DNA of 62,967 nt, the filler included. It is 9 parts of 9 records of this genome, joined end to end, with 100 filler letters (N's around TTAATTAATTAA, not from the genome) between each part and the next. Parts side by side here need not be neighbours in the genome. Positions count along the whole stretch, not along the records: positions 47,481 to 55,371 come from SRR31156797_88645; positions 55,472 to 62,967 come from SRR31156797_89040; 7 more parts are not named here. One strand, given 5' to 3'. Each line of letters starts with the position of its first letter. Position 1 is the first letter of the stretch. A program made the translations under genes and the position numbers. This document shows positions 1-62,967 of the stretch, one piece after another. The notes under the pieces were generated by a model. It did no database searches and was not told the origin of the DNA. It worked only from the letters and a program-made list of their open reading frames with translations.

Positions 1-1584
1 ATAATCCCTCATGTTCTTCTCACAAAGGTAACGAAGAATTTGTTCTCTCCTGTCAAGTTCTTCAGACAATCTATCCCTGTCCCATCCTCTGGAGGTTACT
101 ACCTTATTAAGGGCATAGGAGTCACCACTACGGACAAAAGTATCAGTTACCGGATCCCATCTGTAAAGTTCATTTATACGTATGTAACCTGTTTTTGTGT
201 CAATACCTGTAAATTCAACAATACTCTGGGTTCTGCGTACTCTTTTATTATCCACAAAAGTCTGCACCTGTATACTTAGTATATCCAGAGACTGAAGCAT
301 TACATGAGGTACATTAAGTGGTGCACTGTCGAGCCTGTTGATAACCGTCTGCACATCACCTGCGTGCATGGTGGAATAGGTAGCATGGCCTGTGGATATT
401 GCCTGGAATAGCGTGAGTGCCTCTTCACCCCTTATTTCTCCCACCAGGATGTATTCTGGTCTTTGCCTTAAAGCCGAACGCAGGAGGTCATACATGGAAA
501 CCTCTCCGGCACTCTCAGCATTCAGTGCTTTACGGGTAACACCAGCTATCCAGTTGTCGTGGTGAAGTGTTAGTTCCCTTGTATCCTCAATGGAAACAAC
601 CTTGGAAAGAGGCGGAATGAATAATGATACAGCATTTAGAAGTGAGGTCTTACCGGATGCGGTTCCGCCTGCAAAAATGGCACAATCTCCATTTTCCATG
701 GTAAGCCAGAAATAAGCCATCATTTCAACATTACATGTATTGAAATTAATCAGGTCAATAGGGGTAATAGGATCACCCCTGAATTTTCTGATTGTAAACG
801 AGCTACCTCTAGTGGTTATTTCCTTGCCAAGGGTTGCCTGCAAACGGGATCCATCCGGCAGTGTCGCGTCTACCATCGGTTCGCTTATGGAGATGTGTTT
901 CCCGCTTTTCTGGCAGAGTTTGATTACAAGAGAATTCAGGTCTTCTTCCGGGAATGAGATATTTGTTTTAATGTTCCTGTATTTGTTATGGTACATAAAA
1001 ACAGGAACATCTATTCCATCACAGGAAATGTCCTCAATATACGGATCAAGTATGAGTGATTGTATGCGGTCATGCCCCAGAAAATTTCGTTTAAGGTAAT
1101 ATAAAATACGAAAAGTCGATGTAATTTCCAGACTTGCATGATACCTGTTAAAAAGAACAAGTGCATTTTCCATAAGAACACGTTCTTTGTCTCTTAAGGT
1201 GCCTACCCCACCCAGGCTTAGGATGTCCTGGAGATCATCATATACCCTTTCAAGAATATCTTTCTCATAGAGGGTCAATGTCGGTTCTACAACATGGTAT
1301 TGATGGATATTGCCTTTTTCAAGTATGGATATGAAAGAATAAGGCTCGTTTACCCAGTATCTTTCAACTTCTGTGAGCCCCTCTGGAACTTCAAACTCCA
1401 CAAGGGGACCATGTATGTCTGGGTCATACTCTGGAAGAGACTTGCGTGGATGCCTTATATGATGTATTCCTGTCTTGATGCTGTTAATAAAATCTGTGAT
1501 TGTTGATGATCCTTTTTCGTCATCTATAACTGCACTATTAGTGCTGTCTTCTGCTTTATTCACAATAAAGGGATCAGGTTCCAT
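1..1584 (-). CDS. Type II/IV secretion system ATPase (FlaI/VirB11/TadA family), 3' end truncated by window edge; absent from ORF track
   Basis: Manual translation from ATG at 1584 (MEPDPFIVNK...ERYWVNEPY...VVEPTL); Walker A AGGTASGKTS near 645-672; LRQRPEYILVGEIRG and GHATYSTMHA motifs. Confidence 0.9.
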   Translation of the reverse strand, partial: MEPDPFIVNKAEDSTNSAVIDDEKGSSTITDFINSIKTGIHHIRHPRKSLPEYDPDIHGPLVEFEVPEGLTEVERYWVNEPYSFISILEKGNIHQYHVVEPTLTLYEKDILERVYDDLQDILSLGGVGTLRDKERVLMENALVLFNRYHASLEITSTFRILYYLKRNFLGHDRIQSLILDPYIEDISCDGIDVPVFMYHNKYRNIKTNISFPEEDLNSLVIKLCQKSGKHISISEPMVDATLPDGSRLQATLGKEITTRGSSFTIRKFRGDPITPIDLINFNTCNVEMMAYFWLTMENGDCAIFAGGTASGKTSLLNAVSLFIPPLSKVVSIEDTRELTLHHDNWIAGVTRKALNAESAGEVSMYDLLRSALRQRPEYILVGEIRGEEALTLFQAISTGHATYSTMHAGDVQTVINRLDSAPLNVPHVMLQSLDILSIQVQTFVDNKRVRRTQSIVEFTGIDTKTGYIRINELYRWDPVTDTFVRSGDSYALNKVVTSRGWDRDRLSEELDRREQILRYLCEKNMRDY

Positions 1585-1744
1585 TATCGTTATTATATAA
1601 TGCTGTGTATATAAAAAGTCTTTGATATTACTCTGCTTAAAAACACAGATATGACTATTGAGCTTTGAATTTTAAATATTAAATCCTAAGTATTAATTGC
1701 AATATTAAGCTTAAAAAAGAAAAAGTATGAAAATTAGTCAGGGA

Positions 1745-2650
1745 TTACTTTAGTTCAGGAAAAGTCCCAAAGTTCTCCTCATAACGTGCTTTCATTTCGT
1801 CCCAGACGGGCAGATCAGTCTGGCACCCAATATTCTGCACAGCAAAGGATGCTACTGTAGAACCAATCTTACCGCATACTTCCAGTGGGTAGTTCCGTGT
1901 GTATGCCAACAAAAATCCTGCCCTGTAAGCGTCCCCTGCCCCCGTTGGATCAAGGGCTTTTACAGGAACAACAGGTATAGTAACTTCAGTTCCACCATTG
2001 TAAATCTTACTGCCACTTGCATCGTATGTAACCACAACGGTTTCAATCATAGCAAGAATCTCATCCATTGATTTGTCTGTCATGTCACAGACACGCTGGA
2101 TCTCATGCTTGTTGGTGAAAAGGATATTTGTATTCTCAAGAATACTCTCAAGATTTTCCCTGGAATAGGTTACAAGATCCTGTCCCGGATCAAAGGAGAC
2201 AAATTTTGCTTTTTTAGCTATCCTTGCATTGTAAGTTGAATCCGAAGTTGCCAGATGCACGAAATCCACCTCTGGAGGATTCAGTTCTTTGAGTTTTGCA
2301 GATGCACCCCAGTGGAAATATGTACTCTGGTGATGATCCCTGTCAGTGAACACAAAGGCTCTTGTACTCTTCTCTTCAGGGAATCTGTACAAAAGGGAAA
2401 GATCCACACTGTGTTTCTCAAGTTCTGCTTCATAACCTGATGATGCAAAATCTCCGCCTACAGCGGATATAAGCTGTGCATTGCCTTCAAGTATAGCAAT
2501 ACCGATGGCAATGTTGGCAGCTCCGCCTCCATAATACTGGTTGTAATCGATTATAGGGTGGGATTCATTGTGGATTGCAATATTCTCAACATCAAAAAGA
2601 AGGTCTATGGCAGCATGTCCTACAACAGTGATAGTCCGGTCCATGTGCAA
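1745..2650 (-). CDS. PfkB/ribokinase-family carbohydrate or nucleoside kinase
   Basis: GGGAANIA N-terminal signature; DPTGAGDAYRAGF PfkB signature; DPGQ motif. Confidence 0.9.
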   Translation of the reverse strand: MHMDRTITVVGHAAIDLLFDVENIAIHNESHPIIDYNQYYGGGAANIAIGIAILEGNAQLISAVGGDFASSGYEAELEKHSVDLSLLYRFPEEKSTRAFVFTDRDHHQSTYFHWGASAKLKELNPPEVDFVHLATSDSTYNARIAKKAKFVSFDPGQDLVTYSRENLESILENTNILFTNKHEIQRVCDMTDKSMDEILAMIETVVVTYDASGSKIYNGGTEVTIPVVPVKALDPTGAGDAYRAGFLLAYTRNYPLEVCGKIGSTVASFAVQNIGCQTDLPVWDEMKARYEENFGTFPELK

Positions 2651-2658
2651 AACACCTT

Positions 2659-3000
2659 TTATTCGAATTCCTCAACATCAACAACCGCTAGTGGAACATC
2701 CCTGAGTGCTCTTCCAATAACTGATTTAGCGATCCTTGCTGCATGTTCAGAGCTTTCCGCATCAAAAACCTTCATCTCAAGGACAAGGCCTACAATTGCA
2801 GTATTTGCAGCAATAAAAACACTACTGAAAGGTTCTTCACATGCAGGACAAAATGTTGTGCCGACGTCGACTTCAACATAATCAAGTTTAGGATTAAGGC
2901 GTTTACCTGCCTCAGAAATTGCAACGCCTATTGCGTCATCTGCTGACTTTACGTCTCTAACCAACCAGGCGGCTTCAAGTGTAACATGATAATTTGACAT
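2659..3000 (-). CDS. UPF0212/DUF555 archaeal protein
   Basis: 113 aa; [25 protein letters not shown] and CPAC, typical of this euryarchaeal family. Confidence 0.8.
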
Positions 3001-3079
3001 TAGATCTCTCCGATTTATACTTCATTTCATCTTCAACTGTAATTTTATTTAATTTTAATTCAACTGTGGCCTCTTCAGC

Positions 3080-3361
3080 CTATATTGTAAATAATACATC
3101 ATCATCAACATTAAACAGGCCAAGCCTTGCTCCTGCATCAAGCCACGCATGACCGTAGCTGAAACAGACAAGAGCATTTACAGGGTCATCGATCTTCACA
3201 AAATGAAGACCGTCATTGTAATATGAACTTGCCATGTTGCGGTAGTCACCGGCAACTGTATACATGTGTGATTGTGGAATAGGAGCTATCTCAGCCTTCT
3301 TAAGGGCTTCCCTTAATAGTCGCTCATATCTCTTAACTTTTTCATTCAGCTCAGCAGCCAT
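3080..3361 (-). CDS. DUF357 family protein (start moved to MAAELNEK)
   Basis: MA.SYY.DG.HF...D.VNAL.CFSYGHAWLDAG motif; the longer track ORF overlaps the HerA gene. Confidence 0.8.
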   Translation of the reverse strand: MAAELNEKVKRYERLLREALKKAEIAPIPQSHMYTVAGDYRNMASSYYNDGLHFVKIDDPVNALVCFSYGHAWLDAGARLGLFNVDDDVLFTI

Positions 3362-3392
3362 ATTAACCACACATGCTCTAAAGTACTCATAC

Positions 3393-5153
3393 TTAATTAT
3401 CTGTTCGCCCAAACAATTTCTTGAACAATTTACCGCCGCCCTGATTATCATCTTCCTTTTGAGGTGCACGGGATGGTTTTCTTTTTGGTGGCGGGGCAAA
3501 CTCAGGCTCCTGTCCAGGAACCTCCATTACCGGAACATCTACTACAACGTCGTGTTCCTGCACAGCCTCAGATGCACTTACCGGCGGCACCTCTCTTCTA
3601 ACAGGGGTAGGAGTTACCGGCTCATGCTTTTCTATTTCAAACTCCGGTGGTGGCGGAATTGTCACTGTCTTTGCTGCCTTGAGCACGTTTACCGATTCAC
3701 CACCATGTTTGGATTTTCTTATCCTGATATCCACAAGCACAGGACGCTCAATATCATTACTCACAAGCATGGCAACACCCGGGGGCAGACGCATGAGTTC
3801 TTCTTCAACATAAGATGTGACTCCTTCAAGACCTTTGCTTATAGCTTTCAGATCGTTAGGATTTGTAACTTTCATTATGACCTGGGTACCACATTGTGAC
3901 AATACGTTCTTGTCAATCCTGGCAGGTCTCTGGGAAATGACCATCATTCCAAGACCGAATTTTCTTCCCTCGGATGCTATTGTCCTGAGAATATCAGTAC
4001 TTGTGGTCTTGCTGAAACCTTTCTCAGGTGCATAGTTATGAGCTTCCTCCACAACAAGCATTCCCGGAGGAATGAGATTTAGCTTGCGTGACTCAAAAAG
4101 ACTCGAACAAAGGCTTGCAACTATCATACTTTGCAGGTTAGGTGGAACACCCTTAAAATCAATAACCGATGCCTTTCCTTTCTGGAAAAGTTCTTCGATT
4201 GATGTAGGGTTGGGAGAGAGAACACCTGTGTCTCTTATCTCTTCCAGTGCATTGATCACGGTCCATTTGGCTTTGCTCTTATCGTTACCAACCTCAAAAA
4301 TAATATCCTCGATGGTGTATGTTTCCATTTCAGAACGTAATTTCTGTATGGCTTCATACAGAATCCCGGTGTGGGTTGTTGAGAAATTATCAGGGAAGAT
4401 TGATGTCAGGTCCCTGACTGTAAGATTCATACCGTTCAACCTGAAAAGTTCATCTGCATCAGGATTTAACGCCTTGCTTGCAGGTGTATATACCTTAATA
4501 CTTGCACCGTAACCTTTTGGTTTCACTCCAAAACGTGCGAAATCCTCTTCGCTTCCTGCCCCTTCAACCTTCAGGGAAGCGTATTCGCTGTGCGGATCAA
4601 TAATCAGAAGGGGAATGTTGTGATCCAGAAGTTCTTCAAGCAGAACAGACGCTGTATACGATTTGCCGCTACCGGTCTTTGCCAGTATACTGCAGTGTTT
4701 CTGCACAAGACTGTTGACACTGAGCTGGACTTTGATACCTGTTCCTTCAAGCATACCAATATCCATTTCATTGCCCACCAATCCGAGGACTGGCCTGATC
4801 AGGCCTTCATCCGCTGCAAAAATAGGACTTCCCGGGCTAAATGGGATTACAGGTGCCCTGAGCATGCCTGTTTCATCCCTTGAACCAATTATCATAACAT
4901 CTGCAACGATCTTGTCATCACTCTTGTCGGCACGCTGTCCTTTCATTGCCTCTTCAATGGAAAATGAATCACTATATCGCTTGATAGCCATTACCTGGCC
5001 AAGTACCCATGTGTGATCTTTTTCCTCACTGGAAGCATCGTGCCAGACTTTGATATATGCGCCTCTGTACACTTTGGAACTGTCAAAAACCATTACCTTG
5101 AACTCAAAGGTTCCTGTTTCTCCAAAAATTACGCCTACTGAACCTCTTACCAT
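3393..5153 (-). CDS. HerA/FtsK-like ATPase (DUF87) with N-terminal HAS-barrel-like region and Pro-rich tail
   Basis: Walker A AKTGSGKS; IIDPHSEY; Walker B VVEEAHNY; EGRKFG and SQRPA motifs. Confidence 0.85.
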   Translation of the reverse strand: MVRGSVGVIFGETGTFEFKVMVFDSSKVYRGAYIKVWHDASSEEKDHTWVLGQVMAIKRYSDSFSIEEAMKGQRADKSDDKIVADVMIIGSRDETGMLRAPVIPFSPGSPIFAADEGLIRPVLGLVGNEMDIGMLEGTGIKVQLSVNSLVQKHCSILAKTGSGKSYTASVLLEELLDHNIPLLIIDPHSEYASLKVEGAGSEEDFARFGVKPKGYGASIKVYTPASKALNPDADELFRLNGMNLTVRDLTSIFPDNFSTTHTGILYEAIQKLRSEMETYTIEDIIFEVGNDKSKAKWTVINALEEIRDTGVLSPNPTSIEELFQKGKASVIDFKGVPPNLQSMIVASLCSSLFESRKLNLIPPGMLVVEEAHNYAPEKGFSKTTSTDILRTIASEGRKFGLGMMVISQRPARIDKNVLSQCGTQVIMKVTNPNDLKAISKGLEGVTSYVEEELMRLPPGVAMLVSNDIERPVLVDIRIRKSKHGGESVNVLKAAKTVTIPPPPEFEIEKHEPVTPTPVRREVPPVSASEAVQEHDVVVDVPVMEVPGQEPEFAPPPKRKPSRAPQKEDDNQGGGKLFKKLFGRTDN

Positions 5154-5215
5154 TTTTCATCCCTCAATTTCATGGTCTTCGCTAGTATGTTTATTATGTA
5201 TTATTATATCTTCCC

Positions 5216-6019
5216 TCAGTCATCAAGTTCTTCAAGAATCCCGGAAGGTGCTCCTGCCAGCCCGACAAGAGCTTCTGCTTCAATAAAATGCAATGATGCT
5301 GGAATTACCAGTATGTGCAGAGGTTCACCAAAGTCCTCTTCCTTTAAATCTTGTGCATATCCTGCCTTTACTACAGGTTCATCAGATCCTGCCCTGGCAA
5401 TACCAACTGCAATAGCATCTTCCATAATACCTTCTCCACGCTTGTTCTCTACTTTAAAGAGAAGATTAAGTGCCTGATTTACAGTCATGTAACCCTTGTC
5501 TTTGTCAATATCCAGAAAGACAAGGGTATGCATATTGTGCTCCTTATTGAGTTTTATAGTATCATAGGGCGTTTCCGAGATTATTGTGTTTCCACGGCTA
5601 CTGGTATATGGGTGTGGTATTGTTGAGGCTTTTCCAAAACGATAGTTCTGCAAACCTGAAAGACCACAGATAGCCGAAGCAATAGAGGCACCATGTATTA
5701 GTTTTGTTTCAATACCAAGGTCCTTTGCACGAAGACGCAGGTCAACATGTGTCGTTGAGACCATTGTGTCCCCGCCTGTAAGGAACACCACATTCTTATC
5801 CCTGGCTTTAACAAGCCAGTCAGGAGAGATTTCCACATCTTCCCTCAAAAGTACATTAACTTCTTTACCGTAGAGCTGTTCAAGTTTCTTCACAGTACTA
5901 CCCATCAGACATGAAGTATAGAATTCTGCAAATACCATATCAGCATTTTTTATAGCTTCAAGTCCTTTCAGGGAAATATCTTTCTCATCAAAAAGGCCAA
6001 GTCCTATGAAAGTGAGCAT
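5216..6019 (-). CDS. dph5: Diphthine synthase
   Basis: MLTFIGLGL.DEKDISLKGLE, EFYTS, GD..VSTTH.DL, GLQNYRFGK, HTLVFLDI. Confidence 0.95.
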   Translation of the reverse strand: MLTFIGLGLFDEKDISLKGLEAIKNADMVFAEFYTSCLMGSTVKKLEQLYGKEVNVLLREDVEISPDWLVKARDKNVVFLTGGDTMVSTTHVDLRLRAKDLGIETKLIHGASIASAICGLSGLQNYRFGKASTIPHPYTSSRGNTIISETPYDTIKLNKEHNMHTLVFLDIDKDKGYMTVNQALNLLFKVENKRGEGIMEDAIAVGIARAGSDEPVVKAGYAQDLKEEDFGEPLHILVIPASLHFIEAEALVGLAGAPSGILEELDD

Positions 6020-6202
6020 AATCCGTTCATATGTCCTTATGGGATAAATGCTTTGAGAAGGATGAAGATGTGTTAATAAATACAGGGAGAGCTTAAGGCA
6101 AGGCTCGAAAGGTTTTTATAGAACCACATACAGTTAGTTTCACTCATAATAATACAGAATTACTTACATTCACTATAATAGTAATATTGGAGGACCAAAG
6201 TC

Positions 6203-7840
6203 ATGGCAGGATATGGTAATCAACCACAACAACCTTTAATCATCGTTGATCCAAGTAAAGAGCGCACAACAGGAAAAGATGCACTATCAATGAACATCGC
6301 ATCTGCACAAGCAGTAGCAGGCATTGTTAAAACAACACTTGGTCCAAAGGGTATGGACAAGATGCTTGTTAACATCATGGGAGATATAATCCTGACAAAT
6401 GATGGTGCAACTATTCTTGAAGAAATGGAGATAGAGCATCCTACTGCAAGAATGATAGTTGAAGTTGCAAAGACACAGGAAAAGATGGCTGGTGACGGAA
6501 CAACCAGTGCTGTGGTTCTGGCAGGCGCACTACTTGATAAGGCACAGAAATTAATTGAGACCGGTGTCCACCCTACTGTTCTTGTAAAGGGCTACACTAT
6601 GGCAACCAAAAAGGCGCTTGAGGTCCTTAACGACTATGCTGTTACCGTCGAGAAGAGCGACAGGGAAATGCTTGAGAAAATAGCAAACACTTCCATTACC
6701 GGAAAAGCATCTGAGATGGCAGGCGAACACCTTGCAAATATTTGTGTGGATGCTATCTATGCCATTGAAAATGATGGAGAGGTCGACGTTGACAAGGACA
6801 TCGTAATGGCAAAGGAGATTGGTGGAACCGTTCACGACACTGAGCTCATCAATGGTATTTCTATCATGAAAGAAGCACTTCACAGTGAGATGCCACGCCG
6901 CATAGAGAATGCAAAAATAGCTCTTATTGATACTGAACTTGTGTTCGCGCAGACAAACACTAACTCCAAGCTTCAGGTTGACAATGCTGAACAGTTGTTC
7001 GACTTCAAGGAGCAGGAAAAGGCAAACTTCAGAAAGACCATCCAGAAGATAATTGATACTGGAGCAAACGTTGTATTCTGCTCCAAGAAAATGGACGACT
7101 ATGCACTTCACTTCTTCAAGGAAGCAAACGTGTACGCTACAAGGCGTGTAAAGGATGAGGATATGGAAGTTCTTTCATACTCCACCGGTGCAGCACTTGT
7201 AAGGAACGTTAATGAGCTCACAGCTGATGATCTTGGATACGCAGAACTTGTAGAGCAGGAAGATGAGCATGAAGAGAAGACCTACATCAAGGGCTTCAAG
7301 GATGCAAGGACCATGACTATCATCATCAAGGGCGGTTCAGAACATGTTACTGACAGTGTCGAGCGTGTGTTCGATGATGCACTTCATGTTGTAAAGTCAG
7401 TTTATGAAGATGGAAAGATAGTACCTGGCGGCGGTGCATCCGAGATCGAGGTCTCAATGGCACTCAGAAAGTACGCTGCATCTGTCGAGGGACGTGAACA
7501 GCTTTCAGTCATTGCTTTTGCAGATGCTATAGAAGAACTTCCAAAGGCTATCGCAAGTAACTGTGGTTTCGATACCATTGACACTATCATTGACCTGCGT
7601 GCAAAACACGGAACTGTAAAGAATGCAGGGCTAGATGTCGAGTCAGGTGATGTTATTGATATGCTTGATGTGGGCATTGTAGACCCACTCAGAGTCAAGA
7701 CACAGGCAATTAATTCAGCTGCAGAAGCTGCATTGGTCGTACTTCGTGTTGATGATATGCTCCGTGCAAGGGAACAGGCTATGATGGATGTAAAGCCTGA
7801 ACACAACATTCACAACTACGACGCAACAGGTATGCTGTAA
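6203..7840 (+). CDS. Thermosome (group II chaperonin) subunit
   Basis: [38 protein letters not shown] motifs; GGAGG RBS. Confidence 0.95.
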
Positions 7841-8080
7841 AGAGGTTCAAACCTCTTTATCATTTCTTTTTTTTGCTACTATTGTCTTTTCTGATGTATT
7901 TTTATTCATTTTTTGTAGTAGAGTCATCTCTCCTAACCCAAACAATCCGCTTACGGTTTGTTTATTCTCCAATAATATACTAATAAATTAAATAAAATGA
8001 TTAATCATGATAGATTCGCAAATGCTTATATACTATTAATTCCTAGTATATCATGATAAATCATGACAGAACAATACTAC

Positions 8081-8180
8081 NNNNNNNNNNNNNNNNNNNN
8101 NNNNNNNNNNNNNNNNNNNNNNNNTTAATTAATTAANNNNNNNNNNNNNNNNNNNNNNNNNNNNNNNNNNNNNNNNNNNN
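8081..8180. other. Artificial contig spacer; identical spacers at 13262-13361, 18602-18701, 26020-26119, 32786-32885, 37973-38072, 47381-47480, 55372-55471
   Basis: 100-nt N run with central TTAATTAATTAA (stops in all six frames); genes truncated and GC content shifts at the spacers. Confidence 0.98.
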
Positions 8181-8181
8181 C

Positions 8182-8361
8182 CAAAACCCTTTTCAGGGGA
8201 CCAACGCCGGTAATGGAGATGCCTTTGTGACAAAACTTACCGATGCCAATATCTCGCCCCCGATTCCTACATTGAACGAATGGGGGCTGATCGGTTTAAC
8301 ACTGCTTATGATAGTATTAGGCATTATGACAATTCGCAAACAGATGGCCGCATCAGTTTGA
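8182..8361 (+). CDS. 3' end of an SBBP-repeat protein with IPTL-CTERM sorting signal (5' truncated)
   Basis: QNPFQGTNAGNGDAFVTKL...PIPTLNEWGLIGLTLLMIVLGIMTIRKQ: IPTL motif, TM helix, basic tail. Confidence 0.8.
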   Translation, partial: QNPFQGTNAGNGDAFVTKLTDANISPPIPTLNEWGLIGLTLLMIVLGIMTIRKQMAASV

Positions 8362-8385
8362 TCAAATCCCTGTAGTGTATGGCAC

Positions 8386-8416
8386 AAAAGGCGGGGGCGC
8401 TTGTCTCCGCCTTTTT
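8386..8416 (+). terminator. Intrinsic terminator
   Basis: AAAAGGCGGGGG-loop-CTCCGCCTTTTT. Confidence 0.7.
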
Positions 8417-8549
8417 AATATAAAGCACACTCGAGTTTGAAAACCGATATTTGCCACCAACCAGCCTGGATAAATCCCCCACAAGAGAATAGCAGACGCT
8501 CGACAAGGGTAAGCGCCAATAAAAAAACATCTTCCCTGTAACTCAAGTT

Positions 8550-8905
8550 TGATGCTCTCGTAAAAAGTCAGCAAGCGTTTAGATCGGAATTTCGAACATA
8601 AGCTCAAAATTTCGGAAGAATATACCAAGATTTTTTTTCAGCCGAGTTCGAAACAAGAAAAAGTGCTCTTTGAAAACAAAAATAGCGCGCGTTCGAGCAG
8701 AAGACCCTCCTGCCTTAGGTCCTTTAGCCCTTTTCATGGCCTTTTGAGCGAAAGTTGCCCTGAAGAGGTTAATTGCTGTGACTTTTAGTATGGCACAAAA
8801 CCGTACAGCTTTGAGGCCCCTCACTCTAAGATGCTTGACCCCGGTTTTCCTGTCAAATTCAGACATGGCCGCTTCGACACCTGCACGCGATCTATAACGA
8901 TCGTT
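8550..8905 (-). mobile_element. IS remnant: C-terminus of a DDE transposase (IS1182/IS5-like) plus probable right terminal repeat
   Basis: Minus-strand YRSRAGVEAAMSEFDRKTGVKHLRVRGL; GACTTTTTACGAGAGCATCA at 8569-8550 resembles IS/MITE ends of Desulfobacterota. Confidence 0.7.
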
Positions 8906-10126
8906 TTTGCTGCGGCTGCGTATAATCTGGCAGAAACCACCCGCACCATTGAAGTCGCCAAGGCTATCAAATCTATGTTCAATATCGAATTTATGAGTTA
9001 TGGAGGTGACTTTGAAGCCCTTATTGAAAAGGAGGGATTTACCCATACGCTGATCGAACCCGAATTAACGCCTAAGAAAATCGAACATATCTATAAGGTG
9101 GATCAAGGCCAGTCTTTCTCCTATATGTTCAACAGGGAAGAAGTAGAGGAACAGGTCAAGAATGAAATCGCTTATTATGAGAGGGTAAAACCCGCTGCCG
9201 TGGTTACCGGGTTTAATCTCAGCAGCACTGTCTCATGTACTGTGGCCAAGATACCCTTGGTCTGGCTTTGTCAATCGACCTGGTTTTTGAATGATTATCT
9301 TAAGCAGGATTATGCCAAGTATGCGGATATGCTCGATTACCCTGGAATGCGTCTCTTGCCGGATCACACGTTGTGTTGGTTGACTCAAAAACTTTTTAAG
9401 ATGGCTGACTTATACAGCAAACCTTACAATCAGGTTCTTGAAAGCTACGGATGTGAGCCCTGGGACTCGATGCAACAGTCCTATGTGGGGGACTACAACT
9501 TATTGTGTGAGCCTGATGATTTCTGCGAATTTGATCCATCAAGCCGAAACAATATCTATATTGGACCACTTATAGGAAAAGTCGACACACCTGTTCCCCG
9601 TGAAATTCTGGATCTTCCGAAAGACAAACCCATGATCTATTTTGCCATGGGTAGTTCTGGTCAGGCGAAGGTTATTGCTGAGATTATCGAAAGTTTTGAA
9701 GATAAGAATTATTATGTTGTGGCACCGGTGAAAAAACATCTGGAAAAACTCAAACACCCATTGAGAGTACCAGCCAATGTTCTGGTAACTGATTGGCTTC
9801 CTGCCCATAAAGTCAATCCCATGGCAGACCTTTCAGTTATTCATGGCGGAATTGGGACGGTGATGACCGCAGTGCTTTCCGGAAAGCCGATTGTCGGGGT
9901 GGGAATGCAACCTGAGCAGGAATACAATATTGACTGTTTGGTCCGAAAAGGCTTTGCAATTCGAATACGTAAGCCCAGAGTTAGTGCGAAAACCATGAAC
10001 CAAGCAATTGAGGAAATGTTATTCAATGAAGATGCGAGGGAGAAAGCATCCAGCTATCAGAAGGTGATGAAAAAGTGGGATACGCCTGAATACATGCAGA
10101 TGTTCTTTAGAGAAACTTTCGTTTGA
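8831..10126 (+). CDS. GT-B glycosyltransferase (MGT/UGT-like, GT1/GT28); native start apparently lost near 8895
   Basis: YNLAETTR N-terminal motif, FAMGSSG, WLPA, IHGGIGT, QPEQ; first ~22 aa lie in antisense IS sequence. Confidence 0.8.
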   Translation: MLDPGFPVKFRHGRFDTCTRSITIVFAAAAYNLAETTRTIEVAKAIKSMFNIEFMSYGGDFEALIEKEGFTHTLIEPELTPKKIEHIYKVDQGQSFSYMFNREEVEEQVKNEIAYYERVKPAAVVTGFNLSSTVSCTVAKIPLVWLCQSTWFLNDYLKQDYAKYADMLDYPGMRLLPDHTLCWLTQKLFKMADLYSKPYNQVLESYGCEPWDSMQQSYVGDYNLLCEPDDFCEFDPSSRNNIYIGPLIGKVDTPVPREILDLPKDKPMIYFAMGSSGQAKVIAEIIESFEDKNYYVVAPVKKHLEKLKHPLRVPANVLVTDWLPAHKVNPMADLSVIHGGIGTVMTAVLSGKPIVGVGMQPEQEYNIDCLVRKGFAIRIRKPRVSAKTMNQAIEEMLFNEDAREKASSYQKVMKKWDTPEYMQMFFRETFV

Positions 10127-10557
10127 ACAGAGCATGGCTGGAAGCCAAGATATGTATTTGATATCTGTACATTTTAGCTGCTTCAGGTATGTTGGAGGAA
10201 GCACAAGTGTCATGCCATCCAAGAGGAGGCTATTTCCAGCATCTCTCAACGCTTAATCCATCGCCGTCCCGATGAGGATATCACAGTCCTTCCGTGATCT
10301 GATTTTTAACAAGAATCAGTAACTATTGTATTCCGGAGATTCATTCGTATGCAAAACAACTTAGGGGGAAGTGGATTCAAGAAAATTATCGGTAATCCAG
10401 CATCACCAGGCGGATAATGAGTATTCTCATGGCCAATCTGCAGCCGATAATCCCTGGAAAATGAGATTGGCGTATAATTGCGTCGGGTTTCCTATTCCTA
10501 AGGACGTCATAGAATGCCAGGAGCATGGTTTTTAGATTCCATTCCCCTTGAATGCCG

Positions 10558-12573
10558 TCACCGTGCCTTGGGATACTTTATCGGGCAAGGCCTGTTGGGA
10601 TCGTTCCGAAGTGGACAGAGATAAGTGGAGTTCACCATCCAGGAGTTTTGACCGACGTTGCCCTCGTAACCGATGACGCCGCTCCAGATGTAGCTTCCGA
10701 TTCGGAGCACAAATTCCTGTTCGCCCGTAACATCTCCGGGCGGTATCCCGGAAAGGTCGATGAGGTTGGGGCCACCGTTCTCACCGTCGTGCGAGCCCAT
10801 GATGATCAAAGCCACCTTTCCGCTGTCCCACTTGACCTCCACCCAATCTTCAGCGTAACCGAAAATCCGCGCCCGCCCCTGGTCTACCTCACCGCTGTTG
10901 CCCGGAAACACGCCTTCCGGATCGCGTCCCAGTCGGCCGTCCTCGTCGGAAATAACGTATTCACCGCACCTGAAGTATACCTGGCTTGCCGGCGTGATCA
11001 GCTGCGTGGGATCAATGCCTTCATCGGTGATCTCCACTTCGAAGGATAAATAGTAACTGTCGGATCGATTCCCGCCGCTAGACTCGGCGTGGTAGGAGGT
11101 CAGGGTGGCCTCGGGGATTTCCGCCCCTTCGATGTGAAGAGAATCCGATCTATTGAGAGCGTTGTTGAAAATGAGGTCGCGAACCACGTCGGGGCCTCTA
11201 AATTTTCTCGGAAAATTCATCATCACCGTTTCGGTCAACTGCCCGTGAGCGGTATCGTGCCCGTAGGGGTAGAGCTCTTTACTGGCCCAGCGGTTCATGG
11301 GCTTCGTGGTCGAGGAAGGCGGTAGGTCGTCGGAGTAGGAAAGAAAATTGATGTACCAGTATTCACCGGGATTGTCCAGTGCATGTCTTTGAAGCGAGAG
11401 GAAATATGGTTGTTTGTGATACCATCCTTGCGGGTTGTATACGTCTTGGATAAAGAAATCGACCTTGTCTTTGGACGTGAACGTTGTGTTTTTTTGCCAA
11501 TGGACGTAAATGCCACGATCACCATCACCATGTACGCAATGGTCTCGAACGACGAAAACGATTTTGTTCCGAACCTCCCCCAATTTAGGCATATCGTTTT
11601 TCAACCAATATCGATCCAAGCCCGGATTGCGTGCTTTCAGGACGCTCATGAACTTGTCGGAAATGTCCTCGTCGCCGTGCTCTTGCTTGATGAACATGAT
11701 GATGGTCTCTCCGGGGTTTTTATCCAGGAACTCGAATGCTTGACGAATCACGGTATCGAATTTTAGATCGGCCTGAACAAAGCTGTGAAAAATTCTCAAT
11801 GGGCCGTCGTCGCCGACCCCCAGTCTGATGTCGAAGGCGCGAATGCCAAAATACATTTGGGCCAACAAGGCGTACTGCTGGCAGACCGCATAATCGTCGA
11901 GACCACTATTCATGGCATAAGTGCCGGAGTCGTGGGTACCGGGGATGGCGATTTCCGACAGCTTCTTGTCGTCGTCGATGTACTGGCTCATCCATTTAGG
12001 GAAAGTGCCGTTGGCGGTTACGTAGAAGGTGTCAACGCTCTCTCCGCTGTCTCCGCCAGTGTTCGACCAGATGCTGTACTTGCCGTCCCGGGTGCATATT
12101 ACCCACCTGGGGGTGATACCGATGAAACCAGTTCCCCCGCACCACCAATTATTCCTTCCATTATATCCCTGTCCCACATTCAATTCATATTGATTGCCGT
12201 CCATCTGAATCGCGCCATAGACGAAGAAGTTGAGTTTGTCCGGCTCCAATTTGAGATCTCCCGTATCATTACCGATGATGCTTCGCTCATAGTCCATGAC
12301 GTCAATAAAATCGGTGGCGACGTCCTGGGAGCCTTTTCTGTGACTTTTGGCATCGATCTCGACTCCGTTCCCATTGTCGTGGACCCAACACCCCCCCCAG
12401 CATTTGTCACCTGTGACAACATGGCCCCAGAGCAAGTAACCCAGCTTGGGGCCGCTTGAGTTGAAATAGACCTTGTTGTGGTGTTCCCAGCAGATGTGCG
12501 CCTCGGCCCGCGCGCTGATAGTGGTCGTCAACAGCGCCACCAAGAGGAAGAATCCAATTTTCAAGGAATTCAT
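10558..12573 (-). CDS. Secreted PI-specific phospholipase C (X-domain) protein with extra N- and C-terminal domains
   Basis: Signal peptide; LSEIAIPGTHDSG, CQ..L..Q...GIRAFDIRL, IFH, PGETIIMFIKQE, LGEVRNKIV, IQDVY. Confidence 0.85.
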   Translation of the reverse strand: MNSLKIGFFLLVALLTTTISARAEAHICWEHHNKVYFNSSGPKLGYLLWGHVVTGDKCWGGCWVHDNGNGVEIDAKSHRKGSQDVATDFIDVMDYERSIIGNDTGDLKLEPDKLNFFVYGAIQMDGNQYELNVGQGYNGRNNWWCGGTGFIGITPRWVICTRDGKYSIWSNTGGDSGESVDTFYVTANGTFPKWMSQYIDDDKKLSEIAIPGTHDSGTYAMNSGLDDYAVCQQYALLAQMYFGIRAFDIRLGVGDDGPLRIFHSFVQADLKFDTVIRQAFEFLDKNPGETIIMFIKQEHGDEDISDKFMSVLKARNPGLDRYWLKNDMPKLGEVRNKIVFVVRDHCVHGDGDRGIYVHWQKNTTFTSKDKVDFFIQDVYNPQGWYHKQPYFLSLQRHALDNPGEYWYINFLSYSDDLPPSSTTKPMNRWASKELYPYGHDTAHGQLTETVMMNFPRKFRGPDVVRDLIFNNALNRSDSLHIEGAEIPEATLTSYHAESSGGNRSDSYYLSFEVEITDEGIDPTQLITPASQVYFRCGEYVISDEDGRLGRDPEGVFPGNSGEVDQGRARIFGYAEDWVEVKWDSGKVALIIMGSHDGENGGPNLIDLSGIPPGDVTGEQEFVLRIGSYIWSGVIGYEGNVGQNSWMVNSTYLCPLRNDPNRPCPIKYPKAR

Positions 12574-12841
12574 GATTATTCCCTTTCCTGTGGTTGTGTT
12601 CTGTTATAACCTGAGCCGTAAATTGTTCGCGTCTTTTCTTTTTTCGGCGGCCTTAAGACTTGCTTCCCGAATTTTAAACATGGCTTGCTCCTTGAAAAAG
12701 GCTAACCTACTGAATAGAGTTCGAATGATTGGTTGGATATTGACTGATTTAATGACAAAAGATACCTATAAGTCAAGAAAAGATGGTTTTATGAATGGTC
12801 AGGATTTCTTAATACTTGGCAGAACTCCAGGGAAGGACTCC

Positions 12842-13261
12842 GTGCATCATAAAAGCGGGGTACCAAGGACAGAAGGGTGCTCTTGCCGGCCCCGGTAGAT
12901 CCGACAAAGGCCACCATCAGACCCTGCTTGAGGTAAAAGGAGACGTCATTGAGCACCCGTTCTTGGGGTGAATACCCAAAACTCACCCCGTCAAATACGA
13001 TGGCTTCTCTGTGGCGGTGGAGCTGTCTTGCTTGAGGACGGTCCCGTATGTCCGCTACGGTGCCCATGATTTCAAAAACGCGCTGGGTGGCGCCCTGAAC
13101 GGTCTTGATCTGATTGTTCACCAATGCAAGTCTTTTGATCGGCCTGTAAACCCTTGAAAACACATAGGCCATTGTCATCAGTTCCCCAAGACTGTGATGG
13201 AAATAGACCTTCCCCACGATCAAGACCCCTGGCATAACGAATAAGGTTAGAGTTTGAGAGC
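12842..13261 (-). pseudogene. MsbA-like ABC exporter fragment that stops abruptly after the Walker A region
   Basis: FDGVSFGY, VGSTGAGKSTLLSLVPRFYD followed by unrelated residues and a stop at 12789; no signature or Walker B. Confidence 0.7.
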
Positions 13262-13361
13262 NNNNNNNNNNNNNNNNNNNNNNNNNNNNNNNNNNNNNNN
13301 NNNNNTTAATTAATTAANNNNNNNNNNNNNNNNNNNNNNNNNNNNNNNNNNNNNNNNNNNN

Positions 13362-13681
13362 TTGATCTGCATGCAGCCGACGTCGATGTTGCCGACACCG
13401 CGCTTGCGCAGTTCGCGAACGGCGTCGATTGCCGCCCACTTGGTGTCGTATTTGACATCGCCCTCGGGTGACGTAACGGTCCAGGGCCAAGCCGAAACCG
13501 TTCCCGACGCCTCGTCGTAACGCCCCGATTCGGCACGCGCGATGGCCGTCAGCAGGTGCGCCGGAATTCCGTTGATGCGCTCCTGATAGGCGGTGAAATT
13601 CTCGCACGATCCCGCCATTGCATTGCCGCCAAGCGCCGCCGCCAGGGCCGCCGTCACGATTGCCAAGGTAACTTTTTTCAT
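13362..13681 (-). CDS. Lytic transglycosylase (SLT), 3' truncated
   Basis: Signal peptide; AIARAESG, AWPWTV, IDVGCMQI. Confidence 0.85.
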
Positions 13682-13870
13682 CTGTCCCACTCCTGCCGGA
13701 GAATGTGCATTCGTCGTCGGATGGATATATGAAAAGGTGAAAACCGGTTTTTTTAAAAAAAACACCATTGCTAGGCGGTTTTGCTCTCAGCCGCCCCCAT
13801 GTTAAATTCGGCGCTCCGGGCTTGGCGGTTCGGAATCGCGACGGGAAGCAAAAAAGGAGGCCGTAAGGCC

Positions 13871-15148
13871 ATGCTGTACAAGGTTATCGGTGGATTGGTC
13901 GCGGTGCTGGTCATTGCCATCAGCGTATGGGTCGGGGCCTATCTGTACGAAGAAGCCCAAAAAGGCGATGCCCCGCGAAGCGACCAGGCGACAGGCGCAG
14001 ATTTGACCGACCGCAATGCCGGCTCCGGCAAGACGACCGCCCTGGCCCCCAGAACCTCGACCCCGAGGACCGCGGCGACCCGGCCCGATGCCTTGATCGA
14101 ACCCGGTGAACTGTTGGTCGCCGATCCGCCAAAGGGTTTCGGTGCCGCGGCCCGGCAGATGGGATTCGACATTCTTGAAGTCGTGCAGCTTCGCCAGCTG
14201 GATATGGAAGTCTATCGCGTTTCCATTCCCAGGGGGAGCAAGGTCGACGACGCCCGAAAGAAACTGGCGGCCCGGTTTCCCGGCATTTCCATCGACAGCC
14301 ACCGCGCTTTCGAATCGCAAGGCGTCAAAGAATACCAGACCCAAACGGCCCGTCCGCTGGCCGGCTGGCCGGCCGCGTCGGCCGCCTGCGGCGCCGGCGT
14401 CCGCATGGGACAGATCGATTCGCCGGTCGACCTGTCGCATCCGGCGCTCAAGGGGCAGCGCATCGAATTCCGCTCGTTTCACAAGGAATCGCGCAGACCG
14501 GGACCGGCCGATCACGGCACCGCGGTGGCCGCCATGTTGGTCGGCAAGCCGGATTGGGGCGGCCTGCTGCCCGGTGCCGAGCTGATCGCCGCCAACATGT
14601 TCGAAGTCAACGAAACCGGCAAGGTGGTCGGCAGCGGTCTGGGTCTATTGAAGGCTATCGACTGGATGGTCCAGAAAGGCGTGCAGGTGGTCAACCTCAG
14701 TGTCGCCGGCGGCGACAACAAGGTCGTGCGAAAGGCTTTCAACAAGGCTCGAAAGAAGGGCCTCGTACTGGTCGCTGCGGCCGGCAACTGGGGCAGCGCG
14801 ACACGGCCGGCCTATCCCGCCGCCTATAGCGACGTGATCGCGGTGACCGCACTCGATAAAAAGCGCGGTATCTACAAAAAGGCCAACCGGGGGAAATACA
14901 TCGATTTCGCCGCACCCGGGGTCCGCGTCTATACCGCCGTACCGAGAGGCGGGCGGGTCATGAGCGGCACGTCTTTTGCGACGCCGTATATTACCGTACT
15001 TTTGGCCATGTCCATCGAGGGCGGAGCATCCAATTCACCCAGTGCTCTTCGCAATACAATGGCCAAACGGGTTGAGGATCTCGGTGATCCGGGTCGCGAC
15101 GACATCTTCGGATGGGGTATCGTCAAGCTGCGGCCGAAGTGCCCGTAA
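13871..15148 (+). CDS. Membrane-anchored S8 subtilisin-like serine protease
   Basis: N-terminal TM; catalytic D (QIDS), HGTAVA, AAAGN, SGTSFATP. Confidence 0.9.
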   Translation: MLYKVIGGLVAVLVIAISVWVGAYLYEEAQKGDAPRSDQATGADLTDRNAGSGKTTALAPRTSTPRTAATRPDALIEPGELLVADPPKGFGAAARQMGFDILEVVQLRQLDMEVYRVSIPRGSKVDDARKKLAARFPGISIDSHRAFESQGVKEYQTQTARPLAGWPAASAACGAGVRMGQIDSPVDLSHPALKGQRIEFRSFHKESRRPGPADHGTAVAAMLVGKPDWGGLLPGAELIAANMFEVNETGKVVGSGLGLLKAIDWMVQKGVQVVNLSVAGGDNKVVRKAFNKARKKGLVLVAAAGNWGSATRPAYPAAYSDVIAVTALDKKRGIYKKANRGKYIDFAAPGVRVYTAVPRGGRVMSGTSFATPYITVLLAMSIEGGASNSPSALRNTMAKRVEDLGDPGRDDIFGWGIVKLRPKCP

Positions 15149-15184
15149 TAATCCGTACGCCGTAACCGGCGGGAGGTAAAAACC

Positions 15185-16459
15185 ATGGTTCTGAAATGGG
15201 TCCTCGGGAACAAGGGAAAACGCAAGAAGAAGGGCGGCAAACCGAAACCGCCCTATGAAGAAGCCAAGCGCATTGCCGCGTCGGGCGACATTGCGGCGCG
15301 TGCCGAGCTGGCATCGATCGAGGATCTGGAACCCGAGATTCTCTATTTCTTCGCTTCCGACGAGGCGGCCGAGGTCCGTCGTGCCGTTGCCGTCAACGAG
15401 GGTACGCCCCTTCAGGCCGACCAGATCCTGGCAACCGATATCGACGAAGAGGTGCGCTTTCAACTGGCCCGAAAGATTGCCCGCCTGGTCCCGACGCTCA
15501 GCAAGGACGAAGCCGACCGCCTGACCAGCATGGCTATGGAGGTGTTGGAAATCCTTGCCAGGGACGACTTGCCGCGGGTCCGTGCCACCATCGCCGAGGA
15601 AATCAAGCGCGCCACCAACATACCGCCGAGGATCGTCAAGAAACTGGCCCGCGACATTGAAAAAACCGTCTCGGCGCCGATCCTCGAATACTCGACCCTA
15701 CTGTCCGACGAAGACCTTCTGGAAATCATTGCCGGCGGCTGTGCCGGCGGCGCCCTGGTTGCCCTGTCGCGCCGCAAGGGTCTGGCCGAACGGGTCGCCG
15801 ACGCTGTCTTCAACACCAAGAACGTGCAGGCCATGGCGGCGTTGCTGAGCAACCAGACGGCAAAAATCTCGAACAAAACCATGGACATGATCGCGGTCGA
15901 TGCCGAGGACCATGTCGAATGGCACGCGCCGATGGTCGATCGCGACAATCTGCCTGCCCGCGTCATCCGGCGGGTCGCGACCTTTGTCAGCGCCTCGCTC
16001 ATGGACATGCTGATCGAAAAACATCGGGATCAGGCGAAACTGGTCGAGGAATTGAGGCAGACGGTTCGCAAACGCATCGAGAAGGGGGATTTCGCCGGTG
16101 ACGATCCGGATTGGGAACCGGCCGACGAACGGGCCCAGGCCATGTTCGACAGCGGCAAGCTGACGGAAGACGCCGTCATCCGCGCGCTGGAGGAAAGCGA
16201 CTATGCCTTCGTCCGCTACGCCTTGACCCATCTGTCCGAGCTGTCGTTCGATATCGTCTCGCGCATCCTCAATACCGGCAGCGGCAAAGCGGTCACCGCG
16301 CTTGTCTGGAAGGCCGGGCTCGGCATGCCGACGGCGTTGATGGTGCAACGCAAGATCTCGCGCATCCCCAACGCAAAACAAGTCCGCCCCGGACCGAAGG
16401 GCCGCTACCCGCTCAGCCGCGAGGACCTGAGTTGGTATATCGAATGCGTTTCGGGATAG
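15185..16459 (+). CDS. DUF2336 family protein
   Basis: HEAT-like repeats; LARD...VSAPILEYS.LLSDEDL, ALL.N..A.I; GGAGG RBS. Confidence 0.8.
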   Translation: MVLKWVLGNKGKRKKKGGKPKPPYEEAKRIAASGDIAARAELASIEDLEPEILYFFASDEAAEVRRAVAVNEGTPLQADQILATDIDEEVRFQLARKIARLVPTLSKDEADRLTSMAMEVLEILARDDLPRVRATIAEEIKRATNIPPRIVKKLARDIEKTVSAPILEYSTLLSDEDLLEIIAGGCAGGALVALSRRKGLAERVADAVFNTKNVQAMAALLSNQTAKISNKTMDMIAVDAEDHVEWHAPMVDRDNLPARVIRRVATFVSASLMDMLIEKHRDQAKLVEELRQTVRKRIEKGDFAGDDPDWEPADERAQAMFDSGKLTEDAVIRALEESDYAFVRYALTHLSELSFDIVSRILNTGSGKAVTALVWKAGLGMPTALMVQRKISRIPNAKQVRPGPKGRYPLSREDLSWYIECVSG

Positions 16460-16929
16460 GCCCAACGGACCCGCCGCGGCGATGAGGCTTGAACAAAAAA
16501 CCGGCCCCTCGGGCGCCGGGCGCGGGTCAAAACGGCGCGGCGAAGGGCCGGTGTCTTTGACGGCGGTGAAGCGGTCGAGGGGGCTGCTCCGCCGCCTTGG
16601 GGAATCCGGCCACTAAAAAGCTTCCTGACGGGAGGGTTCGACTGCACGGGATGCGTTCCCCGACCGGCATTGGCCTGTGTCATGGCCGTTCTTCCATTCT
16701 GTGATAGCACCGCTTTCGGCGCGCCGCTGTGAACTGGTTCACATTGGAAATCGTTCGTTCTTTATTTTGGTTTATTGGGGGGTTGCGTTTCGGGTCCCGC
16801 CGGTTTAGGCAGTAGCTGCCTTGGAGGGTGACTGAACAAAAACCAGGGGCTGCCCGAAAAGCGGATCGATGGGGGTCGATCGGCGGCACAATCTGGGGGC
16901 TCCAACCAGGAATAACCAAGGAACGGCCG

Positions 16930-17331
16930 ATGCCCCCCTTCGAATGGAAAGACGAATACCTGGTCGGCGACAGGCACGTCGACGACCAGCACCAAATGTT
17001 GTTAAGCCTGGCAAATCTGCTCCACGATGCCGTCGTCCGCGGCGCCGACAAATTGATTGTCGACCAGGCTTTTGAAATTCTTCGTTTTTATACCGAACAG
17101 CACTTTTCCGACGAAGAGGAACTGATGGCCCAGCGCCGATGTTTTGGCCTCGAGACCCACAAAAGCAAACATCGCGAATTGACGGTCGAACTTCGCCATT
17201 TATGGTCCGCGAACCTGGACACGGAACCGGAAGACGCGGGAAAGGCTCTCGCCGCGTGGGTCGAGCAACGCCTGATCCCGCACATGATCGTCGCCGACCA
17301 GGATGTGCTCGAAGGCAGCAAACGGACCTAA
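16930..17331 (+). CDS. Bacteriohemerythrin
   Basis: FEWKDEY.VG...VDDQH, HFSDEE, HKSKH, W..HMIVAD. Confidence 0.9.
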   Translation: MPPFEWKDEYLVGDRHVDDQHQMLLSLANLLHDAVVRGADKLIVDQAFEILRFYTEQHFSDEEELMAQRRCFGLETHKSKHRELTVELRHLWSANLDTEPEDAGKALAAWVEQRLIPHMIVADQDVLEGSKRT

Positions 17332-17352
17332 CCGGTAATTTCCGAGTCGATT

Positions 17353-17949
17353 CTAGTTGGCGACACGCGAATCCCGCAGGGCGTCGGTCATGCGTTTCGC
17401 CCTTTCGATATCGTCGTCGGACATTTCTGCAACCAGCCGATCCAGCCGCTCCTCGGCCACCTTCCGGCCGTTCGCCGGCAGATCGGCAATGGCGAAATCC
17501 AACCAAACATAGGCCAGCAAAGGATCGGCCTGAACGCCTTCGCCGGATCGATACAAATCGGCCAGGTTCAGTTCCGCCCTCGAATGGCCTTGCATGGCCG
17601 CCATCCAAATCCAAGAAAAGGCTTCACGCGGGTCTTTGCGGATACCGTTGCCACGGCGGTACAGGACGCCGAGGTTGTTCTGGGCTGTGGCGTTTCCCTG
17701 CTCGGCGGCCTGCCGATACCACTTGGCGGCCATTTCAAGGTCCCGCTGGATGCCCAATCCTTTATGGTAAATCAACGCCAGGCCCAACTGCGCCCGTGAA
17801 TCACCGGCCTTCGCCTCGGGTTCGAAATTCCGGCGCGCCTCTTCATACGCGCCGTCCCGATAGGCGGCAATTCCGGCAGCATAATCCGCAACAGCCAAGC
17901 TTGGCAAAACCACGAGCAAAGCTGCCGCGACCAGCGAAAGCGATCGCAT
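17353..17949 (-). CDS. Secreted Sel1-repeat protein
   Basis: Signal peptide; AAEQGNATAQNNLGVLY..G.G repeats. Confidence 0.9.
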   Translation of the reverse strand: MRSLSLVAAALLVVLPSLAVADYAAGIAAYRDGAYEEARRNFEPEAKAGDSRAQLGLALIYHKGLGIQRDLEMAAKWYRQAAEQGNATAQNNLGVLYRRGNGIRKDPREAFSWIWMAAMQGHSRAELNLADLYRSGEGVQADPLLAYVWLDFAIADLPANGRKVAEERLDRLVAEMSDDDIERAKRMTDALRDSRVAN

Positions 17950-18186
17950 TCAAAGTCTCCGTACTTCAAAACCCCACGAATAAAGGTTGGTTACCTGGAA
18001 CCATGCTGTCAACCTTTGGTCGTTCACGACCCTGCAATTGCTCGAACCCATCATAATTCCGCCATCCGATTACGGGGCGAAAACGGGAGTCGTTTGCAAA
18101 ATGCGACGCAATATGTGAAAACGGGCGTCTGTCAATAGACGCCCGCCGGTTGTTTGACGGCTCCTAGGAAAAAGCCGAATTGGCTG

Positions 18187-18601
18187 TTATTCCCGGGATT
18201 CCCTGAAGGCCTTTGCCATGCGTTCGGCGCGTCGGACTTCATTGTCGGCGAGTTGCTCGACGATTTCGTTGCGCCGGGTCATCGCCAGCTTGCGGCCGCT
18301 GCGCGGCAGGTCGGTCACCGCGAATTCCAGCCAGGCGTAGGCCTGGACCAAATCCTTGCCGACGCCATCGCCTTTCAGGAACATATCCGCCAAATTCATC
18401 TCGGCCCGCGGATTTCCCTGCATCGCAGCCATCCAGATCCAGGTGAAAGCCTCGCGCGAGTCGCGGGCAACACCGTCGCCGCGGCGAAACATAATGCCCA
18501 GGTTGTTCTGTGCGGTCGCGTGCCCCTGCTCGGCGGCTTTCTTGTACCATTCGATTGCTTTTGCATGGTCCTGCTCGACGCCCTTGCCCTTGTGATAGAT
18601 C
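18187..18601 (-). CDS. Sel1-repeat protein, paralogue of neighbour (5' truncated)
   Basis: WYKKAAEQGHATAQNNLGIMF; REAFTWIWMAAMQG shared with the adjacent gene. Confidence 0.85.
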
Positions 18602-18784
18602 NNNNNNNNNNNNNNNNNNNNNNNNNNNNNNNNNNNNNNNNNNNNTTAATTAATTAANNNNNNNNNNNNNNNNNNNNNNNNNNNNNNNNNNNNNNNNNNN
18701 NCAAATTTTCTCATTCGTGGACGGACACTAATAAGGGACCTTTGCCGGATTGTGGATAAGCCGATCCTTTCGGCAATGCCGAAA

Positions 18785-19996
18785 ATGACTTTAAAAAATA
18801 TATTTCAAAACCGCAATCTCACCCTCCTCTGGTTGGGGCAAATGGTCTCTCAGAGTGGTGATTCCATATACCAGATCGGCCTGCTCTGGTTTGTGTTAGA
18901 GCTTACGGGCTCCTCGTCGGCGACCGGGCTTGTGGCCATGGCCTCCTATTTGCCGGCGGTGCTTCTCTCATTATTTGCGGGAGTGGCCGCGGACCGCGGC
19001 GACAAACGGCAAATCATGCTCATATCGGACGGGGCGCGTTTTGGGATGGTGCTGCTGGTTCCCGTCGCCCTTCTGCTGGGCATATTGGACCCCGTTTTTC
19101 TGGGAATAAACGCCTTTGGGGTAGCGATTGGCGCCACTTTTTTCAATCCCGCAAGGGACGCTTTTATTCCACAGATTGTTTCCAAAGAAGGGCTCATTCG
19201 CGCCAATTCCCTAATACAGACAACATGGCAGTTTGCCTTGCTCCTGGGTCCGGCAATTGCGGGAGGGCTGCTCCATTATCTGGGGAATTTTCATCTTTTT
19301 GTTGCCTGTTCCTTCACATATCTGTTCTCGTTTGTCTTTATCCTTTTTATCCGTTCAGGTGGAAAGGTCTTCTCCTCTTCCAAAAAATCTCCCGGCATGA
19401 AAGAGATAAAGGACGGGCTGGTTTTCGCCCTGAAAAATCCGGTCATCTTCCCCCTTCTCCTCTTAACGGCAGCAGACAATATGTTCATCATGGGGCCGGC
19501 CATCGTCGCTTCTCCCGTGTTTGTAAAACAGACGCTGGGGCTTGGCGCCGGCGCTTTTGCCCTGATTATGGCATGCCATGCCATCGGGATGCTCCTTGGC
19601 AGCAGCGGGCTGTTTATCATAGGAAACCGTTTCAAAAAAGGCCGGATCCTGCTGGCCGGAATGGTGCTGGACGGCATTACCTTCATCCCTCTATATTTTG
19701 TCGAATCGTTGGCGAGTGCGGGCATTATCATCGTCATTCATTCTTTGTCGGTGCCGATGATGACGGTAAGTCGGGCGTCCCTCATTCAGGATATGGTCCC
19801 AACTCATATGACCGGAAGGGTTTTCGCCATGGTTAATCTTTCCGTGGTGGGCGTGACTGCCTTATCTTCCGGGCTCACCGGCTTGGCGCTGGAATTTATG
19901 GAGGCGCCCACACTCTTCTTGGCAATCGGACTCGGTGGCGGGCTATGCGGGGTCACGGGGTGGATATTTGCAAAAGGGTTAAGGGCAAGCGCTTAA
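18785..19996 (+). CDS. MFS transporter (DHA3/macrolide-efflux-like)
   Basis: About 12 TM segments; LWLGQMVSQ.GD, GVAADR.DKR motif A. Confidence 0.85.
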   Translation: MTLKNIFQNRNLTLLWLGQMVSQSGDSIYQIGLLWFVLELTGSSSATGLVAMASYLPAVLLSLFAGVAADRGDKRQIMLISDGARFGMVLLVPVALLLGILDPVFLGINAFGVAIGATFFNPARDAFIPQIVSKEGLIRANSLIQTTWQFALLLGPAIAGGLLHYLGNFHLFVACSFTYLFSFVFILFIRSGGKVFSSSKKSPGMKEIKDGLVFALKNPVIFPLLLLTAADNMFIMGPAIVASPVFVKQTLGLGAGAFALIMACHAIGMLLGSSGLFIIGNRFKKGRILLAGMVLDGITFIPLYFVESLASAGIIIVIHSLSVPMMTVSRASLIQDMVPTHMTGRVFAMVNLSVVGVTALSSGLTGLALEFMEAPTLFLAIGLGGGLCGVTGWIFAKGLRASA

Positions 19997-20437
19997 TCTA
20001 TCATCATGAACCGGCCAACTTCCCCGATTCCGGGGCGAACATAACAAGGCATCAGTGGGCGTACAATAGCCGAAAAATTTTCAAGACGGTATGGGACCTG
20101 GCAATTCACGCATATTTAATTTTCTTTTTAATCCTATTATCAACTAGCAAAATCCATCAAGCAGCATTGATCCATAACCCGCCATTCGCACAGAGACACG
20201 CCCATAGGTGTTCCGACATGTTTATATCTTGATTATATGGAAATCATTATTCATATTTCCAAGAACAACCACCCGGAAAAGGACGCTTTTTTCTTGACGC
20301 ACCGCCATGGGATCGGCTATAAAGTTTAATATATAATTCAAAATTTAATCTTTTTTTTCGGAAAATCAGATGAGGAGCCAAAATCTTAGGAACCTGCCAG
20401 CCAAGCCTTGGACGTTTCTGATCTGGGAGATACCCCG

Positions 20438-21166
20438 ATGCATCTCAACAAACTGACCCTGCTTTCCGAAAAATATCCTACCCAAGAATACTATCCCTTT
20501 AACCTTGAGCTTTTCCATGAAACCAAAAGCATCGGATTTCCTTCGCCGGTGACATTTTTCGTGGGTGAAAATGGTACGGGAAAATCGACGCTTCTCAAAG
20601 CCTTGTGTCAAAAATGCGGTATCCACATATGGCAGGGCATGAAAAAAACCCGCCTGCAACCTAACCCTTATGAAGAAGCCCTCCACATGTTTCTCCATAT
20701 TGCGTGGCGTGACGGCAAGGTACCCGGAGCCTTTTTTGGGTCGGAGACATTCCGGGATTTTGCTCAATATTTGGATGAATGGGCGGCGGCAGACCCTTCG
20801 GCCCTTAAATATTTTGGGGGGAAATCTTTAGTCACCCAATCCCATGGGCAATCTCTCTTGACCCTGTTCAAGGCGCGTTACCGGATAAAAGGGCTTTATT
20901 TTTTAGACGAACCGGAAACAGCCCTTTCACCCAAGAGCCAATTAGAGCTGCTTCAGGTGCTAAGAGAGATGGGGGAAGCCGGTCATGCCCAATTCATTAT
21001 CGCCACCCACTCCCCCATTCTCCTGGCATGCCCCGGAGCACATATTTTAAGTTTCGATCAGATACCTGTACGGGAAATCAACTACAAGGAGACAGCGCAC
21101 TACAAGATCTATAAACGCTTCATGGAAGACCCGGATGAATACCTGGGAAAAACGGGATTGGAATGA
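20438..21166 (+). CDS. Stand-alone ABC/AAA_21 ATPase (SHGQ family)
   Basis: GENGTGKST, QSHGQS, LDEPETALSP, IATHSPIL. Confidence 0.85.
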   Translation: MHLNKLTLLSEKYPTQEYYPFNLELFHETKSIGFPSPVTFFVGENGTGKSTLLKALCQKCGIHIWQGMKKTRLQPNPYEEALHMFLHIAWRDGKVPGAFFGSETFRDFAQYLDEWAAADPSALKYFGGKSLVTQSHGQSLLTLFKARYRIKGLYFLDEPETALSPKSQLELLQVLREMGEAGHAQFIIATHSPILLACPGAHILSFDQIPVREINYKETAHYKIYKRFMEDPDEYLGKTGLE

Positions 21167-21232
21167 ATCCGGATCTTTTTTTAAACTTTCGGTTTTTCAA
21201 AACTTCTAACGTGGCATAATGGGAGAGAAAAA

Positions 21233-23083
21233 ATGCACAAACTATTGACAGATGCGCCGGGAAAGGAGATGCTCCTCCTGGGCAACGAAGCCATTGCCAG
21301 AGGCGCCCTGGAGGCGGGGTTGTCCTTTTCAAGCTGCTATCCGGGGACCCCTTCTTCAGAAATCCCCCAGCAATTTTTCGAAATCAGCAAGGAAACCGAT
21401 CTCTACTTCGAGTACGCCACCAATGAAAAAGTCGCCATGGAAGTGGGGGCAACGGCGGCCGTGTGCGGCCTCAGGACAATGGTCACCCTGAAACTTGTGG
21501 GTCTCAACGTGGCGGCTGACCCTTTGATGACCATGGCATACGTGGGCGTAAAGGGGGGCATGGTCATCGTCAACGCCGATGACCCGTCCATGTTTTCGAG
21601 TCAAAACGAACAGGACAACAGATACTACGCCCGCCTGGCCGGCATCCCGTTGCTGGAACCCACCAACGCACAGGAGATGAAAGACTTTGCCGTTTCCGCC
21701 TTTGATCTCTCCGAAGAACTCGGGCTCCCCATCCTTTTGCGGACCACCACCCGGCTCAATCACATCAGCGGGGGCGTCGTGTTAGGGGAGCTAAAACCCG
21801 TCAAAACCAAGACGGTTTTTCAGAAAAACCCTTCCCGGTATGTCACCATGCCGGCAAATGCCCGAAAAATGCACAAACTCCTTTTGGAGAAATACGACCG
21901 GGCACGGAAAATTTCCGAAAATTCGCCCCTTAATGAAATCATTGGTGATGGAAGATGGGGAATCGTGGCCAACGGCGTGAGTTTTAATTATGTCAAAGAC
22001 GCCTTATGGGATCTGGGAATATCCGATAATGTCAGCATCCTGAAGCTCGGATTCTCCTGGCCCCTGCCCCAAGAACTTTGCCTCAAATTCATGGGACAGG
22101 TGGATAAAATTCTTGTGGTGGAAGAGCTTGAACCGCTAAATGAAAGAGAGTTGCAGGCCCTGGCACAGAGAAAGGGGATCAACACACCCATCGAGGGCAA
22201 AGGGGTGGGCGCCCTTTCCCGCCTTCTGGAGTATAATCCGGGAATGGTCCGCCAGGCGGTTGCCCAGTATTTCGGCGTAGACTGTCATATGCCTGAGATT
22301 CCTGATCTTTCGGGTCTGCCCGACCTGCCCGGAAGACCGCCCAATCTCTGTGCCGGCTGCCCCCACCGGGCCAGTTTCTATGCGGTCAAGGAGGTCTATG
22401 GCGAGGACACCATCTACCCCAACGACATCGGGTGTTATACCCTAGGCATTGCACCTCCATTCAACATGGCGGACTTTGTCATCTGCATGGGGTCTTCCGT
22501 TACTTCCGCCTGCGGTTTTTCCCAGGCCACCGACCAAAAAGTGGTGGGATTCATCGGTGATTCCACTTTTTTCCATTCAGGCATTACGGGACTCATTAAC
22601 GGAGTACACAACAACCAAAAATTCACCCTTGTAATTTTAGACAACGGCACCACCGCCATGACGGGATATCAGATCAATCCGGGTGTAAATACCGACCCAC
22701 TGGGCGTGGCGCGAACCCGGGTCTCAATTGAAGATATGGTAAGGGGCTGCGGGGTCAAGGATGTCCACGTGATCAAACCCTTTAAGGTTAAAAAGGCCAT
22801 AGAAGCCATTAAAGCCACAAAAGAGTATGATGGGATATCGGTCGTCATATCCGAAGAGATGTGTGCGCTCTTCGGGAAGGCCACGAAACAGATCAAGAAG
22901 GCCAGGCCTTTTTATGTAAACCGTGAAAAGTGCAAGAATCATCAGGTCTGTGTCCGAAAACTGGCATGCCCCGCCATGTATCTGGATGGTGATCAGGTGG
23001 AGATAAACAAGGCTCTCTGCACCGGCTGCATGGTGTGCGCCCAAACCTGTCCCGAGAACGCCATTATGCCATTGAAAGGATGA
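21233..23083 (+). CDS. iorA: Indolepyruvate:ferredoxin oxidoreductase alpha subunit
   Basis: GNEAIARG, YPGTPSSE, SSQNEQD, CAGCPH, DIGCY, IGDSTF, C-terminal ferredoxin domain. Confidence 0.95.
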   Translation: MHKLLTDAPGKEMLLLGNEAIARGALEAGLSFSSCYPGTPSSEIPQQFFEISKETDLYFEYATNEKVAMEVGATAAVCGLRTMVTLKLVGLNVAADPLMTMAYVGVKGGMVIVNADDPSMFSSQNEQDNRYYARLAGIPLLEPTNAQEMKDFAVSAFDLSEELGLPILLRTTTRLNHISGGVVLGELKPVKTKTVFQKNPSRYVTMPANARKMHKLLLEKYDRARKISENSPLNEIIGDGRWGIVANGVSFNYVKDALWDLGISDNVSILKLGFSWPLPQELCLKFMGQVDKILVVEELEPLNERELQALAQRKGINTPIEGKGVGALSRLLEYNPGMVRQAVAQYFGVDCHMPEIPDLSGLPDLPGRPPNLCAGCPHRASFYAVKEVYGEDTIYPNDIGCYTLGIAPPFNMADFVICMGSSVTSACGFSQATDQKVVGFIGDSTFFHSGITGLINGVHNNQKFTLVILDNGTTAMTGYQINPGVNTDPLGVARTRVSIEDMVRGCGVKDVHVIKPFKVKKAIEAIKATKEYDGISVVISEEMCALFGKATKQIKKARPFYVNREKCKNHQVCVRKLACPAMYLDGDQVEINKALCTGCMVCAQTCPENAIMPLKG

Positions 23084-23086
23084 GAT

Positions 23087-23674
23087 ATGGAAACGAAAAA
23101 AATAGTGATCATCGCCGTTGGCGGTCAGGGCAACCTCTTATCATCTCGTCTGCTGGGAGAGGCCGCCCTATCAAAGAAGATGCCCTTTGTTATAAGTGAA
23201 ATACACGGCATGGCCCAGCGGGGCGGAATCGTTGAGTCGGCCGTCTTGCTGGGAGATGTTTCCAGTCCCATCGTCTCCGCGGGTGAAAGCGACGTGTTTT
23301 TGGGGTTTGAACCCCTGGAGACCCTCAGGGGGCTCGGAAAATGCACACGGGAAACCGTCGTCATAACCAATACAAGGCCCCAACCCCCATTTACGGTGGC
23401 AGTGGGGCAGGGAACATATCCTCCCGTGGATGTGATTTTGGATCTCCTCAGAGCCAGGATAGACAGGGTCATCGCCTTTGACGGAACGGCTCTGGCCGCG
23501 GAGGCGGGAAACCTCCTCTCCCTGAATATGGTCATGTTGGGGGCGCTGATCGGCTCGAAAACCGTTCCCCTGGGCGAGGAAGATGTAAAGAACGCCATTG
23601 CCACATCAACCAAGAAAGCCTTCCTGGATTCCAATTTGAAGGCCTTTGATCTGGGGATGGCTGCCGCTCAATGA
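23087..23674 (+). CDS. iorB: Indolepyruvate:ferredoxin oxidoreductase beta subunit
   Basis: VGGQG, EIHGMAQRGG.V, NMVMLG; directly after iorA. Confidence 0.95.
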   Translation: METKKIVIIAVGGQGNLLSSRLLGEAALSKKMPFVISEIHGMAQRGGIVESAVLLGDVSSPIVSAGESDVFLGFEPLETLRGLGKCTRETVVITNTRPQPPFTVAVGQGTYPPVDVILDLLRARIDRVIAFDGTALAAEAGNLLSLNMVMLGALIGSKTVPLGEEDVKNAIATSTKKAFLDSNLKAFDLGMAAAQ

Positions 23675-23753
23675 GATGAATTTTCCTTCCGCGCCCCGAA
23701 AGACTTGTACAGACAAGTCCAGCCGGGGCGCTTTCAGACTTTTTTCCTTTCTC

Positions 23754-24935
23754 TCACCGATATTTCTTGATCACTCTTTCAAACCCGGGCAAAGATCTTT
23801 CAATCACGTCGTCAGGCACACAATATGCGATTCTGATGTAGCCGGGTCCGCCAAAACCGCTCCCTGGAACCGTCAGTATGTTTTCCTCCTTGAGAAGGTT
23901 TACAAACGCCACATCATCCTCTTCAAGTGATTTCGGGAAAAGGTAAAAGGTGCCCTGGGGTTTGATAAAGTCATACCCGAAAGAGCCGAGGGCATCGCAG
24001 AGCATGTCTCTCTTTTTTTGGTAGATGGAAATATCCACGCTGTCTTCAAGGAGATGGGCCACGGCCCGCTGCATCAAGGCCGGGGCGTTCACATAGCCGA
24101 GGACCCTGTTGCATATGACCATGCCCTGCAAGATATCTTCTGCATAGGTCATATCCGGGTGTACGGCCGCATAGCCGATCCTTTCCCCCGCCAGAGAAAG
24201 GTCCTTGGAAAAAGAGGTGATGACAAACGACTCTTTGTAGGTGTTGAAAATACTGGGGACCTTGAGACCGTCATAAACAATCTTCCGGTAAGGCTCATCA
24301 GACACAAGATAAATAGGATATCCCCTCTTCTCACTGACCCTTGTGAGGAGTTTGCCCAACTCTCCCAGTTCTTCTTCATCATACATCCTGCCCGTGGGAT
24401 TGTTGGGGGAATTTATCAAAACCGCTTTTGTGTTTTCCGTAATGGCCTTTTCCAGCACCTCTAAATCGAGAGAAAAATCAGGTTTCGTGGGCACCACCTT
24501 GGGAACGCCCCGATGGGTATCAATGATGTTATTATATTCAACAAAATAAGGGGCCGGGATAAGGACCTCCTGCCCGGCATCGAGAAGGGTCTTGAAAATT
24601 ATATTCAACCCGCCGCTGGCCCCCACGGTCATGACAATCTCCCGGGGGCCAAAGTCCTGGTTGTTATAGGTCTTGAGATAATCGGCCACCGCGCCCCTGG
24701 TTTCCGTGTAACCGGCATTGGACATGTAGCCATGCCTGGCCGGCGCCGGATCATCCGCCAAACCCCTGAGAATCTCCTTGAACTTGAGCGGCGGCTCCAG
24801 GTTGGGGTTCCCCAACGAAAAGTCGAAGACGTTCTCAGCCCCGTACTTCGCCTTTCTCTCGTTCCCTTCTTCAAATATCCTCCTTATCCAGGAAGACTTC
24901 TCGATGGACTCCAGAATTTTCCGGGATGCAGTCAT
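23754..24935 (-). CDS. Class I/II PLP-dependent aminotransferase (start MTASRK)
   Basis: SSWIRRIFEEG, DFSLGNP, NSPNNPTG, SDEPY, SFSKDLSLAGERIG; AGGAGG RBS. Confidence 0.9.
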   Translation of the reverse strand: MTASRKILESIEKSSWIRRIFEEGNERKAKYGAENVFDFSLGNPNLEPPLKFKEILRGLADDPAPARHGYMSNAGYTETRGAVADYLKTYNNQDFGPREIVMTVGASGGLNIIFKTLLDAGQEVLIPAPYFVEYNNIIDTHRGVPKVVPTKPDFSLDLEVLEKAITENTKAVLINSPNNPTGRMYDEEELGELGKLLTRVSEKRGYPIYLVSDEPYRKIVYDGLKVPSIFNTYKESFVITSFSKDLSLAGERIGYAAVHPDMTYAEDILQGMVICNRVLGYVNAPALMQRAVAHLLEDSVDISIYQKKRDMLCDALGSFGYDFIKPQGTFYLFPKSLEEDDVAFVNLLKEENILTVPGSGFGGPGYIRIAYCVPDDVIERSLPGFERVIKKYR

Positions 24936-24951
24936 GTTTTTCCTCCTAAAT

Positions 24952-25644
24952 TTAGAATTCGGCCCGGGATGATTCGGCAGTAAGGACGACTTTGCACAGA
25001 GGGGGCGACCACAAGGTAGTGATGCCTTCTGCCAGAGCATCAATAACCGCGGGCACATCGGAGGATGCGGCCGCGTGCAAAGCTTCACAGATAACAAGGA
25101 CTTTTGTGGTTTCCGGAGTGATTGTGGAACGCCGGCTTTGCCGAAAGGTCCAGCGCCTTCCGTGGGCATGGTTTGCGGCATCGCACAAAATCACTTCATC
25201 CGGGGAAGGGTGCTCTAATTTTCCGCTGAACGCCAAATGCTCTTCAGTCCCTTTCGCATGGCGGACCTCGATATATTCATCCACACCGGACAGATCAAAT
25301 ACTGCCACAGGGAGGGCGGAAGCGATGGATATGGCATTGCAGAAATCAACCAACGGATGAAGGCGGGGCAAATGGTCCTCACGCTTAAACCTTCGCAGCA
25401 GGGCCTCTGCTGCGGAACGATATTTGGTGGGTTTCAAACCCATCCGGGAATAGGCCCTGCGCCAGGCCGCAATCTCGGGCATCTCGGATTCCGGCCCCCG
25501 TTCAAGACGCTCTCGGGCGCGTCGGTACCAGGGTTCAATATGAAAACCCGCATCGACCCGGGGGTGAATGCCTTCAAAAACAAGCACCCCCGCCACCACC
25601 CGGGGAAACTGCTCCTTGATCTTTTGCGAGTGACAAAAGTACAT
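24952..25644 (-). CDS. B3/B4 (PheRS beta-like) tRNA-editing domain protein
   Basis: AWRRAY..MGLKPTKYRSAAEALLRR, HPLVD.CNA.S. Confidence 0.85.
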   Translation of the reverse strand: MYFCHSQKIKEQFPRVVAGVLVFEGIHPRVDAGFHIEPWYRRARERLERGPESEMPEIAAWRRAYSRMGLKPTKYRSAAEALLRRFKREDHLPRLHPLVDFCNAISIASALPVAVFDLSGVDEYIEVRHAKGTEEHLAFSGKLEHPSPDEVILCDAANHAHGRRWTFRQSRRSTITPETTKVLVICEALHAAASSDVPAVIDALAEGITTLWSPPLCKVVLTAESSRAEF

Positions 25645-25685
25645 GGATCATTCTCCATGGGGATTGCGGTATAAAACGGGTCCCC

Positions 25686-25979
25686 TCATGGCAACCCTCT
25701 TTCGGTCCTTTTTTTTGCCTGTTCAATCATTTCTATAAGGGAAATCATTTTTGTTTTAGGGAGAGTTTCGAAGGCTTGATCCCATTCGGCCGGGGTAAGC
25801 TCCTTTCTCAACAAATCCTCCACCAGGAAATACACGTGCCAGCAATCAATGGTTTTGAAACAGGGAAGACCCCGGTTTTCTTTTCGGCAGTAGTAATAAC
25901 CGATCTGCTGCCCCAGCCTGGGACACCGGATCTCAAAATCATCGCCGGGAGGTGTGATTGTCTGTTTCATTTTGCGCAT
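25686..25979 (-). CDS. Small Cys-containing hypothetical protein
   Basis: RCPRLG...YCR...PCFK..DCW; co-oriented with downstream genes. Confidence 0.6.
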   Translation of the reverse strand: MRKMKQTITPPGDDFEIRCPRLGQQIGYYYCRKENRGLPCFKTIDCWHVYFLVEDLLRKELTPAEWDQAFETLPKTKMISLIEMIEQAKKRTERGLP

Positions 25980-26170
25980 CCAATTTACAAAACCCGGAGA
26001 CCTCCAAAAGGCCCCCGGGNNNNNNNNNNNNNNNNNNNNNNNNNNNNNNNNNNNNNNNNNNNNTTAATTAATTAANNNNNNNNNNNNNNNNNNNNNNNNN
26101 NNNNNNNNNNNNNNNNNNNCTGAAAAGTACGCGTTTACCGGATGAACCATTTTTTATCCAAATCTGATTC

Positions 26171-26200
26171 TTGACAATAATCAGTAGGCCTTGTAAAAAT
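26171..26200 (+). promoter_or_regulatory. Sigma70-like promoter upstream of the tRNA-like element
   Basis: Perfect TTGACA (26171-26176), 17-nt spacer, TAAAAA(T) at 26194-26200, 6 nt before the cloverleaf. Confidence 0.55.
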
Positions 26201-26206
26201 GTATTT

Positions 26207-26279
26207 GAACCGGTAGCTCAGTTAGTAGAGCGTCAGCAAAACACGCTGGAGGTCGCGGGTGCAAGCCCCGCTCGGTAGA
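26207..26279 (+). tRNA. Degenerate tRNA-like element (Val-like, anticodon AAC)
   Basis: 73-nt cloverleaf with canonical spacing: D stem GCTC/GAGC, AC stem TCAGC/GCTGG, loop AAAACAC, variable AGGTC, T stem GCGGG/CCCGC, T loop TGCAAGC; acceptor GAACCGG/TCGGTAG mismatched at pairs 1-2; no CCA. Confidence 0.7.
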
Positions 26280-26320
26280 GCTATGAGGTGAATTAAAATC
26301 ATATTTCTACCGAGCGTGTC

Positions 26321-27112
26321 TTATTTGGGTCTAGGCTGCGGTTGAGCTCCTACCAATAAAGCCTTCTTTTCCGGATCCCATCTTTCAAAATTTTCATTTC
26401 TCCAATCAATCTTCTTAGTTCTTTTAAAGTCATCTGCATCAAGCCCTAAGACACTATTTTTACCGTTATTATTCACTCCGTAAATATTTGTTTTACCGTT
26501 TGGGAATAGCGATACCAACTGAGGATTCCCCCCCACACTTGGGAGCTTATTTTTTTCTAAATTTTTACAAAAAGCATTAAATACCCCTCTCGTAGTATCA
26601 GCCCAATCACCCTGCTGTTCTTGAGCATAGATTACTTTAAAACTCTTCTTGCCGGATCCAATCGCAGTTAGTATTCCTGACTTTTTAGGTAGGGATAATT
26701 CTTCGCTGAAAAATTTATCATCTTTAAGTTCGTATCCTAATAAAAAGCACTGTAGTACCCGATTATGCACTGCCCCATATTTTATGTAAAATGATTCTTT
26801 TATTACACCCGGTGGATAGTTTCCAAATGCTTTTCTTATTTCATTTAGATAAATATCTGCTCTCTTTTCTGGGGATGAGTTAACTTTAAAAAGGATCCCT
26901 CTATCTGCTAACTGGATAAGTTGTCCAAGTGTTTGGGTTGGAAACAATACATCACCACAGAAAGCAAATATTTCGGAAGTTGTATTGGAAGTAAACACTT
27001 TTTGGGCATGATCCCAAGTATATTTCGCACCCCATGATATACGACTGTCAGCCAAAAAATATAAAGAAGCCGGCTTGTTATCGACACCGGCAAATGATAC
27101 TAGTATAGTCAT
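26321..27112 (-). CDS. Hypothetical protein with Ntn-hydrolase/proteasome-beta-like motifs
   Basis: Begins M-T; LADSRIS, AQKVF, AFCGD, AIGSG, SVGG. Confidence 0.6.
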   Translation of the reverse strand: MTILVSFAGVDNKPASLYFLADSRISWGAKYTWDHAQKVFTSNTTSEIFAFCGDVLFPTQTLGQLIQLADRGILFKVNSSPEKRADIYLNEIRKAFGNYPPGVIKESFYIKYGAVHNRVLQCFLLGYELKDDKFFSEELSLPKKSGILTAIGSGKKSFKVIYAQEQQGDWADTTRGVFNAFCKNLEKNKLPSVGGNPQLVSLFPNGKTNIYGVNNNGKNSVLGLDADDFKRTKKIDWRNENFERWDPEKKALLVGAQPQPRPK

Positions 27113-27132
27113 TTCGAGAAATATTATTTATA

Positions 27133-27181
27133 ACATAACTATAATGATCACCGGTTTATCCGGTGCATTATTTTGTTGGGG
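27133..27181 (-). repeat. attC-like site
   Basis: Minus strand CCCCAAC-5nt-AATGCACC-GGATAAACC-GGTGATC-6nt-GTTATGT, 20 nt upstream of the next ATG. Confidence 0.5.
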
Positions 27182-27288
27182 ATTGGAATAACTGTGGCTT
27201 GCCTCTAGTTAGCTTCCAGAAGGGTCAAGCAAAGACCTGACCTCTCGTTACCTCATTTTAAATTTGGTACGTCCCCTATATTATTCGC

Positions 27289-27924
27289 TCACTGGGGATC
27301 ACCTACGCAACTCATAAACTCTCTTCCTGCTGTGGTTAAGCGCCAAATGGTCTCAACCTCATGTATCAATCCAATTTTCTCTAGATGAACATGATTAAAG
27401 GTTTTCTTTTCATTGAGTAACCCTAGAGTCACTTTTGCACCAAGTGCTTTTAGAGTTACTATGGGGATAGGAGTGGAGTCACTTTCAGCAATTTTTAATA
27501 GCAGGAGGGCATCATGCGAGGTTATTTTTCCAAGAAGTTTGGCAATTTCAGGATGGACACTCCCTTCTGTGATTTCCTTAGCCAATAAATTTGCCCATAA
27601 TCCCCTCATAGTCTCGTCAGTTTGCTGCTCAGTGTTATCAAGTGCTTCGTATACAACTAAAGGCTTAATGACTACATTTTTAGATTGAGAACATTTTTTT
27701 ACTTTTTCTTCAGTTTCCTGAATACACTTAGCTGCAATTATTTGTTGCTCAACGTTTAACTTGTTGAATTTCGTTTGGATCAATTTGCTAATGCCTTCTG
27801 TCGTCATGGTTAACGGAAGGATTATTTTTTCAAACGTATCACATGCCGTTTTCGCAAGTTGCGACCACGCTTCTTTTGGAACGCTCTTCACGACTTCATT
27901 TTCTAGCATTGGATTCAATCCCAT
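27289..27924 (-). CDS. Abi-alpha/DUF4393-like protein
   Basis: DE.MR.LWANLLA, VHP.IA..L..I...DA.LL, L..IGLI, LT..GREF..C. Confidence 0.75.
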   Translation of the reverse strand: MGLNPMLENEVVKSVPKEAWSQLAKTACDTFEKIILPLTMTTEGISKLIQTKFNKLNVEQQIIAAKCIQETEEKVKKCSQSKNVVIKPLVVYEALDNTEQQTDETMRGLWANLLAKEITEGSVHPEIAKLLGKITSHDALLLLKIAESDSTPIPIVTLKALGAKVTLGLLNEKKTFNHVHLEKIGLIHEVETIWRLTTAGREFMSCVGDPQ

Positions 27925-28169
27925 AATTAGCTTTTAAATATTACTAAATGATCAACAAGGTTTGTGAAATCTTTAATTTTGAACTGCCCTGTTTCTGCTC
28001 ATTGTCTTGGTCTGCCAAAAGTTTTACTATGGTTTTCTAACGGTCATTCAGTCAAAACTTACAAGAGAATTATCGCCTTTAGGAAAATCAACTTCCTGAG
28101 ACAGCAAATGTAGATAAGAAGGAGAAGAGTCATGCAAAGATCTGCCCCCTGCCTATCCACGTTAGGTTG

Positions 28170-29537
28170 CTATTCTTTTATTGCGAAGTTATAGGTCATT
28201 GATGAATATGGATGAAAATTAGGTAAGCTACTCACAATATTTCCATTATCAAAATGATGGTGTGCTATACTTGGAAAAAGTTCTTCAGGGACAGGATGTT
28301 TTGCATTTGGGTTATGGTACATCGACATCCCTTCTCCCCAAGTTTCCTTACTATTTTCATCAACCAAATACTTGAATCCTTTTGGTATTGCAGCATTGGG
28401 ATCATGATTATGACAAGTGCCCATTCTCATCATGGTAACCTTGGGATCTTTAAACCCAGCTTGTCGTCCTATTCTATTGAATTTAGATATAGTACCTGAG
28501 GATGTTGATATTATAGCACTAATATTTTCGGCATCTGGCTGAAAAAAGAAACCAGATGGAATCTCTTTCTCCCCAACTTTATGTGTTGCAATTTTAACTG
28601 GTTTAATGACTAGTTGCTTGTTTTCATCATAATATGACTCATGCTTGTAACCATATAAGTAACTAATCAGTGCAGTTGAACTATAGACCATAGAATGGTC
28701 ATCATGAAAATCGGCGATAGCAAATACGAGGGCATTATTGTCCACATGACCAAGTTCCCAGTATTTTTTTTGCATTTTAGAATACAGAGGACTGCCCCAT
28801 TTAATGGGCATTACATTTTCTGTAAATTCCATCATGTCTTCTGGCGATTTGTCGCCATCAAAATTTGGAATAAACTTAATGGGATTTTCAGCTTTTCTGC
28901 CTACGATTACCGCTTCAACAGCAACCTTGACACCATATTTTTCTAGCATAAAATCTGGCGCATTATGTTCACGGCCTACAAACAGTTCTTCTTCCTTGAA
29001 ATAGGAATTTAGGTATAATTCCCAGACACGAGAGTCGAAACCAGTAGACTGAAATTGCTCGACAAAATTCCCATCTACATCCGTAAAATATGGCATGATT
29101 GCATTTATTACTGACTTGGCAGAGTATAAATGTGGGGTACTAGTAAGTCGAACAAAGTAAGGGTGTTGCTTTTCTATTGGTACTACTGGTGTAAAGAGGT
29201 CTATACCTTTACTTGGTTCACCTTGCGGAAATATCCTTTTGCCCCTACTAGTATGCCACCTTACAGCCCCGAATAACCATGTTTTTGCATCTTCTATTGT
29301 TGGTATTGATGTTTCTAAATCAAAGGCTCTAAATATATCATTTTCATCTCTACCAAGAGTAATGGCGGCATAATCACGATCAATTTTGTCTAAGCATATA
29401 ATCCCGAGAACAGTTTCTTCTTTATTGGAATACCATGCAATTTCTTTACTGAAAAATGAAGCACCGGAACTTCGGGTATGTCCAGCAAGAACATTGAACC
29501 TTTTGAGGTCTAGGGATAAAACTTCAATTGCATCCAT
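28170..29537 (-). CDS. Hypothetical protein with a putative PD-(D/E)XK nuclease-like core
   Basis: FVEQFQSTGFDSRVWELYL...APDFML...VAVEAV; AT-rich; defence context. Confidence 0.6.
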   Translation of the reverse strand: MDAIEVLSLDLKRFNVLAGHTRSSGASFFSKEIAWYSNKEETVLGIICLDKIDRDYAAITLGRDENDIFRAFDLETSIPTIEDAKTWLFGAVRWHTSRGKRIFPQGEPSKGIDLFTPVVPIEKQHPYFVRLTSTPHLYSAKSVINAIMPYFTDVDGNFVEQFQSTGFDSRVWELYLNSYFKEEELFVGREHNAPDFMLEKYGVKVAVEAVIVGRKAENPIKFIPNFDGDKSPEDMMEFTENVMPIKWGSPLYSKMQKKYWELGHVDNNALVFAIADFHDDHSMVYSSTALISYLYGYKHESYYDENKQLVIKPVKIATHKVGEKEIPSGFFFQPDAENISAIISTSSGTISKFNRIGRQAGFKDPKVTMMRMGTCHNHDPNAAIPKGFKYLVDENSKETWGEGMSMYHNPNAKHPVPEELFPSIAHHHFDNGNIVSSLPNFHPYSSMTYNFAIKE

Positions 29538-29675
29538 TTTTTTTATACCTGCGTAAAAATTACCGATTTATTCGGCGGATTCCAGGGAGAAAAAGCCATG
29601 TGGCATAGCAATCCTCGTGTTGCGTATCCAAAATACTCCGCACACCGATCTCCTGCCCCTCTGTGTAACGACCTG

Positions 29676-31283
29676 TTATTTCTGATTTTTCCAAGATTTA
29701 CCAAACGCAAGCGTATCTGAGTCAAGCGATAGGAATTTTCTTTTTCTGATTAAACGTTGTATTTCTGTGCTGTATCGAGAAATTTCATCTATTGCGATGA
29801 AAATTTGCTTATCACCTGAGGCGTACTCTCTAATAATTTCTTGAATCGCATGAACCTCAATGTTCTTAAATACGATCAAATCATGTATTAGAATCGGCAA
29901 ATATGTATTATTTAAAACGCTCATATCAAGAGCGATCATATTGGCGTATGCTTTTCCGGTACCTGAATCATCTTTATGCTTAAATTCGTACCGAGTATCA
30001 TAAAGCTTTATCTCCGGAGCTACTGGGTTTCCTGAATAAAATTTTCCAATGAGGTTTGCCATGCAAACATTAAGTAGAGATTCTATGCTTGCTAGAGATT
30101 CTAAAGACTTTTGGGTGAGTTGATCTGAAAGGTCAACAACTCTCGTGTCAATGCTTTCTTTGATTTCCCTAAATCTGATTTCATCGCGAAGATTCTTTTC
30201 TTCGATCGAAAGTTCCAGCAATTTATCGACTAAGCCCGTTGGTTGGTTAATTGAACCAGCTGTTTTTATAAGCTTCCCATCAATTAAACTAATCTCTTTC
30301 TCGAGCTGATATATCTTTTCCTCCAATATCTCTTTTTCAATCCTAAGTTCCGCCTTGAGTATTTTCGTAACTCCTGAATGGAATTGGTCGATTTTCGATA
30401 GTTTCGATTCTTCAAAATCTGGAAAATAATATCTTAACTTCTCAAAGTGTTTTTTGTTGGCTAAACTCCCATACTTTAAATTGTTTTCAATACGTACCAA
30501 CCTGCTTTTGGTATGAAACAATGAATTTACAAGATCATCTTTTTCTGATTTCAGTTTAATATTTTCATCATTAATTATCTTTTTTGCGCTAATAGCACAT
30601 GTTTCAAGGCTTTTTTTGATTTCAGATATTTCAGATTCTACTTTTTCCAATCTGTTTTCATTTTGCTTTAGCTCTTTCTTCGTAAGAGGCTTTATATAAC
30701 CTTGTTCGAAAACTCCTTTCAGAATTTTCTTTTTGCTTTCTGTTTCTTTTTTTTCTTTTTCTAAGTCATGAACAGCATCGTAATAGGAGAATAGCTTAAG
30801 AACATTAGGTTTTATTTTAGAGTATGGTTCATTTGGAAATGAGTTTAACGGCCTATTTGGATTATAGTTATCCTTTCCCCAAATTCGAAAAAAAGGATTC
30901 ACTGAACTCCTGAAACTTGCTTCCCCTTCAGGAAACTTGTATTTATTTTTCAGAAACTCCCTATATTCTTGGATCTTTTTCTCAGTACTTTTGCCTTGGG
31001 TGATGTAATTCACGACAGCAGGATCATTAGTGCTTCTGGAGAAACTATATTTAACTTTGTTAAATATAAAATCCATTTCCACCGTGATAATGCCTACATT
31101 ATCAGTGACATCAGAACACAAACGTAGAAAGTCATCTCCAGATAATGCAAAATCAATCAGCATTAATACCGATGATTTACCAATAGAGTTTGCTCCATCG
31201 TCTGGTCCCAGAAGAGTGTTAAGGCCACTACCAAACTCAAGTTTATTTTTTATTAATTTCTGGCATCTTAACTCTTTTAGCAT
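29676..31283 (-). CDS. lmuB: Lamassu/ABC-3C SMC-like ATPase (DUF2326), short LmuB type
   Basis: NSIGKSS Walker A, coiled coil, DSGTG signature, LIHD Walker B, QIFIAID. Confidence 0.85.
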   Translation of the reverse strand: MLKELRCQKLIKNKLEFGSGLNTLLGPDDGANSIGKSSVLMLIDFALSGDDFLRLCSDVTDNVGIITVEMDFIFNKVKYSFSRSTNDPAVVNYITQGKSTEKKIQEYREFLKNKYKFPEGEASFRSSVNPFFRIWGKDNYNPNRPLNSFPNEPYSKIKPNVLKLFSYYDAVHDLEKEKKETESKKKILKGVFEQGYIKPLTKKELKQNENRLEKVESEISEIKKSLETCAISAKKIINDENIKLKSEKDDLVNSLFHTKSRLVRIENNLKYGSLANKKHFEKLRYYFPDFEESKLSKIDQFHSGVTKILKAELRIEKEILEEKIYQLEKEISLIDGKLIKTAGSINQPTGLVDKLLELSIEEKNLRDEIRFREIKESIDTRVVDLSDQLTQKSLESLASIESLLNVCMANLIGKFYSGNPVAPEIKLYDTRYEFKHKDDSGTGKAYANMIALDMSVLNNTYLPILIHDLIVFKNIEVHAIQEIIREYASGDKQIFIAIDEISRYSTEIQRLIRKRKFLSLDSDTLAFGKSWKNQK

Positions 31284-31498
31284 TTCAGTATTTTCCCCGT
31301 ATCCCCATCAAACTCAATCTTGCCTAGTACATAAAGTGTATCGATTGAATATATAAATTCATCAATCCCTGAAAACTTTCTCTTTGTTGATAAATACAAG
31401 TCTCTCACAGATATTTCACTAAATTCTTGGTCTAATATATATGTCATTTTAAAAATAATCGATTCTTTAAATGATATGGCTTTATTTGGTGTTATCAT
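31277..31498 (-). CDS. lmuC: ABC-3C middle component (LmuC-like)
   Basis: 73 aa, MITPNK.ISF.ES...F...ID.LY.LGKI; ATGA overlap with the upstream effector and overlap with the ATPase start. Confidence 0.8.
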   Translation of the reverse strand: MITPNKAISFKESIIFKMTYILDQEFSEISVRDLYLSTKRKFSGIDEFIYSIDTLYVLGKIEFDGDTGKILKC

Positions 31499-32262
31499 GA
31501 GTAAATCTCGCAATTCTGCACAAAGAATGACACTATAATTTCAGCGATTTCTGTACTATCATTAACTGATGTTTTTTTGATCCATTCCGTTAGCGCAGAA
31601 AATATTTGAGTTTGATCCAGTCCATCTTTTTTCAGTTTTATGTAATACGTTTTCACTTGACTGTAAATTGTATCCGAGGTGTATGGAGCGATCTTATCCA
31701 TCTCTGCGAACTTTTCTTTAATTTTTGAATAAAAGTACCTTACATGAGTTTTGATCTTTAATTTCACCAAAGCATGTAAAGTTTCGTCTGATTTATTATC
31801 AACTTTAACTGCGTCTAACGACAGTTCTTCAAGAGCCTCTCCAGAATAAGAAGCGAGCGTTTGAATTACCTGACCTATTTCTTCGTCTAAGGAATTATTA
31901 AACCATTCATTTTTCAACCTCGACAATCGCTGCAATTCTGTCTTTATCGCTACCATTTCCCGATACCCTTCGACCGTGCGAGGATTGTCAAATACTTTGT
32001 GGCAATCACGACATAAAGCAATCAAATTGTCTTCATGGTCGACATCCCCACTTAGGCGCATTTCATTTTTTAAAAGTTTAACTTCATATGGACGAGGGCT
32101 ATTTGGATAAATATGAGCCACCTCAAAGAGCTTTATCATATGTTTCCCTGTTCGCTTCATCAGCGGCTTATTGCATTTAGGACAAATACCACTGACCTCA
32201 TCAAACAGAATAAGCCCCATATTTTCCGTTGGCTTTTTTCTTTTAGCTTCTGTCTTTGCCAC
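31495..32262 (-). CDS. lmuA: Lamassu/ABC-3C effector: HNH endonuclease plus C-terminal domain
   Basis: CPKC...EVAHIYP...NLIALCRDCHKVFD; C-terminal SFFVQNCEI. Confidence 0.85.
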   Translation of the reverse strand: MAKTEAKRKKPTENMGLILFDEVSGICPKCNKPLMKRTGKHMIKLFEVAHIYPNSPRPYEVKLLKNEMRLSGDVDHEDNLIALCRDCHKVFDNPRTVEGYREMVAIKTELQRLSRLKNEWFNNSLDEEIGQVIQTLASYSGEALEELSLDAVKVDNKSDETLHALVKLKIKTHVRYFYSKIKEKFAEMDKIAPYTSDTIYSQVKTYYIKLKKDGLDQTQIFSALTEWIKKTSVNDSTEIAEIIVSFFVQNCEIYS

Positions 32263-32394
32263 TCAGCTTCCTTTTATGAATGGTGATATTTAAACTCGGA
32301 ACTCAATTTATAGAAACATAGCGTAAAATAGGCGACGGACAGCCAATGAACTAAAAAATTTATTTTTTATGGCTTGTGATCTGGGGGGGGGAAT

Positions 32395-32785
32395 TTATTG
32401 CCAAACAACGACATTTCTCCCTGAGTCTATCGTGAAAGGATGCTGTTTTAAGAAATCCATGCCTAATAATCCACGGTTTTCGGCACCTGCCCTTTTTTGA
32501 CCTGTTACTTCAAAATTTCGCTCTATAAATGGTCCAACTTGGATGTAATCAAGTCTTTTTTTTTGCCCTCTCACTTCTCCGCCATCAGCTACAGTAGACG
32601 TTACATTTCCTAAATATTCGCCTCTTATCCTAGCAAGCTGTTTATTGCTTAAAACTGTATGGGAAGCTCCTGTATCCAAGACGATTTTTGTTCTCACAGT
32701 TTTGCCTTTATGGCTAAGTACTATAGGGATCACGACTTGATTTTTAATAAATTGAATTGGCGTTTCTTTTTCCCAGGTGTTTACT
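32395..32785 (-). CDS. Retropepsin-like aspartic protease (5' truncated)
   Basis: VLDTGAS and GLLGMDFL. Confidence 0.8.
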
Positions 32786-32885
32786 NNNNNNNNNNNNNNN
32801 NNNNNNNNNNNNNNNNNNNNNNNNNNNNNTTAATTAATTAANNNNNNNNNNNNNNNNNNNNNNNNNNNNNNNNNNNNNNNNNNNN

Positions 32886-33029
32886 GCAAACGACGGTTGG
32901 GATCTAAACTACGGAGGTGATTTAAATGATCTGACTGCAGGTGGTGCAAACATAGGAATAGATGCAGATGGTAACTATACCATTACTTTCGATCCATGGG
33001 GCTTAACAGCCACTGTTACTAAGAATTAA
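32886..33029 (+). CDS. 3' end of a SusE/SusF-like starch-binding protein
   Basis: ANDGWDLNYGG...GANI...GNYTITFD; upstream of a GH13 gene. Confidence 0.7.
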   Translation, partial: ANDGWDLNYGGDLNDLTAGGANIGIDADGNYTITFDPWGLTATVTKN

Positions 33030-33095
33030 AGTCTAATTTAATGATATAGGAGGGTTGTTCGAGTGTGGACAGCCCTTCACTTTTTTAATCTTCCC

Positions 33096-35819
33096 ATGAA
33101 ACTAAAAACATTAATATTTTCTATTGCCCTACTGCTTAATAGTTTAGCAAAAGCGCAAATTACAACCGACCCGGAACTACCTTCGGCTGTTAAAAAAGTG
33201 ACAATCACATTCAACTCAGCTGAAGAAAGCAGGCTGGGTTACTTTACAGGTGACTTATATGCCCACACCGGGGTTACAATTAAAGGAGAAGGTCGTTGGC
33301 AGAATGTTATTGGCAACTGGGGAGAAAACGACAAACAACCCCAATTAAACCACGTAGGAAATGGAATTTACACTTTGGAAATTTCACCAGACATTAATTC
33401 TTTTTACAATGTGTCATCCGGAGATAAAGTAACCGAAATATGTCTTGTATTCCGTTCTGCCGATAATAGTCAGCAAACTGCTGATATGTTTGTAAAAGTC
33501 TACGAAGAAGGGCTTTCCGTAGAAATATCTACTCCGTCAAACAATGCAATTCTTCCGGTAAACGAAGCTGTTTCAATAACCGCTGTTTCAACGCTGGAGG
33601 CACAACTCAAACTATTTTTGAATGAAACAGAATTAGCAACTACCACCGGAACCTCAATATCAACTGATCATATATTCGATTCACCAGGAGACTACTGGAT
33701 TATTGCCGAAGCCACAGCAGATTCCACTGTTCGCGATTCAGTTTTTATTGAAGCCAAAAACTATATTCAAACAATACCCGAAAATTATGTAAAAGGAGTA
33801 AACTACACTTCTGATACCTCTGTCGCTTTAGTTCTTTGGGCTCCGTTAAAAACATCAGCTCATGTTATTGGCGATTTTAATAACTGGCAAACAAGCGATG
33901 ACTATTTAATGCGTAAAGATGGTGACTTCTTTTGGCTCGAACTACCCAATCTGGAAAAAGGGAAAGAATATGCTTATCAGTTCTTTATCGATGCAGATAT
34001 TACAATTGCCGATCCTTATACCGAAAAAATTCTGGATGAAAATAATGATCCATATATTTCAGAATCAGTTTATCCCGGTTTAAAAACATACCCTTCCGGA
34101 AAAACAGAAGGAATCGTTTCTGTTTTCCAAACCGCTCAGGAAGCCTACAACTGGGAAATTACAGATTTTGAGCTTCCGGAGAACGAGAAAATGATTATCT
34201 ACGAACTGTTGATTCGTGATTTTACCGAAGAACATACCTATGCCTCAATTATTGAGAAACTGGATTATTTGGAAGACCTCAATATAAATGTACTCGAACT
34301 GATGCCAGTTAACGAATTTGAAGGAAACAGCAGTTGGGGCTACAATCCTGCTTTTTACTTTGCTCCGGACAAATATTATGGTCCGAAAAACCAATTAAAA
34401 AGTTTGATTGATGAATGCCATAAAAGAGGAATTGCTGTTGTAATTGATATGGTATTAAACCACAGTTACGGACAAAGTCCGTTTGTACAAATGTATATGG
34501 ACAGCTGGACTATTTTACCAGAAAATCCCTGGTACAATGTAAGTTCGCCAAATCCCACCTATTCATGGGGGTACGATTTTAATCACGAAAGCGATGCCAC
34601 CAAAGAATTGGTAGATAGTGTAAATTCGTTTTGGATAAATGAATACAAGGTTGACGGTTTTCGATTTGACTTTACAAAAGGATTTACAAATACACCAGGC
34701 GACGGATCGGGATACGATCAATCCAGGATAAATATTTTGAAACGGATGGCCAATGAAATCTGGAAACGCAATCCGGATGCTTTGGTTATACTGGAACATT
34801 TTACCGGGAATACCGAAGAAATGGCACTGGCCGATCATGGAATGATGATTTGGGGCAACAAAAATTATTCATACGGCGAAACTGCAATGGGGTTCGGAGC
34901 GAGTTTATACGATGCAATTGCCGAAAACCGGGGCTGGGAAAAACCGAACCTGGTAACTTATATGGAAAGTCACGATGAAGAACGGTTAACCTACAATTGT
35001 GTCAACTTTGGAGCTTCGGAAGGAGACTATAACACCAGAGATTTTTCTACAGCAATGGATCGGTTAAAGCTTAACTCTGTTTTTTTCATTCTGCTTCCCG
35101 GCCCAAAAATGATCTGGCAATTTGGCGAATTAGGCTACGATTATTCGATTAACCATTGCCCCGATGGAAGCATAAGTGAAGATTGCAGAACATCGGAGAA
35201 ACCTTTGGTTTGGGATTATATTGAAAACCCGAAACGTACTGCTCTGTTTCAGGTTATGGCCAAACTAAATGAACTTAAACAAACGTATGAGGAATTTTCT
35301 CCATCAAGCACAGAATACTCGCTGGCAAACCAGACAAAATGGTATAAACTCAGCAATAATGACAACCATGTTGTTGGTCTCGGGAATTTCGACATTTCTC
35401 AAAATGATATCGACATTACTTTTCCTTTAGCCGGGAAATATTATGAGTTCTTTAGCGGTGACTCTGTGGTATTTGACTCACCTGATCAATCCTTTACTTT
35501 TCAACCAGGAGAATATCGTTTATACTCCACAAGAAAGTTTCACGATCCTGATATTGAAACCAGTATCAATGACGGTTTTTCACAAAATACCGATATCCTG
35601 GTATATCCCAATCCTGCAAAATCGGTTATTCACATCAAATCCGAAAACAAAATTTCAACGGTTGACGTGTATTCTGCTTCAGGTACAAGAGTTTATCAAT
35701 CAGGAAAAATTAATGATACAAAGACACAGATTCATGTTTGTGATTTTCTGTCGGGAATTTACTTTGCCAAAATTGAACAAAGCGAAAAAATAATAATAAA
35801 AAAGTTTGTGGTGAAATAA
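33096..35819 (+). CDS. GH13 alpha-amylase/branching-enzyme-like glycosidase with T9SS type A CTD
   Basis: Signal peptide; IYELLIRDF, WGYNP, DMVLNH, GFRFD, EH, SHDEER; C-terminal YPNP...GIY..K...KKFVVK. Confidence 0.92.
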   Translation: MKLKTLIFSIALLLNSLAKAQITTDPELPSAVKKVTITFNSAEESRLGYFTGDLYAHTGVTIKGEGRWQNVIGNWGENDKQPQLNHVGNGIYTLEISPDINSFYNVSSGDKVTEICLVFRSADNSQQTADMFVKVYEEGLSVEISTPSNNAILPVNEAVSITAVSTLEAQLKLFLNETELATTTGTSISTDHIFDSPGDYWIIAEATADSTVRDSVFIEAKNYIQTIPENYVKGVNYTSDTSVALVLWAPLKTSAHVIGDFNNWQTSDDYLMRKDGDFFWLELPNLEKGKEYAYQFFIDADITIADPYTEKILDENNDPYISESVYPGLKTYPSGKTEGIVSVFQTAQEAYNWEITDFELPENEKMIIYELLIRDFTEEHTYASIIEKLDYLEDLNINVLELMPVNEFEGNSSWGYNPAFYFAPDKYYGPKNQLKSLIDECHKRGIAVVIDMVLNHSYGQSPFVQMYMDSWTILPENPWYNVSSPNPTYSWGYDFNHESDATKELVDSVNSFWINEYKVDGFRFDFTKGFTNTPGDGSGYDQSRINILKRMANEIWKRNPDALVILEHFTGNTEEMALADHGMMIWGNKNYSYGETAMGFGASLYDAIAENRGWEKPNLVTYMESHDEERLTYNCVNFGASEGDYNTRDFSTAMDRLKLNSVFFILLPGPKMIWQFGELGYDYSINHCPDGSISEDCRTSEKPLVWDYIENPKRTALFQVMAKLNELKQTYEEFSPSSTEYSLANQTKWYKLSNNDNHVVGLGNFDISQNDIDITFPLAGKYYEFFSGDSVVFDSPDQSFTFQPGEYRLYSTRKFHDPDIETSINDGFSQNTDILVYPNPAKSVIHIKSENKISTVDVYSASGTRVYQSGKINDTKTQIHVCDFLSGIYFAKIEQSEKIIIKKFVVK

Positions 35820-35872
35820 ATTAGAAGATATGGAGAAGGGTCGTTTGTACCCTTTTCCTGCTTTTAACAACT

Positions 35873-36811
35873 TTATTTTAACGCAGTTCGCCGTTGTCGG
35901 TTAAACAAATCAAAATCGTAGCTAAACATTATTTCGTGTGAACCATTATTAAAATGGCTTAAATCAGAAATTGTAATGTCGTAAGAATAACCTATCCTCA
36001 TTTTAGGAGTAGGTTTAAACTGGGCAATTATACCATAAGCGGCATCAAACCGGTACATAGCTCCAACCCAAAATCGCTCTTTAAAACCTGCCAAAAGGGT
36101 AATGTCGGCCGATACAGGAGCTCCGCTAACATATTTTAGCATTCCGTTTCCTTTAAGCTGGAAGTCTTCGCTCATATTAAATTGATGCCCGGCAACAAAA
36201 TACAAATGTATTTGTTGCTTATTGATATAGTCGGTTGAAACATCTTCCCGAGTAATTTTATTTTCAATTAGCCTAGGAACCGACAATCCAAAATAGGTTT
36301 TATCCGAGAAAAGAAATAAACCAACACCAACATTGGGCAGGAAGTTCTCGTAAATGTCGTTGTCAAGAATCGGATCATCAGGATCAACTGTTTCCAAATC
36401 AGTAAGATTTGCCCGGTAAAATGCAACTCCACCTTTTAATCCCATTCCCAGTTGAAAGCTCTCTGAAATTCTCAAAAAATATGAATAATCTAAATATACC
36501 CCCGTTTGCTTTAGTGGACCAATTTTATCTGACATTACAGAAAAACCAAAACCAATATCCTTGTTTTCAACCGAAGAATTATAAGCAAATGAACGTGTGG
36601 CAGGAGCACCATCGAACTCAACCCACTGGCTACGAGCTACCAATAAAGCATTACCAATTTCTTTTGAACCGGCAAAACCTGGATTAATAACCAAAAGGTT
36701 ATCCATGTACTGTGTATACATTGGATCTTGTTGCGCCATTAGCGGCCTAAAATGAAATATTTGCAACAAGCAAACACCAATAATTAATCCTATTTTATAT
36801 CTCATTCTCAT
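35873..36811 (-). CDS. PorP/SprF family T9SS membrane protein
   Basis: QQDPMYTQY, INPGFAG, RSQW...GAP.T, GYSYD, GSHEIM. Confidence 0.92.
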   Translation of the reverse strand: MRMRYKIGLIIGVCLLQIFHFRPLMAQQDPMYTQYMDNLLVINPGFAGSKEIGNALLVARSQWVEFDGAPATRSFAYNSSVENKDIGFGFSVMSDKIGPLKQTGVYLDYSYFLRISESFQLGMGLKGGVAFYRANLTDLETVDPDDPILDNDIYENFLPNVGVGLFLFSDKTYFGLSVPRLIENKITREDVSTDYINKQQIHLYFVAGHQFNMSEDFQLKGNGMLKYVSGAPVSADITLLAGFKERFWVGAMYRFDAAYGIIAQFKPTPKMRIGYSYDITISDLSHFNNGSHEIMFSYDFDLFNRQRRTALK

Positions 36812-37972
36812 TTACCTGTCGATATATATTGAACCTGCAATTGGAGGCTCTCCGTTCCCTAACTCCAGCACATAAAAATAGGTTCCTGTTGGTAGTTCAG
36901 CATTGCCACCCCCTTTATTCGATCTTCCATCCCAAAAAAGCGGATTGGTTGAAATACCATAATTTTGTGCTTCGTAAACTTTTTTACCCCACCGATTTAT
37001 AATCACAAGCGAATTCGTTTCATAGGTTTCAATTCCCACTATCTCGAAATAGTCATTAATGCCGTCCCCATTAGGGGTAAATGCTTCCGGGATAAAAAAC
37101 TCAGGAGTAACAACGTATACATATACATTTGCGTTATCGCATTTCTCGAAATAATTACAAATAGTATATTCAAACACATCCTCCCCCGTAAAACCATCAT
37201 TTGGAGTATATGTAATAGTACCATCTATATTAATAACCACAGTACCGCTTAAAGGATACTTAACAATTTGCAACGATGACGGATCCAGTTCGCCTTGCGG
37301 ATCTTCATCATTAGCTAACACATCAATGGTTACCGATTTCCGGATCACCACAGTGTCTTCTACATCGCGAGCTATTGGCGCATACACATAACGACTAACA
37401 ACTACTGAATCGTAAGCGTAACAGCCAAAAGTATCGGTAACCGTAAGGTGGTAAGTTCCTGTAGAACTAATTTCAGGCGTAGCAGTGTGCTCTCCTCCGA
37501 CAAACGAACCATTTTCAGTTGTCCAACTGTAAACTATTTGCTCACCTGCGCTGCCCATTCCATTCAGTAAGGCGGTTGATCCTTCTTCAATGGTAAAATC
37601 TTCCCCGGCATCAGCCAGTATATCCGAAACCTCAATCTCAACTGTATCTCGTTTTACCAGTCCATCGATATCGCTAACCGTTAAAATAAAAGTTGTTGAT
37701 AATCCCGGAGTAAACACAGGATTCAAAAGGGTCGGGTTGTCTAAATTATCAGCCGGACTCCACAAATAGGATAAGCCATTTGGACGAGAAACATAAGCTT
37801 GTAAGCGATACGGGCTACATGAGCCAATAGTTGTATCCATACCTGCCGAAACAATTAAGTCTGCCCCCATATCTGCAACCACAAATTCCTCAAAAATAAC
37901 TTCTGATAAACAATTATTGGTGTCTTGTGCCTGGGCAAATATTTTAAAGCGGCCCTCAGTATTCCACAAATA
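36812..37972 (-). CDS. T9SS type B CTD (gliding-motility-associated) surface protein with Ig/PKD-like repeats, 5' truncated
   Basis: IPEAFTPNGDGIND, NRWG, WDG, GTYFY; adjacent to a PorP/SprF gene. Confidence 0.9.
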   Translation of the reverse strand, partial: YLWNTEGRFKIFAQAQDTNNCLSEVIFEEFVVADMGADLIVSAGMDTTIGSCSPYRLQAYVSRPNGLSYLWSPADNLDNPTLLNPVFTPGLSTTFILTVSDIDGLVKRDTVEIEVSDILADAGEDFTIEEGSTALLNGMGSAGEQIVYSWTTENGSFVGGEHTATPEISSTGTYHLTVTDTFGCYAYDSVVVSRYVYAPIARDVEDTVVIRKSVTIDVLANDEDPQGELDPSSLQIVKYPLSGTVVINIDGTITYTPNDGFTGEDVFEYTICNYFEKCDNANVYVYVVTPEFFIPEAFTPNGDGINDYFEIVGIETYETNSLVIINRWGKKVYEAQNYGISTNPLFWDGRSNKGGGNAELPTGTYFYVLELGNGEPPIAGSIYIDR

Positions 37973-38073
37973 NNNNNNNNNNNNNNNNNNNNNNNNNNNN
38001 NNNNNNNNNNNNNNNNTTAATTAATTAANNNNNNNNNNNNNNNNNNNNNNNNNNNNNNNNNNNNNNNNNNNNT

Positions 38074-38151
38074 CAGAGCAAGGAGCCCCTGTTCCAGTTC
38101 TACCGCTTCTTTACGAACTGCATTCTCCACAACAGCTCCCCCTTCTCCTGA
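38074..38151 (+). CDS. 3' end of a probable TetR (AcuR/NemR-like) regulator
   Basis: QSKEPLFQFYRFF...; followed by a GC-rich hairpin at 38178-38206; upstream of acuI. Confidence 0.4.
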   Translation, partial: QSKEPLFQFYRFFTNCILHNSSPFS

Positions 38152-38290
38152 TTATCCCTCCCCCGACTCCCCTGAAACCGCCGGCTCGGATGATCCGAAC
38201 CGGCGGCCCTTTTCATCCTGATTTCCCGGTCCCGGCGATTCCTGTTTCCAGGCAATATCCATATCGGGAGCTCCTTGCTCTTGATTTTTC

Positions 38291-38305
38291 TAGACGATCA
38301 GTCTA
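38291..38305. promoter_or_regulatory. Palindromic operator candidate (NemR/AcuR-like)
   Basis: TAGAC-GATCA-GTCTA upstream of acuI. Confidence 0.5.
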
Positions 38306-38551
38306 ATTTATTTGCAAACCTTGAGATGCAATGAATGGGAAGGGTGAGGGCCTCGCCGTAAAAATGAATAAAGCATTTTATTATAGATACTTGAAAGAAG
38401 TGATACTGCTTTCATCTATGAAAATGCAGATCTTCAATTTGCTCTTCCCTTCATTCTTACGCTTGTTTTGGTATTTTCATATAGAATAAGGCAGATCACC
38501 CCGAAAAATGGGAATCTGCCGAAGGTCAAAGTTATCACTCCGGGAGGAATT

Positions 38552-39532
38552 ATGTTTAAGGCGATATGGATTGAAAAGGATGGGGAAGGCTACCGCTCCA
38601 CTGTAAAGGAAGTGGACGAGTCACAGCTTCCCGAGGGGGATGTCACCGTAGCGGTAGAGTACTCGACACTCAACTATAAGGACGCCCTGGCCGTCACGGG
38701 CAGAGGAAAGATCATCCGGAGCTTCCCCATGGTTCCCGGAATAGACATGGCCGGTGAGGTTCTCTCCTCCGGAAATCCCCGCTTCAAGGCCGGAGACAGG
38801 GTTCTGCTCAACGGATGGGGCGTGGGAGAGAAGCACTGGGGAGGCCTGGCCGGAAAGGCCCGGGTGAAGGCCGACTGGCTGACCCCCCTGCCCGCCGGGC
38901 TCTCCGCGAAAAAGGCCATGGCCATAGGAACCGCCGGTTACACGGCCATGCTCTGCGTCCTGGCGCTGGAAGAGAACGGCGTCAGACCCGATGACGGAGA
39001 GATTCTGGTTACCGGCGCCACCGGCGGGGTCGGCAGCTTTGCCGTCTCCCTCCTGGCCGGGGCGGGCTACAGGGTCATCGCCATGAGCGGAAAGGAGGAC
39101 GCGGAACCCTACCTGAAAGAGCTGGGAGCCGCGGACATCATAGGCCGGGCCGGATACTCCGAACCGGGAAGGCCCCTGGCGAAAGAGCGCTGGGCGGGAG
39201 TCGTCGATGTGGCGGGCGGTCCTATCCTCGCCAACGCCTGCGCCGCGGCAAAGTACGGAGCCACAGTCACGGCCTGCGGACTGGCGGGTGGAATGGACTT
39301 TCCCGCTACGGTCGCTCCCTTTATCCTGAGGGGCGTCACCCTGGCGGGCATAGACAGCGTCTACTGCCCCGTGGAGAAGAGAGTCAGGGCCTGGGAGCGT
39401 CTGTCCCGGGAGACGGCGGACAGGGAGTTTGATCTGATCGTCCATGAGATAGGCCTGGAGGATGTTCCCGAGGCCTCGGCCGCCCTGTTGGACGGGAGGC
39501 TCAAGGGCCGGCAGCTGGTAAAGCTCCGATAG
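38552..39532 (+). CDS. acuI: Acryloyl-CoA reductase AcuI/YhdH
   Basis: LNYKDALA, PGID.AG, GTAGYTAML, TGATGGVGS, PFILRGV.L.GIDSV. Confidence 0.9.
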   Translation: MFKAIWIEKDGEGYRSTVKEVDESQLPEGDVTVAVEYSTLNYKDALAVTGRGKIIRSFPMVPGIDMAGEVLSSGNPRFKAGDRVLLNGWGVGEKHWGGLAGKARVKADWLTPLPAGLSAKKAMAIGTAGYTAMLCVLALEENGVRPDDGEILVTGATGGVGSFAVSLLAGAGYRVIAMSGKEDAEPYLKELGAADIIGRAGYSEPGRPLAKERWAGVVDVAGGPILANACAAAKYGATVTACGLAGGMDFPATVAPFILRGVTLAGIDSVYCPVEKRVRAWERLSRETADREFDLIVHEIGLEDVPEASAALLDGRLKGRQLVKLR

Positions 39533-39593
39533 ACTGGCGGGATTTGCCATCCCGGAATTGTACACGGTAACCGAAGCGGATATAATCGGAGCC

Positions 39594-40061
39594 ATGTCCA
39601 AAACGAACGCCGTCAGACTGCTGGAAAGCCGAAAGATCCCCTTCCAACTGAAGGAGTACGAGGTGGATGAATCCGATCTCAGCGCCGTATCGGTGGCCGC
39701 CAAGTCCGGCCTGGATGCGGATCAGGTCTTCAAGACCCTGGTCCTCAGAGGCCAGAGCGGTGATATCTTCGTCTGCGTGATCCCCGGCCCCTGCGAGCTG
39801 GACCTGAAGAAGGCGGCCAGGGCGGGGGGCTTCAAAAAGGCCGAGATGATATCGGTCAAAGAGATCCTGCCCCTGACCGGCTATATCCGGGGAGGCTGTT
39901 CCCCGGTGGGTATGAAGAGGCACTACCCCACCTTTGTAGACGAGACATGTTCCCTATTCGAATCCATCTATGTGAGCGGAGGGGTACGGGGACTGCAGAT
40001 CCGGATCGCCCCTGAGACCCTGCTGGAGGCGGCAGACGCCGAAACCGCCGATCTGGTCTGA
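39594..40061 (+). CDS. ybaK: Cys-tRNA(Pro) deacylase
   Basis: KTNA.RLL, VFKTLV, TGY.RGGCSP.G. Confidence 0.92.
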   Translation: MSKTNAVRLLESRKIPFQLKEYEVDESDLSAVSVAAKSGLDADQVFKTLVLRGQSGDIFVCVIPGPCELDLKKAARAGGFKKAEMISVKEILPLTGYIRGGCSPVGMKRHYPTFVDETCSLFESIYVSGGVRGLQIRIAPETLLEAADAETADLV

Positions 40062-40179
40062 AAGCTTCACAGAGGGTCAAAGGCCCCTCCTGTCTGATAA
40101 AGAACTGAAAAGACCGCTTCGAATGTCCTTCCGGACATCTGAAGCGGCCCCAAACCTTTCGTCAGATTAAACGATAGCT

Positions 40180-41196
40180 CTAGTTGGATGCTTTGTCGAT
40201 CTCAGCTTTCAGCATGTCAATGATTTCAGAACCGATCTCCGCTTCAATCATTTCCCAGACATCACTGGTTCTGTCCTGAAACGCCTTCTTCTCAGCCTGA
40301 GTCAGCTCAACGACGGTTCCGCCCTGTGCCTTGATCTCTTCCAGGTTTTCCTTTGTTGCGATTCTGTTCAGCTCTCGTACCCTGGCCCCCGTAGCCTTTG
40401 CGGCTTCCCGGATGACAGCCTGGTCCGCTTCGGAGACTGTCTCCCAAACGGGCTTGCTCACAAGAAACATCAAGGGGGCATAGATATGACCGGTCGTCGT
40501 GACATAGGGATTAACCTCGTGAATCCCTGCGGAGAAAAAGTTGGGTACCGGATTCTCCTGACCATCAATAGCACCCTGCTCAAGGGAGATGAATACCTCT
40601 CCCCAGGACATGGGAGTAGGGTTGGCACCCATCGCTTCCCAGGCTGCCAGGTGAAACTTATTCGCCATGGTCCTGATCTTCAGACCTTGAAGGTCCGCCG
40701 GAGTTCTAACAGGTTTGACACTGTTTGTGAGGTGCCTGAATCCGAACTCCCACCAACCCAGGTTCACAAGATTCTTGGACGGCATCCGGGCGGAAAGATA
40801 CTCTCCCACTTCACTGTCCAGAACCTGATCGGCAATGCCGTCGCTGGTAAAAAGAAATGGCAGATCGAATATGGCAAGCTCTTTGATCATCCCTGTCAGA
40901 GGCGCTGTCGATGTAACGCACATCTCAAGGGTTCCCGCTCTCAGACCTTCTACCGCTTTGGTGTCATCTCCCAACTGTGCGCTGGAATACACTTCCACAT
41001 CGTAACGTCCTTCGGTTCCTTCCTCGACGGCGGTCTCGAACTTTTCAACCAGTGCGAGATAAACAGGATGCTTATCGCTTACACCCAGGCTTATCTTCAG
41101 GATCTTAGGTCCCGTTTCTCCCTGTCCATTGGCATATACACTCATTGCTGCCAATCCAATCATTAAAACCAAACAAACTATCAGCCGCTTCCTCAC
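40180..41196 (-). CDS. dctP: TRAP substrate-binding protein
   Basis: FDLPFLF, GFRH, GLKIR, IDGQEN; spirochaete-style ANGQGE signal region. Confidence 0.92.
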   Translation of the reverse strand: MRKRLIVCLVLMIGLAAMSVYANGQGETGPKILKISLGVSDKHPVYLALVEKFETAVEEGTEGRYDVEVYSSAQLGDDTKAVEGLRAGTLEMCVTSTAPLTGMIKELAIFDLPFLFTSDGIADQVLDSEVGEYLSARMPSKNLVNLGWWEFGFRHLTNSVKPVRTPADLQGLKIRTMANKFHLAAWEAMGANPTPMSWGEVFISLEQGAIDGQENPVPNFFSAGIHEVNPYVTTTGHIYAPLMFLVSKPVWETVSEADQAVIREAAKATGARVRELNRIATKENLEEIKAQGGTVVELTQAEKKAFQDRTSDVWEMIEAEIGSEIIDMLKAEIDKASN

Positions 41197-41288
41197 TACG
41201 ACCCTCCTCCAATATATCCGGTTACCCGGTGTTAACAGCGCTGCTGTTATTTACGAAAATACGATATCTTATCAACCCTCTGGTTCGT

Positions 41289-42560
41289 TTAAACCAGGTT
41301 GGGAATGATCAGAACCAGATTCGGAAAATAAGAAATCAGAAACAGTACGACGACCATAACGATCACAAAAGGGAATACGGCCTTTGACAGATCAGCCATC
41401 TCAATCTTGGACAGACCGCAGCCGGCATACAGAACATTACCGACAGGAGGTGTCGCGAGCCCGATGCACAGGTTGACCGTCATGATGACACCGAACCATA
41501 TGGGGCTCAGCCCATATGACACCACCAGGGGAAGCAGGATGGGCGTGAGAATGATAATGGAGGGACCCATATCCATCACGCAGCCTACAAGTAGCAGAAG
41601 GATATTAATCAGAAAGATAACTCCATAGACATTATCCGTAACGGAAGTGATGGCACTGGACAACAGCTCAGGAATATGGGCTATGGTGATAAAATACGCA
41701 GCGGCCATTGCGCCTCCGACAACCAGCATAATCGTGGACGTATCTTTAGCAGCACTCACCAGTATATCAGGCATATCACCGATTCTCAGCTCTTTATAGA
41801 CGAACTTCGCAACGACGAAGGCATAGACCACAGCCACGACCGAGGCCTCGGTGGGCGTAACCACGCCGCTGATGATCGTTCCCATAATGATAAAGGGAAG
41901 GAGCAGGGCCCATATGGAACTCTTTGTTGCGACAAGGATCTGCCTGAAGGTTGACTTCTCGCTTTTTCTCAGATGATGTTTCCTGGAATAGATATACCAG
42001 GCGATCATCAGAGCGACGCCAATCAGAACCCCCGGAATGATCCCTCCCAGGAAGAGCTTAGCGATGGAAACCTCAGCAATGACGCCGTACATGATCAAAG
42101 GAACGCTGGGCGGGATGATAGGCCCGATGCAGCCTGAAGCACAGACCAAAGCCGTACTCTTATGGACGTTATACCCATCTTTTTTCATAATGGGCAGAAT
42201 GACCGAACCCACAGCTGTAGTATCCGCTACGGCCGAACCAGAAACACCTGCGAAGATCATGCTTGACAGTACGGCGACATAGCCGATACCTCCGGTGACA
42301 TGGCCGTAGATCGCGTTCGCAAACCCGACAATGCGGCTGGAGATCCCGCCCTTGTTCATGATCTCACCTGCCAGCATGAAGAAGGGAATCGCCAGAAGGG
42401 AAAAGTTATCGATACCTCCGACAAGACCTTGGGTGATGATCTGGGGAGAGACTCCCGGCCCGAAGAAGCCAAGCACAACGGCTGTTCCGACCAGACACAT
42501 CCCGATAGGAATGCCCACGGCGATCAGGGAGAAAAGACTAACCAGAAACAATGCCAACAT
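41289..42560 (-). CDS. dctM: TRAP large permease
   Basis: LLAIPFFMLAG, SGSAVAD, IIPPS, TPTEA, TPPVG. Confidence 0.93.
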   Translation of the reverse strand: MLALFLVSLFSLIAVGIPIGMCLVGTAVVLGFFGPGVSPQIITQGLVGGIDNFSLLAIPFFMLAGEIMNKGGISSRIVGFANAIYGHVTGGIGYVAVLSSMIFAGVSGSAVADTTAVGSVILPIMKKDGYNVHKSTALVCASGCIGPIIPPSVPLIMYGVIAEVSIAKLFLGGIIPGVLIGVALMIAWYIYSRKHHLRKSEKSTFRQILVATKSSIWALLLPFIIMGTIISGVVTPTEASVVAVVYAFVVAKFVYKELRIGDMPDILVSAAKDTSTIMLVVGGAMAAAYFITIAHIPELLSSAITSVTDNVYGVIFLINILLLLVGCVMDMGPSIIILTPILLPLVVSYGLSPIWFGVIMTVNLCIGLATPPVGNVLYAGCGLSKIEMADLSKAVFPFVIVMVVVLFLISYFPNLVLIIPNLV

Positions 42561-43048
42561 CACTTGGTCTCCTTTATCAGTTTCATAATGTTCGATACCA
42601 GAAATCCGGCACACAGAATCCCGATGGTGGCGAATGCGACGGGTACGATGAGATAGACCGCGCCATAGGGAATTTCAAGAGCCGGCGTAAGCCAGTCCAT
42701 ATTCATGGAGACCATTATGAATCCCCCTTTGAACAGGAGCACAAGAAGCCCCAGAATGATCAGGTCGCCCACGATCACGAGGATACGGGAAGCCCTTTTG
42801 GGTACAGAGTTCAAAACCAGTCTGAACTTCATATGGCTGTCGGTCTGAAAAGCAAGTATCGCACCAAGAAATGAAGTCCAGATAAAGAGGAATCTGGAAC
42901 CTTCGTCTCCCCAGGGAATAGATTTACCAAGGGCATACCGTCCTATGCTGTTGAAGAAAACAATGAATACCAATGCGATCATCAGGATGATCAACATGAA
43001 TTTAATAACTCTGGTTAGCGTATCATTGAACTTATCCCATATATCCAT
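42560..43048 (-). CDS. dctQ: TRAP small permease (start MDIWDKF)
   Basis: Four TM segments, RY...W.DE.SR; AAGGAG RBS. Confidence 0.88.
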   Translation of the reverse strand: MDIWDKFNDTLTRVIKFMLIILMIALVFIVFFNSIGRYALGKSIPWGDEGSRFLFIWTSFLGAILAFQTDSHMKFRLVLNSVPKRASRILVIVGDLIILGLLVLLFKGGFIMVSMNMDWLTPALEIPYGAVYLIVPVAFATIGILCAGFLVSNIMKLIKETK

Positions 43049-43073
43049 AACTAGCTCCTTTGAACCGACAGGG

Positions 43074-44135
43074 TCAGTAAACATACCGCCTGGCGACTTC
43101 CACCATTTTTTTGATATTCTCTTTCGGGGCCTGAAGAGGGACTTCGCAACCCGAGCCGAGAATAAACCCTCCGTCCTTACCGGCCTTCTCAATACAGTCG
43201 ACAGACGCTTTTTCCACATCCTCCGGGCTTCCCTGGAGGATGGTCCCCGATGGATCCAGGTTCCCCATCAAACAGATCTTACCACCCAGTTTTTCCCTGG
43301 CGGTGGCGATGTCTACCTTGTAATCGACTTCATAGCAGTCGGTTCCAGTCCGGCCGTAAAAATCCAAAACCTGCGTATTGTCTCCGCAGATATGGAGCAG
43401 CCCGTAGGCATCATACTCTTCGGCCGTACGCCTTATGCCGGCGAAGACCTTTTGCTCATAGGGGAGGATATACTTCTCATAGATCTCAGGGCTGACCACA
43501 TCCAGGGAGGCCAGCGAGTCGCCGCACATAACCAAATGCGCTCCTGCTTTGATCTCGGCAATCAGGAATTTAGTCAGGGCTTCTGTGCAAATCTCCATGA
43601 TGTCATGAATAGCTCTTTTGTCGTAGCCGGGCACATCGTATTCCGCATAGGTCACGCCGTAAATGAATTTCTCGGTACCGATCAGATGGGAGGCCAGCGA
43701 GAAGGGACCGGTTCCGCAGCCGCGGATGGCAACCTCCTTTCCGATCTTCTCTGATATTCTGGAAATCGCTTCAAGATAAACAGGCATTCTGCCGTCCGAA
43801 TAAGGATCGGGCACTTTCAGCTTCGGAATATCCTTAAAATCTTCGATGGCTCCCTTTTCAAAAGTAGGCGTGGCGTCCTCATAGTGCGTGCTTTCGGTTC
43901 CGAAGCCTTCGGCGATATAGTAGTTATCCGATTGCATGATTACTATATCCTGTCCGTATTCCTCCAAAGCGAACATCTGCGCATCTACCATCTTCTCGCT
44001 ATTTGTGTAGTAAGCCCCAAGTGGGATCCCTGCTATGGCTGCAGCGTGATTACCCATGAATGTCCCCACGGGAACAACATCTGGCTTTTCAAGGTTCAAT
44101 GCCTTTTTAACTCTTTCCAGTGATGTCAGTGCCAT
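43074..44135 (-). CDS. UroD/MtaA-CmuA family (cobamide methyltransferase-like) protein
   Basis: GPFSLA, LHICGD, GNLDP, GSGCEVP: Zn-binding HxC...C of MT2 enzymes. Confidence 0.85.
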   Translation of the reverse strand: MALTSLERVKKALNLEKPDVVPVGTFMGNHAAAIAGIPLGAYYTNSEKMVDAQMFALEEYGQDIVIMQSDNYYIAEGFGTESTHYEDATPTFEKGAIEDFKDIPKLKVPDPYSDGRMPVYLEAISRISEKIGKEVAIRGCGTGPFSLASHLIGTEKFIYGVTYAEYDVPGYDKRAIHDIMEICTEALTKFLIAEIKAGAHLVMCGDSLASLDVVSPEIYEKYILPYEQKVFAGIRRTAEEYDAYGLLHICGDNTQVLDFYGRTGTDCYEVDYKVDIATAREKLGGKICLMGNLDPSGTILQGSPEDVEKASVDCIEKAGKDGGFILGSGCEVPLQAPKENIKKMVEVARRYVY

Positions 44136-44160
44136 TTTATCTCTCCTTTTGCAAGACCCG

Positions 44161-45309
44161 TTACCACTCGACGACCGTACCGTCGACGGAGCGCCATACG
44201 GGGTTCTTCCAGTCATGGCCGATCTTTGCCATTTCCTTAACTTTCTCTTCATTGATATCAACACCGAGACCCGGCCCAGTCAAAAGAGAAACATATCCGT
44301 CTTTGTAGTGGAAAACAGAAGGATCGGTCAGGTAGTCCAGGAGATCCGATCCCTGATTGTAATGGATCCCCAGACTCTGTTCCTGGATAAAGGCGTTGGG
44401 GGTACAGAAATCGAGTTGCAGACAGGATGCCAGAGCAATGGGTCCGAGAGGACAGTGAGGGGCCACAGCGACATCATAGGCCTCTGCCATAGATGCGATT
44501 TTTTTTGTTTCCAGGATTCCCCCTGCATGGGAGAGATCCGGCTGGATGATATCGATCCCCCCTCCGGTGATCATGGATTTGAACCCCCATCTCATATAGT
44601 TGCGCTCTCCCGATGAAAGAGGTGTGGAGGTGTACTTTTTCAAGTCGATAAAACCTTCTTCGTTCTCCGTCAGCAGAGGCTCTTCTATGAACATGAGGTG
44701 ATAGGGATTTAGCTCCTGCAGGATGAGGGGGACCATGGGCTTTCTGATCCTTCCATGAAAGTCGAGGGCGATATCCAGATCGTAACCGAAGGCATCCCTG
44801 AGAGCCGCCACTCGATTCACGATCTTCTCCACGTCCTTATACGACTCGATCCAGCCCATCTCTGAGCTGCCATTCATCTTAATAGCGGAATAGCCCTCGT
44901 TTATCTTTTCCCGTGCCTGTTCGACCACCTCGTCGGGCTTGTCCCCCCCGATCCAGCAGTAAACGCGGATCTTATCCCTGACCGGGCCCCCCAGAAGCTC
45001 GTAAACGGGAACGCCCAGAGCCTTGCCCTTGATATCCCAGAGAGCCTGCTCTATACCGGAGATCGCACTGGACAATATGGGTCCGCCTCTGTAGAAACCG
45101 CCGCGATACATGACCTGGAAAAGGTCTTCGATATGCCCGGCGTTCCTGCCGACCAGACAGTATTCCATCTCTTTAACGGCAGCCCCTACGGAATCAGTCC
45201 TCCCCTCTATCACAGGTTCGCCCCATCCGACCAAACCCGATTCAGTAGTTATTTTTACAAACTGCCACCGGGGGGGGACTTTAAATAATTCTATTTTCCT
45301 GATTTTCAT
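44161..45309 (-). CDS. dgoD: Galactonate dehydratase
   Basis: VPPRW, GWGEP, FYRGGP, DFHGR, QPDLSHAGG, PHCPLGP, QEQSLGIHYN. Confidence 0.93.
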   Translation of the reverse strand: MKIRKIELFKVPPRWQFVKITTESGLVGWGEPVIEGRTDSVGAAVKEMEYCLVGRNAGHIEDLFQVMYRGGFYRGGPILSSAISGIEQALWDIKGKALGVPVYELLGGPVRDKIRVYCWIGGDKPDEVVEQAREKINEGYSAIKMNGSSEMGWIESYKDVEKIVNRVAALRDAFGYDLDIALDFHGRIRKPMVPLILQELNPYHLMFIEEPLLTENEEGFIDLKKYTSTPLSSGERNYMRWGFKSMITGGGIDIIQPDLSHAGGILETKKIASMAEAYDVAVAPHCPLGPIALASCLQLDFCTPNAFIQEQSLGIHYNQGSDLLDYLTDPSVFHYKDGYVSLLTGPGLGVDINEEKVKEMAKIGHDWKNPVWRSVDGTVVEW

Positions 45310-45330
45310 ATCTTACTTCCTTGCGCATCT

Positions 45331-45351
45331 TGTTGGTTGTTCTACAAGTTG
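45331..45351. promoter_or_regulatory. FadR/DgoR-type operator, copy upstream of dgoD
   Basis: TGTTGGTTGTTCTACAAGTTG, exact reverse complement of 46078-46098. Confidence 0.7.
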
Positions 45352-45368
45352 ACTTAAATAAAAGAGTA

Positions 45369-46064
45369 TCATTCTATCCGCTCTTTAAGCATATGCAGGC
45401 TCATGCCGATGTTCCTGCTTGTCAACAGCTGCGCCATTTCGGGATCCTTGTCCGCAATGGCCTTGTAAATCATTTCATGCCCGCTGATACTGATCTCAGT
45501 ACCGAGGTCATGACTCATTTTAAGAAAATGCTCATAAATGACATCTTCCAGGATCTTATACATTCTCAGGAAATATCTGTTTCCCGACGCCTCTGCCACG
45601 GCGACATGGAACTGATAATCCGCCTTGGCGTGCTCCACGTAATCATCCAGGCTGTTTCTCATATGATCGAGGGCACCCTTAATCTTTTGCAGCTGCTTCT
45701 CATCACGATTAATCGCAGCGTGGTATACACTTCCCATCTCAACTGTCTTTCTGAACTGGGCAAGCTCAAGAACCTCTTCGTTACTGAGCATAAGGGGCGG
45801 AAGAATGGAATTCAGTACATTATCCACTGCGCTGTCACTGACGAAGGTTCCCTGTCCCTGATGTGTGACGATAACCCCCATCCCCTTCAACTTCTGAAGA
45901 GCGCTCCTTAAAGTATTCCGACTCACATCGAATTGCTTCGACAGTTCGTTTTCGGAAGGAAGCTTGTCTCCCGGCTTCCATTTTCCGGACCTGATCATGT
46001 TCTCAAGCTGGTTAAACACCTCTTCCACGATATTCGTTTTACTGATGGATACTATATCTTTCAT
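45369..46064 (-). CDS. GntR/FadR family regulator (DgoR-like)
   Basis: PGDKLPSENEL...VSR..LR.AL...G.GTFV; FCD domain D..FH. Confidence 0.92.
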   Translation of the reverse strand: MKDIVSISKTNIVEEVFNQLENMIRSGKWKPGDKLPSENELSKQFDVSRNTLRSALQKLKGMGVIVTHQGQGTFVSDSAVDNVLNSILPPLMLSNEEVLELAQFRKTVEMGSVYHAAINRDEKQLQKIKGALDHMRNSLDDYVEHAKADYQFHVAVAEASGNRYFLRMYKILEDVIYEHFLKMSHDLGTEISISGHEMIYKAIADKDPEMAQLLTSRNIGMSLHMLKERIE

Positions 46065-46077
46065 ATTCGTCTCAAGC

Positions 46078-46135
46078 CAACTTGTAGAACAACCAACATG
46101 GCTTTGATATTAAACCTACCTATTTCAGCTGTCAA
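46078..46135 (-). promoter_or_regulatory. Sigma70 promoter plus downstream operator of the gntR-dgoD operon
   Basis: Minus strand TTGACA (46135-46130), 17 nt, TAATAT (46112-46107), then operator at 46098-46078. Confidence 0.75.
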
Positions 46136-46173
46136 GAGAAACTCATAAATTTATATTCATAATAGCATCTCAT

Positions 46174-46698
46174 TTAAAGATTCCCCAGATAGCGGGCTGT
46201 GTTCACATTCCTGACGGTCATGAATTGATACAGCCTATGCCCCGCCAGCTTGCTCAGACGGCTTCTGTTGTTATCTTTCCGGTCCATATTCCAGATGAGA
46301 GCCCCCTTCACATATCGGATATCCATGCACTCCCGGTTCACGGGAAGTTCACTGGCGATCTCCGGGCTGTCGATCTCGGGAAAGAGATAGGCCGCATCGC
46401 TGCGCTGATCCGAATCGTTTTTCCATGTGGGGGGAAACGCATCGGCGACGGCCCTCATCTCCTCTGCCGTCTTTATCAGCAGGGGGATCCGGAGGCCGAA
46501 CTCCTCCCGTATAAGATCATGGATCTCAGGGACAAGGGAGCCCCTCTCCTTCTCCGAGTCGAAGATCAGATTTCCCGAATTCAGATAGGTCGCGACGGCC
46601 GTAAAGCCCCTGGACTCGAGAAGGGAACGGAGCCTTTTCATCTCCACCCTGTTCTTCCCTCCCACATTGATCCCTCTCAACAGGGTTACGTATTTCAC
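46174..46698 (-). CDS. DUF1697 family protein
   Basis: LLRGINVGG.N, TYLNSGN, T.RN.NT. Confidence 0.88.
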   Translation of the reverse strand: MKYVTLLRGINVGGKNRVEMKRLRSLLESRGFTAVATYLNSGNLIFDSEKERGSLVPEIHDLIREEFGLRIPLLIKTAEEMRAVADAFPPTWKNDSDQRSDAAYLFPEIDSPEIASELPVNRECMDIRYVKGALIWNMDRKDNNRSRLSKLAGHRLYQFMTVRNVNTARYLGNL

Positions 46699-46774
46699 TC
46701 TGCAAACCTCCCGATCCCGTCTTCTGACGACCGGATCGCTTGTGACATAAGAAAGATGCCTGTATCATCATAAC

Positions 46775-47380
46775 ATGATAGACAACTACCTGATCTATAT
46801 TGGCCTCGCCCTTACCATAACCATCATTCCCGGTCCCGCTGTCATCCTGACGATCAAGAACAGCGTCAGATACGGACCCGGGACGGCCATCGCCAATATC
46901 CTGGGCAATATGAGCGCCATGGTGACCCTGGCCTCGATCTCGGCCGCAGGATTGGGCGCGATCATCCTGGCGTCCTCCAGGCTCTTCGCCGCCATGAAGA
47001 TCACCGGCTGCCTCTATCTGATCTACCTGGGATACAAAACCCTGAAAGCGCCGGTGGAGGCCGCCGGTTCCACCGTCATGGCCGGAAGGGTAAAAGAGAC
47101 GGCATCATTCTTCCGGATCTACAAGACGGGACTGGGGGTCGGCCTTTCCAATCCCAAGGCCATAGCCTTCTTCACTGCCCTCTTCCCTCAGTTCATCAAT
47201 CCGGACAGGGCCTTTCTGCCCCAGTTTGCCACCCTCATCTTAACAATCGTGGGGATATCCTTTCTGGTCCTGTCGACCTATGCCATCCTGGCGGGGCTCG
47301 CCTCGGCCTGCCTGTCCAGAAGGGGCTCTATGATAGCCTTCAACCGGCTGAGCGCCGCGGCTTTCTTCGGCTTCGGTCTG
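46775..47380 (+). CDS. LysE/RhtB translocator, 3' truncated
   Basis: PGP, YL.YLG, NPKA..FF..LFPQF. Confidence 0.9.
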
Positions 47381-47480
47381 NNNNNNNNNNNNNNNNNNNN
47401 NNNNNNNNNNNNNNNNNNNNNNNNTTAATTAATTAANNNNNNNNNNNNNNNNNNNNNNNNNNNNNNNNNNNNNNNNNNNN

Positions 47481-47594
47481 ATAGATGATTTGGCATTAAT
47501 GGCAAACCTGGTGAGACAGCTGTACGTCTACACAACTTCTGATGTGATGGAACAGGTGGACGAGCTGATGCCGGAATGGGCAAAGGGGAAATAG
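47481..47594 (+). CDS. 3' end of a probable YkvA/DUF1232 protein
   Basis: IDDLALMANLVRQL...LMPEWAKGK*; DDL motif. Confidence 0.45.
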   Translation: MDDLALMANLVRQLYVYTTSDVMEQVDELMPEWAKGK

Positions 47595-47707
47595 CGTAAG
47601 CACAGTTAACCAAAAAACTCAAACAACATAATAACAAAAATTTCAGAGCAACGACTACAGAGCCCCGTGCCTTAACTGGTATGGGGTTTTTAGTTTCAGG
47701 AGGATTT

Positions 47708-48106
47708 ATGAAAATTCAGGACAAAGGATACGTGTTACCCGTCAGCAAAGAACTTGTAGATCTCTTAAACCGAGTGATCGAAAACTCAGGAAAGAATGGA
47801 AACGAGGCTTTATATCTCAATTTCAGAGATCCCGGATACTCCCCTGAAAATGGAGGATTCCATCCAGTGGAAATCATGGTCACAGAAGATGGCAAAATCC
47901 AATACATCACAGACTTTGCCTATGTAGGATATCCAGCAGAATTGGTTAAGGAAATCGACTTCGATTTTGCAGCAGGAGTTCTTCAGCATTTTGGCCAAGA
48001 GCGTTTCATCGGGCATAGCCACACCCTCTTCACTCTCTGGCAATTCAACTTCTGCACTTATTTCAAAATGGGCGTCTACGATATCACCGTCAAGGAGGTA
48101 TACTAA
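47708..48106 (+). CDS. DUF2787 family protein
   Basis: LNFRDP.YS.E.GGFHPVEI, YITDF.YVG...ELVKEIDFDF, LWQ.NF; AGGAGG RBS. Confidence 0.88.
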   Translation: MKIQDKGYVLPVSKELVDLLNRVIENSGKNGNEALYLNFRDPGYSPENGGFHPVEIMVTEDGKIQYITDFAYVGYPAELVKEIDFDFAAGVLQHFGQERFIGHSHTLFTLWQFNFCTYFKMGVYDITVKEVY

Positions 48107-48525
48107 TGGCTATCAACAATAAAGAAATTATTCTAACCCATGAATTCGTCAAACAAGAATTTAAAGATGTTGGCGAAAATATAAATAAAAATCTTTCAAC
48201 AATCAAAATGACCTTAACCAGGGATACCCACACTGAATCTGTTGATCTTGAAATCCGCATCTATGGAAAAGATCATGATGTAGATTCCGATCCGATTGTT
48301 CAACGCCTATATTCTGGAGAATCGGATATCTTCGATGCAGGTATGTTAAGGACTGGAGGGGCAGTGGCACCGTATAGGGTACTCTCTCTATTCGATCAAA
48401 GGTTATTGGATCTGTTTATCAACTCCAAAATCAAAATCCATTGGAATGAGGGTGATGATACCCACGCCGAGCTTGATCCAGTGCCTCAAAAGAACATCGG
48501 TCTACTGTTTGTCCAGGACCAGTAA
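48106..48525 (+). CDS. Hypothetical protein coupled to DUF2787
   Basis: TAATG stop/start overlap; 139 aa. Confidence 0.7.
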   Translation: MAINNKEIILTHEFVKQEFKDVGENINKNLSTIKMTLTRDTHTESVDLEIRIYGKDHDVDSDPIVQRLYSGESDIFDAGMLRTGGAVAPYRVLSLFDQRLLDLFINSKIKIHWNEGDDTHAELDPVPQKNIGLLFVQDQ

Positions 48526-48535
48526 CATTCCAATA

Positions 48536-48650
48536 GGTTCAGATTGCGGGGTTTTTTGGCCGATTTCAGAGGATCATTCATCGGGGCATACCATTGGGTT
48601 GCGCCGGGGATGAACCTCTGGGATCGGTCAGAATAGCCGCAACCTGAACC
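48536..48650 (+). other. 115-nt imperfect hairpin (candidate structured RNA or ssDNA element)
   Basis: GGTTCAG/CTGAACC, TTGCGG/CCGCAA, TGGCCGATTTCAGAGG/CCTCTGGGATCGGTCA and inner stems. Confidence 0.65.
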
Positions 48651-49061
48651 ACTACTCTGATTAATCCCGCCCCCACCATTCTTGAAGGTCGCATTTCAAC
48701 ATCCACAGCCCACAGTATTGATCCGTTTTGGAATGCACAGAGCCAAGAACCCCACCTTCGCCATTTCGCCATTTTCCAATTTCAATAAAATGCAGAGTTA
48801 TCAATACCGTAAAACCACCAATGTCATCGGCACAGACGATTCTTCCGAAACGGTATTTCAATGTTTTCCGCAAGACTTACCCGTAGGTTCCCCCTCTCGG
48901 ACCCGTCATTGACCCGTAATTAAACGTTCAAATTAACAATGTATTGAGTGGCAAGGGATTCCGGCTACAGGCCCTCGGTCTTTTTCTCCCATGACAGCAA
49001 AACCACTCTATCCAGCTTGAAATTATCTAATCAGATTCAACATAATTTGGAGGACAAACCA

Positions 49062-50288
49062 ATGGCATCACAAAGACAAATCGAAGGAAAATTCATTCGC
49101 TCTTTTAAGTTCAACAAAAGGAATATTGAAGGGCTCCCAGCTCATGATAAGGACGCCAGATCCGCAGATCAGGAATATAGCGATCTTGAATGTAGGGGAT
49201 TGAAAGTAAGTGTATCAAAAAACGGAAGACGATTCTTCCTGCATAGATATCGGATGAAGAAGGGAAACAAGAGCGTCCGACGTTCATATAGGATAGGCGA
49301 ATTCCCGGCGATCACAGTTCAGGAAGCTCGTCAGATAGTGAATGAGAACAAACGCCTGATTGCATTGGGCACAGACCCCCTGGAAGAAAAAGAGAAGCAG
49401 TCAAAGATATTAACATTTGAAGAATTCTTTGAAACTGAATACATGACCAACTACGCCAAGAAGGTTAAGAAATCATGGCGTCATGATCAATGGATGTATG
49501 ATTCAGATTTGAAAGATGCTTTTGGTAAATATCAGCTGTCTGAGATATCAAAACATTCGATCAGCAAATTCGTTTATGCCATTAAGGACAGGACCAGTGG
49601 AGCAAGGGCAAATAGATTCTTGAGTTTGATCTCAAAGGTATTATCAACGGCGATTGACTGGGAGTTTCTGGACGGAGACAACCCATGCCGAAGGATCAAG
49701 AAATTTAAGGAGAGCGCCGGAAGGACCAGGTATCTCTCAACTGAAGAAATCAAACGTCTAAAGAAAGCCCTTGATGCATCGACACAGCGTGTTTCAGCGC
49801 TGGCTATATGGTTCCTGTTGACGACAGGATGCCGGTTAGGGGAGGCAATGAGTCTGACCTGGGAGAATATTGAAATTGACAAAAAGATCGCACATCTGCC
49901 AAAAGAGATAACCAAGAATGGCAGTGCAAGATATGTCGTTCTGAATGAGCAGGCCCTTGAAACCCTTGAGAAGTTGAAAAAGTACCGAATCAAAGGCAAT
50001 CCTCATGTTTTTCCGGGAACAGGACCGACCGGACATTTGATGTCACCGAGAAGAACCTTTGAGACGGTGAAAGAGCGTGCAAAGCTCGACGATCTTCATC
50101 TCCATGACCTCAGACATTCCTATGCCTCTCTAATTGTATCAAGCGGGAACCATTCACTCTACACCGTGAGCCAACTCTTAGGCCACAAAAGCCAGGCCAT
50201 GACAATGCGCTATAGCCATTTGGCTCAACAAACATTAGTGGATGCATCCGAATCAGTAGCATCCCAGCTTGAAGAAGCCACAAAGTAG
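49062..50288 (+). CDS. Tyrosine integrase with N-terminal arm-binding domain
   Basis: GGAGG RBS; RIGEFPAITVQEAR; TGCRLGE, TKNG, HDLRH, LLGH, MT.RY. Confidence 0.95.
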   Translation: MASQRQIEGKFIRSFKFNKRNIEGLPAHDKDARSADQEYSDLECRGLKVSVSKNGRRFFLHRYRMKKGNKSVRRSYRIGEFPAITVQEARQIVNENKRLIALGTDPLEEKEKQSKILTFEEFFETEYMTNYAKKVKKSWRHDQWMYDSDLKDAFGKYQLSEISKHSISKFVYAIKDRTSGARANRFLSLISKVLSTAIDWEFLDGDNPCRRIKKFKESAGRTRYLSTEEIKRLKKALDASTQRVSALAIWFLLTTGCRLGEAMSLTWENIEIDKKIAHLPKEITKNGSARYVVLNEQALETLEKLKKYRIKGNPHVFPGTGPTGHLMSPRRTFETVKERAKLDDLHLHDLRHSYASLIVSSGNHSLYTVSQLLGHKSQAMTMRYSHLAQQTLVDASESVASQLEEATK

Positions 50289-50304
50289 ATATAGCCATCA
50301 TCGG

Positions 50305-50339
50305 AAAGCCCTTCCTTTCTACAAGGAGGGGCTTTTTTT
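50305..50339 (+). terminator. Intrinsic terminator after the integrase
   Basis: AAAGCCCTTCCTT-TCTAC-AAGGAGGGGCTTTTTTT. Confidence 0.8.
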
Positions 50340-50459
50340 ATTGATGCAAAGGATAAACTTGTCCTCATCAACCATCATCGGCATTGAACAGGTCCAGCTT
50401 GCAGAGCAATGTAATTCCTGATACACCTCTCAACATTTTTTAAAGAAAAGGAAAGCCCA

Positions 50460-53400
50460 ATGAGTTTTGACACATTACATACTGATTACAGCCATTTTTT
50501 TGAATTCTTCGAGACCAAACAATCCTCTCGCATTCAAACCGTCTATGATAACGTTTACTATATGGTAATTGACGCAGAATGGTATGAATCTGCCGGAAGA
50601 AACGTCGTCTTGTCTTATCAGATAGCTACAGTTTCCAGGGAAAGATCGAATAACATCATACGCTATATGAAACACGGCCAAAGGTTGAAGCTTGTTGAAA
50701 TCGTAGAACTGGGCATCCAGTCCGTCACAGAGGAAGAGCTTTTAAGATCCCATAAAAAGTCAAAGAATCTTGTTATCCTGATAAGCCACAATCTCACAGC
50801 GGAATGGAGCGTCCTCGCAGATCGAGACAAGCGACATATAACCAAAAGACTTGCACTGGTCAGGAAGTCACCCATCACAGACGGGCATTATATTAAACAG
50901 GTGATCAGAAAATCCATCCCTGTGGACATTGGATTCTTCGACACAATGTTACTCGCACCAGCGGCCTTCAGGAGCCTTAAAAAGCTGTCAGCACTGCTGG
51001 GGGAAAAAGATTCAGAAAAGGAATCCATCACCCAATTTTACATTGAGAACATGAATCTCTACCTCAGAGATCACCCTGACAAATTTGAAAAGTACGCTTT
51101 GAAGGACAGTGAAATAACCCTGCAATTATTTTTCTTGCTCCAGGACTCCTTAAACGAATTAGTAGATGACCGTTTTAAACTATACCGTACCCTGGCATCA
51201 GCCGGTGTAGATGGCTTTATCAACAAGAATGAATGGTTTACTGCCTACAGAGATGACCTAAACGGAGATAAATTCAGCAATGCTCTCCAGTTGATCAAGC
51301 GATCATACTACGGGGGTCGAAATGAAGGGTTCTTTATCGGACGGACAAAAAACTATCCAGAAACAAAAAACAAATTCTGGATTGATATCGACTTTTCAGG
51401 GTGTTACCCGACGGCGATGGCTTTATGTCCCAAAATCGATACAGAGGGAAAGATAGAGCATATCCCATTAAAATATAAAATCGATGAAACGGTTATTGGT
51501 CGACTTATACAGCTGAAGATAGCGCCGGAGACGATCGATAAAGCCAAAGATGCCCTCGACAAATCGGTAGAAGAATTCGATCAAGCTTTATCGGCGATAC
51601 CCAATAAAAAAACGGCGAGGACAATAAAGACCGAAGCAACGTTAATAAATAACAAGCTGATCAACAGATGGCATCGACAATGGCAAACAGCAAAACAGAA
51701 TAACGACGATTCAATTGAAAAGTATTTAACCCCAGGATTCGCTCGAATTCTATTCAAATTCCCGGCAGACACGCAATTCCCATGTTTACCCATTCGGCAT
51801 GAGAAATACGGCCTAATATACACCTTAGAAGGCGAGACAACGGCAACTGCTACAGAGATAGTACTGGCACTGGAGGCAGGGGCAAAGATTGACGCTCTAA
51901 CCAGCTTGGAACTTCCCATCGAGAAAGATGATGACGGGAACCCGATAAGATTTACATTACCCCATCTCAAAAAATTAGCACTGGATAGAAGCAGATACAA
52001 AAAGGACAAAAGCAACCCCAAAGCACAAGTCTTTGAAAAATTGATCAAAGAATTTATGAACAGCTTTTATGGGAAATTCGCCCAAGCTATAAACTTTAAA
52101 AAAAATTATAAACCTTCGACGCGAGAAATGAAGGTACTGAGGGATTCAAAGTTATCAGAACCATGCACAGCTTCTTTAGTGACTTCCCTGGCAAGAGCGG
52201 CGCTTTCAGCTACTTTAATCGGCATCTCAAAGTTTAACAAAGGGAAAGAAACGTTAGAAGAGCAGATAACCGTGATAAGCGCCACAACCGATGGCTTATT
52301 AATCGGGGTTCCGGCACCGGAGGGCTTCACAGTCTTGGATGAATATTACGAAACTGACAATGGTATCCCAAAGTTGAAAGGCACCGTAGATAGCCAACTG
52401 CCAAAGATACTAAAAAATTATGGCTGTGAGAACCTTATCGAAATATTAGATGGGTATCTACCGATAAAACAGATGCGGAAATCAAGGCTGGAGATGACTG
52501 GGAATGATGAAGTCTTTGAAATAAAGCACATGGCTGATGAAATAATCTCCGTAAAGACCAGGGGGCAAATCGGGTTACTTTCCTCTGGCCATACATCGGT
52601 ACTGGCAAGATTCGGCCTGAGACCACCATTGAGCGAGATAATTGATGACCCGGAAGAATACAAAAGGCTCATGGATACCGGAGGGACTGAAAAAGATACG
52701 GTGGATGCTCAATGGATACTGAAGCATATCGACAGTATTGAAAACGGAGAAGATAAAATACCCGAGTACACATTCATTACACTGAAATCGTTCAGAGATA
52801 TCTATGAGAGTAAAGAAAAGATAGATTTAACAAAAAAGATTTCCGATCGAAAAATCAACACGGACTTTGACTGGAAAAGAAAATTAGTAAGAAGCAAGGA
52901 AACTGAAGGTTCCGCAATTTCCCCTTTCACAAGACCATATGAAAACATATCTGTGATGCTGCGGCACAGAGATCAAATGGAAGCCATTCGAAGAACTGGA
53001 CATGTTGCAAGACCAGAAAAAATCCTTGATAGAATCAGCATTCAGGGCCGTAATACAAGGTTCAGGGGTGGAGAACCGGTTACAGTAACTCGCCTATTCC
53101 TGAGATGGATAATGCAGGATTCAACCAATTTAAACAAGCCTACGGGGACATATCAATCAATGGCAGAAAGCCTGAATGACCTTTGGGAACAAAAAGGGTT
53201 AACCGAGACATACCCGAAAATCTGGAAGTCCCACGATATTACAAACGCCAAAAGAGCTAAGCATGAAGTGGGATGCATCAAGGCAAATATTCTTTTAGAG
53301 GAAATTGTACAGACCCTTTCAGATACATTCGGAGCTGATCCCATAGCGGCAAACAAGGCTATTTTCGCCATCGAGGAGTTCAAAGCGAATCAAACAGCTC

Positions 53401-53984
53401 TCATTGAACAGGTCATTTCCGCAATCATAGACGGCCCTAAAAACGATATAGAACCCTTCAAAGGGCTTTCAGCTCAAGGATATCTGCCTGCCTTAAAACA
53501 GATCAAAGACAGATTCTGCCAACAATTAAGTGATGAACAACTGGAAGCATTTTTAAGCAGGCCATTCACGCCGGGCCAAAGACCATCCTATGACGCAAAG
53601 GAACTGAAAAAATTATTCTACTCATTGGGAATCCCAATGACCAAAGCAGAAGCTTGTGCAAAGAGTATAGCACCTCCCCCGGCCCAAAGCGCCAGGAAAA
53701 GTCGATTCAACCCCGGTCAGAAGAAATGCACTGAACATTTCGCCCAGGCAATGCAATCAATCATCGTGGCAGACATGAACCGAAAGACATTAAAGGGCAA
53801 AAAAGTGATTGATAAATTAAGCAAATACGGCTTGAGCAGAAACAAATATTATCGAATAAAGGACGGAAGATTCACGCCCAATAGTATAAAAAACACCCCA
53901 AAGAACATCAGCCAAATAAAGAGGATGGCAAAAGCTTTTAAGTTGGAACCATCACAATTCATAGACGTTTTGATCGAAAAATAA
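50460..53984 (+). CDS. Primer-independent family B DNA polymerase (piPolB), 1174 aa
   Basis: ExoI IDAEW, ExoII HNLTAE, DTMLL, ExoIII YALKD, YYGGRNE, PolA DFSGCYPTAM, PolB KEFMNSFYGKFAQ, PolC SATTDG, KH, KTRG, DFDWKR. Confidence 0.9.
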   Translation: MSFDTLHTDYSHFFEFFETKQSSRIQTVYDNVYYMVIDAEWYESAGRNVVLSYQIATVSRERSNNIIRYMKHGQRLKLVEIVELGIQSVTEEELLRSHKKSKNLVILISHNLTAEWSVLADRDKRHITKRLALVRKSPITDGHYIKQVIRKSIPVDIGFFDTMLLAPAAFRSLKKLSALLGEKDSEKESITQFYIENMNLYLRDHPDKFEKYALKDSEITLQLFFLLQDSLNELVDDRFKLYRTLASAGVDGFINKNEWFTAYRDDLNGDKFSNALQLIKRSYYGGRNEGFFIGRTKNYPETKNKFWIDIDFSGCYPTAMALCPKIDTEGKIEHIPLKYKIDETVIGRLIQLKIAPETIDKAKDALDKSVEEFDQALSAIPNKKTARTIKTEATLINNKLINRWHRQWQTAKQNNDDSIEKYLTPGFARILFKFPADTQFPCLPIRHEKYGLIYTLEGETTATATEIVLALEAGAKIDALTSLELPIEKDDDGNPIRFTLPHLKKLALDRSRYKKDKSNPKAQVFEKLIKEFMNSFYGKFAQAINFKKNYKPSTREMKVLRDSKLSEPCTASLVTSLARAALSATLIGISKFNKGKETLEEQITVISATTDGLLIGVPAPEGFTVLDEYYETDNGIPKLKGTVDSQLPKILKNYGCENLIEILDGYLPIKQMRKSRLEMTGNDEVFEIKHMADEIISVKTRGQIGLLSSGHTSVLARFGLRPPLSEIIDDPEEYKRLMDTGGTEKDTVDAQWILKHIDSIENGEDKIPEYTFITLKSFRDIYESKEKIDLTKKISDRKINTDFDWKRKLVRSKETEGSAISPFTRPYENISVMLRHRDQMEAIRRTGHVARPEKILDRISIQGRNTRFRGGEPVTVTRLFLRWIMQDSTNLNKPTGTYQSMAESLNDLWEQKGLTETYPKIWKSHDITNAKRAKHEVGCIKANILLEEIVQTLSDTFGADPIAANKAIFAIEEFKANQTALIEQVISAIIDGPKNDIEPFKGLSAQGYLPALKQIKDRFCQQLSDEQLEAFLSRPFTPGQRPSYDAKELKKLFYSLGIPMTKAEACAKSIAPPPAQSARKSRFNPGQKKCTEHFAQAMQSIIVADMNRKTLKGKKVIDKLSKYGLSRNKYYRIKDGRFTPNSIKNTPKNISQIKRMAKAFKLEPSQFIDVLIEK

Positions 53985-54109
53985 CAAGAACTACAGGGTT
54001 GAGCATCTATAAAATCATGGAGGGATCTTTCATATCAGGGCTAACGGTATGAATAATAGATCCAGTCACCCACGGTTCACGGGATGATCAACCCTTGGGA
54101 ACACAGAAA

Positions 54110-55201
54110 ATGACCCCCAAATTCGAACCAATATACACAATCCGACCTGACAGCGAGTCGTTGACGTTTAAAAGTTTCCAGACGTCCGGAAACTCGTTTA
54201 AGGGACAACATCTTTCAAAAAACGAGATGTTCAAACGCTGGCAAAAAATCAGCGTCAAGCCCTATCAACAGCGTATCTTTGACTTTTATTTATCATGTAT
54301 GATAGTGCTCTCTGGTGATTTTCATCAACGAAGGGCGATACAAAGAAAAATAGCTCGAAAAGCCAGAAACATTGAGTTTAAGACTGGAAGAGTTCAGGAT
54401 TATTTAAAGGAAGCAATGGAAAATACAATGCAGACCAATTCTTCAAAACAGCCCAAAGTTAAGAAGAGCAAAGCCATAAATGCAAAGAAGGTAAATTCGA
54501 TACTCAAGAAAGCCTTTGTGGATGTAAAAACAGAGCTGGGATTCCCCACAATAGACCCGGTTGAATATTCATACGAGATCACCGATGAAGTCATTGCATC
54601 AACAACGACGGAGGAATGCCAACGGTATCTTGAACAATCTCAAACCACCCAGCTCATTCTTCCAAAGGACTTTGAAAGGATACAGGACAAACTAAAATCG
54701 ACCTACCCCGACGACGCAAAAGATGTACTCTCAGCGCTCAAGAAGACAAAATCAAGAGAACATCTTTCCGTCGCCTCTATAGACACAGATAATGATGAAA
54801 TTTTCATTCACATTGTCAATCCACTGCGCCAGCAAATCAGAATGGAAAGCTGGAAATTCTTACTTCTCATTGAAGAAGACAAGACGCCAAGGCAATTATA
54901 TGACTTTGACAATTGGAGTTATGGTGACCCCGCCCACAAGTTCATATTCAACAACTGCAAAGCAGGCATAGTCGAGGGGAGGTTCAATTCTAAAAGCTCT
55001 TCGATAGAGGTTGTATGCAGGGGCACCAACCCCACCGACATCATGGATAAAGCGACTTTTATCATCGACAGCACCTATGCCCTTTGCCTGTACACAACAT
55101 TGAAAAGGCTGAAAGATGATAAAATCAGATTTACTAAATTGAAGGAAGAAGCGGAAACGACAGTAGCCAACAGAGATGACTTTGATAAGTTATTCCAATA
55201 A
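54110..55201 (+). CDS. Hypothetical protein downstream of piPolB (start uncertain)
   Basis: About 363-aa ORF with composition like piPolB; no motif recognised. Confidence 0.7.
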   Translation: MTPKFEPIYTIRPDSESLTFKSFQTSGNSFKGQHLSKNEMFKRWQKISVKPYQQRIFDFYLSCMIVLSGDFHQRRAIQRKIARKARNIEFKTGRVQDYLKEAMENTMQTNSSKQPKVKKSKAINAKKVNSILKKAFVDVKTELGFPTIDPVEYSYEITDEVIASTTTEECQRYLEQSQTTQLILPKDFERIQDKLKSTYPDDAKDVLSALKKTKSREHLSVASIDTDNDEIFIHIVNPLRQQIRMESWKFLLLIEEDKTPRQLYDFDNWSYGDPAHKFIFNNCKAGIVEGRFNSKSSSIEVVCRGTNPTDIMDKATFIIDSTYALCLYTTLKRLKDDKIRFTKLKEEAETTVANRDDFDKLFQ

Positions 55202-55518
55202 ACACACTTGAAACGGAGAAGTTATGACCAAGGAAGTAGGACAAGACCGGACAGATACCAAGAAGCCAGCAAAGACCAAAAATATTTTAAATGACCTTTT
55301 AAGCCCATCCTTGAAGGGAAACGATAAACTCAATCAAGGCCTGTTAAGTGTCACACTAAATTAACCCATAGNNNNNNNNNNNNNNNNNNNNNNNNNNNNN
55401 NNNNNNNNNNNNNNNTTAATTAATTAANNNNNNNNNNNNNNNNNNNNNNNNNNNNNNNNNNNNNNNNNNNNCTTAAAATCCGGCGCACCTGTGGCAGATT
55501 TAATTCTGACCATGGGCC

Positions 55519-57507
55519 TTAAAATATATTTCCTGTAAACCCTAAATGGTCGTCCATCCATCTATCTGTCTGCAATACATCTGTCCGCTGGCGTAAGGCC
55601 CTTTTTTCAGCTGCTTTCTGGGCCTTCCGGACCATCCAGCCTATCAGGTATGTGCAAAATTTTTGACGGCTGTTTTTAAAATACAGACCTGCCAAAGTTA
55701 ACACAAAATCGTTAAAATTTTGAAGCAGTTCATCGTCAAGACTCGCAAAGGCCCGGCAGCTACCCGGATCTCCCTGGCGGGCTGTCCGCCCATATAATTG
55801 AGAATCAATCCGTTTGGCCTCATGGCGCTCCGTGGCGATGACATGCAGTCCGCCCAGGTCGGCCACCCCGCTTTCCAGGCAGATATCGGTGCCTCTGGCC
55901 GCCATGTTGGTGGCCACGGTGATACGGCCTTTTTTGCCGGCTTCCCCAATGATCCGGGCCTCTTGTTCATGGTGGACGGCATTCAGGACGTTGTGGCGCA
56001 GTCCCTGGTCAGAAAGTAATCGGCTTACGTGCTCACTAACTTTAACACTTCGGGTCCCCACCAGAACGGGACGTCCTTTCATGTGGGTTTCACCAATCTC
56101 TTTGACAATGGCCGTCCACTTTTCTTTTTTTGAACCACATATGTGCATGGGCAGATATTTTCGTTTGCAGGGCCGATGTGTCGGGATGACGACTACGGGC
56201 AATTGATAGATTCTCCAGAATTCGGCCCTGGCATCCGCAGCGGTACCGGTGGTGCCTGACAAGGTTTTATAATACCGGAAAAACCGCTGAAAACTGATGC
56301 GCGCCACGGTTTCCCGGGGCAGATTAATCTCAAGATTTTCCTTTGCCTCTACTGCCTGGTGGATACCTTTCTGCCAGGACCGGTCCGGCATGAGCCTCCC
56401 GGTGAATTCGTCCACAATCACTACCTTCCCCTGATTGATAATATATTGTTCGTCCCGGATAAAGAATTTGCGGACGATTAACGCCTGGATGATCATTTCT
56501 TCGCGGCGGCGGGCACCGGTCCACATGCCCCCAAAAGGCTTGGCCATATCTGCGATCCGCTCTTTTCCCCGTGGGGTCAGCTTAATTTCCCGGTACTTGT
56601 GATGCACTTTAAAATCAACATCCTGTGCAAGCTTCCGGGCCCATTGGGCGGCTTGAATAAAGGTTTCTTCTTGTATCTGGTTGGCGCCTTGTCCTGAAAT
56701 AATTAGCGGGGTTATGGCTTCATCAATTAAAATGGAATCCGCCTCATCCACGATAGCCGTGTCCAATCCCCGTTGAACCAGCCGGCTGCCAGTGCCGGTT
56801 GAACTGCCTGACAATTTATTCAAAATGGCGGAGGCACTGCCGTGAATCCGGCCTAATATCAATTGATCCCGGAGAAAATCTGCCGCCACTTCCTTGTTGG
56901 TGCAGTACGTTATATCGGCATGATAAGCCCGGCGGCGCTGGTCCAGCGGCGTGTCCTGCCATATATGGGCCACCGTCAGGCCGCAGAACCGGTAAACCGG
57001 GGCCATTTGCCCGGCATCGCGTTGGGCCAGATAGTCATTGGCCGTCACCACATGGCATCCCCGGCCTCTCCACCCGGCCAGAACAGAGGCCATGGCAACG
57101 CTTAAGGTTTTGCCTTCACCGGTTGCCATTTCCGCGATATATCCGGTTTCCAACGCCAGGGCCCCGGCCAGTTGAACCGGATAAGCCGTCAGTCCAATGG
57201 TCCGCCCGGCGACTTCACGGATCAGTGCCAGGGCCTGGAGCCGGTCTCCTATCGTATCCCGGCGGAGCAGAAACTGTTCCTTAATCCGGGACACCTGCTC
57301 TTTTAGGTGGTGGTCCGGCAACCGGCTTATATTTTCTGACAGGGAAATGATCCGGCCGGCCTGCTGCATCAGGGGGGGCGATGTTGTGACAAACTGCTTA
57401 TAAAATCCGGTCATCCGGTCCCATAGACCGTCCAGCCCTGAGGGCAGATCTGGGGTGACAGGCCTCTGGGAGAGTGTTCGCCAGGTGATGCCAAACGTTT
57501 TTTCCAT
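55519..57507 (-). CDS. Short SecA paralogue (NBD1-PPXD-NBD2, C-terminal wing/IRA1/zinc region missing), about 662 aa
   Basis: EMATGEGKT, TANDYLA.RD, VDEADSILIDEA, VDEFTGR, VATNMAARGTDI, RID.QL.GR..RQGDPG; start MEKTF right after the upstream stop. Confidence 0.9.
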   Translation of the reverse strand: MEKTFGITWRTLSQRPVTPDLPSGLDGLWDRMTGFYKQFVTTSPPLMQQAGRIISLSENISRLPDHHLKEQVSRIKEQFLLRRDTIGDRLQALALIREVAGRTIGLTAYPVQLAGALALETGYIAEMATGEGKTLSVAMASVLAGWRGRGCHVVTANDYLAQRDAGQMAPVYRFCGLTVAHIWQDTPLDQRRRAYHADITYCTNKEVAADFLRDQLILGRIHGSASAILNKLSGSSTGTGSRLVQRGLDTAIVDEADSILIDEAITPLIISGQGANQIQEETFIQAAQWARKLAQDVDFKVHHKYREIKLTPRGKERIADMAKPFGGMWTGARRREEMIIQALIVRKFFIRDEQYIINQGKVVIVDEFTGRLMPDRSWQKGIHQAVEAKENLEINLPRETVARISFQRFFRYYKTLSGTTGTAADARAEFWRIYQLPVVVIPTHRPCKRKYLPMHICGSKKEKWTAIVKEIGETHMKGRPVLVGTRSVKVSEHVSRLLSDQGLRHNVLNAVHHEQEARIIGEAGKKGRITVATNMAARGTDICLESGVADLGGLHVIATERHEAKRIDSQLYGRTARQGDPGSCRAFASLDDELLQNFNDFVLTLAGLYFKNSRQKFCTYLIGWMVRKAQKAAEKRALRQRTDVLQTDRWMDDHLGFTGNIF

Positions 57508-57508
57508 A

Positions 57509-59686
57509 TCAGACCTTAAATCTTGGCTGGAAGAGTTGCAACAATTCACGCCAACCCTGAACCAGCAGGGGCCTGGGTCGGGTTTCAAACCGGAGCACGA
57601 CACGTTGACCGGGACGAAGGCTTGACCGGCTTTCTGGAAGAGGTTCGACAATGATTTCAAAAAAAGGCTCTGCTGCCCTGCGTCCGCTGGGATCTTTCGC
57701 ATCTGTCTGTGTGGCGCCGCCCGCAGCATACCCGAGAGCCGCCGAAGGCAATTGTTCATGTCCGGCCGGCAGGATGGTTTTGATACGGCAAGGCAGGGCA
57801 ATATCGGGTCGTCCTTTGACCCGCATTTCTACCAGAGGGTGTGCCTCCTGTATCAACCGGGCCGCTTCTTTCTGACCGGCCACTGCCCGTACCTGCAGGG
57901 CCTCCAGGCTTGCCACCATACCAATGCGGTGGCCGCGTTCAAGGAACCGGCCGGTCAAGCCTTCGGCTTCCGGCGATATCCAGGTACCGGAGATGGGAGA
58001 GGTGAGGCTCAGTGCGGCCGTCTGTTGCCGGTTCCGCTCTAGTTGTTCCGCCACCGCCGCTATTTTTTCTTCCAGGACCTGGACAGCAGCGGCACCCTGG
58101 GTCTGGGCCATCTGCCGGCGGATGTTTAAGTGCCGCAGGTCGGCCAGAAGACTTTTTCTCTGCATGTCAACCACTGGATTTTCCGCTTGAATCAGCCTGG
58201 ATTTTTTGGATTCGATCCAGGTGCCGCTCTTTTGGATCGTATGGACAAAACCGGCTGTCTGGATGTATATTTCGGCGAAAATGGCCGGCTCGACCACCCC
58301 CTCAATCCGGCACCGGTCCGGCAGGTTCACCAACCCAACGGCTGTAACCAGGCCGGCTGAGGCCAGAATGGATGTGGCAACGGCCCGCGGCCGGACCCGG
58401 ATCAATTCACGGCTGGTCGTAAGATAGCGGATTAATTTGCCGGCGGGCACAACCACCCAGCTGAAAAACAGGAGCGCCGCAATCACCATTCCCACCACGG
58501 CCAGTCTGCTGCCGATGGTCACGGTGATGACCACCATGATGAGCAGGCGGGTCAGGATTGATGCCAGGGCATAAAAACAGAGCCATTTTTTTTCCCCTTT
58601 TGCATGGCTCGGATCATGAGCATTATCCATGCCCCAGATATACCGTTTGATCAGGTAGGCTGCATAAAGTTTAGACCGGGGTTCAAGATTGGGAATTTCC
58701 AGCAGATCAGACAATAAATAATAGGCGTCGTACCGCAGGAAAGGATTGCCGTTGAAAAGCAGAGTGGATATACTGGCCACAAACATCAGGTTGTAGGCAA
58801 TGGCGTGGGCGGTACTGCCTTCTGCCGTCCTGGACCAGACAAAGGCAGCCACGGCAGCCACGGCAAATTCAACCATCATGCCGCTGGCGCTAACCACCAT
58901 CCTGCGAAGTTTGCTTTTAAAGGCCCATGCCCCAGAGGCGTCTACAAACGGCAAGGGGGTAAAAATCAGAAAGGTAACCCCCATTTGGTGAACTTCTCCG
59001 CCGGTGCCTTCCATCCGGCCAAAATGTTTACAGGCCAGGGCATGCCCCATTTCATGGCCTATTTTTAAAAGTACAAGGGACAGATATAAAAGCGGGATAT
59101 TTTTCGGGTTAAGCAAAGCAGATGCCTGGTTGCCTAACGCATCCACGCGGCCGAGTAACGTCCACAGGCCTGCGGCGATGACGATCAGCCACAGCATCAG
59201 ACCGGTCCGTGAAAAAAAATGTCCAAAAAAACGGCTCCATACATCCAGGAATTGATCCGGATCCCAGAGAGGAATCCGCACAAACAAAAGATTGAGTAAA
59301 AATCCCTGAACTTCACGTCGTCTGCGCTGCCGGTAACGCCGGAAAAGGGATTGGGCATCCGGCGGGATGGTGGTTTGCAGTAAATTGGCCTGGTATAACT
59401 GGCCCAATATCCGGATGACTTCGTCCTGTGTGGGGGCATCGTCTCCAAATCTATCCAAACTTTGCTGCCAGACTTGAGCTACGGTGTGCCGGCCGTCCAG
59501 CATGGCAGCAAAATAATAGGCCGTGTCGCTCAGCCGGAAAAAATCATTATTGACCGGATCCCGGAGAACCGCCCATTTTTTCCCTCTAAAAGATTGGTTC
59601 CGAACCTTGACTGAAGTCGGAAAGCATGGGGTCAAATCGGCGACGCGGTACCAGGATTCACTGAATGTTGGGCGGTTATCTGTCAA
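57509..59686 (-). CDS. PqqD-like/M50 (site-2 protease-like)/HlyD fusion membrane protein
   Basis: DP....FFRL...LDG..T N-terminus; HEMGH; NGNPFLRYDAYY; TM segments; C-terminal coiled coil and barrel. Confidence 0.85.
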   Translation of the reverse strand: MTDNRPTFSESWYRVADLTPCFPTSVKVRNQSFRGKKWAVLRDPVNNDFFRLSDTAYYFAAMLDGRHTVAQVWQQSLDRFGDDAPTQDEVIRILGQLYQANLLQTTIPPDAQSLFRRYRQRRRREVQGFLLNLLFVRIPLWDPDQFLDVWSRFFGHFFSRTGLMLWLIVIAAGLWTLLGRVDALGNQASALLNPKNIPLLYLSLVLLKIGHEMGHALACKHFGRMEGTGGEVHQMGVTFLIFTPLPFVDASGAWAFKSKLRRMVVSASGMMVEFAVAAVAAFVWSRTAEGSTAHAIAYNLMFVASISTLLFNGNPFLRYDAYYLLSDLLEIPNLEPRSKLYAAYLIKRYIWGMDNAHDPSHAKGEKKWLCFYALASILTRLLIMVVITVTIGSRLAVVGMVIAALLFFSWVVVPAGKLIRYLTTSRELIRVRPRAVATSILASAGLVTAVGLVNLPDRCRIEGVVEPAIFAEIYIQTAGFVHTIQKSGTWIESKKSRLIQAENPVVDMQRKSLLADLRHLNIRRQMAQTQGAAAVQVLEEKIAAVAEQLERNRQQTAALSLTSPISGTWISPEAEGLTGRFLERGHRIGMVASLEALQVRAVAGQKEAARLIQEAHPLVEMRVKGRPDIALPCRIKTILPAGHEQLPSAALGYAAGGATQTDAKDPSGRRAAEPFFEIIVEPLPESRSSLRPGQRVVLRFETRPRPLLVQGWRELLQLFQPRFKV

Positions 59687-59713
59687 TATAAATTTTCCCT
59701 TAAGACTCAGGAC

Positions 59714-61576
59714 TTAGATCCATAACACCATGCGCAACCAGTTGATAACCCGTCGGGAGGCCAGCCAGGCATATGATGCTTTTCCAACGGTTATTTTTGC
59801 CAGGCCTTCCATGCCCGGCCTCATCCATTCATGGCGCTTCTCCAGCCGAACCTTGACCCGGAATATGTTTCGCTGGTTCACCACATCGGCAACCGGACTG
59901 ATCCGTTCCACGATAAAAGCAATCTTTTGGTTGGGGTGTCCCACGGCCATCAGGTCTCCGGTCTGATCATTTTGGATGTCTGAGATGCTGTCTTCCGGCA
60001 CATAAAGCTCTGCGCGCAAGGCGTTAACCGCCGCGACTTCAAATAAAATCGTCCCGGTTGTAACCGGTGCACCGATCTGTTGCTTCAGATCTTTGGACAC
60101 GACAAGTCCAGTGATCGGTGCTGTCAGCACTCCCTGTTTTATCCGTTCTTCCAGCATCCGGATCCGGGCCGTCACTTTGTCGATCTGGGCCAGGGCAATG
60201 TGGGATTCTGCGGTTTTTCTGTCGCGAAGGGCCGCAGCATTTTTTTTCTGGTATCCGATTCGTTCCGCCTTCAAAGCGGCCAGCTCAAGACGAGGTTCAG
60301 AGACGTCAAGCCTCCCCAGTATTGTTTTTCCAGCTATCACCTGGTCGCCGGCCTCAACCGATACCGTTTTGATATAAGAGTCAAACGGGGCGACCACCAC
60401 CTGCTGGAGGGTGGCTGTGAAAGTGAACGGGGCCTTGACGCGATAATCTGCCTTTGCCGTGAACAGGAAGATCAAAAGACAGCAACCAAGCGCTGCCAGG
60501 CATTTGGCAAGGATGTGCCGGGGGGGCTGGATTCGGGTTCCGTTGGTTTTAAACAGCGGCATGAGGGGTCTTGTAAACCATCGGTTATTTTTGTAAAGCT
60601 CCATCAACCGTTGGGTAAACAGGTCTGCCGTCAGCCGGGCGGTTTCAATTTCAGCCGGGGTGAATTTTTGGTCTTTTTGCCGTTCCAGGGTCATGATCGC
60701 CTGAACACCGGTGTGGTGTCTTAAAGGAAGGCTCAACAGCGAAACCGGGCCGTGATCCGTGGAGAATTGTCCGGCAGCCCGGTTGACGCATACCGGATGG
60801 CCTTTACCCGGATAAACGATTTCAAGATCCTGGTCCAGGCATTCTTCCATGACCATCTCCAGATCCTGAACCAGTCTCATTTTGCGGTTGAACTCATGGG
60901 TATGGCTCATGGCCGTCACCCGGATATATCTGTTTTTGAGAAATCCAATGCTGACCCGGCTGCACTGCCATCGGGCGGCCATTTCGTTGCACAGCACATT
61001 GGCGGCATTTAAAAAACGGTGGGACTGGTGAAATGCGGACAGAATATCCAGAGAGGTACAGACCTGTCTCAGATTAGTCTCTTTTTGCCCCAGGGTTTGC
61101 TGCAGCGCCCGGTACTGTATCAGCAAAGGGGTCATTTCAAGCGTATTGCAACAGATCAATAACCGGTCCGATGCGTCGGACGAAAGTATAAATGCGGCTG
61201 CGGCAGCCGCTTCGCCGGTTTTAACGGGAACAACAACGATCCATGGTCCGGGGCTGCCGGGGGGAGGGTCAGAACCGCTTTCATCGGTAACGATCGTTTG
61301 TTGGGTGGACATCACCTGCCGGGCAAATACCTGGGCGGCCACGCCTACCCATGAATCGCATTTGCCCGGCTGGGTTAGAGGCGGATGGGCGGCCATAATA
61401 TCAACACGGCCTTTTGTACCGGATTGGAGCCAGACACCACCATCCGCACCAGCGGCCCGGCACTGCACCTGGATGACCCGGGCCATGAACTGGGCCTGGT
61501 TCATTTCGGGTGATAAAAGTGCCTGCCATTCTTTTAAAAATGTTCGACCAGAAAGCGTAAATTTTTGTTCAGACAC
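59714..61576 (-). CDS. GAF-domain HlyD-family periplasmic adaptor
   Basis: RVSIG...MEECLDQ GAF-like region; TM; APFD...V.AGD.V, APITG, RPGMEG. Confidence 0.85.
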   Translation of the reverse strand: MSEQKFTLSGRTFLKEWQALLSPEMNQAQFMARVIQVQCRAAGADGGVWLQSGTKGRVDIMAAHPPLTQPGKCDSWVGVAAQVFARQVMSTQQTIVTDESGSDPPPGSPGPWIVVVPVKTGEAAAAAAFILSSDASDRLLICCNTLEMTPLLIQYRALQQTLGQKETNLRQVCTSLDILSAFHQSHRFLNAANVLCNEMAARWQCSRVSIGFLKNRYIRVTAMSHTHEFNRKMRLVQDLEMVMEECLDQDLEIVYPGKGHPVCVNRAAGQFSTDHGPVSLLSLPLRHHTGVQAIMTLERQKDQKFTPAEIETARLTADLFTQRLMELYKNNRWFTRPLMPLFKTNGTRIQPPRHILAKCLAALGCCLLIFLFTAKADYRVKAPFTFTATLQQVVVAPFDSYIKTVSVEAGDQVIAGKTILGRLDVSEPRLELAALKAERIGYQKKNAAALRDRKTAESHIALAQIDKVTARIRMLEERIKQGVLTAPITGLVVSKDLKQQIGAPVTTGTILFEVAAVNALRAELYVPEDSISDIQNDQTGDLMAVGHPNQKIAFIVERISPVADVVNQRNIFRVKVRLEKRHEWMRPGMEGLAKITVGKASYAWLASRRVINWLRMVLWI

Positions 61577-61580
61577 TAAA

Positions 61581-62483
61581 CTATTTATCCTGGTCTGGAG
61601 CCTGAATCGTCAGATCATCAATTTTTGCTTCCGTTGCGGCCGGTGGTGTGTTGGTTTGCTGCATTGATTCATCGTCTGATACCTTTACAAGAACCCGCTC
61701 TCCGGCTTTGTGATTTGTCGGATTCGGGACCTCTAATCTGACCGTGAACGTATCGCTGGCTGCATCCACCACAGAAGAAATATGGATGATGTTACCATCA
61801 GTTGATTCCCCACCATCATCGCTGGTAAATGAAACGGGAAGGGATTGACCCAGGGCCAGCTCTCTTGCCAGAGACAGGGGAACCGGAACATCAATCCAGA
61901 GCGGATCTGTCTGAATCACCTGAATGACCGGATCCAGCGACTTGACAGATTCTCCCGGACTGACCATTATTTTTTCCACATGTCCGGAAATCGGCGACAC
62001 CAATTGCATGCGGTCCAGCTGGCTTACAGCCTGACGGTAACGGCGTTGGTCCTGCTCATAATCCAGTTTGGCGGCCTGAAGGGCGAGTCTCGCGATCCGG
62101 GCGTTTAATTCGGCATGTTCAAGTTCCCATCTGGTAACGGCGCCTTTATTGTGCGCGGAATTCATTTTTTTTAGATCAACCGTTTTCTGATTGAGTTCAG
62201 CCGTTGCCATTTGGATCCGGGTTTTATTCTCGGCATTGGCTTTCAACTCTTCAACTTTTATTTTTTCAGCCCGGTTGTCCAAGGATGCCAAAAGGGCCCC
62301 TTCTTTTACAATGTCTCCTTGTGTGACCTTAATTTCAGACACACGGCCAGTCATCACGAACGCTAATAAAATATCTGCACAGGGCATGCTGATCGTTTCC
62401 ACTTCAAGTGCAGCAGAAGATAAAGGAATCATTGAGCAAATCAACAGGGTTGCTGAAAACAACGGGATAATTCTATTCTTCAT
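61581..62483 (-). CDS. RND/HlyD membrane-fusion protein (start MKNRII)
   Basis: Signal peptide; G.V..I.V..GD.V..G, SPISG, VDAAS.T..VR. Confidence 0.85.
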   Translation of the reverse strand: MKNRIIPLFSATLLICSMIPLSSAALEVETISMPCADILLAFVMTGRVSEIKVTQGDIVKEGALLASLDNRAEKIKVEELKANAENKTRIQMATAELNQKTVDLKKMNSAHNKGAVTRWELEHAELNARIARLALQAAKLDYEQDQRRYRQAVSQLDRMQLVSPISGHVEKIMVSPGESVKSLDPVIQVIQTDPLWIDVPVPLSLARELALGQSLPVSFTSDDGGESTDGNIIHISSVVDAASDTFTVRLEVPNPTNHKAGERVLVKVSDDESMQQTNTPPAATEAKIDDLTIQAPDQDK

Positions 62484-62967
62484 AGTCACGAACCCACCTG
62501 AAGTTAGGGATAAGGGATAGGATTTTCCTTTTAGCCGGGCAAAATATAGCAAATCATGAAAAGATGATCAAGAGCCTGAAATATGGCCCCAGAGAGAATT
62601 GTACTATAAAATTGGACCGAATCCCATTGAAAAAGGGCTGAAACAGCAATCTTTTAGGCTGATTTTGAGCATACTGCACCGCAAATCTCATTAAGTGCTG
62701 AAAAAATTAATTGGAGCCTGGTTGGAAACAAAAAATAATCGAATTTTTTTGAATAAAGATAATGATGATTGTGCGACATACCCGTCACCATGGAAAGTGT
62801 TCGACAGCCTGTCGACAATGTTTGAAGCATTCCTATATTTTTAAATTGTAATATGTTAGATAATCGTCAATACGCCATTACGACGTTTGTTCAGCCGACG
62901 TTCATTTTATTTTATACTTTTTCTTTGTGAATTGATTCAGATCAAGGTTTTTGTGCTTTTTAAATCG

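Follow-up and report, generated by a model that had tools for sequence, protein, structure and literature searches.

The 7.9-kb contig at positions 47,481 to 55,371 is very likely a fragment of an integrative mobile element from the pipolin superfamily, one that carries a primer-independent family-B DNA polymerase (piPolB) of a distinct long clade; this long form is apparently undescribed so far. The observations behind this reading are the gene content, the motifs, profile and tree membership, the linkage of the polymerase to a partner gene, and the tRNA-flanked integration of one relative. The window, the whole stretch of 62,967 nt that we analysed, consists of nine contigs joined through 44N-TTAATTAATTAA-44N linkers, with GC contents ranging from 0.37 to 0.60, and the interval is exactly the eighth of them. 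The coordinates given in the earlier note are real, but they delimit a whole contig, so the neighbours in the window are not its true context. Because linkers bound the contig, the LysE gene to its left and the SecA-like gene to its right belong to other contigs. Neither att repeats nor a tRNA target were found on this incomplete contig, nor was a terminal overlap, so it is the gene content and the relatives that mark it as part of an element.

Table 1. Features of the contig, in coordinates of the window.
Feature	Position	Strand	Remarks
3' end of a gene cut off by the contig start	47481..47594	+	37 codons plus stop; no family
DUF2787 protein, 141 aa	47681..48106	+	Pfam PF10980, 105.7 bits (cut-off 27), E 2.7e-30; phrog_13741
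Orphan ORF, 139 aa	48106..48525	+	Start overlaps DUF2787 stop
Tyrosine integrase, 446 aa, P4/SXT-type architecture	48948..50288	+	Arm-binding, central and catalytic domains
Long-form piPolB P0001, 1174 aa	50460..53984	+	ATG start
ExoII motif SHNLTAEWSVL	50784..50816	+	Glu115 at catalytic Asp position
Clade-specific insert of ~90 aa after PolA	51417..51749	+	aa ~320-430
PolC motif SATTDG	52278..52295	+	aa 607-612
KH-X8-KTRG motif KHMADEIISVKTRG	52524..52565	+	aa 689-702
Clade-specific C-terminal extension	53097..53981	+	aa ~880-1174; all-helical
Conserved partner gene, 368 aa from TTG	54095..55201	+	C-terminal domain weakly Whirly/PUR-like
46-codon ORF of doubtful reality	55224..55364	+	No Pfam match
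Assembly-graph fork	55342..55371	.	Last 30 nt of contig; possible edge of a module or element

The 1174-aa polymerase frame proposed in the note reads through as described. Its product, P0001, barely passes the Pfam family DNA_pol_B_2 (26.5 bits against a cut-off of 25.8) and is not recognised by NCBIfam, PADLOC or PDB sequences. The translation reads IDAEW at ExoI (aa 37-41), YALKDSE at ExoIII (aa 212-218), IDIDFSGCYPTAM at PolA (aa 308-320) and NSFYGKFAQ at aa 534-542, and both departures claimed for the polymerase motifs, SATTDG in PolC and KH/KTRG in place of KxY, are present. The spacing of the latter is exactly that of the KH-X8-KTRG pattern defined in PMC5695915, in whose accessible part TTD and KTRG both figure as piPolB signatures, as the note had assumed. 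T609, T610, D611 and G612 are invariant in a 35-sequence alignment of long and short relatives (A1); so are K689 and R701, which are also invariant in all 88 piPolB-like rows. Position 609 is Thr in 26/26 long and 60/62 other piPolB-like rows and Asp in 4/4 protein-primed polymerases (pPolBs). The exonuclease set, said to be complete, is not fully canonical, since ExoII has a Glu that is clade-wide: it occupies this column in all 25 long-clade rows with a residue there, versus Asp in 58/61 other piPolB-like rows and 4/4 pPolBs. Because ExoII has Glu rather than Asp, proofreading by the long-clade polymerases may differ.

The length of P0001 comes from several places. Between PolA and F432 the median length is 133 aa for the long clade (15 rows), 42 aa for shorter piPolB-like sequences (58 rows) and 44 aa for four pPolBs, so the insertion reported after PolA is real; its place in the sequence suggests that it falls in the region holding TPR1 in pPolBs. 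The stretch from PolC to KH is also ~45 aa longer than in the short piPolB-like group. The long C-terminal extension is equally genuine and reaches ~200 aa beyond the shorter forms: from aa 880 to the end the median is 294 aa in the long clade versus 96 aa, and the median lengths beyond KTRG are 475 aa (76 proteins) and 260 aa (58 proteins), respectively. An AF2 model of aa 860-1174 (pLDDT 92.3) contains 17 helices, and a fold search with it returned no known fold (Foldseek best E 0.73, VIA-align best Z 5.9). The extension is present in 39/39 long-clade rows of a second alignment (A2), with a mean pairwise identity of 33% versus 46% for the core; in shorter proteins it gave only four matches, which resemble cut polymerases (one is labelled partial). 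The description of the protein as unusually long holds against forms of 800-1000 aa, but not against two published piPolBs of Gram-positive plasmids, pSE-12228-03 (1109 aa) and pLME300 (1146 aa).

Profile searches and trees place P0001 with the piPolBs. The profile search was done with a surrogate rather than the ExplorePipolin profile: 62 piPolB-like sequences, comprising 60 of our own search matches and the pSE-12228-03 and pLME300 polymerases, with the long clade excluded. P0001 scored 406 bits (E 1.5e-119, Z=1e6), versus 76 for Bam35, 69 for a Bacillus plasmid pPolB, 44 for PRD1 and 10 for phi29; Pol II was not matched. The ExplorePipolin cut-off of E 1e-50 is stated for that tool's own profile in the available text of PMC9710591. 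Trees were built with these four pPolBs and one RNA-primed polymerase (E. coli Pol II) as outgroups, and contained neither the E. coli piPolB nor a casposon PolB. The split of piPolB-like sequences, long clade included, from pPolBs and Pol II was supported at 99 with FastTree (93 rows), 99 with IQ-TREE quick (44 rows) and 100/99 with IQ-TREE careful, so that P0001 lies on the piPolB side and not with the protein-primed or RNA-primed PolBs sampled; the pSE-12228-03 and pLME300 polymerases fall on the same side. The long clade is monophyletic (100 or 100/100). The FastTree and IQ-TREE quick trees make it the sister of the main short group, and the careful tree places it at the base with support of 53/89, an arrangement that is not rejected (p-AU 0.658). 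P0001 had 93 word-based matches, within a wider family of 1459 representatives at E<=1e-30. A tblastn search of PLSDB matched only 30 plasmids of Pseudosulfitobacter, which is named as a pipolin host in the portion of PMC11551731 available, as pSE-12228-03 and pLME300 are named there as piPolB plasmids.

By Pfam, the tyrosine integrase and DUF2787 noted beside the polymerase are indeed on the same contig, and together with motifs, profile and trees they support the note's reading of a divergent pipolin. The integrase matches Arm-DNA-bind_3 (51.3 bits), Phage_int_M (27.9 bits) and Phage_integrase (92.6 bits), as well as the PHROGs integrase family phrog_1 (E 2.6e-68). Pipolins had been said to carry Y-recombinases and DUF2787, and this agrees with the gammaproteobacterial core as far as PMC11551731 could be consulted, where DUF2787 and IntSXT are among the core genes. 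DUF2787 homologues lie <=20 kb from the polymerase in three relatives (G046, G147, L014), and G195 has an integrase homologue (40% identical) past the polymerase module, at a distance of ~4 kb. The product of the truncated gene at the contig start had no Pfam match at E<=0.1, and tblastn against the stretches of the relatives gave nothing convincing; the 139-aa orphan had no match in Pfam, PHROGs or NCBIfam and one weak match in PADLOC (PbeC, E 0.0064). At the other end of the contig, three contigs of run X1 have only the last 30 nt in common. Similarity to a ~90%-identical relative stops at the same 30 nt; in run X4, a 9603-nt contig matches 47481-55339 and then diverges.

The gene downstream of the polymerase is conserved, and its homologues suggest that it truly starts at the ATG at 54110. 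The partner shares 36% identity with the gene that immediately follows the polymerase in L002, and it stands directly 3' of the polymerase in all relatives whose downstream DNA could be examined. Among 239 species genomes of the order containing a Geobacter MAG, eight have a match to the polymerase; the partner occurs in seven, the same seven that have the polymerase C-terminus, and in 0/232 others. Thus the partner strictly co-occurs with the long-form polymerase. It was not detected in the three literature-named pipolin plasmid records searched. Its AF2 model (pLDDT 75.1) gave Whirly-like fold matches at Z 4.8-5.7, below the tool's stated noise level, and it is possibly a single-stranded DNA binder. 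Behind it, the relatives have two more small conserved genes, which completes a tight four-gene module.

All named members of the long clade are Geobacter, Geomonas or 'Deltaproteobacteria bacterium' MAGs, which fits the deltaproteobacterium-like host proposed earlier; the host of the contig is probably of Geobacterales type. In one Geobacter sp. MAG (G001), a 48%-identical polymerase lies inside an island of ~23.1 kb. An intact tRNA-Arg(CCT) bounds the island on one side; on the other, next to a P4-type integrase, lies a direct copy of the 3' part of this tRNA (88 nt, 85% identical). Among the cargo of the island are Fic, TIR, DUF2726 and type I RM genes. Of seven relatives' stretches, this was the one with direct repeats on both sides of the polymerase; the 20-40 kb stretches of G066, G195, G180, G046, G147 and L014 had none. 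In some relatives the polymerase gene is broken: it lies in three frames in G195, G048 keeps a 199-aa N-terminal remnant, and in Pseudosulfitobacter IS66 genes seem to interrupt the copy.

In the cycle that we propose, the P4/SXT-type recombinase would bring the element into and out of a short target sequence, probably a tRNA gene's 3' end, where the att site of this contig would also lie. The polymerase would copy the DNA of the element, initiating new strands de novo while it displaces the opposite one, perhaps helped by the partner. De novo priming by P0001 is predicted from its motifs, and the excised element may be replicated by its own polymerase.

Alternatively, the polymerase-partner module could be cargo that benefits the host, for example through damage tolerance, translesion synthesis or anti-phage defence, in a defence island moved only by the integrase. 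Relatives lie among genes of defence type (in L002 Fic, TIR, DUF2726 and type I RM), and the 448-aa ORF upstream of the polymerase in relatives has weak SIR2 matches. Partial texts describe pipolins as defence islands (PMC11551731) and report piPolB translesion synthesis (PMC5695915), and a report of pipolin replication by its own piPolB in vivo was not found in the accessible portions of the pipolin literature. However, PADLOC matched neither the polymerase, the partner, the 210-aa gene nor the 150-aa gene, P0001 keeps its full set of catalytic polymerase residues together with K689, the priming lysine, and the tight module resembles a replication module; we regard the cargo reading as unlikely. 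An inactive relic is far less probable. The ExoII exchange, the missing first PolC Asp, the bulky inserts and the broken relatives would fit decay, but the frame is intact across 1174 codons, the catalytic residues are kept in ~75 full-length relatives of 34-88% identity, and the inserts and extension are conserved clade-wide. The E. coli piPolB shares this PolC change, which is common to the whole family, and the available text of PMC5695915 and PMC7544198 reports the enzyme to be an efficient polymerase.

Another alternative, in which a linear plasmid, a virus or a casposon encodes a PolB of the protein-primed or casposon type and the motifs are convergent, is close to refuted. DNA_pol_B_2, the sole Pfam match, is the organellar and viral pPolB family, PHROGs matches were to phage DNA polymerases (E 1.2e-11), PMC7544198, in the part available, puts piPolBs and pPolBs, casposon ones included, in one sequence cluster, and the trees lacked the casposon enzymes. 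Against this stand Thr rather than Asp at the first PolC position, the KH-X8-KTRG motif that pPolBs lack, and the split from them in three trees. Furthermore, tblastn at E<=0.1 found nothing in 50,697 phage records, IMG/VR yielded no relative, the adjacent gene encodes a tyrosine integrase rather than Cas1 or a terminal protein, and the repeats that flank the tRNA-integrated G001 relative are direct, not inverted. A free plasmid-like circle has a small chance of being correct: plasmid pipolins are known (pSE-12228-03, pLME300), the contig shows no chromosomal gene, and in the run that is its likely source it has a k-mer depth of 82 and one forked end. In contrast, the contig has a full P4-type integrase, lacks a terminal overlap and has no Rep or Mob genes on its 7.9 kb; the likely-source contig runs 7.9 kb past the contig start without closing, and the G001 relative is integrated. 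An integrative pipolin-type element remains our preferred reading.

Among known systems, the biochemically characterised primer-independent PolB of E. coli 3-373-03_S1_C2 (PMC5695915, available part) shares with P0001 a TTD-type PolC, ExoI, ExoIII, PolA and SxYGK by its published residues and motifs; its K613/H614...K623/R625 are spaced identically to K689/H690...K699/R701, and it too is carried on an integrase-bearing island. Gammaproteobacterial pipolins, whose core is given in the accessible part of PMC11551731 as piPolB, IntSXT, IntP2, DUF2787, WYL and orphan genes, resemble the contig in piPolB, an integrase of P4/SXT domain architecture, DUF2787 and orphan ORFs; what they have in common with its relatives is cargo of defence type and an att site at a tRNA, marked by direct repeats. 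Unlike them, the contig shows no WYL protein, second (IntP2-type) integrase or excisionase on its 7.9 kb, probably comes from a Geobacterales-type host lineage and has extra conserved genes downstream of the polymerase. The phi29, PRD1 and Bam35 enzymes share the family-B exonuclease and polymerase core, and a TPR-bearing architecture like theirs is reported for piPolBs (PMC5695915, in part), but they have DTD in PolC, and in phi29 and PRD1 a terminal-protein gene adjoins the polymerase. The Gram-positive plasmid piPolBs match P0001 in approximate length and TTDG, but their extra length is N-terminal (median 195 aa before ExoI, versus 34 in P0001), neither plasmid has an integrase or a detected partner gene, and the pLME300 polymerase lacks an exact KH/KTRG. 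The short piPolB-like group lacks the insert, the PolC-KH lengthening and the extension. The long clade therefore differs from described piPolBs in four respects: the ExoII Glu, the ~90-aa insert, the ~200-aa helical extension and its own accessory genes.

The translation of P0001, the polymerase encoded on contig 8, contains the motifs IDAEW (ExoI), YALKDSE (ExoIII), IDIDFSGCYPTAM (PolA), NSFYGKFAQ, SATTDG (PolC), and KHMADEIISVKTRG. The earlier note had described PolC as SATTDG rather than YGDTDS; indeed, residues 607-612 read this way, Thr replacing the first catalytic Asp (TTD instead of DTD), a residue of motif C that is absent from piPolBs (PMC7544198, in part). Position 609 is Thr in all 26 rows of the long clade, made up of P0001 and its relatives with an insert after PolA and a helical C-terminal extension, and in 60 of 62 other piPolB-like rows; it is Asp in all four protein-primed enzymes (pPolBs). 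The replacement of KxY by KH and KTRG is likewise as claimed: KHMADEIISVKTRG lies at residues 689-702 and has the form KH-X8-KTRG with exact spacing. This motif replaces KxY in piPolBs (Redrejo-Rodriguez et al, 2017; PMC5695915, in part), and its first Lys (K613 in the E. coli enzyme) is required for priming (same paper, in part). K689 and R701 are invariant across the 88 piPolB-like rows, and an alignment of 35 sequences that includes both long and short relatives shows no variation in TTDG, K689, or R701.

The 3'-5' exonuclease motifs had been called complete, and this holds for ExoI (D38 and E40) and ExoIII (Y212 and D216) but not for ExoII, where P0001 has Glu115. Glu occupies this position in every long-clade row with a residue there (25 of 25), and Asp is found in 58 of 61 other piPolB-like rows and in 4 of 4 pPolBs. 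Judging from the sequence, a carboxylate is retained at ExoII of P0001.

A search against a piPolB profile, proposed as a check on family membership, was run with a surrogate profile built from 62 piPolB-like sequences, leaving out the long clade (Z=1e6). P0001 scores 406 bits (E 1.5e-119); the cut-off for the piPolB profile in ExplorePipolin is E<=1e-50 (PMC9710591, in part). The same surrogate gives 76 bits for Bam35, 69 for the Bacillus plasmid pPolB, 44 for PRD1, and 10 for phi29, and does not match E. coli Pol II. The assignment of P0001 to the piPolB family is solid. There were no matches at E<=1 in a PDB sequence search with P0001, nothing at E<=0.1 when the polymerase was compared with phages by tblastn, no relatives in a scan of IMG/VR, and no match to the polymerase in NCBIfam or PADLOC.

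P0001 has many relatives elsewhere. A word-based search returned 93, about 75 of them full-length (1100-1360 residues, 34-88% identity); those with names include Geobacter sp., Geomonas propionica, Geomonas nitrogeniifigens, and MAGs labelled 'Deltaproteobacteria bacterium', and the 88%-identical relative sits on a contig of 30.6 kb. Searching 1.84 billion representatives with a profile yielded 8103 proteins at E<=1e-3, of which 1459 pass E<=1e-30. Those of the long type span the profile from end to end, and the many of 800-1000 residues stop around profile position 850 of 1055. A cluster look-up gave no helpful names. Using tblastn, the short relative P0078 leads to the polymerase genes of S. 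epidermidis pSE-12228-03 and L. fermentum pLME300, both named as piPolB plasmids (Mateo-Caceres and Redrejo-Rodriguez, 2024; PMC11551731, in part). Against PLSDB, the only matches of P0001 are 30 plasmids of Pseudosulfitobacter, a genus listed among pipolin hosts (PMC11551731, in part). On one of these (L008, NZ_CP087043.1, 7818-13362) the piPolB-like gene is apparently split into two 'hypothetical protein' ORFs with IS66-family transposase genes between them, and the same pattern of two tblastn places recurs in all 30 plasmids matched.

To place P0001 among the PolBs, three trees were computed from one MAFFT alignment: a FastTree tree of 93 rows and 828 columns, and a quick and a careful IQ-TREE tree, both of 44 rows and 744 columns. 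Rows were random picks from the search matches (14 of 63 long word-search matches, all 13 long and 40 of 107 short representatives, and all 18 distant matches in the 93-row set), from which the 44-row set was again drawn at random. The outgroups were four pPolBs and one RNA-primed PolB only, with neither a casposon PolB nor the E. coli piPolB among the rows. The phylogeny, another check asked for earlier, places the long clade of P0001 on the piPolB side, apart from the pPolBs and Pol II, in all three trees; support for this split is 99 (FastTree), 99 (IQ-TREE quick), and 100/99 (IQ-TREE careful), and both literature-named plasmid piPolBs fall on the side of the long clade. The long clade itself is monophyletic with support of 100, 100, and 100/100. 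FastTree and the quick IQ-TREE tree make it sister to the main short group, and from them we had read it as nested inside piPolB; we dropped this reading after the careful tree, where the clade is basal (53/89), and an AU test, by which this placement is not rejected (p 0.658). The tree with the clade in basal position scores 8 lnL units above the quick tree. Within piPolB, the long clade may be sister to the main short group or basal.

What sets these proteins apart in length had been put down to an insertion of about 90 residues after PolA and a long C-terminal extension, and median segment lengths bear out both. From PolA to F432 the long clade has 133 residues, compared to 42 in other piPolB-like proteins, 62 in the two plasmid enzymes, and 44 in the pPolBs; from PolC to KTRG it has 95 compared to 51, and from residue 880 to the end 294 compared to 96. 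The extension of P0001 (residues 860-1174) is modelled as all-helical with a pLDDT of 92.3. It is present in 39 of 39 long-clade rows, where its mean pairwise identity is 33% vs 46% for the core; among shorter proteins it has only four matches, which resemble cut polymerases, one of them being labelled partial. Fold searches with the extension found no convincing relative: the best Foldseek match has an E of 0.73, the best VIA-align match (Z 5.9) is a helical protein of unknown function, and the last ~90 residues give scattered HTH-like rows at Z ~3.3. Pfam yields only sub-threshold RnlB_antitoxin, HTH_19, and HhH-GPD matches to the extension (E 0.011-0.09), and ESM Atlas no usable match.

The ORF directly downstream of the polymerase, which we call the partner, has homologues in the same position in four relatives' records (L001, L002, L011, and L014; 30-36% identity). 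The stop of the polymerase and the start of the partner often overlap in relatives, by 1-8 nt in four of them. As listed, the partner of contig 8 opens with TTG (54095), and alignment with its homologues makes the ATG five codons on (54110) the likelier true start; this start leaves a gap of ~125 nt after the polymerase stop. We surveyed 239 species genomes from the order of the Geobacter MAG (G001), whose polymerase is 48% identical to P0001. The polymerase is matched in 8 of these, one with a 199-residue remnant and one read in three frames. The partner profile is matched in 7, exactly those that keep the polymerase C-terminus and always immediately downstream, with no match in the remaining 232. 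The remnant is the N-terminal part of a long piPolB (G048:C1:1805527-1805994) and lacks the partner; the decayed three-frame gene (G195:C1:310407-313876) still has an intact partner downstream. The partner was not found on three literature-named pipolin plasmid records.

Two more genes, of ~210 and ~150 residues, follow the partner in six relatives (G001, G066, G147, G180, G195, and L014), and L011 has the 210-residue gene before its contig ends. Contig 8 ends 170 nt after the partner. PHROGs and PADLOC have no match for the partner homologue of the Geobacter polymerase locus (L002) or for the 210- and 150-residue genes; for the partner of contig 8, PHROGs returns one weak match to a 'replication initiation protein' (E 0.0033), on which we do not rely, and ESM Atlas gives no usable match.

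The structure of the partner was also modelled (pLDDT 75). The Whirly-type fold is known from PBF-2, StWhy2, Pur-alpha, and MRP1/2. With residues 225-355 of the model, VIA-align aligns 116 residues of 1l3a at Z 5.7 and rmsd 5.4, which is below the noise level of the tool; 3n1h (Z 5.3), 3k44 (Z 5.2), and 2gia (Z 4.8) are also below noise and together with 1l3a take ranks 1, 2, 3, and 5. Foldseek lists 2gid with a probability of 0.69 (E 0.37) and 2gje, 2gia, and 1l3a at E 0.35-0.58, all again below noise. This consistent family of matches, with scores below noise, suggests as a lead only that the C-terminal domain of the partner may be a Whirly/PUR-type single-strand binder.

We also considered what the contig says about the element as a whole. 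The window consists of nine contigs of 5.1-9.3 kb joined by eight identical linkers (44 N, TTAATTAATTAA, 44 N; 100 nt), and contig GC ranges from 0.37 to 0.60. This spread of GC suggests a loosely binned metagenome assembly. The earlier note gave 47481-55371 as the span of the element, but these boundaries are those of one whole contig, contig 8 (7,891 nt, GC 0.42), and not of an island within a chromosome. Because linkers separate the contigs, neighbours across them cannot be read as context; the LysE and SecA-like genes, which flank contig 8 on the left and right in the window, are on other contigs and say nothing on context. On the next contig, at 55519-59686 (-), a 760-residue protein with SecA DEAD-like, preprotein cross-linking, and P-loop domains adjoins a 725-residue PqqD-domain protein, an unusual pair and perhaps part of a cluster for peptide maturation or export. 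The sole tRNA in the window, tRNA-Val(AAC) at 26206-26281 (+), is found on contig 5 (GC 0.37), 87 nt in from its start, and is unrelated to the pipolin contig.

Features of contig 8; every listed ORF lies on the + strand
Feature	Coordinates	Strand	Basis
3' end of cut gene, 37 codons	47481-47594	+	sequence read
DUF2787 gene	47681-48106	+	Pfam, 105.7 bits
Orphan ORF, 139 aa	48106-48525	+	ORF call
Tyrosine integrase, 446 aa; arm-binding, central, and catalytic domains	48948-50288	+	Pfam Arm-DNA-bind_3, Phage_int_M, Phage_integrase
piPolB polymerase P0001, 1174 aa	50460-53984	+	motifs, profile, trees
Partner orphan, 368 aa	54095-55201	+	ORF call, homologues
Doubtful ORF, 46 codons	55224-55364	+	sequence read

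The tyrosine integrase and DUF2787 gene reported beside the polymerase are both there and matched by Pfam, and with a piPolB and a tyrosine integrase encoded on the same contig the reading as a pipolin stands. Contig 8 is cut at both ends, and we found on it no terminal overlap, no att-like direct repeats, and no tRNA or tmRNA. Ends are visible in the Geobacter MAG: the polymerase module lies inside an island of ~23.1 kb with an intact tRNA-Arg(CCT) at one end and, at the other, an 88-nt direct copy (85% identical) of the 3' part of the tRNA and downstream sequence, 167 nt from a P4-type integrase gene. The stretches of the six other relatives have neither direct repeats of at least 18 nt spanning the polymerase (1 of 7 overall, the Geobacter MAG) nor a tRNA, and their length may not suffice to cover both ends. 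DUF2787 occurs within 20 kb of the polymerase in three relatives (G046, G147, and L014), and G195 has a homologue of the integrase, 40% identical, near its polymerase module.

The right end of contig 8 can be read more closely. In one sequencing run, which may be the source, all of contig 8 lies inside a contig of 15,777 nt (k-mer depth 82) that runs 7.9 kb past 47481. The final 30 nt of contig 8 (55342-55371) recur in two more contigs of that run (depth 125 and 94); the three have only these bases in common and so form a fork. A ~90%-identical contig of 9.6 kb from another run follows contig 8 as far as 55339, beyond which the two diverge. The fork and the divergence therefore mark the right end as a junction of some kind, be it an att site, an empty-site allele, or a cargo boundary.

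We know of no earlier description of the insert of the long clade, its Glu at ExoII, its C-terminal extension, or its linked accessory genes. A literature search covering main texts found no pipolin report naming Geobacter and no piPolB report naming Deltaproteobacteria, and the main texts of PMC11551731 and PMC5695915, so far as consulted, mention no Geobacter or deltaproteobacterial taxa. Since the 2024 survey took in all GenBank assemblies, with 181 genera given in a supplement (PMC11551731, in part), members of the long clade may already be tabulated there without comment.

A far-reaching reading, which we consider unlikely, is that the long clade is a third deep piPolB lineage beside the published Gram-negative and Gram-positive groups and has become a small self-contained replisome: the clade-specific helical extension would dock the strictly co-occurring, predicted Whirly-like ssDNA binder and, with the ~210- and ~150-residue genes, the element would prime and replicate its own DNA independently of all host replication factors. 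Apart from this reading, the long clade raises the question of whether pipolins bring their own replication helpers. No family-B polymerases other than piPolBs are known to begin DNA chains unprimed. A deep and populous clade that carries added domains, a changed residue in ExoII, and accessory genes of its own offers natural variants for dissecting the control of priming, proofreading, and processivity in enzymes that are already in use for whole-genome amplification (bioRxiv 10.1101/2023.03.17.533076, in part). It also extends pipolins to environmental bacteria of the Geobacterales type.

The core synteny of IntSXT with DUF2787, WYL, and orphan genes applies by definition to Gammaproteobacteria alone (PMC11551731, in part). 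Contig 8 has DUF2787 and orphan ORFs adjoining its integrase, and no WYL domain was found in any of its ORFs. The polymerases of pSE-12228-03 and pLME300 differ from the long clade in the source of their length, with ~195 residues before ExoI compared to 34. The Geobacter island carries Fic, TIR, DUF2726, and type I RM genes. A 448-residue ORF (L002, 7447-8793, +), located upstream of the polymerase of this island by two genes, has weak SIR2-type PADLOC matches (best E 1.3e-4) and adds to the defence-like cargo. Such defence-type cargo is as expected of pipolins, which have been described as defence islands (PMC11551731, in part).
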